From: Candidatus Limnocylindrales bacterium
GTDB lineage: Bacteria; Chloroflexota; Limnocylindria; Limnocylindrales; CSP1-4
DNA length: 32,559 nt
Direction: 5' to 3'
NCBI GenBank assembly: GCA_031292335.1
Contig: JARLHH010000173.1
Coordinates: 1-32,559 of the forward strand
Of the stretch, positions 1-32,559 are shown piece after piece (within the stretch, counting starts at the first letter, position 1; every line of letters starts with the position of its first letter). The notes beneath the pieces are model-generated. The model did not search any database and was not told where the DNA came from. It worked only from the letters and a program-made list of their open reading frames with translations. The position numbers and the translations under genes were made by a program.

Positions 1-100
1 GTGCATTTACGTACACAACCGCGTCGTGTAACCCCCCATCTTTTTGTTTGCGGGGGGGGGGTTCGCGCGGCCCGCCGGGGGGGGGCGGGGCGCGCCCCGG
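1..100. other. Compositionally aberrant, homopolymer-rich window edge (C6, G10 and G9 runs; ~48% GC in the first 50 nt)
   Basis: gtgcatttacgtacacaaccgcgtcgtgtaaCCCCCCatctttttgtttgcGGGGGGGGGGttcgcgcggcccgccGGGGGGGGGc. C6 is at 32-37, G10 at 52-61 and G9 at 77-85. In the tsaD frame the codons here are A/T-ending (AAA, CAA, GAT, TTA, GTT, GTA, AAT), unlike anywhere else in the window. Confidence 0.6.
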
Positions 101-814
101 GGCGGCCAGGTCCACCTCCACCTGGCGCCGGAGCGCGGTCTTGAGGCCGGAGAAGCTGAAGTCGTAGGACTTCCCGAGCCACGCCCGCGGGAGGACCGCG
201 TCACGCGCCCGCGAGCGCGCTGCGGCGGCGGCGATCGCGGGCCCGCCCGGGTATCCCAGGCCGAGCAGGCGGCCGGCCTTGTCGAACGCCTCGCCGGCGG
301 CGTCGTCGACGGTCTCCCCGAGGAGCCGGTAGGCGAGGTGATCTCGCATCTCGACCAGGAACGTGTGCCCACCGGACACGACGAGCGCTACCAGAGGGAA
401 GGGCGGCTCCGGCCGCTCGCGCTCACCGGGATCCAGCAGCCAGGCGGCGTACAGGTGGCCTTCGAGGTGGTTGACCCCGACGAGCGGGCGTCGGTACGCC
501 CAGGCGAGCGTCTTGGCGAAGGCGATGCCCACCAGGAGCGAACCGGCCAGGCCCGGGCCGGCGGTCACCGCGATCGCGTCGACCTCACCGATCGTGATGC
601 CCGCCGTGGCGAGCACCTCCTCGAGCGCCGGCACGATCCAGCGCAGGTGTGCCCGGGCGGCGAGCTCGGGCACGATCCCGCCGGCCGGCGCGTGCAGCGC
701 GATCTGACTGGCGACCGCCTGGGCCAGGATCCGGCGCCCGCCCTGGACGACCGCGACGCCGGTCTCGTCGCAGGATGACTCGATCGCGAGCACGAGGGAG
801 GCCCGGCCGCTCAT
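2..814 (-). CDS. tsaD: tRNA N6-adenosine threonylcarbamoyltransferase TsaD (Kae1/Gcp family). Partial: the ORF runs off the window start, and recognisable homology ends near position 105.
   Basis: I translated this manually because the ORF has no stop in the window and is absent from the ORF track. It starts at ATG 814 and overlaps the rimI stop (ATGA). The N-terminus reads MSGRASLVLAIESSCDETGVAVV...HLEGHLYAAW...LVVSGGHT...DKAGRLLGLGYPGGP...YDFSFSGLKTA, which are the classic TsaD motifs. About 235 aa of the roughly 340 expected are present. The last ~100 nt (1-105) are compositionally aberrant. Confidence 0.85.
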   Translation of the reverse strand, partial: MSGRASLVLAIESSCDETGVAVVQGGRRILAQAVASQIALHAPAGGIVPELAARAHLRWIVPALEEVLATAGITIGEVDAIAVTAGPGLAGSLLVGIAFAKTLAWAYRRPLVGVNHLEGHLYAAWLLDPGERERPEPPFPLVALVVSGGHTFLVEMRDHLAYRLLGETVDDAAGEAFDKAGRLLGLGYPGGPAIAAAAARSRARDAVLPRAWLGKSYDFSFSGLKTALRRQVEVDLAAPGRAPPPPGGPREPPPRKQKDGGLHDAVVYVNA

Positions 815-1359
815 CCGGAACCACCCGGCGGCAGGGCATCCGGAAGGTCCGCGTCGGGCAGATCCGCCAGCTCCGCGCCGAGCGCGGCGAGGCGGGCCCG
901 CATGTCGGGCGACGCGAGCGGTTCGGTGGTCATGATCAGCGCGTCCTCGTGATCGTCGCTGTAGTACCGCGGCCGGATCCCGACCGGCCGGAAGCCGTAC
1001 TTCTCGTACAGCCGGCGCGCCGGGACGTTCGAGAGGCGCACCTCCAGGGTCGCCTCGCGTGCCCCCCGCTCGACCGACAGCTCCAGCGCCGCCACGAGGA
1101 GGCGCTCCCCGATCCTCCGCCGGCGCCAGGCGGGTGCCACCGCGAACGTCGTGATGTGCGCCTCGTCGACCATCAGCCAGATCCCGGCGTAGGCGACGAC
1201 GTCGCGCCCCGCCCGGACGACGAGGTAGTGGGCCAGCTTGTTCGTCTCCAGCTCCGCCTGGTAGGCGTGGGTCGGCCAGGGAGTGGTGAAGCTGGCACGC
1301 TCGATCGCCTGCACCGCCGGCAGGTCGTCGAACGTCATCCGCTCGATGGAGAGCTTCAA
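811..1359 (-). CDS. rimI: Ribosomal-protein-alanine N-acetyltransferase RimI (GNAT family)
   Basis: This is the C-terminal part of the 811..2262 ORF. It reads LKLSIERMTFDDLPAVQAIERASFTTPWP...FAVAPAWRRRRIGERLL...LEVRLSNVPARRLYEKYGF, with the GNAT Q/RxxGxG/A-like motif. I chose the TTG start at 1359 because it overlaps the tsaB stop (TTGA). ATG at 1338 is the alternative start. The position between tsaB and tsaD is canonical. Confidence 0.85.
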   Translation of the reverse strand: MKLSIERMTFDDLPAVQAIERASFTTPWPTHAYQAELETNKLAHYLVVRAGRDVVAYAGIWLMVDEAHITTFAVAPAWRRRRIGERLLVAALELSVERGAREATLEVRLSNVPARRLYEKYGFRPVGIRPRYYSDDHEDALIMTTEPLASPDMRARLAALGAELADLPDADLPDALPPGGSG

Positions 1360-2102
1360 AGGCGGACGGGCGACCACGTCGTTCCCTCCACGCTGCCCGT
1401 TGCCGTCGGCGCGCCCCGCGGGAGCGTGACGTACTCCGGGACCACCTGCGCGGGATCGTCGGAATCGCCCGCGGCGAGACGGACGGCACCCAGCCGGAGC
1501 AGGACCCCCGGAAGGCGGTCCGTTGCGGCGTCGCCGCGTGCCACGGCCGCACCAGGGGCTCGCCCGGCGAGATCCACCGCGACGAGCACCGCATCCGCCG
1601 GGAGGTCGGGCAGCGCCACGCCGATCACGAGCTGCGTCCCGGCCCGCGTCACGAGGTAGCGGCCGGACGGGCCGGCAGGCAGGAGCAGCGCGAGGCGCCG
1701 GCCGTCGGTGGCCGGGTCCGCCGCCTCCGCCGCGGCGAGCAGCGCGACCCCGCTTCCGATGGCGACCAGCGGGGTGCGGAACGCCACCGCGAGCGCTTTG
1801 GCGGTCGCCAGCCCGACCCGGAGCCCGGTGAAGGCGCCCGGGCCCGTCCCGACGACGATCCCCGCCAGGCCGGAGAGCGCGCCCCGGTCCCAGCCATGGC
1901 CGGCGAGCAGCGCCTCGAGGCGCGGCAGGAGCTCCTCCACGTGGCGATGCCCGGCCGGCCAGGTGTCGGCCGCGAGCAACGTCCCGTCGGCCGCCCCGAG
2001 GGCAAGGACGGTCCGTGACGTCGCGGTGTCGATGGCCAGCAGCATCCCGACGGTGCCGCGCACCCCCAGGCCAGCGTCTCCGGTCGCGTCGCCGGCCGTC
2101 AT
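1356..2102 (-). CDS. tsaB: tRNA threonylcarbamoyladenosine biosynthesis protein TsaB
   Basis: Contains MLLAIDTATSRTVLALG...GTGPGAFTGLRVGLATAKALA, the TsaB/YeaZ signature. ATG at 2102 overlaps the tsaE stop (ATGA). The alternative ATG at 2045 (MLLAIDTA) would remove a 19-aa N-terminal extension. Confidence 0.85.
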   Translation of the reverse strand: MTAGDATGDAGLGVRGTVGMLLAIDTATSRTVLALGAADGTLLAADTWPAGHRHVEELLPRLEALLAGHGWDRGALSGLAGIVVGTGPGAFTGLRVGLATAKALAVAFRTPLVAIGSGVALLAAAEAADPATDGRRLALLLPAGPSGRYLVTRAGTQLVIGVALPDLPADAVLVAVDLAGRAPGAAVARGDAATDRLPGVLLRLGAVRLAAGDSDDPAQVVPEYVTLPRGAPTATGSVEGTTWSPVRL

Positions 2103-2569
2103 GCCAGCGCCTCCAGCAGGCGGTGGTGGCGCGGGTCGGTCGCCCGGCAGGCCAGCGTCCGTGCGTGGTCGCCCGACCCCGCGAGCCGGATCTCGAGTCG
2201 CCCGGTCGGCAGGGCCGGCCCCAGGCGCTCGGCCCACTCGACCACGGTGACGCCATCGGCACCCCGCTCGTCGAGAAGCCCCGCGGCGAGCGCCTCCTCC
2301 GGGCCGGCCAGGCGATAGCAGTCGAGGTGGAACAGGGGCAGGCGCCCTTCGTGCTCGGACAGCAGGACGAACGTGGGCGAGGCGACCGGGCCCACCACGC
2401 CGAGGCCGCGGGCGATGCCGCGGGCCAGCTCGGTCTTGCCGGCCCCCAGCGGGCCGGTCAGCGCGATGACGTCCCCGGCGGCGGCGGCACGCCCGAGTCG
2501 CTCGCCGAGCGCACGCATGGCGGCTGGGTCGGGAGCGACAAGACGAAACTCCGGCGGGGCGGCGTTCAT
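2099..2569 (-). CDS. tsaE: tRNA threonylcarbamoyladenosine biosynthesis ATPase TsaE
   Basis: 156-aa ORF with the Walker A motif LTGPLGAGKTELARGIARGLG followed by SPTFVL...HLDCYRL, the TsaE/YjeE signature. It lies immediately upstream of tsaB. Confidence 0.9.
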   Translation of the reverse strand: MNAAPPEFRLVAPDPAAMRALGERLGRAAAAGDVIALTGPLGAGKTELARGIARGLGVVGPVASPTFVLLSEHEGRLPLFHLDCYRLAGPEEALAAGLLDERGADGVTVVEWAERLGPALPTGRLEIRLAGSGDHARTLACRATDPRHHRLLEALA

Positions 2570-2578
2570 CCCCAGAGC

Positions 2579-3595
2579 CTACCGGTTGGCGGCGCCGACG
2601 GAGAACCGCTCCAGGTCCCCGATCGCGATCGGCAGCGTGCGGCCGTCGTCGAGGGCCACCAGCCCGGTCTCGACCACGACGCCTCCGCGCAGGCGACGCG
2701 GGCCCCCGGGTCCCAGCCAGCGGCCCTCGCTGCCGGCCGCCTGGCCACCCCGGACGACCACGCGGTCGGGCTCCGGGAACGGCAGCAACCGGTCCGCCGG
2801 CAGGAGCAGCAGCGGAGGATCGCCGACGGTCCCGACCAGCGCCCCGGAGACCGCCTCCAGGACAGCCTGGACCGCCGAAGGGAAGGCGCGCCGGAGATAC
2901 CCGCCGAGCACGAGCACCCCGAAGGACGCCAGGTGGTGCGGGCCGGCCTGCTGGCGGGCCGCCGAGGCCGCAAGGTCGCGTCGATCGCGCTCGGCGAGCG
3001 ATCCGACGACCACGCCGTGGATTCCCATCGCCCGGGCCCGGGTGATCGCCTCCGCATCCACCCGGCCCGGCATGACCACCACCGCGCCGGCGAGCGCGAC
3101 GTCGAGCGCAAGGTGCGGGTCGGAACCCTCCGGCAGCAGGACCAGGCGGCCCGCGTGCGGCTCCCCGAGCAGCTCGGTTGCGACCAGGCCCGGCCCGTCG
3201 ATCTCGAGCACGAGCGCAACGCCTGGGTGCACCTCGACCAGGCGGCCGTCCGCGGGGGCGCTGAGATGGTCCGGGTGCGAACCGGTCGCCAGGCGCCGCC
3301 GCCCGCCGTGCTCGAAGAGCAGCTCGCCGGGTGGCGTGCCGGGGCGACGGCCGGGTCGCGCGTGCTCGCCGGGCAGCCAGGTGCCGGGGAGCGGGATCCC
3401 CTGGTCCGCCCCGTGCCGGGGCAGCACCACCTCGACCAGCCGGGGGTCGCGGATTCGCTCCGCCAGCACGTCGCCGGCGTGGACGGCATCGCCGATCTCG
3501 GCGATCACGCGATCACCCGGCTGCAGCTCCAGGCGGACGCGCGGTCGCGGAACGAGGAGCGCCCGGGGCGGGACCAGGTCCAGCGTGCCGGTCAC
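2579..3595 (-). CDS. Hypothetical protein, 338 aa, no family recognised. It may contain barrel-sandwich (lipoyl/biotinyl-like) hybrid motifs.
   Basis: This is the C-terminal third of the 942-aa ORF 2579..5407. Upstream of 3595 that frame becomes Arg/Pro/Gly-rich junk overlapping the 571-aa gene. GTG at 3595 overlaps the upstream stop (GTGA), and a GGAG lies ~10 nt upstream. Amino-acid composition is normal and GC3 is high. Segments LQPGDRVIAEIGDAVHAGDVLAE and SAPADGRLVEV resemble hybrid-motif halves. Confidence 0.6.
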   Translation of the reverse strand: MTGTLDLVPPRALLVPRPRVRLELQPGDRVIAEIGDAVHAGDVLAERIRDPRLVEVVLPRHGADQGIPLPGTWLPGEHARPGRRPGTPPGELLFEHGGRRRLATGSHPDHLSAPADGRLVEVHPGVALVLEIDGPGLVATELLGEPHAGRLVLLPEGSDPHLALDVALAGAVVVMPGRVDAEAITRARAMGIHGVVVGSLAERDRRDLAASAARQQAGPHHLASFGVLVLGGYLRRAFPSAVQAVLEAVSGALVGTVGDPPLLLLPADRLLPFPEPDRVVVRGGQAAGSEGRWLGPGGPRRLRGGVVVETGLVALDDGRTLPIAIGDLERFSVGAANR

Positions 3596-5307
3596 GCGTC
3601 GCGCTCCGGCCACAGGGCAGCTTCCCAGGTTCCGAGCAGCTCGCGCCGGCGGTCGGGGCGCTCCGGCAGCCGGAGCGGGATGTCTCGCAGGTCGAGCAGG
3701 AGGCCGGCGAGGCCGCCGGTGACCGGGATCTGGAAGCGGCGGCCGCGCGGCCCGAGATCGGGGGTTCCGCGGAAGGAGAGCTCGGCCGTGCCGCGCGCGC
3801 CGGGCGGAAGGTCGACGAGAGTCAGGCCGCCCGCCACGAGGTCGACCTCGGAGCGCCCGCCGCTCGTCGTGAGCGCGAGCTGCCCGGCCAGCCGGTTCGG
3901 TCGCATGCCACGCGGCGTGACGACCGTCCCGAGTCGCAGGAGCAGGTCCTCGGCCAGGTCCGCGACGAGCGCGTCCCGTTCCGCGTCGTCGTCGATCGTC
4001 CCGATCGGGCCAAGGAGCCGAGCATGGTCGATCGCGATCTGCATCGCCCCCGGCCGGCGGATGACGTCGGCGATGACGTGGGCGGCCGCGGGGCCGGGCA
4101 CCGCGGACCACGCCCCACCGGCGCCGATCACGAGATCCACGCTGCCGTCGCCGAGCACGGGCACGGTCGCCACGAGGAGGCGCTCCAGCGCGGCGCGGAG
4201 GGCGGCTCCCCGGAGCAGGGCGCCGTCTCCCTCGAGATCGCTCCACGGCGCCATCGCCAGCTCCGCCAGCCGGTCCCGCAGGCGGGCCCGGTCCAGGCCC
4301 TGCGTGAACCAGTAATCGACCCGGTCGATCGCCCCGGGACTGCTCACCCGGAACAGCGCCGCCTCGGGCGCCTCCAGGACCTCGACGCGCACGCCGCTCC
4401 CGCCGTCGGGGCGCGGCGAGGCGAGGATGCGCGTCGCTCCCGCGACGCCGATCTCGAGGATCTCCACCCGCAGCCCCAGGACGCGGGCAAGCGAGCCGGC
4501 GGCCGCGGCGATCGCGCGTCGGCTGTCGGTCGGACCACGGCGAGCGTCCGCCAGCGCCATCCGCAGGTCCGAGGCTGCCGGCTCCCCGGGCGCGCGGGCC
4601 GGCGCCGCGAGCCGCACCAGGTCCGGGTCGCGCAGGATGTCGAGCAGCGGCGCTTCCGGGATGGGTCCCGCCAGGAAGATGCGCATGCCAGGGCGTCGGG
4701 CCGCGATCCCGGCCGCCGCGACCGCCAGCTCGGCGGCCAGGTCCCGCTCGTCGGAATCGGGCGGATCGGCCACACCGACGAGGAGGGCCGCCACGCCGGG
4801 GCGCGTCGCCATCCGGGTGAGCTCGAGCGGATCCGTCCGCTCGGCGCTGCCCGCCACGACGTTCCAGCCGGCTCCCGCCGCGGCCTCTTCCAGCAGAGCG
4901 CGGGTGCGCTCGGTCGCCGCGATGACGGCGAGCGTCGCGGCCGGCACGCTCCGCGCCATCAGCCGGGGCAGGTCGAGGAGCTCGTGCCCGCCCCCCGGCC
5001 GGCCCAGGGCCGCCTCGACAAGATCCGGGTCCGCGGCGCGGAGACGATCCACGAGCAGCCGGGTGAGGGCATCCCGGTCGCTGCCGGCAGGGAGCGCCGT
5101 GGCCGCCAGCAGGCGCCAGCGTCCGTCGACGCGACCGACGATCGCGCCGGCGAGCGTCGCCGTTCCCTGGTCGAGGGTCACGAAGGCGCCGTGCGGATCG
5201 GCGGCACCAGCCGGGGTCACGCTCGGGGAAGGCAGGGAGGCGGCCCCGGGCGAATCGGGCCCGCGGTCGTCGAGGGGACCGGCAGGTTCCGCCTCGGCGC
5301 GGCTCAC
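3592..5307 (-). CDS. GlmL/MutL-like (glutamate mutase accessory, hydantoinase-branch ASKHA fold) protein, 571 aa, with no mutase partner nearby
   Basis: GTG start at 5307 overlaps the upstream stop (GTGA). After a ~40-aa disordered N-terminus, several segments match the motif order I remember for the GlmL/MutL family: VTLDQGTATLAG resembles ASKHA phosphate-1 DxGST; RIFLAGP follows; LEIGVAGATRIL resembles DIGGATTD; then VDLVIGAGGAW; and the C-terminus has VTGGLAGLLLDLRDIPLRLPE. The assignment is from memory, not from a search. Confidence 0.55.
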   Translation of the reverse strand: MSRAEAEPAGPLDDRGPDSPGAASLPSPSVTPAGAADPHGAFVTLDQGTATLAGAIVGRVDGRWRLLAATALPAGSDRDALTRLLVDRLRAADPDLVEAALGRPGGGHELLDLPRLMARSVPAATLAVIAATERTRALLEEAAAGAGWNVVAGSAERTDPLELTRMATRPGVAALLVGVADPPDSDERDLAAELAVAAAGIAARRPGMRIFLAGPIPEAPLLDILRDPDLVRLAAPARAPGEPAASDLRMALADARRGPTDSRRAIAAAAGSLARVLGLRVEILEIGVAGATRILASPRPDGGSGVRVEVLEAPEAALFRVSSPGAIDRVDYWFTQGLDRARLRDRLAELAMAPWSDLEGDGALLRGAALRAALERLLVATVPVLGDGSVDLVIGAGGAWSAVPGPAAAHVIADVIRRPGAMQIAIDHARLLGPIGTIDDDAERDALVADLAEDLLLRLGTVVTPRGMRPNRLAGQLALTTSGGRSEVDLVAGGLTLVDLPPGARGTAELSFRGTPDLGPRGRRFQIPVTGGLAGLLLDLRDIPLRLPERPDRRRELLGTWEAALWPERDA

Positions 5308-5594
5308 GCGTCCCAGACCGACTCCTCGTCGAGCTCCTCGAGTCGATCGAGCAGCTGCTCGATGCCAGCCTCGTCGGCCAGCAACGCGCTCGCGGGTGCG
5401 CTGCCACCCCCGAAGATCTGGCGCAGGACCGGGTCGAAGAATGTCATCGCGCTGCCCGCCAGCCCGCCGTCCGGCATGCTCGCATGGAGGAAGAGGACTG
5501 CCGGCCCGGTCATGCCGGAAAGCTGGATCTCGCGCGCCACCTCCTCGACGAGGGCGGCCCGCTGCTCGTCACCTGGGAGCACGGGAAACGTCAC
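5304..5594 (-). CDS. Hypothetical small acidic protein, 96 aa
   Basis: GTG start at 5594 overlaps the macro-domain gene stop (GTGA), and its own stop overlaps the next start (GTGA). Third codon positions are almost all G/C. The composition is not Arg/Pro-rich, and the C-terminus is acidic (LLDRLEELDEESVWDA). I recognise no family. Confidence 0.55.
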   Translation of the reverse strand: MTFPVLPGDEQRAALVEEVAREIQLSGMTGPAVLFLHASMPDGGLAGSAMTFFDPVLRQIFGGGSAPASALLADEAGIEQLLDRLEELDEESVWDA

Positions 5595-6121
5595 GCCGGC
5601 ACCCCGGCCGGGACGGCCTCGGCGGCCGCAAGCGCGAGGCGGAAGGCCTCGTACGCCGCCGCACCGCGCAGGGCGAGCGTCACGCGAACGACCCGCGGCG
5701 AGCGAGCCAGCTCGGCGCGGACCGCGGCGACCGTCACCCGGGCCGCCTCCGCGATCGGGAAGCCGCCCACGCCGGTCCCCAGGGCCGGGATCGCGAGCGT
5801 CTCCACGCCGAGATCCCGAGCGTGCACGAACGCACTCCGGATGGCGCGATCGATCGCCCCGGCGTCCGTGCGGCGTACCTGGTCGAGCGAGACGGCGTGG
5901 ATCACCCAGCGAGCCGCCAGCGATCCCGCGCCCGTCACGATCGCGTCGCCCACCTCGGCGGGCCCCTGTCGGACCGCGGCGAACTCGATCGCGTCACCGC
6001 CCCGGCGCTTGACCGCGCCCGCGACGCCCGTTGCCATCCAGAGACTTGGGCTTGCCGGGCTCACGATCGCGTCCACCTCGAGGTCGCAGATGTCGCCGTT
6101 CCAGATCGCGATGTCTGCCAT
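5591..6121 (-). CDS. Macro domain protein (ADP-ribose / O-acetyl-ADP-ribose binding or hydrolase family)
   Basis: 176-aa ORF reading GDICDLEVDAIVSPASPSLWMATGVAGAVKRRGG...VTGAGSLAARWVIHAV...LAIPALGTGVGGFP. This matches the macro-domain layout GDIT..DAIVNAAN..GGGV....IAFPaIstGvyG, but with Ser in place of the first Asn. Confidence 0.8.
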   Translation of the reverse strand: MADIAIWNGDICDLEVDAIVSPASPSLWMATGVAGAVKRRGGDAIEFAAVRQGPAEVGDAIVTGAGSLAARWVIHAVSLDQVRRTDAGAIDRAIRSAFVHARDLGVETLAIPALGTGVGGFPIAEAARVTVAAVRAELARSPRVVRVTLALRGAAAYEAFRLALAAAEAVPAGVPA

Positions 6122-7395
6122 GGCCCCCGGTCCTGCGTGAGCGTGCGAATACCGACCGCGTCGGCCGGCGAAGTGTACACCCGGGGTAGGCGCGCAGCCA
6201 TCGTGGCAAGCACCTCCCAGCTGATCGTGGCGCGCTCGCGCGCCACCTCGCCGGCGGTGATCCGCTCGGCACCTTGCTCGCCGAGGAGGACGAACTCGTC
6301 ATCGGGCGTGACGGGCGGTCCGCTCACGTCCGTGACGTCGGCCATCACGGCGTCCATCGCGACCGTCCCCACGAGCGGCACCCGGGCGCCACGAACGAGC
6401 GCCGTCGCGCGGTTCCCCAGGGCGCGGATCCAGCCGTCGGCGTAGCCGACCGGCAGCGTCGCGATCCGGCTGGGGCGCGCCGTCACGAAGCTGGGCCCGT
6501 ACCCCACGCCCTCCCCGGCGGGCAGCTCTGCGACGCGGACCGGTCGGGCGTGCAGCGAGAGGACCGGCCGCAGCGCGGCGCTGATCGCGCTCGCCGCCCT
6601 CCCGATCCGGAGCCCTTCCGGTTCGATCCCGTAGAGCGACAGGCCGACCCGAACACCATCGAAGATCGGCGCGGTGCCGGCGACGAACCGCTCGACCCCG
6701 AGCAGGCCACCCGAGGCCAGGAGGTGGCGATGCGGCACCGGCAGCCCCGCCGCAACCAGGGCCTGCACGGCGGCCCTGAACCGATCGACCTGGCGGGCGG
6801 TCCGGACCGTGTCCTCGGGCGCCTGGAGATGCGACCACACTCCCTCGAGACGTGCGCCTGGAACGCCGGCGAGCCCGCGCGCTGCCGCGATCGCCTGGTC
6901 CGGCCGCAGGCCGTCGCGGCCCAGCCCGGTCTCGAGGCAGATGTGCACCACCAGGTCGCCCAGCCGACCGTGGGCGCGTCGCCCGGACCGGGTGTAGGCG
7001 GCCAGGCCCCGCGCCCAGAGGAGGTCATCCCCGGCCGCCAACGAGATCCGGGCTCGGGCAGCCGCGCCGAAGCCGTCCGGCGGAATCGGGAAGAGCACGA
7101 GGATCGGCGCATCCAGGCCGGCCGCGCGGAGCTCGAGCGCCTCGTCCAGCGTCGCGACGCAGAGCCCGTGCGCTCCGGCGGCCAGCGCGGCATGCGCGAC
7201 CGGCACGGCCCCGTGGCCGTATCCGTTGGCCTTCACAACGGCCTCGAACAGGGCGCCGGGAGGCAGCGCCGCCCGGATCGCCCCGATGTTCCCGGCCAGC
7301 CGTCCAAGGTCGATCTGCAGCCAGGCGGTGCGCGGCAGCGGCGGGAGCCCGGCGGCACGCAGACGCTCCTCGATCGGCGCCGCAGGGTCGGTCAT
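6061..7395 (-). CDS. alr: Alanine racemase
   Basis: The PLP-lysine motif AVVKANGYGHGA is present, along with PVGYADGW, VGTVAMD and a near-terminal RLPRVY. ATG at 7395 overlaps the nnrD stop (ATGA). The upstream part of ORF 6061..7572 is Arg-rich junk. The frame stays open 36 aa beyond RVY and overlaps the macro gene by 61 nt. Confidence 0.9.
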   Translation of the reverse strand: MTDPAAPIEERLRAAGLPPLPRTAWLQIDLGRLAGNIGAIRAALPPGALFEAVVKANGYGHGAVPVAHAALAAGAHGLCVATLDEALELRAAGLDAPILVLFPIPPDGFGAAARARISLAAGDDLLWARGLAAYTRSGRRAHGRLGDLVVHICLETGLGRDGLRPDQAIAAARGLAGVPGARLEGVWSHLQAPEDTVRTARQVDRFRAAVQALVAAGLPVPHRHLLASGGLLGVERFVAGTAPIFDGVRVGLSLYGIEPEGLRIGRAASAISAALRPVLSLHARPVRVAELPAGEGVGYGPSFVTARPSRIATLPVGYADGWIRALGNRATALVRGARVPLVGTVAMDAVMADVTDVSGPPVTPDDEFVLLGEQGAERITAGEVARERATISWEVLATMAARLPRVYTSPADAVGIRTLTQDRGPWQTSRSGTATSATSRWTRS

Positions 7396-8396
7396 TCGGC
7401 CGGGTGCCCGAACCCGAGCCTTCCGGCCCCTGCCCGCCGCGCGACGTCGACCGCCAGGCGGTGGCGGGCGCGGGCGATCTCGTAGGGAAGGTCGCCCGCC
7501 AGCAGCCCGGCGTCCCCGACGCGGTGCCGCACGGCCTCGCCGGCCATCCCGTGGAGCTGCACGCCCAGGCACGCGGCCGCGTACGGGGCGAGGCCCTGGG
7601 CCAGCAGGCCGCCGATCGTCCCGGCCAGGACGTCGCCGGTGCCGCCGGTCGCGAGCGCGGGGTTCTCGAACGTTGCCACGGCCGCGGCACCGTCCGGGGC
7701 CGCGATGACGGTGTGGGCGCCCTTCAGGACCACGACCTGGCCCCAGGCGTTCGCCGCGTCGCGGGCAGCCTCGAGCCGCGCGGCATCATCGCCGGCGAGG
7801 TCGCCGTCGGCCCCGCCGGCAATCCCCCCCGCCGCTCGCAGACGGCCGAACTCTCCGACGTGCGGCGTGAGGACGCACGGCCGGATCACGCCCTCCCACC
7901 AGCCGTCCTCGGCCGCCAGCGAGCGGAGCGCCTCCGCGTCGACCACGGCAGGCGTCGCGTCATCCTCGACGCGCGCCGCGAGGATGCCCCGGATCAGCGC
8001 GGCCGACGCCAGCGACGGACGCAGGCCCGGCCCGACGACCAGGGCATCGTGCTCGTGATCGAGGATCCGGGCCAGGGCGGGCACCGGGTCGACCTCCTCG
8101 ACGTCGTCCTCCTCGAGCGCCAGGGTGGTTGCCTCGACGACCTTCGCCGCGAACAGCGGCTGCAGGGATTCGGGCACCGCGAGCGTGACGAGACCGGCTC
8201 CGACGCGGCCTGCCGCCCGGCAGACGAGCAGGGCCGCCCCCGCATAGTCGAGCGAGCCGGCCATGACGAGGAGCTTGCCGAAGGTGCCCTTGTGGCCGCG
8301 GCCCGGCCGCTCCGGCAGGAGCAGGCCGGCGCTCCGCTCGTCCAGGCGAGTCGCGTCCGGACGTCCGGGCCCGGAGTGGATCGGCTCGTCAGGCAT
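7392..8396 (-). CDS. nnrD: ADP-dependent (S)-NAD(P)H-hydrate dehydratase (YjeF C-terminal / carbohydrate-kinase-like domain only)
   Basis: 334-aa ORF containing GHKGTFGKLLVMAGSLDYAGAALL, LTPHVGEFGRL, VVLKGAHTVIA and ATGGTGDVLAGTIGGLLAQG, the YjeF_C signature. No N-terminal epimerase domain is present. Confidence 0.85.
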   Translation of the reverse strand: MPDEPIHSGPGRPDATRLDERSAGLLLPERPGRGHKGTFGKLLVMAGSLDYAGAALLVCRAAGRVGAGLVTLAVPESLQPLFAAKVVEATTLALEEDDVEEVDPVPALARILDHEHDALVVGPGLRPSLASAALIRGILAARVEDDATPAVVDAEALRSLAAEDGWWEGVIRPCVLTPHVGEFGRLRAAGGIAGGADGDLAGDDAARLEAARDAANAWGQVVVLKGAHTVIAAPDGAAAVATFENPALATGGTGDVLAGTIGGLLAQGLAPYAAACLGVQLHGMAGEAVRHRVGDAGLLAGDLPYEIARARHRLAVDVARRAGAGRLGFGHPAE

Positions 8397-8937
8397 GGCG
8401 GTCTCCCTCCTTCACGCTCGCGGCGAGCGACGCGGCCTCGCGTCCCAGCCCGCGAAGGCGGTCCATCCGGCGGACCAGGGCCGCCTCGCGCTCCCCCAGC
8501 CGATCCTCGATGTCAGGCGGGAAGACGTAGCGGCCGCCCGCGGTCCTGACGCCGAAGGCGATGGCGAGGGCGTACTCACGCTCGTGGGTGATGCTGACCG
8601 CGATCCGCGCCAGCCCCAGCTGGTCGGCCCGGGCAGCCGCCCGCCCGTGCAGGAGGACGGCCGGCTGGCCGGTGGGCAGCCGCTCGATCTCGATATCCAG
8701 CCAGCCGATCCCGCGCACGCCGAGCCCGAGCACCTTGCTCACCGCTTCCTTGGCCGCCCACCGGCCGGCGAGCGTCTCGGGGCGACCGCGCACGTAGCCT
8801 GCCTCCCGCTCGGTGAGCACGCGCCGGACGAAGCGATCGCCGAAGCGCGCCAGGGCCTCGCGGATCCGCTCCACGCGGATGATGTCCAGCCCGAGCTCGG
8901 CGGTGCCGTCGGGAACCCGGGGGTCCGGGGTGGCCAT
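8389..8937 (-). CDS. acpS: Holo-[acyl-carrier-protein] synthase (4'-phosphopantetheinyl transferase) with a ~50-aa C-terminal extension
   Basis: Contains LGLDIIRVERI...RVLTEREA......LAGRWAAKEAVSKVLG...SITHEREYALA, which is AcpS-like. The protein is 182 aa, against the usual 120-130. Its stop overlaps the nnrD start by 8 nt. Confidence 0.85.
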   Translation of the reverse strand: MATPDPRVPDGTAELGLDIIRVERIREALARFGDRFVRRVLTEREAGYVRGRPETLAGRWAAKEAVSKVLGLGVRGIGWLDIEIERLPTGQPAVLLHGRAAARADQLGLARIAVSITHEREYALAIAFGVRTAGGRYVFPPDIEDRLGEREAALVRRMDRLRGLGREAASLAASVKEGDRHA

Positions 8938-8940
8938 CCG

Positions 8941-10770
<1,830 letters not shown>

Positions 10771-10818
10771 GCCGTCGAGAGCCTCCGTCGCGCCAACCGG
10801 ACCTCGATGGCCGCGGGG

Positions 10819-12150
10819 CTAGTTTAGGCGGTCGCGCGCGAGCGCCGCGAGCTCGTCCGCGAGCGCCGCCACGAGCTCCGGGTCGGGGCCTTCCACCATG
10901 ACGCGCAGGGCGGGCTCCGTGCCGGACGGGCGAACGAGGATGCGCCCGCCGAGCGGCAGCCGGGCCTCCGCGGCGACGATCGCCCGCCGCAGCTCGGGAT
11001 CCGCCTCCCACTGTTCCTTGTGGCGCACGTGGATCGCGCGCTGCTCCTGCGGGAAGAGCGGGATCCGGGCGGCGAGCTCGTCGATCGGCCGGCCGACGCG
11101 GCCGATGATGCCCAGGACCTCCAGGGCGGTGACCAGGCCATCGCCCGACGTGGCGTGGTCCCGGATGATCACGTGACCGCTCTTCTCGCCGCCGAGGTTC
11201 GCGCCGGTCACCTGCATCCCGTCGAGGATGTACTTGTCGCCGACGGGCGTTCGGACGACCTGCCCGCCGAGCGCGCCGAGCGCGGACTCGAGGCCGCCGT
11301 TGGAGAGGACCGTGACGACCAGGATGCCGCCGTCGAGCGCCCCGCGGGCCAGCCGATCCAGGGCACACAGCCCGAGCAGCTGGTCGCCGTCGACGACCTG
11401 CCCATGGCGATCCACCACCACCAGGCGGTCCGCGTCGCCGTCGAGCGCGAACCCCAGGTCGGCTCCCCTGGCGGTGACCTCCCGGGCGAGGTCGGCGGGC
11501 GCCGTGGCGCCGCAGCGAACGTTGATGTTCTCCCCGTCCGGATGGTTGTGCAGCACGTCGACCCGCGCGCCGGTTGCAGCCAGGATCTCGGGGGCCGTCA
11601 CGCCGCCGGAGCCGTTCGCGCAGTCGAGGACGAGGTGCAGGTCGCACGGCGTCGCGGCGGCGAGACGGAGGCGGTCGGCCCGGTAGCGATCGACGAGCGC
11701 GGACGCCTCGAACAGCCGTCCGATGCCGCTGTTCCGCGGGCCGCCCAGCTCCTCGGTCCGCCAGATGAGCTGCTCAAGCCGGTCCTCCTCGGCGTCGTCC
11801 AGCTTGAGGCCCCGCCCATCGAGCACCTTGAGCCCGTTGTCGTCGGCCGGATTGTGCGAGGCGGACACCATGATCCCGGCGGAGAACGACTCCGTGCCCG
11901 CCAGGAAGGCAAGCGCGGGCGTGGGGAGAACGCCCGCGTCGTGCACGTCGGCCCCCAGGCTGGCGGCGCCGGCCGCGATGGCCGCCACGAACATCTGGCC
12001 CGAGCGGCGCGTGTCGCGGCCCACGACCAGGCTCCCGCCGAGGTTGACGAGCTCATGGGCGGCTGCCCTGCCCAGCGCATAGGCGACCGTGGGCCGCAGG
12101 TCCACGTTGGCGACGCCGCGAATCCCGTCCGTCCCGAAGAGCCGGCCCAT
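10819..12150 (-). CDS. glmM: Phosphoglucosamine mutase
   Basis: 443-aa ORF starting MGRLFGTDGIRG. It has the phosphoserine loop SASHNPADDNG, the metal loop DGDADR and the motif GGEKSGH. Confidence 0.96.
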   Translation of the reverse strand: MGRLFGTDGIRGVANVDLRPTVAYALGRAAAHELVNLGGSLVVGRDTRRSGQMFVAAIAAGAASLGADVHDAGVLPTPALAFLAGTESFSAGIMVSASHNPADDNGLKVLDGRGLKLDDAEEDRLEQLIWRTEELGGPRNSGIGRLFEASALVDRYRADRLRLAAATPCDLHLVLDCANGSGGVTAPEILAATGARVDVLHNHPDGENINVRCGATAPADLAREVTARGADLGFALDGDADRLVVVDRHGQVVDGDQLLGLCALDRLARGALDGGILVVTVLSNGGLESALGALGGQVVRTPVGDKYILDGMQVTGANLGGEKSGHVIIRDHATSGDGLVTALEVLGIIGRVGRPIDELAARIPLFPQEQRAIHVRHKEQWEADPELRRAIVAAEARLPLGGRILVRPSGTEPALRVMVEGPDPELVAALADELAALARDRLN

Positions 12151-12152
12151 GA

Positions 12153-13412
12153 TCAGGGCACCCCGGGCGGAATCGTCGCCGGTGGCGGCGTGGTGAGGCT
12201 GGCTGGGGTCACGGTGAGGCTGACCTCGGCGGGTGACAGCGCGTCAACGGTCAGGCCGGGGGGCGGGCTGACCTCCGGGAAGACGATCTGCGTGCCCGGC
12301 CCGAGACCGGCGACGTCCACGCTCGCAACAAGCGTGGACGCATCCAGCGCGTTGAGCACCGCGAGCGGGCCGCCCAGGGTGACGATGATCTGCCCGGTGG
12401 CGAGACCGTAGCCGGTCGCCGGGTCGGCGTTGACCAGTGTCACGCCCGCCTGGAACGACCGCGTGGCGAGCTGCGGGCGGATCGACACGGTCACCCGCAC
12501 CGTGGTGACCCCCAGGGCCGAGACGCCGGGGGGGAGGTTGAGCCCGACGTCGGCGACGACATCGGCGGTCGCGCCGGCGATCGAGACCGGTTTCGTGTCG
12601 ATGTTCACGAGCGGCGCGAGCAACGCCGAGCCCGCCTCGACCGTCACGAGAAGCGGCGCTGCCTCCACGCCGGTGACGACCGCCGAGGCATCCGGGCTGC
12701 CGCTCACGACCGGGTTGACCGGAAGGGCGCGCGTGGACAGCTGGCTGCCGATCTGGATCGTCACCCGGACGGAGCTCGGCTGCAGCTCGATCGTCGGGAC
12801 CACGTCGCCGCGCGCATCGACGGCGATGAGGTCCACGGCCTGGTTGATGTCGATCCCGGAGGGCTGGATCTGGACCCGGGCCTGGGCCGCCGCCACGAGC
12901 ACCACAGACGACTCGGGACCGGTCACGGTGACGGTGTCCTGGGAGACGACCGGCTCGCGGACGTCCAGGCCGGCCGGCACGGTCCCGTGGTCGACCTGCA
13001 CCGGGACCGTCTTGCTGACAAGGGGATCGAGCCGCACCTGGATCCGCGACGGGCTGAAGTCGATCACCTGGATGTTGCTGGGATCCGTCGCCCGGACGAT
13101 GACCGGCACGCTCACGGGCGGCGATCCGGCGGCCACCGGCACCCCGGACAGGTCGATCGTCGCGCTGAAGCTGGCGGTCGTGACGGCCGGCCGGTTCGTC
13201 CCGATGGCGAGGTACCGGATCGAGGTGACGTCGTCGAGGTTGCCGATGATGAAGGCGTTGCTCGGCTGGTTCAGCACCTGGATGGGAATGTGGCCGGGGA
13301 ACGTCTCGGCGCTGGCCGACACGATCAGGCCCACATAGAGGAGCGCGGCGAGAAGAATCGCCGCGAGCTTCAACGGCCAGTTGCGGAAGACGAAGCCGAC
13401 GGCGCGACGCAC
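12153..13412 (-). CDS. cdaR: CdaR / YbbR-domain regulator of diadenylate cyclase
   Basis: GTG start at 13412. It has an N-terminal TM helix (WPLKLAAILLAALLYVGLIV) followed by repeated beta-rich YbbR-like modules (V.V.V......V.....P..V.V.GP). Its position between cdaA and glmM matches the B. subtilis cdaA-cdaR-glmM operon. Confidence 0.8.
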   Translation of the reverse strand: MRRAVGFVFRNWPLKLAAILLAALLYVGLIVSASAETFPGHIPIQVLNQPSNAFIIGNLDDVTSIRYLAIGTNRPAVTTASFSATIDLSGVPVAAGSPPVSVPVIVRATDPSNIQVIDFSPSRIQVRLDPLVSKTVPVQVDHGTVPAGLDVREPVVSQDTVTVTGPESSVVLVAAAQARVQIQPSGIDINQAVDLIAVDARGDVVPTIELQPSSVRVTIQIGSQLSTRALPVNPVVSGSPDASAVVTGVEAAPLLVTVEAGSALLAPLVNIDTKPVSIAGATADVVADVGLNLPPGVSALGVTTVRVTVSIRPQLATRSFQAGVTLVNADPATGYGLATGQIIVTLGGPLAVLNALDASTLVASVDVAGLGPGTQIVFPEVSPPPGLTVDALSPAEVSLTVTPASLTTPPPATIPPGVP

Positions 13413-13417
13413 GGCGC

Positions 13418-14392
13418 TCAGCGGCCCGCTCCCGCCGGCGCCTGATCCGTGTCGTCGCGCGGCTCGACAACGACCGGCTTGGGCTCGGTCGCCTGGCGCA
13501 CCGCGCGCCCGCGATCGCCGAGCGCCGCCCGGCGCAGGGCCCCGGGACCGAGCGGGATGGACCCGCCACCGGGGCGCGACGGGATGCGCCCGAGGAACCC
13601 GGACCCCGCGGCGCGCTCCGGTACCACCGCCGCGACGATCGCGCGCGCGAGCTCCGCCTCGTCGAGGTTGCGGCGAATGCGCGCCCGCTCCACGATGCTT
13701 GCCTGGCCGGTCTCCTCCGAGACGACGACCACCAGGGCGTCCGTCTGCTCCGTGATCCCGAGGGCCGCCCGGTGCCGTGTCCCGAAGCGCTCCGCGCCGA
13801 GCGTGGTCTCGGAGAGCGGGAGGACCGCGCCCGCGGCCAGCACGGACGCGCCGCGGATGATCACGGCGCCGTCGTGGAGCGCCCCCCGCGGCGTGAAGAT
13901 CGCCTCCAGGAGGTCGGCGGAGAGATCACCGTGAACCATCACGCCGGTCTCGGCGATCTCTTCCAGGCCGGTCTCCCGCTCGATGACGATGAGGGCGCCG
14001 AACCCCGCGCCGGCCAGGTTGGTCGCGGCACGCGCGACGGCCCCGGCCATCTGGTCGGCCGCTCGCTGGTCGGCAGGCGAGGCGAGCCAGGCAAACGAAC
14101 CGACCCGCCCGATCCGATCGAGGGCTCGACGCAGCTCGGGCTGGAACACGACCACGAGCGCGAAGGCCCCGACCACGGCGCCGGCCTGGAGGAGCTGGGT
14201 GAACAGGCGCAGGCCGACGGCCTGCGCGGCTGCGTAGATCGCCAGGATCACGCTCACGCCCACGACGAGACGGACCGCGCTCGTGCCCCGGATCAGGCTG
14301 AACAGCCAGTAGATGACGAGCGCGGTGATCCCGATGTCCGCGAGCGTGATCGGTCGGACCTGTCCGAGCAGCGACTCGAGGAGCTGCGACAT
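13418..14392 (-). CDS. cdaA: Diadenylate cyclase CdaA (DisA_N/DAC domain, membrane-anchored)
   Basis: 324-aa ORF with three predicted N-terminal TM segments. The DAC motifs ALHDGAVII and GTRHRAALGITE are present. A ~55-aa low-complexity C-terminal tail follows. Confidence 0.9.
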   Translation of the reverse strand: MSQLLESLLGQVRPITLADIGITALVIYWLFSLIRGTSAVRLVVGVSVILAIYAAAQAVGLRLFTQLLQAGAVVGAFALVVVFQPELRRALDRIGRVGSFAWLASPADQRAADQMAGAVARAATNLAGAGFGALIVIERETGLEEIAETGVMVHGDLSADLLEAIFTPRGALHDGAVIIRGASVLAAGAVLPLSETTLGAERFGTRHRAALGITEQTDALVVVVSEETGQASIVERARIRRNLDEAELARAIVAAVVPERAAGSGFLGRIPSRPGGGSIPLGPGALRRAALGDRGRAVRQATEPKPVVVEPRDDTDQAPAGAGR

Positions 14393-14401
14393 CGTCCGCT
14401 G

Positions 14402-14410
14402 AGTGTAGCA
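14402..14410 (-). promoter_or_regulatory. Candidate extended -10 element (TGcTACACT) for cdaA, implying a very short or absent leader
   Basis: The minus strand reads ...ccggTGcTACACTcagcggacgATG. The -10 hexamer ends 9 nt before the cdaA ATG at 14392. There is no convincing -35 element and no clear Shine-Dalgarno. This is pattern match only. Confidence 0.3.
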
Positions 14411-14524
14411 CCGGTCCCGGCGACCTCCGCCGATCCGCGAGGGCCGGCCCCCATGGCCGACCGTGTCAGCCCGGTGCCATCGGCACTGCGGGCACTCGGC
14501 GGACCGCTGGGACGCGAGCCGATC

Positions 14525-15472
14525 TCAGGTCGGGGCGAACCGGGGATCGTCCGGGAACGCCGCCCGGGCGGCGGCGGCCACGCGCTCGTGGGTCGCCGGA
14601 TCGCCATCGATCTCGGCGAGCCGCAGGAGGCTGCGGTAGGTGTCCCCGGCCGGTCCGACCGCGCCGCGCTCCAGCGCCAGCTCCGCGATGAGCAGGTGGA
14701 GGCCGACGTCGTCGGGGCCCGAGCCCAGGCCGCGCGTGCACGCGTCAAGCGCGGCAACCGGATGGTTCGCGTCGCGGAACGCGTGGGCGGCGGAGATCGC
14801 TGCCGTGACCGCGCCGGGGGCGTCACCGCGGGCGGCCGCTTCCTCCGAGGCAAGCAGGAACGCCTCGCCCTGCCTGGCGGGATCGGGCGGCGCGGTCCGG
14901 GCGACGGCCGGCTCGGGCGGGGCCGGCTCCGGGGATGTGGCCGGTTCCGCGGGCAGCGGCTCGCCCTGGGCGGGCTCGGTCTCCAGGTAGCGCAGCGCCC
15001 GGGCCAGGGCGCGTTCCGCCTCCGCCGCGCCGACCGCCTGGCGGAGCTCGTCGGCCAGCTCCTGGTAGCGCTGACGGCGCGCCGCCGTCGGCTGAATCTC
15101 CAGGGCACGCCGAAGCGCGTCGCCGGCATCGGCGTGCCTGCCGGCGGTCCGGCGCGCATCGGCGAGCGTGTCGAAGGTCGCCGCCGCATCGTCAGGCCGC
15201 TCCAGCACGACCAGCGCCTGGGCACGGCCCAGGAGCGCGGCATCGTCGGCAGGTGCCAGGGCCAGCGCCTCATCGAACGTGGCGAGCGCCTGCTCGGGCT
15301 GGCCGAGCCGGAGCTGGACGGAGCCGAGCGCCGTGCGAGGCACGGCCCGATCGGCGGCGAGCAGCGCCGCCTCGCGGTACGAGGCTGCCGCGTCCTCCAG
15401 CCTGCCCCGCAGGACAGCCACGTGCCCGGCCCGCAGGACCTCCCGGTAGCGATCGAAGAGGGAGTCGCTCAT
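14525..15472 (-). CDS. TPR-like repeat protein, 315 aa, function unknown
   Basis: Helical Ala/Leu/Arg-rich repeats with TPR-like periodicity (e.g. LGQPEQALATFDEALALAPADDAALLGRAQALVVLERPDDA). A central Pro/Glu-rich linker reads EPAQGEPLPAEPATSPEPAPPEPA. A GAGGAG lies 13 nt upstream of the ATG. GC3 is high. Confidence 0.6.
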   Translation of the reverse strand: MSDSLFDRYREVLRAGHVAVLRGRLEDAAASYREAALLAADRAVPRTALGSVQLRLGQPEQALATFDEALALAPADDAALLGRAQALVVLERPDDAAATFDTLADARRTAGRHADAGDALRRALEIQPTAARRQRYQELADELRQAVGAAEAERALARALRYLETEPAQGEPLPAEPATSPEPAPPEPAVARTAPPDPARQGEAFLLASEEAAARGDAPGAVTAAISAAHAFRDANHPVAALDACTRGLGSGPDDVGLHLLIAELALERGAVGPAGDTYRSLLRLAEIDGDPATHERVAAAARAAFPDDPRFAPT

Positions 15473-15500
15473 CGCGCGCGGCGAGCTCCTCGAGCCAGGG

Positions 15501-15522
15501 CTGGCGCCCGGCCGGGCGCCAG
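15501..15522 (-). terminator. GC-rich perfect hairpin 5 nt downstream of the rpsI stop (possible U-tract-less terminator or attenuator)
   Basis: CTGGCGCCC-GGCC-GGGCGCCAG forms a 9-bp perfect stem with a 4-nt loop. No U-run follows. The next ORF begins 28 nt downstream. Confidence 0.4.
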
Positions 15523-15527
15523 GAAGT

Positions 15528-15926
15528 TCAGCGCTTCGTGTACTGCGGCGCCTTGCGGGCTCGCTTCAGGCCGTACTTCTTGCGCTCCTTCATCCGCGGA
15601 TCGCGGGTGAGGAAGCCCGCCTGGCGGAGCGGGACGCGGTTGGCCTCCGGGTCCACCATCAGGAGGGCCCGGGCGATGCCGTGGCGGATCGCGCCCGCCT
15701 GGCCCGTCACGCCGCCGCCCTCGACCTTGATCAGGGTGTTGAAGCGACCCTCGGTGCCGGTCACCCGGAACGGCATGCGCAGCTCGCCCTCGGGGATCGC
15801 GTTGCCGAAGTGCTGGTCCAGCGACCGGCCGTTCACGACGATCTCGCCCTCGCCGGGGATGAGGCGAACACGGGCGACGGCGGTCTTCCGGCGCCCGGTC
15901 CCATGAAAGAAGGACGGGATGGTCAT
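15528..15926 (-). CDS. rpsI: 30S ribosomal protein S9
   Basis: 132-aa ORF containing [12 protein letters not shown] and ending in ...RKAPQYTKR, the S9 signature. Confidence 0.97.
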
Positions 15927-15942
15927 GTGGGCATGCTCCTCG

Positions 15943-16374
15943 TCAGGCCAGCGGTTCCGGCCGCTGGGCCTGGTGCGGGTGATCCGGGCCGGCGTAGATC
16001 TTGAGCTTGCGGAGCTGCTGGGCGCCGAGCCGGGTGTGGGGAACCATCCCCTTCACGGCCCGCCGCACGGCCTCCTCGGGACGGCGCTCCATCAGGTGAC
16101 CCAGCGTCTCTTCCTTGTACCCGCCGGGGTAGCCGCTGTGCCGGGCGTAGATCTTGGCGTCCAGCTTGTCGCGGCTGACGGCGACCTTGCCCGCGTTGAG
16201 CACGATCACGTGGTCGCCGCCGTCCAGGTTGGGCGTATAGGTCGGCTTGTGCTTGCCCACGAGGACGCGGGAGATCCGCGTCGCGAGCCGGCCGAGCGTC
16301 TCGTCCGTCGCGTCCACGACGTACCAGCGTCGCTCGATCTCCGCCTCCCGGAGCGTGTACGTCTTCGCGGTCAT
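15943..16374 (-). CDS. rplM: 50S ribosomal protein L13
   Basis: [22 protein letters not shown]...GKHKPTYTP is L13. ATG at 16374 overlaps the truA stop (ATGA). I rejected the longer ORF-track start at 16428. Confidence 0.95.
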
Positions 16375-17120
16375 GTGTCTCCGTTCATCTCCCCCGCGAC
16401 CCGTCCCATGACGACCCGCCGCAGGCACAGCCCCTTCGCCGGGGCAACCGCCCCGTGGAAGGCCGGCTGCCGCGACGCGAGCGCCACGGCCACCGTCGAT
16501 ACCTCGACCTCTCCGCGGCCCACCAGCAGGAGGGCCGCCACGATCCGCCGCACCATCTGCCGCAGGAAGGCATCCCCGCGAACGTCCACCGTCACGAGCC
16601 TGCCCTCCCGCCGCACCCGGACCCCGTGAAGAGTCCGGACCGGCTGGCGGTCCGCCGCCCCGAATGCCGAGAAGTCGTGCCGGCCCACAAGGGCCGACCC
16701 GGCCCGCGCCATCGCGGCGGTGTCGAGCGGGTCCCGCACCCCGAGCGCGAACCGCTCGCGGAGCGGGCTTCGCGGCCCGTTCCAGACGGTGTAGCGGTAC
16801 TCCCGGTACCGCGCCGCGTAGCGAGGGCGAAACCCGACCGGGGCCCGGCGAAGGCCGCGAACCGCGACATCCGCCGGCAGCAGCGCGTCGAGCGCCCTGC
16901 CGAGCTCCGTCACCGTGAGCCGCCCGGGCCAGCTGAATGCGATCACCTGGCCCGTTGCGTGCACCCCGGCGTCGGTGCGTCCCGCCGCGTCGACCCGGAC
17001 CCGGCGACCGCCGGAGAGGGTGCCGAGCGCGGCTTCGAGTTCTCCCTGGACCGTCCGGGCTCGCAGCTGGAGCTGGAACCCGGCGAAGTCCGTGCCGTCG
17101 TATTCGACCCGTGCGCGCAT
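16371..17120 (-). CDS. truA: tRNA pseudouridine(38-40) synthase TruA
   Basis: MRARVEYDGTDFAGFQLQ...AAGRTDAGVHATGQV carries the catalytic Asp motif RTDAGVH. The start is ATG 17120, with GTG 17126 as an alternative. The upstream part of ORF 16371..17381 overlaps rplQ and is Ser/Pro junk. Confidence 0.9.
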   Translation of the reverse strand: MRARVEYDGTDFAGFQLQLRARTVQGELEAALGTLSGGRRVRVDAAGRTDAGVHATGQVIAFSWPGRLTVTELGRALDALLPADVAVRGLRRAPVGFRPRYAARYREYRYTVWNGPRSPLRERFALGVRDPLDTAAMARAGSALVGRHDFSAFGAADRQPVRTLHGVRVRREGRLVTVDVRGDAFLRQMVRRIVAALLLVGRGEVEVSTVAVALASRQPAFHGAVAPAKGLCLRRVVMGRVAGEMNGDT

Positions 17121-17187
17121 CCGCACGAGGGCGCCCTCTCGGGCACCTGGCTCGTCGCCACCAGCGGCGACGCTTGACTGGCTCCGA

Positions 17188-17541
17188 TCAGAGGAGCTCG
17201 ATCTGGACGATCGGGGCCCTGTCACCGTTCCGGTTGCCGAGATGGGTGATCCGGGTGTACCCGGACGTCCGCTCGGCGTACTTCGGGGCGATCTCATCGA
17301 ACAGCTTCTTGATGACGAGGGGCTCGTCGGGGAGCTCGGCGACGACGGTTCGCCGCGCGGCAAGGTCACCCCGCTTGGCAAGCGTGATCATCCGCTCCAC
17401 CTGGGGGCGGATCTCCTTGGCCTTCGCCTCGGTGGTCATGACCTTCTCGTAGCGGAAGACCGACACGATCAGGTTCTTGTAGAGGGCGAGCCTCGGCCCC
17501 TGCATGCGGCCGAGCTTGCGGCCGCCGATCTGGTGGCGCAT
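17188..17541 (-). CDS. rplQ: 50S ribosomal protein L17
   Basis: MRHQIGGRKLGR....R.ALYKNL...TT..KAKE.RP.VE..ITLAK is the L17 signature. Confidence 0.97.
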   Translation of the reverse strand: MRHQIGGRKLGRMQGPRLALYKNLIVSVFRYEKVMTTEAKAKEIRPQVERMITLAKRGDLAARRTVVAELPDEPLVIKKLFDEIAPKYAERTSGYTRITHLGNRNGDRAPIVQIELL

Positions 17542-17544
17542 CGC

Positions 17545-18546
17545 TCAGACCTCCTCAGACTCGTCGGCGAACGGCTCGTCGCCATCGTCCTCGACGTCGG
17601 CGATCTCCGACGAGTCCGTCTCCGGGACGAGGAAGCCCCGCATCCGGAGCCGCTCCTTCATCTCGTCGAGCGACTTCTTGCCGAAGTTGCGCATGCGCAG
17701 CAGGTCGTCGTCGGTGAGCTGCAGCAGCTGGCCCACCTTGACGATGTTGTTGCGCTTCAGCGAGTTGTAGGCCCGCATCGGGAGGTCGAGCTCCTCGATC
17801 GGCATCTCGAGCATGTTCGCCGGGATCTGCGGGACCCCGCTCGCGGGGCTGGCCGCGATCGCCGCGGTGCCGACGTTGGCAAACAGCGAGAACTGGCGGA
17901 CGAGGATCTCGGCGGACTTGGCGAGCGCATCCTCCGGGCTGATGGTCCCGTCCGTCTCGATCTCGAGGGTCAGCTTGTCGTAGTTGGTCATCTGGCCCAC
18001 GCGGGTGTTCTCGACCGTGTAGTTGACCTTCCGCACCGGCGTGAAGATCGCGTCCACGGGGATGACCCCGATCGGCAGGCCCTCGGGGCGCTCGGCGGCC
18101 AGGTAGCCGACGCCCCGCTCGACGGTCAGGTCGATCTCGATCGTCACGTCATCGCTGTCGAGCGTCATGAGCACGAGGTCCGGGTTGATCACCTCGACGT
18201 CCGCCGACTCGACGATGTCCGCCGCGGTGACCCGGCCGGCTCCCGACTTGACCAGCTTGAGCTGGACCGGGTGGGCGGCGAAGCTCCGAAGGCGCAGCTT
18301 CTTGACGTTGAGGACGATCTGGGTCACGTCCTCCTTGACGCCGGGGATCGTGGTGAACTCGTGGAAGACGTCCCGGATCTGGATGGACGTGACCGCTGCG
18401 CCCTCGAGGGACGAGAGAAGGACACGGCGGAGCGCGTTGCCGAGGGTCACCCCGTAACCGGCGGGCAGCGGGCTGGCCTCGTATTTTGCGTACGAGCCCT
18501 GTTCGGCGACAGGCTCGATCTGGGTCGTGGCGTCGAGTTCGATCAT
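17545..18546 (-). CDS. rpoA: DNA-directed RNA polymerase subunit alpha
   Basis: Starts at MIELDATTQIEP (ATG 18546, downstream of the rpsD stop at 18557). It contains GYGVTLGNALRRVLLSS, the C-terminal-domain motif ELDLPMRAYNSLKRNNI, and an acidic C-terminal tail. Confidence 0.95.
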   Translation of the reverse strand: MIELDATTQIEPVAEQGSYAKYEASPLPAGYGVTLGNALRRVLLSSLEGAAVTSIQIRDVFHEFTTIPGVKEDVTQIVLNVKKLRLRSFAAHPVQLKLVKSGAGRVTAADIVESADVEVINPDLVLMTLDSDDVTIEIDLTVERGVGYLAAERPEGLPIGVIPVDAIFTPVRKVNYTVENTRVGQMTNYDKLTLEIETDGTISPEDALAKSAEILVRQFSLFANVGTAAIAASPASGVPQIPANMLEMPIEELDLPMRAYNSLKRNNIVKVGQLLQLTDDDLLRMRNFGKKSLDEMKERLRMRGFLVPETDSSEIADVEDDGDEPFADESEEV

Positions 18547-18556
18547 GGGGGCGGGG

Positions 18557-19183
18557 CTACCTCGAGTAGTACTCGACCACGAGCTGCTCGTTGAGCTCGA
18601 GCGGCATCTGGTCGCGGCGCGGGGCACTCATGATGGTGCCCGTGAAGGTGGCCGGGTCCAGGGACAGCCACTCGGGGACCTGCCCCGAGCGGAGCGCCTC
18701 GCTGACCGCCTTGAACGGCTCGCGCTCGCGCCGCGAAGGACGCACCTCGACCCGGTCGCCCGGCTTGCAGTGGTAGGACGGGACGTTGGTGGGACGGCCG
18801 TTGACGGCGAAGTGGCCGTGGGTCACGAGCTGGCGCGCGTGGTCACGGGACGCCGCGATGCCGAGCCGGAACACCACGTTGTCGAGCCGCAGCTCCAGGA
18901 TCCGGAGCAGGTTCTCGCCCGTCACGCCGGGGCGGGACTCAGCGTCCTCGAAGTAGTTGTGGAACTGGCGCTCCAGGACGCGATAGATGCGGCGGACCTT
19001 CTGCTTCTCGCGCAGCTGGAGGCCGTAGTCGCCGACCTTGCGGCGGCGGACGCCGTGCTGGCCGGGCGGCGAGGGGCGCCGCTCGAACGAGCACTTCTTG
19101 GTATAGCAGCGCGAGCCCTTCAGGAAGAGCTTGGCGCCTTCGCGGCGGCAGAGCCGGCAGACCGGTCCGGTGTATCGAGCCAT
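18557..19183 (-). CDS. rpsD: 30S ribosomal protein S4 (Cys4 zinc-finger form)
   Basis: MARYTGPVCRLCRREGAKLFLKGSRCYTKKC...LDNVVFRLG is S4. The four cysteines are C9, C12, C26 and C31. Confidence 0.97.
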   Translation of the reverse strand: MARYTGPVCRLCRREGAKLFLKGSRCYTKKCSFERRPSPPGQHGVRRRKVGDYGLQLREKQKVRRIYRVLERQFHNYFEDAESRPGVTGENLLRILELRLDNVVFRLGIAASRDHARQLVTHGHFAVNGRPTNVPSYHCKPGDRVEVRPSRREREPFKAVSEALRSGQVPEWLSLDPATFTGTIMSAPRRDQMPLELNEQLVVEYYSR

Positions 19184-19197
19184 GATGCTTCTCCCGG

Positions 19198-19593
19198 CTA
19201 CACGCGGCGCCGCTTGGGCGGGCGGCAGCCGTTGTGCGGGATGGGCGTCACGTCGGTGATCGCGGTCACCTCGAGGCCGGCGGTCTGGAGCGAGCGGATC
19301 GCCTGCTCACGACCGGCGCCGGGGCCTTTCACGTAGACCTCGACCTGGCGCATCCCGTGCTCCATCGCCTTCTTGGCGGCGGACTCGGCGGACAGCGCGG
19401 CGGCGTACGGCGTGCTCTTCCGGGAGCCCTTGAACCCGACGACCCCGGCCGATCCCCAGCTGACCACGGCACCGCCGAGGTCCGTGATGGTGACGATCGT
19501 GTTGTTGAAGGTCGCCTGGATGTGCACGTGCCCGACGGGCACGTTCTTGCGCTCCCGCCGGCGCTGCTTGGGTGCGCGCTTCCGATCGGCCAT
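19198..19593 (-). CDS. rpsK: 30S ribosomal protein S11
   Basis: [18 protein letters not shown]...[13 protein letters not shown]...[13 protein letters not shown] is S11. Confidence 0.97.
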
Positions 19594-19611
19594 ACGTTCG
19601 GCTCGTCCCTC

Positions 19612-19983
19612 TTACTTCTTGCGCCGCGCGCCGACCGTCTTCTTCGGTCCGCGACGCTGGCGAGCGTTGGTCTTGGTGCGCTGGCCGCGGACCGGCAGGT
19701 TGCGCCGGTGCCGGAGGCCGCGATACGAGCCGATCTCGATGAGGCGCTTGATGTTCAGCGCCACCTCGCGGCGGAGGTCGCCCTCGACCTTGAACCGCCG
19801 GTCGATCAGCTCGCGCAACCGGGTGACCTGGTCCTCGGTGAGGTCCCGGACCCGGGTGTCGGGGTTGACGTTCGTCTGCTGGAGGATCTTCTGGCTGGTT
19901 GGCAGCCCGATCCCGTAGATGTAGGTCAGGGCGACCTCCACGCGCTTCTCGCGCGGGATGTCGACGCCAGAGATCCGTGCCAT
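19612..19983 (-). CDS. rpsM: 30S ribosomal protein S13
   Basis: [26 protein letters not shown]...[21 protein letters not shown] is S13. Confidence 0.97.
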
Positions 19984-19987
19984 TCGA

Positions 19988-20101
19988 TCAGCCCTGCCGT
20001 TGCTTGTGCTTTGGATTGGCGCAGATGACCATCACGGTCCCGTGGCGGCGGATCACCTTGCAGTTGTCGCAACGGGCCTTCACCGAGGCTCGGACTTTCA
20101 A
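19988..20101 (-). CDS. rpmJ: 50S ribosomal protein L36 (zinc-binding C3H form)
   Basis: Not in the ORF track. I translated the reverse strand manually: [42 protein letters not shown], 37 aa. A GAAGGAAG Shine-Dalgarno lies 4 nt upstream. Its position between infA and rpsM is canonical. Confidence 0.93.
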
Positions 20102-20127
20102 CGGTCTTCCTTCGCGCTTGGTGCCGG

Positions 20128-20346
20128 CTACTTCAGCCGGTACGTGATCCGACCCCGGGTGAGGTCGTACGGGGACAATTCGACGCGAACCCGGTCGCCC
20201 GGCAGGATCCGGATGAAGTTCATCCGGAGCTTCCCGCTGATATGGGCAAGAACGCGGTGGCCATTCTCCAGCTCGACGGCGAACATCGTGTTCGGCAGCG
20301 GCTCGAGGACGGTTCCCTCGACTTCGATTGCGTCCTTCTTGCCCAA
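20128..20346 (-). CDS. infA: Translation initiation factor IF-1
   Basis: This is the C-terminal 72 aa of ORF 20128..20724: (TTG)[74 protein letters not shown] at 20346 has a GGGAG 5 nt upstream. The upstream part of the ORF overlaps map and is junk. Confidence 0.93.
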
Positions 20347-20407
20347 CGTGCTCCCTGGTGCTCCTGCTCGCGGTCGCGCACCGACCCGAGCCGACACACG
20401 AACGTGA

Positions 20408-20436
20408 AGCGTATCAAGTTCGGCAGGTTCCGGCAA
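20408..20436 (-). promoter_or_regulatory. Candidate sigma-70/SigA-type promoter for infA-rpmJ-rpsM...
   Basis: On the minus strand the sequence reads TTGCCG (20436-20431), a 17-nt spacer, then TACGCT (20413-20408, fitting TAnnnT). It lies in the 106-nt map-infA gap, the largest gap in the ribosomal block. It would give a leader of roughly 55 nt. This is pattern match only. Confidence 0.35.
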
Positions 20437-20452
20437 GCGCCGGTCCCGCCGG

Positions 20453-21199
20453 CTATAGCCTGGTGAGGATCTCCGGGCCGTCCGCGGTGACGGCGATCGA
20501 GTCCTCGAAGTGGGCCGCGACCGAACCGTCGCGGGTGACAACCGTCCAGCCGTCGGCGAGCGTCTCGACGTCGGCACTCCCGAGGGTGAACATCGGCTCG
20601 ATCGCCAGGCAGATCCCCGGCGCCAGCTCGATCCCCTTCGTCTTGGTGCGGTAGTTCGGGACCTGCGGATCCTCGTGCATCTCGGTGCCGATTCCGTGTC
20701 CGACGTAGGGCCGGACCACTCCATATCCGCGCGGAAGGGCGACGTCCTCCACGGCCGCGGAGATGTCCCAGATCCGGTTGCCGGAGATCGCCGCGGCGAT
20801 CCCGGCCTCGAGGCCGAGCTGCGTGGTGGCCACGAGGTCGCGAACGGCCTGCGGGACCTCGCCCACGACGAATGTCCGGGCCGCGTCGCCGTGGTAGCCC
20901 TCGATGATGGCGCCGGCGTCGATCGAGACGACCTGCCCGTCGGCGATGGTCCGGTGGCCGGGAATCCCGTGGACGACCTCGCGGTCGATCGAGATGCAGA
21001 TCGAGGATGGGTAGCCGTTGTAGCCCTTGAACGAGGGCACTCCCCCGGCCTTCCGGATATGCTCCTCGGCGATCTCGTCGAGGTGCGCGGTCGAGACGCC
21101 GGGGCGCAGCGATTCCTCGACGAGGCCCAGCACCTCGGCGACGAGACGTCCCGCCCGGCGCATCACGGCGATCTCGGCGGTCGACCGGCGGACGATCAT
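20453..21199 (-). CDS. map: Type I methionine aminopeptidase
   Basis: 248 aa with the metal-ligand context SIDAGA...GYHGD...GHGIG...EPM. ATG at 21199 overlaps the adk stop (ATGA). Confidence 0.95.
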
Positions 21200-21867
21200 G
21201 GGTGCGAGCGCCAGTAGGGGATCGGCTCGATCGCGTCGAGGAGGTCGCTCGTGACGGCGGCGATCGGGCGGCGTCCGTCCACGGTTCGGAGGAGGCCGGC
21301 CGCGCGGTAGTGCTCCACGACGTCGGCGAGGGCGCCGAGCTGCTTGTCGAGGCGCGCCTGGACGACCTCCGGACGGTCGTCGTCACGCTGGACCAGGGCC
21401 GAGCCGTCGATGTCGCAGACGCCCGGGACGCGCGGCGGGTACGCCGTCTCGTGGTAGGTGTGACCGGCCGCGCTGCACAGCCAACGCCCCGTGAGGCGCC
21501 GGAGCAGCTCGTCAGCCGGGACGTCGACGAGAAGCGCGGCATCGACCGCGGCGCCGCGGTCGGCCAGCGCCCGGTCCAGGGCGTCCGCCTGGGGGCGATT
21601 GCGGGGGAACCCGTCGAGGATCACGCCGCGCCCGGCGTCCGGCGCCTCCAGGCGCTCGAGAAGCATCCCGATGGTGATCTCGTCCGGGACGAGCTCACCG
21701 CGCTCCATGTACGCCTGGGCGGCGATCCCGAGCGGCGTGCCGTCCCGCGCTGCCGCCCGGAACAGGTCGCCCGTGGCGACCCTCGGCAGCGCGAGGTGTC
21801 GGGCCAGGACGTGCGCCTGGGTCCCCTTCCCGGCGCCCGGGGCGCCGAGCAGGACGAGGATCCTCAT
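21196..21867 (-). CDS. adk: Adenylate kinase (long lid; the Zn-binding Cys4 appears degenerate as C/A/C/D)
   Basis: MRILVLLGAPGAGKGTQA is the P-loop. The lid region reads RWLCSAAGHTYH...GVCDIDGSALVQRDDD, with only two of the four lid cysteines retained. Confidence 0.95.
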   Translation of the reverse strand: MRILVLLGAPGAGKGTQAHVLARHLALPRVATGDLFRAAARDGTPLGIAAQAYMERGELVPDEITIGMLLERLEAPDAGRGVILDGFPRNRPQADALDRALADRGAAVDAALLVDVPADELLRRLTGRWLCSAAGHTYHETAYPPRVPGVCDIDGSALVQRDDDRPEVVQARLDKQLGALADVVEHYRAAGLLRTVDGRRPIAAVTSDLLDAIEPIPYWRSHP

Positions 21868-21898
21868 CGAATCGCCCCCGTCCGCGACACCGGCGTCG

Positions 21899-23182
21899 TC
21901 ACCGGATGAACCCCTCGTAGTTGCGCATCATCAACTGCGCTTCGAGCTGCTTCATCGTCTCGACCACGACCGACACGACGATCAGGATGCTGGTGCCTCC
22001 CAGGGAGAGGCCGGACAGGCTTGGGATGAACGCCTGGAACACGAACGGCGCCACCGCCACGATCCCCAGGAACAGCGCCCCGGCGACCGTGATCCGGTTG
22101 ACCACGCGGGCCAGGTAGTCCTGGGTCGGCCGCCCCGGCCGGATGCCGGGTATGAAGCCGCCGTTCTTGCGGAGCTGCTCGGCGGTCTCGTCGGGCTTGA
22201 ACGTGAAGGCCGTGTAGAAGTACGTGAAGCCGACGGTGAGCAGGAAGTAAAGCGACCCGTAGACCACCAGGTTGGATGGCCCGAAGGTGTTCACGAAGAA
22301 CGTCGCGATATCCGCCACGACCGTCACCTGGCTCTGGGCGAAGTAGCCCGCGATCTGGCTGGGGAAGAGCAGGATGCTCACCGCAAAGATGATCGGGATG
22401 ACGCCCGCCTGGTTGACCCGGAGCGGCAGGAACGTGGTGCCGCCCTGGTACATCCGCCTGCCCCGGACGCGGCTCGCGTACTGGATGGGGATGCGCCGCT
22501 GACCCTCGGTGATGAACACGATCGCGCCGACCGCGAACACGGCGAAGACGGCGAAGATGGCGAGGGCGACGAAGTTGGGCGAATCGAGGAACGTCCCGAG
22601 CGCCTGTGGCACGCGACCGACGATCCCGGCGAAGATCACGAAGCTGATGCCGTTGCCAATCCCCTTCTCGGTGATCAGCTCGCCGATCCACATCAGCAGG
22701 ATCGAGCCGGCCGTCAGGCTGACGATCTGGGTCAGCGTCCCGAACGATGCGAGGTCGAAGGTCGTGTTGAGCACGCCGGCCTGGTTGAGGACCGCGAGGA
22801 AGCCGTAGCTCTGGAGGATCGCCAGCGGCACGGTGAGGTAGCGGGTGTACTGGTTGATCTTGTTGCGCCCGTACTCACCCTCGCGCTGGAGCGCGGTGAG
22901 GGCGGGTACCACGCCCGTCATCAACTGCATGATGATCGACGCGTTGATGTACGGGTTGACGCCCAGGCCGACCACGGAGAAGCGCGACAGGCCGCCGCCG
23001 GAGAACAGGTCGAGCAGGCCGAAGAGCGCGTTGCCGTTGAAGAACGCGGCCAGCTTCGTCGGGTCCGCCCCGGGAACCGGGACGTGGGCCAGCGCCCGGA
23101 ACACGATGAGGGCGCCGAGGACGAACAGGATGCGCCGCCGGATGTCCGGCGCGCGGAAGGCGTTGAGGATGGAGTCGAACAC
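21899..23182 (-). CDS. secY: Preprotein translocase subunit SecY
   Basis: 427 aa, polytopic. It contains PDIRRRILFVLGALIVFR...LGVNPYINASIIMQL...GGFIPGIRPG, which is SecY. Confidence 0.97.
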   Translation of the reverse strand: MFDSILNAFRAPDIRRRILFVLGALIVFRALAHVPVPGADPTKLAAFFNGNALFGLLDLFSGGGLSRFSVVGLGVNPYINASIIMQLMTGVVPALTALQREGEYGRNKINQYTRYLTVPLAILQSYGFLAVLNQAGVLNTTFDLASFGTLTQIVSLTAGSILLMWIGELITEKGIGNGISFVIFAGIVGRVPQALGTFLDSPNFVALAIFAVFAVFAVGAIVFITEGQRRIPIQYASRVRGRRMYQGGTTFLPLRVNQAGVIPIIFAVSILLFPSQIAGYFAQSQVTVVADIATFFVNTFGPSNLVVYGSLYFLLTVGFTYFYTAFTFKPDETAEQLRKNGGFIPGIRPGRPTQDYLARVVNRITVAGALFLGIVAVAPFVFQAFIPSLSGLSLGGTSILIVVSVVVETMKQLEAQLMMRNYEGFIR

Positions 23183-23194
23183 GGCGCTGCCGCG

Positions 23195-23752
23195 TCAGTC
23201 CGCGCCGGCCGCGGGCTCGACGCCGATCGCGGTGAGCAGGGAGGTCGGGACCTCGATGACCTGGACGGTGCCGCCGGCGGCCGTGATCTTCTCGCGGGCG
23301 CTCTTGGTGAACGCGTCGGCGACCACGAACATCGGGCGGCTCACGTCGCCCCCGCCGAGGATCTTGAGCGGCTTGTCGAGGGTGCGGACCAGTCCGGCCA
23401 TGCGCAGGAGCTCCTGGTTCACCGTGACCGGGGCCGGCGTGTCCCGCTTCGGCGCGCCGGGCAGGTCACCCTCGGGAAGACGCCCGAGCTCGATCGCGGC
23501 GCCGATGGCGCCCACGTTGACGACCTCGTATTCGATCCGGTTGAAGTTGCGGAAGCCATGCAGCTTCGGGATCCGGATGTGGATCGGCGTCTGGCCGCCC
23601 TCGAACCAGGCCGGGATCGAGCTGCCGGCCCGGGACTTCTGGCCCTTGGTGCCGCGGCCGGCGGTTTTGCCCTTGCCGGCAGCGATGCCCCGCCCCACGC
23701 GGGTCTTCGCCGTGTGCGCGCCTTCGGCCGGCCGCAGATCGTGCAGCTTCAT
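23195..23752 (-). CDS. rplO: 50S ribosomal protein L15
   Basis: [39 protein letters not shown] is L15. The protein is 185 aa and somewhat extended at the C-terminus. Confidence 0.95.
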
Positions 23753-23958
23753 CGGGACTCCTCCGCCGCGAGCTCGGGGAGCTCCTCCACCTCGACGAGG
23801 AAGCGGACCGCGCGGACCATCCCGCGCGTCGCCTCGTTGTCCGGCACGACGACCGTGTCGCCGATCCGGTGAAGCCCGAGGGCCTTGATCGTCGCGCGGT
23901 TGCGGGCGATGTGGCTGATCGTGCTCTTGACCTGGGTCACCTTGAGCCTAGCGGCCAT
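23749..23958 (-). CDS. rpmD: 50S ribosomal protein L30
   Basis: This is the C-terminal 69 aa of ORF 23749..24441: [40 protein letters not shown] at 23958 overlaps the rpsE end by 11 nt, and the stop overlaps the rplO start by 4 nt. Confidence 0.92.
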
Positions 23959-24481
23959 CTGCAACCTCCGGCGCTGGCTGGCCGGCGACGAAGAGCCGGA
24001 CGGGCACGCCCCGGCGCGCCGAGATCTCCTCCGCGGACGAGAGGCCGCGCAGCGCCTCGATCGTGGCGCGCACGACGTTGACCGGGTTCGTGGATCCGTG
24101 GACCTTCGTAAGGATGTCCCGGATGCCGGCGGCCTCCACCACCGAGCGGACAGAGCCGCCGGCGATGACGCCGGTCCCCTGGGACGCGGGCTTGAGCAGG
24201 ACCCTGGCCGCCGCGTACTCCGCCCGCACCTCGTGCGGGATCGTGGTTCCCACGGTCGGGATCCGGATGAGGTTCTTCTTCGCGTCCTCGACGCCCTTGC
24301 GGATCGCCTCGGGCACCTCGCCGGCCTTGCCGAGCCCGGCACCCACGTGACCCTGGCCGTCGCCGACGATGACGACCGCCGAGAAGCTGAAGCGTCGGCC
24401 GCCCTTGACGACCTTGGCAACGCGGTTGATCTGGACGACACGCTCCTCGAGCGTGAGCTTGGCTGGATCGATCCTGGCCAC
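23948..24481 (-). CDS. rpsE: 30S ribosomal protein S5
   Basis: [39 protein letters not shown] is S5. Confidence 0.97.
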
Positions 24482-24497
24482 TGGCGGTCCTCTCCTC

Positions 24498-24860
24498 CTA
24501 GAAGTCGAGACCGGCTTCCCGCGCAGCGTCGGCGAGCGTCTTGACCCGGCCGTGGTAGCGATACCCGGCCCGGTCGAAGACGACCTGCGCGACGCCGGCG
24601 GTTCGGGCCCGCTCGGCGACCAGGCGTCCGACCACTTTCGCTTCGTCGACCTTCGTCTGCTTCCCGCCCTTGAGCTCCGGCTCGAGAGAGGATGCGGCGG
24701 CGAGGGTGCGACCGGCGCTGTCGTCGATCACCTGTGCATAGATGTGGTTGAGGCTGCGGTAGACCGCAAGGCGCGGCCGCGCGGACGTCCCCTCCAGTCG
24801 GAGGCGAATCCGCTCGTGCCGTTTCTGCCGGGCGGCGCCGCGCGTGGCGGCCTTCGTCAT
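24498..24860 (-). CDS. rplR: 50S ribosomal protein L18
   Basis: [20 protein letters not shown]...[26 protein letters not shown] is L18. Confidence 0.97.
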
Positions 24861-24876
24861 CGTGGTCGTCCTTCCG

Positions 24877-25428
24877 TTACTTCTTTCCGCCGATCTTGCC
24901 GGCCTTGCCGGCCTTGCGGCGGATCACCTCGCCGGCGTAGCGGACGCCCTTGCCCTTGTAGGGCTCGGGCTTCCGGGTTGCCCGGACGCGGGCGGCAACC
25001 TGGCCGACGAGCTCCTTGTCGATCCCGAGGACGGCCAGCTTGAGCGGGGTTTCCACCTCGAAGCTGATGCCGTCCGGGGGCACGATCTCGACGGGATGGC
25101 TGTACCCGAGGTTGAGCTGCAGCTTGTCCCCGATCTTCTGGGCGCGGTAGCCGACACCCGTGATCTCGAGGCCCTTCCGGTAGCCGTTCGTCACGCCCTC
25201 CACCATGTTGGCGACGAGCGTCCGGGTCAGCCCATGGAGCTGCTTATGCTGCTTGAGGTCCGACGGGCGGGTCACCAGGAGGCTGCCCTCGCTGGTTTCC
25301 ACCGTCATCGCCGCCGGCAGGGAGCGGGTCAGGGTCCCCCTGGGGCCCTTGACCGTGATGACCGGGCCATCGAGACGAACCTCGACTCCCGCTGGCACCA
25401 GGATCGGCTGACGGCCGATACGTGACAT
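24877..25428 (-). CDS. rplF: 50S ribosomal protein L6
   Basis: [17 protein letters not shown]...GYSHPV...[11 protein letters not shown] is L6. Confidence 0.97.
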
Positions 25429-25439
25429 CGCCGTCCCCC

Positions 25440-25838
25440 CTACCAGACGTACGCGAGGACTTCGCCGCCGAGCTGGGCCTTGCGAGCCTGCGCGCCGGTC
25501 ATGATGCCCTGGCTGGTGCTGACGATGACGATGCCCAGGCCGCCCAGGACCCGGGGGATGTCGGTCTTCCGCGCGTAGACCCGGAGGCCGGGCTTGCTGA
25601 TGCGCTTGAGCCCGGAGACCACCGAGGCCTTGCCATCGACGTACTTGAGGTGAAGCGTGATGACGGGATGCACCCCGTCACGACCCTCGCTGAAGGAGGC
25701 GATGAAGCCCTCGTCGACGAGGATGCGGGCGATCTCGCGCTTCACCCGGGATGCCGGGACGACCACCTCGAGGTGGTGCGCCCGCGACGCGTTGCGGATC
25801 CGGGTGAGCATGTCGGCGATCGGATCGGAGACGTTCAT
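25440..25838 (-). CDS. rpsH: 30S ribosomal protein S8
   Basis: [13 protein letters not shown]...ISKPGLRVY......GGEVLAYVW is S8. Confidence 0.97.
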
Positions 25839-25845
25839 CGTCGGC

Positions 25846-26031
25846 TCACCAGCTCGACTTCGTCACGCCCGGAATCTCGCCCGCGAGGGCTCGCTCCCGG
25901 AAGCAGATTCGGCAGAGCGCAAACCGGCGCATGTACCCGCGGGGCCGGCCACACAACGTGCACCGGTGGTACCCCTGCACCTTGTGCCTGGGCGTTCGCT
26001 TTGCCTTGGCAATCAGCGATTTCTTGGCCAT
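25846..26031 (-). CDS. rpsN: 30S ribosomal protein S14, type Z (zinc-binding, 61 aa)
   Basis: [46 protein letters not shown]...W. The short form with CxxC...CxxC is present. Confidence 0.97.
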
Positions 26032-26047
26032 GGTCCTCCTCCCCGCG

Positions 26048-26590
26048 CTAGCCGGCGAAGGGCATGCCGAGGAGCTCCAGAAGTTTCCGGGACTCCTCGT
26101 CGGTCTTCGCCGTCGTCACGATGCTGATCTCCAGCCCGCGGAGACGGTCGACCTTGTCGTAATCGATCTCGGGGAACGCGAGCTGCTCGCGCATCCCGAG
26201 GCTGTAGTTGCCGCGCCCGTCGAACGACTTGGCCGGGATTCCCCGGAAGTCGCGGATTCGCGGGAGCGCCAGGACGGTGAGGCGCTCCAGAAAGTCCCAC
26301 ATCCGCTCGCCGCGGAGGGTCACCTTGGCGCCGATGGTGTTGCCCGTCCGGAGACGGAACTGGGCGATGGAGCGCTTGGCCTTCGTAACGATCGGCTTCT
26401 GGCCCGTGATGAGGGCCAGGTCCCCGACCGCGGCGTCGAGCGCCTTGGCGTTGGTGAGCGCCTCGCCGAGCCCGATGTTCACCACGATCTTGTCGAGCCG
26501 GGGAACCTGCATCCGGTTCCGGTAGGCGAACTGCTTGGTGAGCGCCGGGACGACCTCGGTCGCGTAGCGCCCCTTGAGGTTGCTGCTCAC
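26048..26590 (-). CDS. rplE: 50S ribosomal protein L5
   Basis: (GTG)[39 protein letters not shown] is L5. GTG at 26590 overlaps the rplX stop (GTGA). I rejected the longer ORF-track start at 26698, which would overlap rplX in another frame. Confidence 0.93.
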
Positions 26591-26988
26591 GCGCCCTTCA
26601 CCTCCACCGGCTGGCCACAGCGACTGCAGGCGCGGACGCTGGCACCGCTCTCGAGGAGGAGGTGCCGGATTCGCGTCGGCTGGTCGCAGCGGGGACACAC
26701 CAGCATCACCTTCCCGACGGCGATCGGGAGGGGCTTCTCCACGATGCCGCCCTGCTGCATCTGGGGCGTGCGGTCGTTCTGGTTCATGCGCGGGCGCGGC
26801 TTCGTGTGCCGCTTCGCGATGTTGAGCCCCTGGACCACCACGCGATACGGCGTGCCCGGCGTCAGCGGCCGGTCGACGCGCTCCACGGTCCCTCGCTTCC
26901 CGGCGTCCTTGCCGCCGAGCAGGAGGATCGTGTCACCCTTGCGGATCTCCGGGACCTTGGTCACCCGGGGTGCGACGGCGCGGGCCAT
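26587..26988 (-). CDS. rplX: 50S ribosomal protein L24 with a C-terminal CxxC...CxxC zinc-ribbon-like motif
   Basis: [21 protein letters not shown] is the KOW motif, and [10 protein letters not shown] is also present. The C-terminus reads [10 protein letters not shown]...ACSRCGQPV. Confidence 0.96.
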
Positions 26989-26989
26989 C

Positions 26990-27358
26990 TCAGAGCACCT
27001 CCGGGGCGAGGGAGACGATCTTCATGTAGTTCCGGTCACGCAGCTCGCGCGCCACGGGCCCGAAGATCCGTGTCCCGCGCGGGTTGCCCTGGTTGTTGAT
27101 GAGGACGGCGGCGTTCTCGTCGAACCGGATGTAGCTGCCATCCGGCCGACCGTATTCCTTCGCGGTCCGGACCACGACGGCACGCACCACGTCGCCCTTC
27201 TTGACGGCGGCATTCGGGATCGCCTGCTTGACGCTGGCGACGATCACGTCGCCGACTTCCGCGGTGGTCGCGCGCGAGCGGCCCATGATCCGGATGCACT
27301 GGATCACGCGCGCGCCCGTGTTGTCCGCCACGCGGAGCCGGGTCTGTTGCTGGATCAC
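26990..27358 (-). CDS. rplN: 50S ribosomal protein L14
   Basis: [17 protein letters not shown]...[11 protein letters not shown]...[12 protein letters not shown] is L14. Confidence 0.98.
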
Positions 27359-27735
27359 GCCTCGGCTCCCTCCCCGGTCCCGGCGTGCGCCTTGCCCGGA
27401 TGTGCCGCAGCGTGGATCACCTCGGTCGTGGCCGACTCCTCGACCACGAGCTCGGAGGGCTGATCCTCGCCCGCGCGAGAGAGGACTTCGACGAGCTGCC
27501 AGCGCTTGGTGCGCGACAGCGGCCGCGACTCCTCGATGCGGACGGTGTCACCGACGCGCGCCGAGTTGAGCTCGTCGTGCGCCGCGAACTTGCTGGAGGC
27601 CCGAACCACCCGCTTGTAGAGCGGGTGACGCGTCAGGCGCTCGACGGAGACGACGATCGTCTTGTCCATCTTGTCGCTGACGACGCGCCCGACCTTCGTC
27701 TTCCGATTGCCCTGCACGTGTGTTGCTCCTGCCAT
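27355..27735 (-). CDS. rpsQ: 30S ribosomal protein S17 with a ~40-aa C-terminal extension
   Basis: [40 protein letters not shown]...[18 protein letters not shown] is S17. I prefer ATG at 27735 (AGGGGG 8 nt upstream) over the GTG at 27753, which overlaps rpmC. The stop overlaps the rplN start by 4 nt. Confidence 0.93.
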
Positions 27736-27745
27736 GCCGGACCCC

Positions 27746-27952
27746 CTACGCACTCTTGTCCGCGAGCTCGCGCTCGTGGCGGACGGTGAGGATCCGGGCG
27801 ATGGTCCGGCGGGTGCCGGAGATCGCCGTGTAGTCCTTCAGCTGGCGCGTGGCGAGCTCGAAGCGAGCCTGCCACAGGTCGCGCTTGGCGTCCGTGAGCG
27901 CCTGGTCCAGCTCCGCGTCCGTCAGGGCGCGCACCTTGTCGATGTCGATCAC
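27746..27952 (-). CDS. rpmC: 50S ribosomal protein L29
   Basis: 68 aa. [29 protein letters not shown] is L29. GTG at 27952 overlaps the rplP stop (GTGA). Confidence 0.95.
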
Positions 27953-28368
27953 GCGCTCTCCTCCTCCTTGACGATGAAGCGCGTGGCGACCGGGAGCTTG
28001 TGGCTCGCGAGGCGCATCGCCTCGACCGCCTGCTCGCGATCGACTCCGGCCATCTCGAAAAGGATCCGGCCGGGCCGCACGACGGCCACCCAGTGGTCGG
28101 GGGCGCCCTTGCCGGAGCCCATCCGGGTCTCGGCCGGCTTCTTCGTGGCCGGCTTGTCCGGGAAGATCCGGATCCAGATCTTGCCGCCGCGCTTGACCGA
28201 GCGGGTCATGGCGCGCCGGGCAGCCTCGATCTGGCGGCTGGTGATCCAGGCGGGCTCCAGGGTGATAAGGCCGAACTCCCCGAAGGAGACGACCGTGCCG
28301 CCCTTGGACATCCCGGCCATCCGGCCGCGCATGACCTTGCGATGTTTGACACGACGGGGCATCAGCAT
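27949..28368 (-). CDS. rplP: 50S ribosomal protein L16
   Basis: [19 protein letters not shown]...[26 protein letters not shown] is L16. Confidence 0.98.
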
Positions 28369-28372
28369 GGCG

Positions 28373-29062
28373 TCACGCCCCCTGGGCCACGGCGGGCGCG
28401 GCAGCCTGGGCGGCCACCGGCCGGGTGACCCGCTGGTCGGGAACGTCGCCCCGGTAGATCCAGACCTTGACGCCGATCGTGCCGTAGGTCGTCCGCGACA
28501 GTACGTAGCCGTAGCTGATGTCCGCGCGGAGCGTGCCCAGCGGGATCCGGCCTTCGCGATCCCACTCGCGGCGCGCCATCTCCGAGCCGCCCAGGCGGCC
28601 GGCGACGGCGATCTTCACGCCCTTCGCGCCCGCCTTCATGGTGCGCTGGATCGCCTGCTTCATCGCCTTCCGGAAGGCGATCCGGCGGCTCAGCTGCTGG
28701 GCCACGTTGGCGGCCACGAGGTAGGCGTCGAGCTCCGGCTGGCGGATCTCCTTGATCTCCAGCTTCACCTTGCGGGGCTTGGTGAGGTCGCCGATCTGCT
28801 TGCGCAGGATCTCGACGTTCGCGCCGCCCTTGCCGATGACGATACCCGGCTTGGCGGTGTGGATCGTGACCGTCACGTAGTTGATCCCGCGCTCGATCTC
28901 GACGCCGCCGACGCTCGCGTTGGCCAGGCGCCGCTCGATGAGCGTGCGCATCGCCAGGTCTTCCTGGAGCAGTGTCGCGTACTCCTTGTCGGCATACCAC
29001 TTTGCCGACCAGGTGCGGCTGACTCCCAGGCGGAAGCCATACGGGTGGACCTTGTGTCCCAT
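28373..29062 (-). CDS. rpsC: 30S ribosomal protein S3
   Basis: [24 protein letters not shown]...[12 protein letters not shown]...[13 protein letters not shown] is S3. Confidence 0.98.
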
Positions 29063-29063
29063 G

Positions 29064-29402
29064 TCAGGCCTCCCGCGCTTCGAGGACGATGGTGATGTGG
29101 GTCATCGGCTTGTGGATGGCAAAGGCGCGACCCTGGGCACGCGGCTTCCATCGCTTCAGGGTGGGACCCTCGTTCGCGTGGGCCTCGACGATCACGAGGT
29201 CCTCGGCCGCGAGGTTGTGGTTGTTCTCGGCGTTCGCGGTCGCGCTCGCGAGGACGCGCGCGACGTCGCGGGCGGCCCCCTGCGGCATGAAGCGCAGGAT
29301 TGCGCTGGCATCCTCGACCCGCCGGCCGCGGATGGCCGACGTGACGAGGTTCGCCTTGCGGGTGGACCCGCGGAGGTACTTGGCGGTGGCAGAAACGCGC
29401 AC
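29064..29402 (-). CDS. rplV: 50S ribosomal protein L22
   Basis: GTG start. [23 protein letters not shown]...NAENNHNL...[15 protein letters not shown] is L22. Confidence 0.96.
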
Positions 29403-29413
29403 GATCTGATCCC

Positions 29414-29698
29414 CTACCGCACGGCCGTGGAACGGTCGGTCTTCTTGTCATGCCCGCGGAACGTGCGGGTCGGGGCGAACTCGCCCAACCGGTGACCGAC
29501 CATGTTCTCGGTGACATAGACGGGCACGTGCTTGCGGCCGTTGTAGACCGCGATCGTGTGCCCGATGAAGTCCGGGAAGACGACCGAGGCGCGCGACCAC
29601 GTGCGCACGATCTTCCGCTCGTTTTTCTTGTTCATCTCCTGGACGCGGCCGAGGAGCCGCGCCTCGACGAACGGTCCTTTCTTGACCGAACGCGACAT
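29414..29698 (-). CDS. rpsS: 30S ribosomal protein S19
   Basis: [12 protein letters not shown]...[38 protein letters not shown] is S19. Confidence 0.98.
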
Positions 29699-29711
29699 GC
29701 TTCGTCTCCTC

Positions 29712-30542
29712 CTACGACTTGCGGTGCCGCGACCGGACGATCAGGCGATCCGCCTTCGTCCCGCGCCGCGTCCGGTACCCCATCGCCGGCTTCCCCCACG
29801 GCGTCTTGGGGGGCATACCCGTGGGGGACTTGCCCTCGCCGCCGCCGTGCGGATGGTCACGTGGGGTCATCGCGACGCCCCGGGTCTCCGGTCGAAGGCC
29901 CATGTGGCGGGCCCGGCCGGCCTTCCCGAGGCTCTGGTTCTCGTGGTCCAGGTTGGAAACCTGCCCGATCGTCGCCACGCAGCGCAGCGGCACGCGACGC
30001 ATCTCGCCGGACGGCAGCCGAACGGTGGCGTAGTCGCCTTCCTTGGCCAGCAGCTGGGCCGCGCCCCCCGCCGACCGGACGATCTGGCCGCCCTTGCCCG
30101 GGATGAGCTCGATGTTGTGGATCGTGGTGCCCAGCGGGATGCTGGAGAGCGGCAGGGCGTTCCCGACCCGGGCCTCGGCATCGGGGCCGGCGACCACGAC
30201 GTCGCCCACCTTCAGGCCGTGGGGAAGGAGCATGTAGCGCTTCTCGCCGTCACGGTAGTGAAGGAGGCCGATCCGGGCCGAGCGGTTCGGGTCGTACTCG
30301 ACCGTCGCGACCTTGGCCGGCACGCCGACCTTGTCGCGCCGGAAGTCGATGATGCGGTAGTGCTGCTTCTCGCCGCCGCCGCGGTGGCGAACGGTCAGGC
30401 GGCCCTGGTTGTTCCGGCCCGAGCCGCGCTTCTTCGGCTCGAGGAGCGGCTTGTAGGGCTCCTTGGTGGTGATCTCCTCGAACGTCGAGCGGGTCATGAA
30501 CCGCCGGCCGGCCGAGGTGGGCTTGTAGCTTCGCAGCGGCAT
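29712..30542 (-). CDS. rplB: 50S ribosomal protein L2
   Basis: [15 protein letters not shown]...[22 protein letters not shown]...HPHGGGEG is L2. ATG at 30542 lies 2 nt after the rplW stop. I rejected the ORF-track start at 30620, which is inside rplW. Confidence 0.96.
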
Positions 30543-30544
30543 GG

Positions 30545-30847
30545 CTACACCCCCTCGAAGAATTCGATCTTCTGGCCCGCGGCGAGCGTCACGATCGCCT
30601 TGCGCCAGGGCGTGGTCCAACCCGTGATCCGGCCGCGCTTGGTGCCGCGGCGCTTCTCCTTGGCCTTCGTCGTGAGGACGTTGACCGCCGTGACCTGGAC
30701 CTTGAAGAGCTCCTCGACGGCCGCCTTGACCTGGATCTTCGACGCGTCGCCGTGAACCTCGAACGTGTACTTGCCGTGGCCGGCAACGTCCATCGACTTC
30801 TCGCTGATGATCGGCCGGATGATCACCTCGTGGGCGGTGAGCGTCAT
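30545..30847 (-). CDS. rplW: 50S ribosomal protein L23
   Basis: 100 aa. [10 protein letters not shown]...YTFEV...[16 protein letters not shown] is L23. The start overlaps the rplD stop by 4 nt. Confidence 0.96.
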
Positions 30848-31467
30848 GCGTACACCTCCTCGAGGCGGGCGAGCGCGGGCTGCTCGATCACGATCGTGTC
30901 GGCGTTGAGCAGGTCCACGACGTTGAGCGAGTCGGCCAGCAGGACCATCACGCGGGCGAGGTTCCGGGCCGAGAGGTCGAGGCGCTCGTCGCGGGCCGGC
31001 GAGACGATCAGGACCCGGCCGGCCACCTTGAGGTTGTCCAGGACGCCCAGCAGGTCCTTGGTGCGGATCTCTTCGAGCCCGAACGCATCCAGGACCCGGA
31101 TCGCGTCGCCGCCGAGCTTGGCGGTCAGCGCGCCGCGGAGCGCGAGGCGCTTCATCTTGCGGGGCAGGCGCTGGGCATACGAGCGCGGATGGGGACCGAA
31201 GACCACGCCGCCGCCGGTGAAGTGCGGCGCACGCCGCGAACCCTGGCGGGCCCGGCCGGTGCCCTTCTGGCGATACGGCTTCTTGCCGCCACCGGCGACC
31301 TCGCCGCGGGTCTTCGTGTCGCTGGTGCCCAGCCGACGACCGGCCAGCTGCGCGGTCACGACCTGGTGCAGGACGGCGGCGTTGATCGGCGCGGCGAAGA
31401 GCTCCTCCGAGAGCTCCACGGTCCCGATCGCCTCGCCCGTCCGGGCATAGAGCGTCGTCTGCGGCAT
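30844..31467 (-). CDS. rplD: 50S ribosomal protein L4
   Basis: [34 protein letters not shown] is L4. Confidence 0.97.
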
Positions 31468-31469
31468 GG

Positions 31470-32078
31470 TCAGGCCTTCTTCACGAGGACAAGCGCGTTC
31501 GGCGCCCCCGGCACGGACCCCTTCACGAGGAGGAGGTTCCGGTCGGAGTCCACACGGACGACTTGCAGCTTCTTGACGGTGACGCGCGCGTCACCCATGT
31601 GGCCCGCCATGCGCATGCCCCGGTAGACCCGGCCGGGCGTGGTGCCCGGGCCGATGGAGCCCGGCGCGCGATGGTGATCGGAACCGTGCGTCTTCGGGCC
31701 ACGGTGGAAGTTGTTCCGCTTGATGTTGCCCGCGAACCCCTTGCCCTTGGACGTCCCCGTCACGTGGATGAGGTCGCCGACCGCGAAGAGGTTCACGTCG
31801 AGCGTCTGCCCGACGGCGTATGCGGAGACGTCCTCGAGCCGGAACTCGCGGATCACCGCGACCTTCGGGAGCTCCTTGAGCTGACCGGCCTCGGGCCTGG
31901 TCAACTTCTTGGACGGCTCGATGCCGAGCTGGACGGCGGTGTAGCCGTCCCGCTCCGGCGTCCGGAGACGCGTCACGGTGTTCGGTCCGACGGCCACGAC
32001 GCTGACCGGAATCATGGTGCCGTCGGCCTGGAAGACCTGGGTCATGCCGACCTTGCGGCCGATCACGCCAATGCTCAT
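31470..32078 (-). CDS. rplC: 50S ribosomal protein L3
   Basis: [13 protein letters not shown]...[31 protein letters not shown] is L3. Confidence 0.97.
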
Positions 32079-32112
32079 GCGAGGGCCCTCCTCGCGCGCT
32101 CAGCAGGCTTCA

Positions 32113-32421
32113 TCACATCTTGATCTCGATGTCGACGCCCGCCGCGAGCGAGAGGCGCATCAGGGCGTCGACCGTCTTGGCCGACGGGTCGAGGATGTCG
32201 ACGAGGCGCTTGTGCGTGCGGATCTCGAACTGCTCCCGGCTGTCCTTGTCGATGAACGGCGAGCGGAGCACGGTGAACTTCTCGATCCGCGTCGGGAGCG
32301 GGACCGGGCCGACGACGTCGGCGCCGGTTCGCTGGGCAGTCTCGACGATCTGGGCCGCCGACTGGTCCAGCAGGCGGTGGTCGTACGCCTTGAGGCGGAT
32401 CCGGATCCGCTGCTTCGGCAT
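32113..32421 (-). CDS. rpsJ: 30S ribosomal protein S10
   Basis: [37 protein letters not shown]...[24 protein letters not shown] is S10. Confidence 0.98.
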
Positions 32422-32425
32422 CGGG

Positions 32426-32559
32426 CTACTCGACGATGCTCACGATCGCGCCGGCGCCGACGGTTCGGCCACCCTCGCGGATCGCGAAGCGCTGCCCGAT
32501 CTCGATCGCGATCGGGGTGATGAGCTCGACCTTCATCTCGACGTTGTCGCCGGGCATGA
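32426..32559 (-). CDS. tuf: Elongation factor Tu, C-terminal 43 aa only (5' part lies beyond the window)
   Basis: Manual reverse-strand translation gives ...[46 protein letters not shown], which is the conserved EF-Tu domain III end. The stop is at 32426-32428, 4 nt before the rpsJ ATG. Confidence 0.95.

Follow-up and report, generated by a model that had tools for sequence, protein, structure and literature searches.

A gene pair encoding a divergent GlmL/MutL-family ASKHA protein and a partner of no known family forms the core of a conserved module between alr and tsaE in Candidatus Limnocylindria

The alr-tsaE junction of this Candidatus Limnocylindrales genome holds four minus-strand ORFs, located from the ORF list and by direct reading of the sequence; the window referred to below is the whole 32,559-nucleotide stretch that was analyzed. 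Upstream lies the alanine racemase gene alr (6061 to 7350, minus strand; Pfam Ala_racemase_N, 172 bits; Ala_racemase_C, 132 bits; TIGR00492, 257 bits), the start coordinate of which is approximate, the ORF being open up to 7572. By direct read, its tail overlaps the start of the next gene out of frame by 61 nt (6061 to 6121, minus strand). That gene encodes a 176-aa macro-domain protein (macro; 5591 to 6121) and is followed, all on the minus strand, by genes for a small acidic protein of 96 aa (p96; 5304 to 5594), a divergent GlmL/MutL-family ASKHA protein of 571 aa (p571; 3592 to 5307), and a cytoplasmic partner protein of 338 aa (p338; 2579 to 3595), which starts at the GTG at 3595 within a longer stop-free frame that encloses the ORF. 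The four genes are joined by 4-nt GTGA stop/start overlaps at 5591 to 5594 (macro/p96), 5304 to 5307 (p96/p571), and 3592 to 3595 (p571/p338), and a nine-base spacer (2570 to 2578) separates the p338 stop from the ATG of tsaE at 2569 (2099 to 2569, minus strand; PF02367, 116.6 bits; TIGR00150, 94 bits). A preliminary description of this DNA had given the four ORFs, their coordinates, the overlaps, and the spacer correctly. No promoter-like or terminator-like sites were found across positions 1800 to 7600.

The module (X) is set within a housekeeping operon with the order cdaA-cdaR-glmM-glmS-acpS-nnrD-alr-X-tsaE-tsaB-rimI-tsaD. The flanking genes and their order are the same as those of the Actinomycetota, including the alr-tsaE-tsaB-rimI-tsaD genes of Mycobacterium tuberculosis (Rv3423c to Rv3419c). 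Here, however, two to nine genes are intercalated between alr and tsaE, and since the host belongs to a different phylum, the Chloroflexota (Ca. Limnocylindria), the gene order of M. tuberculosis offers no more than an analogy. Elsewhere in the window lies a further non-textbook gene, encoding a TPR protein (14525 to 15472), so the earlier statement that nothing else in the window fell outside textbook housekeeping functions did not hold.

We looked across related loci to determine how far the arrangement is conserved. The gene order was kept in 51 of 52 GTDB species loci, all of them from Chloroflexota metagenome-assembled genomes, and in every one of 80 metagenome loci; about 130 related loci, with identities as low as 40%, showed this arrangement. 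The junctions themselves were also retained. The 4-nt overlap between p571 and p338 occurred in 48 of about 53 loci, deep lineages included, and overlaps of the same length joined macro to p96 in 41 loci and p96 to p571 in 40. The alr-macro overlap was 61 nt in 32 loci and 4 nt in 7. The sole variable junction was that between p338 and tsaE, which ranged from a 4-nt overlap to a spacer of 254 nt. Within the uncultured class Ca. Limnocylindria, the module is an ancient and fixed part of the housekeeping operon, though one particular to this lineage.

Each of the four ORFs is a real gene on which purifying selection acts at a level like that for alr and tsaE. Measured against six relatives, their dN/dS ratios were 0.04 to 0.28 (0.10 to 0.28 for macro and 0.04 to 0.11 for p96), compared with 0.13 to 0.26 for alr and tsaE. 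Their GC contents at the three codon positions (0.76 to 0.88, 0.45 to 0.58, and 0.87 to 0.91) were the same as those of the neighboring genes. Because the arrangement is kept across GTDB species and metagenome loci, the genes are long-standing residents and not recent imports, as had been proposed from their host-like GC3.

The four-gene set proposed earlier proved conserved in its arrangement and overlaps but not fixed in content. In three deeper lineages (L058, L059, and L062), p571 and p338 alone lie between alr and tsaE, and it is because these lineages keep only this pair that we regard it as the core of the module, a translationally coupled one. In the gene neighborhoods surveyed, homologues of p571 and p338 occurred together between alr and tsaE, again including the deep lineages. 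Their evolutionary distance matrices were more closely correlated than those of any other among the 21 pairs of genes (r = 0.97; with the housekeeping background removed, partial r = 0.74); as species pairs lack independence, this mirror-tree signal is weak evidence.

The other two genes come and go around this core. The p96 protein, first described as acidic, is strongly so (pI 4.1; 17 Asp/Glu and no Lys among 96 residues), and ends in an invariant W-D-A; it had no match in Pfam, NCBIfam, PDB, PADLOC, or PHROG. It is the best conserved of the four (mean column identity of 71% in alignment A4), with 218 homologues of about 96 aa throughout. It is also homologous to an 85-aa protein of the deep Limnocylindria locus L056 (blastp E value, 2.5e-12) and is absent from L058, L059, and L062, making it an old but dispensable addition. 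The macro protein scored 78.4 bits against PF01661 (cutoff, 22), bearing out its original identification, and fell below all NCBIfam equivalog cutoffs. Its gene is missing or reduced in L003/L014, L020, L024, L032, L040, L044, L111, and L120, as well as in all the deep lineages (L056, L058, L059, and L062), and is a later, facultative addition.

The AlphaFold2 model of p571 (pLDDT, 84.8; pTM, 0.86) comprises a disordered N terminus (residues 1 to 40), an inserted alpha/beta domain (about 115 to 233), ASKHA domain II (about 281 to 455), and an extra C-terminal beta domain plus helix (457 to 565). Its best Foldseek match in the PDB was the acetophenone carboxylase beta subunit (5l9w_b; E value, 1e-7), followed by PilM, glycerol kinase, acetate kinase, and Hsp70. 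p571 has the ASKHA fold first suggested for it; the TM-scores of these matches are low (0.2 to 0.3).

The resemblance to GlmL/MutL, an accessory protein of glutamate (methylaspartate) mutase (PF13941, TIGR01319, and NF040745) was upheld only indirectly. No Pfam or NCBIfam model, those for GlmL/MutL included, matched p571 itself. The p571 family profile, however, retrieved three distant full-length members, P0488 (annotated by NCBI as "glutamate mutase L"), P0459, and P0501, that scored above threshold against PF13941 (86.5, 43.5, and 39.7 bits, respectively). Their N-terminal 200 or so residues, inserted alpha/beta domain included, align with the MutL model (residues 9 to 215 of P0488 with model positions 2 to 196), as does the end of ASKHA domain II (residues 304 to 425 of P0501 with positions 326 to 448), and the DxG[TS] and GxG nucleotide motifs are shared. 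The homology of p571 to GlmL/MutL is real but only transitive. Scores against the GlmL equivalog cutoffs were far too low (38.7 versus 475 and 41.5 versus 204). Unlike GlmL, p571 does not lie between mutase subunit genes, is always paired with p338, and has about 115 additional C-terminal residues.

Two glycines, G48 and G287, never vary across the extended p571 family (26 to 60% identity), and D46, D391-L392, and G397 hardly do; judged by alignment, these residues sit at the positions of the phosphate-1, phosphate-2, and adenosine motifs and mark a putative ATP site. The C-terminal addition is the best-conserved part of the family, with G531, G532, G535, D539, R541, P544, P548, R550, and W561 invariant. 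Besides keeping the nucleotide-binding signatures, p571 has acquired a beta domain at its C terminus that is strongly conserved.

No family could be named for p338, as in the first description; with no Pfam or NCBIfam match to p338, p96, or p571, the profile searches recommended there placed only the macro protein directly. The p338 model (pLDDT, 79.2) has one or more N-terminal sandwich-barrel-hybrid domains (about 10 to 155, with a disordered loop at 55 to 90), a small alpha/beta domain bearing the invariant motif AE.L.RARAMG..G (about 165 to 265), and a KOW/SH3-like C-terminal barrel (about 278 to 333). Foldseek matched it to Thermotoga maritima NusG (2xhc; 1.8e-4), KOW-bearing ribosomal proteins, and Spt5. 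The p338 profile (A3) matched the RNA polymerase beta' insert (2auj_D; 0.0025) and uL24/eL26 (0.026 to 0.04) in the PDB, and the p338 homologue of L059 matched RPOC_hybrid (1e-4) and RnfC_N (5e-3). By sequence profile and by fold alike, the N-terminal part resembles the hybrid domains of the beta' insert and of domain II of T. maritima NusG, and the C-terminal part the KOW domains of uL24, eL26, and Spt5, but both likenesses are marginal (E values of about 0.003 to 0.06). The central domain with its invariant motif has no counterpart in these proteins. Comparison with an NGN domain gave no support for one in p338 (hhalign probability, 0.3%).

GlmL, EutA, and the diol dehydratase reactivase DdrA are commonly proposed to run a chaperone- or "reactivase"-like ATP cycle, although even canonical GlmL is poorly characterized. 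Our reading of the mode of action rests on these proposals. We put forward tentatively, and at somewhat less than even odds, that p571 and p338 are an ATP-driven, chaperone-like complex working on some client. The two would assemble stoichiometrically, and the ASKHA domains of p571 would bind and hydrolyze ATP, using the cycle to change the conformation of p338 or of a client that p338 holds; p96 may serve the complex as an adaptor or as a regulatory subunit. A B12 mutase encoded in the vicinity would not be the client. Against this reading, p338 has no likeness to known clients or co-chaperones. Reactivases of adenosylcobalamin enzymes (DdrA/DdrB and EutA) likewise combine a large ASKHA ATPase and a small subunit (about 100 aa) encoded side by side, a likeness that is conceptual only: they were not among the best 50 Foldseek hits of p571, and the module, unlike theirs, has no B12 enzyme in its neighborhood.

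It is unlikely, by comparison, that p571 and p338 serve the t6A tRNA modification machinery (TsaE/TsaB/TsaD) or translation or ribosome biogenesis. In that case p338 would use its KOW-like and hybrid-barrel domains, of kinds typical of transcription and translation proteins, to dock on RNA or ribosomes. TsaB and TsaD also belong to the ASKHA proteins (Pfam TsaD match), tsaE follows p338 in all loci with enough flank, overlapping it by 4 nt in L059 and L040, and the module stays beside tsaE where alr is absent from the junction (L044 and L110). Yet a module inserted between an ancestral alr and tsaE would be expected to adjoin tsaE, the p338-tsaE junction is the one that varies, the partial correlation of distances with those of tsaE is about 0 in the case of p571 and 0.12 in that of p338, and the domain matches are marginal, with no support for NGN.

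We think it rather improbable that the pair makes up an ATP-dependent enzyme of two subunits, of the hydantoinase/oxoprolinase/acetone carboxylase type, with a small metabolite as its substrate and a role in, for instance, metabolite repair. The top structural match of p571 is to one of these multidomain ASKHA proteins with a second subunit, the GlmL family is described as a relative of the hydantoinase A branch (TIGR01319/Pfam annotation), and nnrD (NAD(P)HX repair), the macro gene, and, downstream in relatives, a RidA-type gene are operon neighbors. However, p571 has no sequence-level match to these enzymes, the ASKHA TM-scores are low, p338 is unlike the partner subunits of such enzymes (hydantoinase B, oxoprolinase, or carboxylase), and no metal-binding or catalytic motif was found.

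A cell envelope or membrane-associated machine tied to peptidoglycan precursor supply is less probable still. It would suit the operon (cdaA, cdaR, glmM, glmS, and alr, with glmU downstream in relatives), the match to PilM, a membrane-complex ASKHA protein, and the four membrane protein genes, one of them for a DUF6754 protein, between the p96-like and GlmL-like genes of L056. But these genes have no homologue in the other 141 loci, and L058 and L059, to which L056 is most closely related, are without them; reading the p96, p571, and p338 sequences by eye showed no transmembrane segment or signal peptide; and the junction can do without alr.

Control by ADP-ribosylation, in which macro would strip ADP-ribose from p96 (or p571 or p338) and so switch the complex, seems very doubtful. 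The macro/p96 overlap, the abundance of Asp/Glu in p96, and moderate partial distance correlations (macro-p571, 0.57; macro-p338, 0.56) fit such a switch, but the core persists without macro in at least eight species and all the deep lineages, the block has no ADP-ribosyltransferase, and macro falls below every equivalog cutoff and reads SPAS where MacroD enzymes have NAAN. Least probable of all is a genuine B12 mutase reactivase with its mutase encoded elsewhere in the genome: family relation to GlmL/MutL and the annotation of P0488 speak for it, but no B12 mutase or B12-binding gene lies in the 32.5-kb window, as first noted, or within 7 to 10 kb of any locus with genes listed, the GlmL cutoffs are missed by far, and the extra C-terminal domain and obligate p338 partner are foreign to GlmL.

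The chaperone-like complex tentatively favored here would be built on the module core, in which a divergent GlmL-type, ATPase-like protein and a partner of no known family are set within a housekeeping operon.

The module lies on the minus strand within a run of housekeeping genes. Along that strand glmS (8941-10770), which comes directly after glmM, is followed by acpS (8389-8937), an nnrD-type carbohydrate-kinase gene (7392-8396) and alr (6061 to about 7350), then by the genes for the macro-domain protein (macro; 5591-6121) and the 96-, 571- and 338-aa proteins (p96, 5304-5594; p571, 3592-5307; p338, 2579-3595), and finally by tsaE (2099-2569), tsaB (1356 to about 2021) and rimI (811 to about 1350). 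The preliminary description had likened this region to that of Mycobacterium tuberculosis, in which the array is alr-tsaE-tsaB-rimI-tsaD. The alr-tsaE-tsaB-rimI array is indeed present here, but the host is a high-GC member of the Limnocylindria (Chloroflexota) and no actinomycete, and the comparison is hence a cross-phylum analogy. A pattern scan of 1800-7600 found no sigma-70-like promoter or intrinsic terminator patterns. No Rfam family reached threshold in a scan of the whole window, so there is no recognizable glmS ribozyme upstream of glmS (region 8941-12150).

Direct reading of the sequence reproduced exactly the three GTGA stop/start overlaps within the module, the 61-nt overlap between alr and macro and the 9-nt spacer between p338 and tsaE. 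The p96/p571 (5304-5312) and p571/p338 (3592-3600) junctions share the identical sequence GACGCGTGA, and p96 and p571 therefore each end in Asp-Ala. The out-of-frame alr/macro overlap (6061-6121) is kept in 32 related loci and is replaced by a 4-nt overlap in 7 others. The TGA stop codon of alr is made from the Val-Ser codons of the DAIVS motif of macro, and the final ~37 residues of Alr extend past the racemase domain. The 4-nt overlap between p571 and p338 is kept in 48 loci, deep ones included, with few exceptions, mostly on contigs with evident frameshifts. In four related contigs (L049, L053, L054 and L061) the p571, alr or macro frame is broken or displaced, probably through indel errors of assembly or long reads and not through pseudogene formation; these contigs supply most of the departures from the usual junctions.

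All four ORFs have a GC3 of 0.87 to 0.91 and a GC2 of 0.45 to 0.58, equal to those of the flanking genes, in keeping with the host-like GC3 claimed for them earlier. We calculated dN/dS by the Nei-Gojobori method against six relatives with 73 to 93% protein identity and obtained 0.21 to 0.25 for p571, 0.19 to 0.28 for p338, 0.10 to 0.28 for macro and 0.04 to 0.11 for p96; the controls alr and tsaE gave 0.21 to 0.26 and 0.13 to 0.23. The four ORFs are thus under purifying selection (dN/dS of 0.04 to 0.28) and are real genes, as had been proposed. Neither lysine nor cysteine occurs among the 1005 residues of p96, p571 and p338 (2579-5594). Proteins across the window have little lysine (0.2 to 1.6% for most of them, 3.9% for RpoA), so the lysine-free trio probably reflects GC composition, and we dropped it as a special trait. 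It does imply that the function of p571, the ASKHA protein, depends on no lysine.

GC content is ~0.77 in the studied operon and ~0.67 to 0.70 in the part of the window with the ribosomal-protein genes, secY, adk, map and rpoA. All genes called by codon-position GC are on the minus strand except for two plus-strand candidates, at 10828-12411 over glmM and 22503-22808 over secY, which resemble antisense-frame artifacts. The module is not, as first thought, the only part of the window outside textbook genes: a 315-aa TPR-repeat protein gene (14525-15472, minus strand), between rpsI and cdaA, is a second case.

Database searches returned 235 homologues of p571, 267 of p338 and 218 of p96, all unnamed or "hypothetical" apart from a single, evidently spurious JGI label on one p96 homologue; where source names were present, they pointed to Chloroflexota or Ca. 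Limnocylindrales. A GTDB scan with one genome per species gave 52 loci, 51 of them from Chloroflexota MAGs encoding the family; the 52nd, from Thermoanaerobaculia, was a weak 90-residue match (E = 2e-4) and was disregarded. By tblastn mapping, the order nnrD-alr-macro-p96-p571-p338-tsaE was found in essentially all of the GTDB loci, with p571 identity down to 40%, and the best 80 metagenome loci retrieved by the p338 profile (identity of 41% or more) shared this arrangement without exception. A tblastn search of 72,556 plasmids with p571 gave no match. Searching 1.84 billion representative proteins with the p571 profile recovered 861 relatives, some of them full-length at only 110 to 145 bits.

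The composition of the block varies. Macro is missing or reduced in several species: L020, L024, L032, L040, L044, L111 and L120 lack it, and on the contig shared by L003 and L014 it is cut to a 41-aa ORF (L003 7592-7717) that keeps both the 61-nt overlap with alr and the 4-nt overlap with p96. This remnant resembles the product of an internal deletion that spared the signals for coupling. The junction has no alr in L044, where nnrD is followed directly by p96, or in L110, where it is followed directly by macro; in both, tsaE still comes immediately after the module. Three deep loci (L058, L059 and L062) read acpS-nnrD-alr, a gene for a GlmL-like protein of 536 to 561 aa, a gene for a protein of ~350 aa, and tsaE-tsaB-rimI; both macro and p96 are absent between alr and tsaE. 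Because macro and p96 vary or vanish while p571 and p338 stay together in deep lineages, the pair is the core of the module; p96 is old yet can be dispensed with, and macro was added later. The block as a whole is a class-wide, ancient, co-oriented insertion into a housekeeping operon and is under purifying selection.

The AlphaFold model of p571 (30-sequence alignment; pLDDT 84.8, pTM 0.86) has a disordered N terminus (1-40). ASKHA domain I, into which an alpha/beta domain of five strands is inserted (~115-233), precedes ASKHA domain II (~281-455); after these come a C-terminal beta domain of seven strands (457-539) and a last helix (551-565). A Foldseek search of the PDB gave 116 matches at E values of 1e-3 or less, and among the matches listed ASKHA proteins took 50 of 50 places. 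The best was acetophenone carboxylase beta (5l9w_b; 1e-7), and others were PilM, glycerol kinase, a BcrA/D-type reductase subunit, acetate kinase and Hsp70s; TM-scores were low (0.2 to 0.3), as expected for a multidomain model. The model therefore predicts the duplicated RNase-H-like fold that defines ASKHA proteins.

Searches with p571 itself gave no match in Pfam, NCBIfam (E of 1 or less) or PDB sequences. Its family profile, however, recovered three distant full-length relatives, P0488, P0459 and P0501, at 1e-26 to 1e-35, and these exceed the cutoff of 27 bits for Pfam MutL (PF13941) with 86.5, 43.5 and 39.7 bits, their matches jointly spanning model positions 2-448. P0488 fell far short of the GlmL equivalog and subfamily cutoffs (TIGR01319, 41.5 against 204 bits; NF040745, 38.7 against 475 bits). 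The initial assignment of p571 as a GlmL/MutL-like ASKHA protein is thus right as remote homology through these relatives, but p571 is not a GlmL. GlmL/MutL has a single architecture of ~450 residues, whereas p571 adds ~115 C-terminal residues past the MutL model alignment, and this extension holds the densest block of invariant residues in the family, GG..GL..D.RD.PL.LP.R...RR..L..W. G48 and G287 are invariant across the extended p571 family (26 to 60% identity), and D46, D391-L392 and G397 are nearly so. By their position in the model strands, these conserved residues sit at the putative phosphate-1, phosphate-2 and adenosine motifs. The putative phosphate-2 glycine, G287, is preceded by an acidic residue at a distance of two positions, which is E285 in the window and D or E in the p571 alignment and is not kept throughout the extended family.

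GlmL genes lie within or adjoin B12-mutase subunit genes (glmS/glmE, oraS/oraE), whereas the p571 gene does not. The family relationship to GlmL/MutL would favor p571 as an orphan B12-mutase reactivase, against which stands the lack of any B12-dependent mutase subunit gene, both in the window, as noted before, and in the listed related neighborhoods.

Macro clearly has the domain for which it is named, as in its first reading; residues 20-129 match PF01661 with 78.4 bits, where the cutoff is 22. It did not qualify as a MacroD/YmdB-type O-acetyl-ADP-ribose deacetylase, the best NCBIfam scores being 99 to 103 bits against cutoffs of 200 to 252, and it reads VSPASPSLWMATGVAGAV, with SPAS at the place of NAAN, where MacroD enzymes have NAAN...GGGV. 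Among PADLOC defense models and PHROGs only macro matched, weakly (DarG, 2.9e-4; phrog_2613, 1e-6); p96, p571 and p338 matched nothing. An ADP-ribosylation switch would work through the macro domain, yet several loci carry the module with no macro gene. The 96-aa p96 is acidic, as described (pI 4.1), and has an invariant W-D-A end. Identity to the window protein is 61 to 92% among Limnocylindria relatives and 39% for the deep homologue in L056, and no relatives were found in Pfam, NCBIfam, PDB sequence, PADLOC or PHROGs. The start of p571, which overlaps the end of p96, may impose part of the conservation at the p96 C terminus, and the W-D-A end may partly be a nucleotide-level constraint from translational coupling.

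Three parts can be told apart in the model of p338 (pLDDT 79.2). The N-terminal part (10-155) is rich in beta strands and includes a disordered loop (55-90). A small alpha/beta domain follows at 165-265 and bears two motifs that are invariant in the family, AE.L.RARAMG..G and F..L.L.G, and a barrel (278-333) makes up the C terminus. No direct family assignment came from Pfam, NCBIfam, PDB sequence, PADLOC or PHROGs, which agrees with the earlier failure to name a family. Foldseek matched Thermotoga maritima NusG (2xhc; 1.8e-4) and KOW-bearing chains, the latter with a probability of at least 0.97 but E values of 0.02 to 0.1; among viral structures it found only small KOW-domain proteins. A broad p338 profile matched an insert of Thermus RNAP beta' (2auj_D; 0.0025, residues 21-129), uL24/eL26 (0.026 to 0.04, residues 272-328) and NusG domain II (0.057). 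One deep homologue matched RPOC_hybrid (1e-4) and RnfC_N (5e-3), and Pfam KOW appeared in one homologue only (E = 5.2). This evidence for a KOW-like and a hybrid-barrel identity of the two ends is consistent but marginal. An NGN-KOW protein like NusG was dropped as a candidate: hhalign of the p338 profile with Escherichia coli NusG gave a probability of 0.3%, and Pfam NusG matched none of nine homologues. Neighbors of the central domain were weak and nonspecific (RraA-like and PA domains, E of 0.03 to 0.09).

The core of the module is thus a GlmL-related ASKHA protein and a partner protein that belongs to no named family; hhalign found no internal relationship between the two. Across 33 genomes their distance matrices correlate with an r of 0.972 (partial r of 0.74 with the housekeeping background removed), the highest of all 21 pairs, though species pairs are nonindependent and the evidence is correspondingly weak. 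The correlation agrees with the universal 4-nt overlap. We tentatively propose, at somewhat less than even confidence, that p571 and p338 assemble into a complex of fixed stoichiometry, within which ASKHA motions of p571, driven by nucleotide, would act on p338 or on a p338-bound client, with p96 as a possible adaptor.

At least one observation stands against each of the five rival explanations, the reactivase and the ADP-ribosylation switch included. As an accessory of t6A synthesis or translation, the module would be well placed beside tsaE, yet the partial correlations with tsaE were ~0 for p571 and 0.12 for p338. A hydantoinase-like two-subunit enzyme would fit the acetophenone carboxylase neighbor of p571, yet p338, which would be its second subunit, resembles none of the partner subunits of such enzymes. 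An envelope machine is suggested by a deep MAG (L056, 4862-10714), which carries between alr and tsaE an 85-aa p96 homologue (39.5% identity, E = 2.5e-12), four genes for membrane proteins, a GlmL-like gene labeled "glutamate mutase L [Ca. Limnocylindria bacterium]" by NCBI and a 342-aa p338 homologue. One membrane protein (282 aa) matches Pfam DUF6754 (30.7 bits, cutoff 27), on which we found no literature; the others (204, 261 and 214 aa) have no family. None of the four had a homologue across the other 141 fetched loci, and we set the idea aside as a one-genome variant.

Beyond the p571/p338 complex, we think it improbable that p571 and p338, perhaps with p96, are an uncharacterized class-wide housekeeping machine, either an ATP-driven ASKHA chaperone for a core process or a nonorthologous replacement of a universal protein's function, with p338 and p96 having folds or architectures of no described family. 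As a chaperone, it could serve the synthesis of t6A or of envelope precursors, or the assembly of ribosomes or RNAP.

Lineage-specific conserved hypothetical genes are common, and the ASKHA/GlmL relationship places p571 near a known family, with nothing categorically new there. The partner proteins and the nonmutase context are undescribed in every library searched; our coverage of the literature was limited, and a recent description is possible. Soils and lakes harbor abundant Limnocylindria, a class with no known cultured, genetically tractable member. A genomics paper on the class (PMC13212565) mentions none of the module genes. Should the function prove ordinary, for example that of a lineage-specific assembly factor, the value would be confined to better annotation of ~200 to 270 "hypothetical" protein clusters per family. 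The GlmL/MutL family now extends beyond B12-mutase operons, which gives a poorly understood ASKHA branch a second, independent context. A housekeeping-like pair, welded into an essential operon and kept in every genome examined, probably means that this class handles a core process differently.
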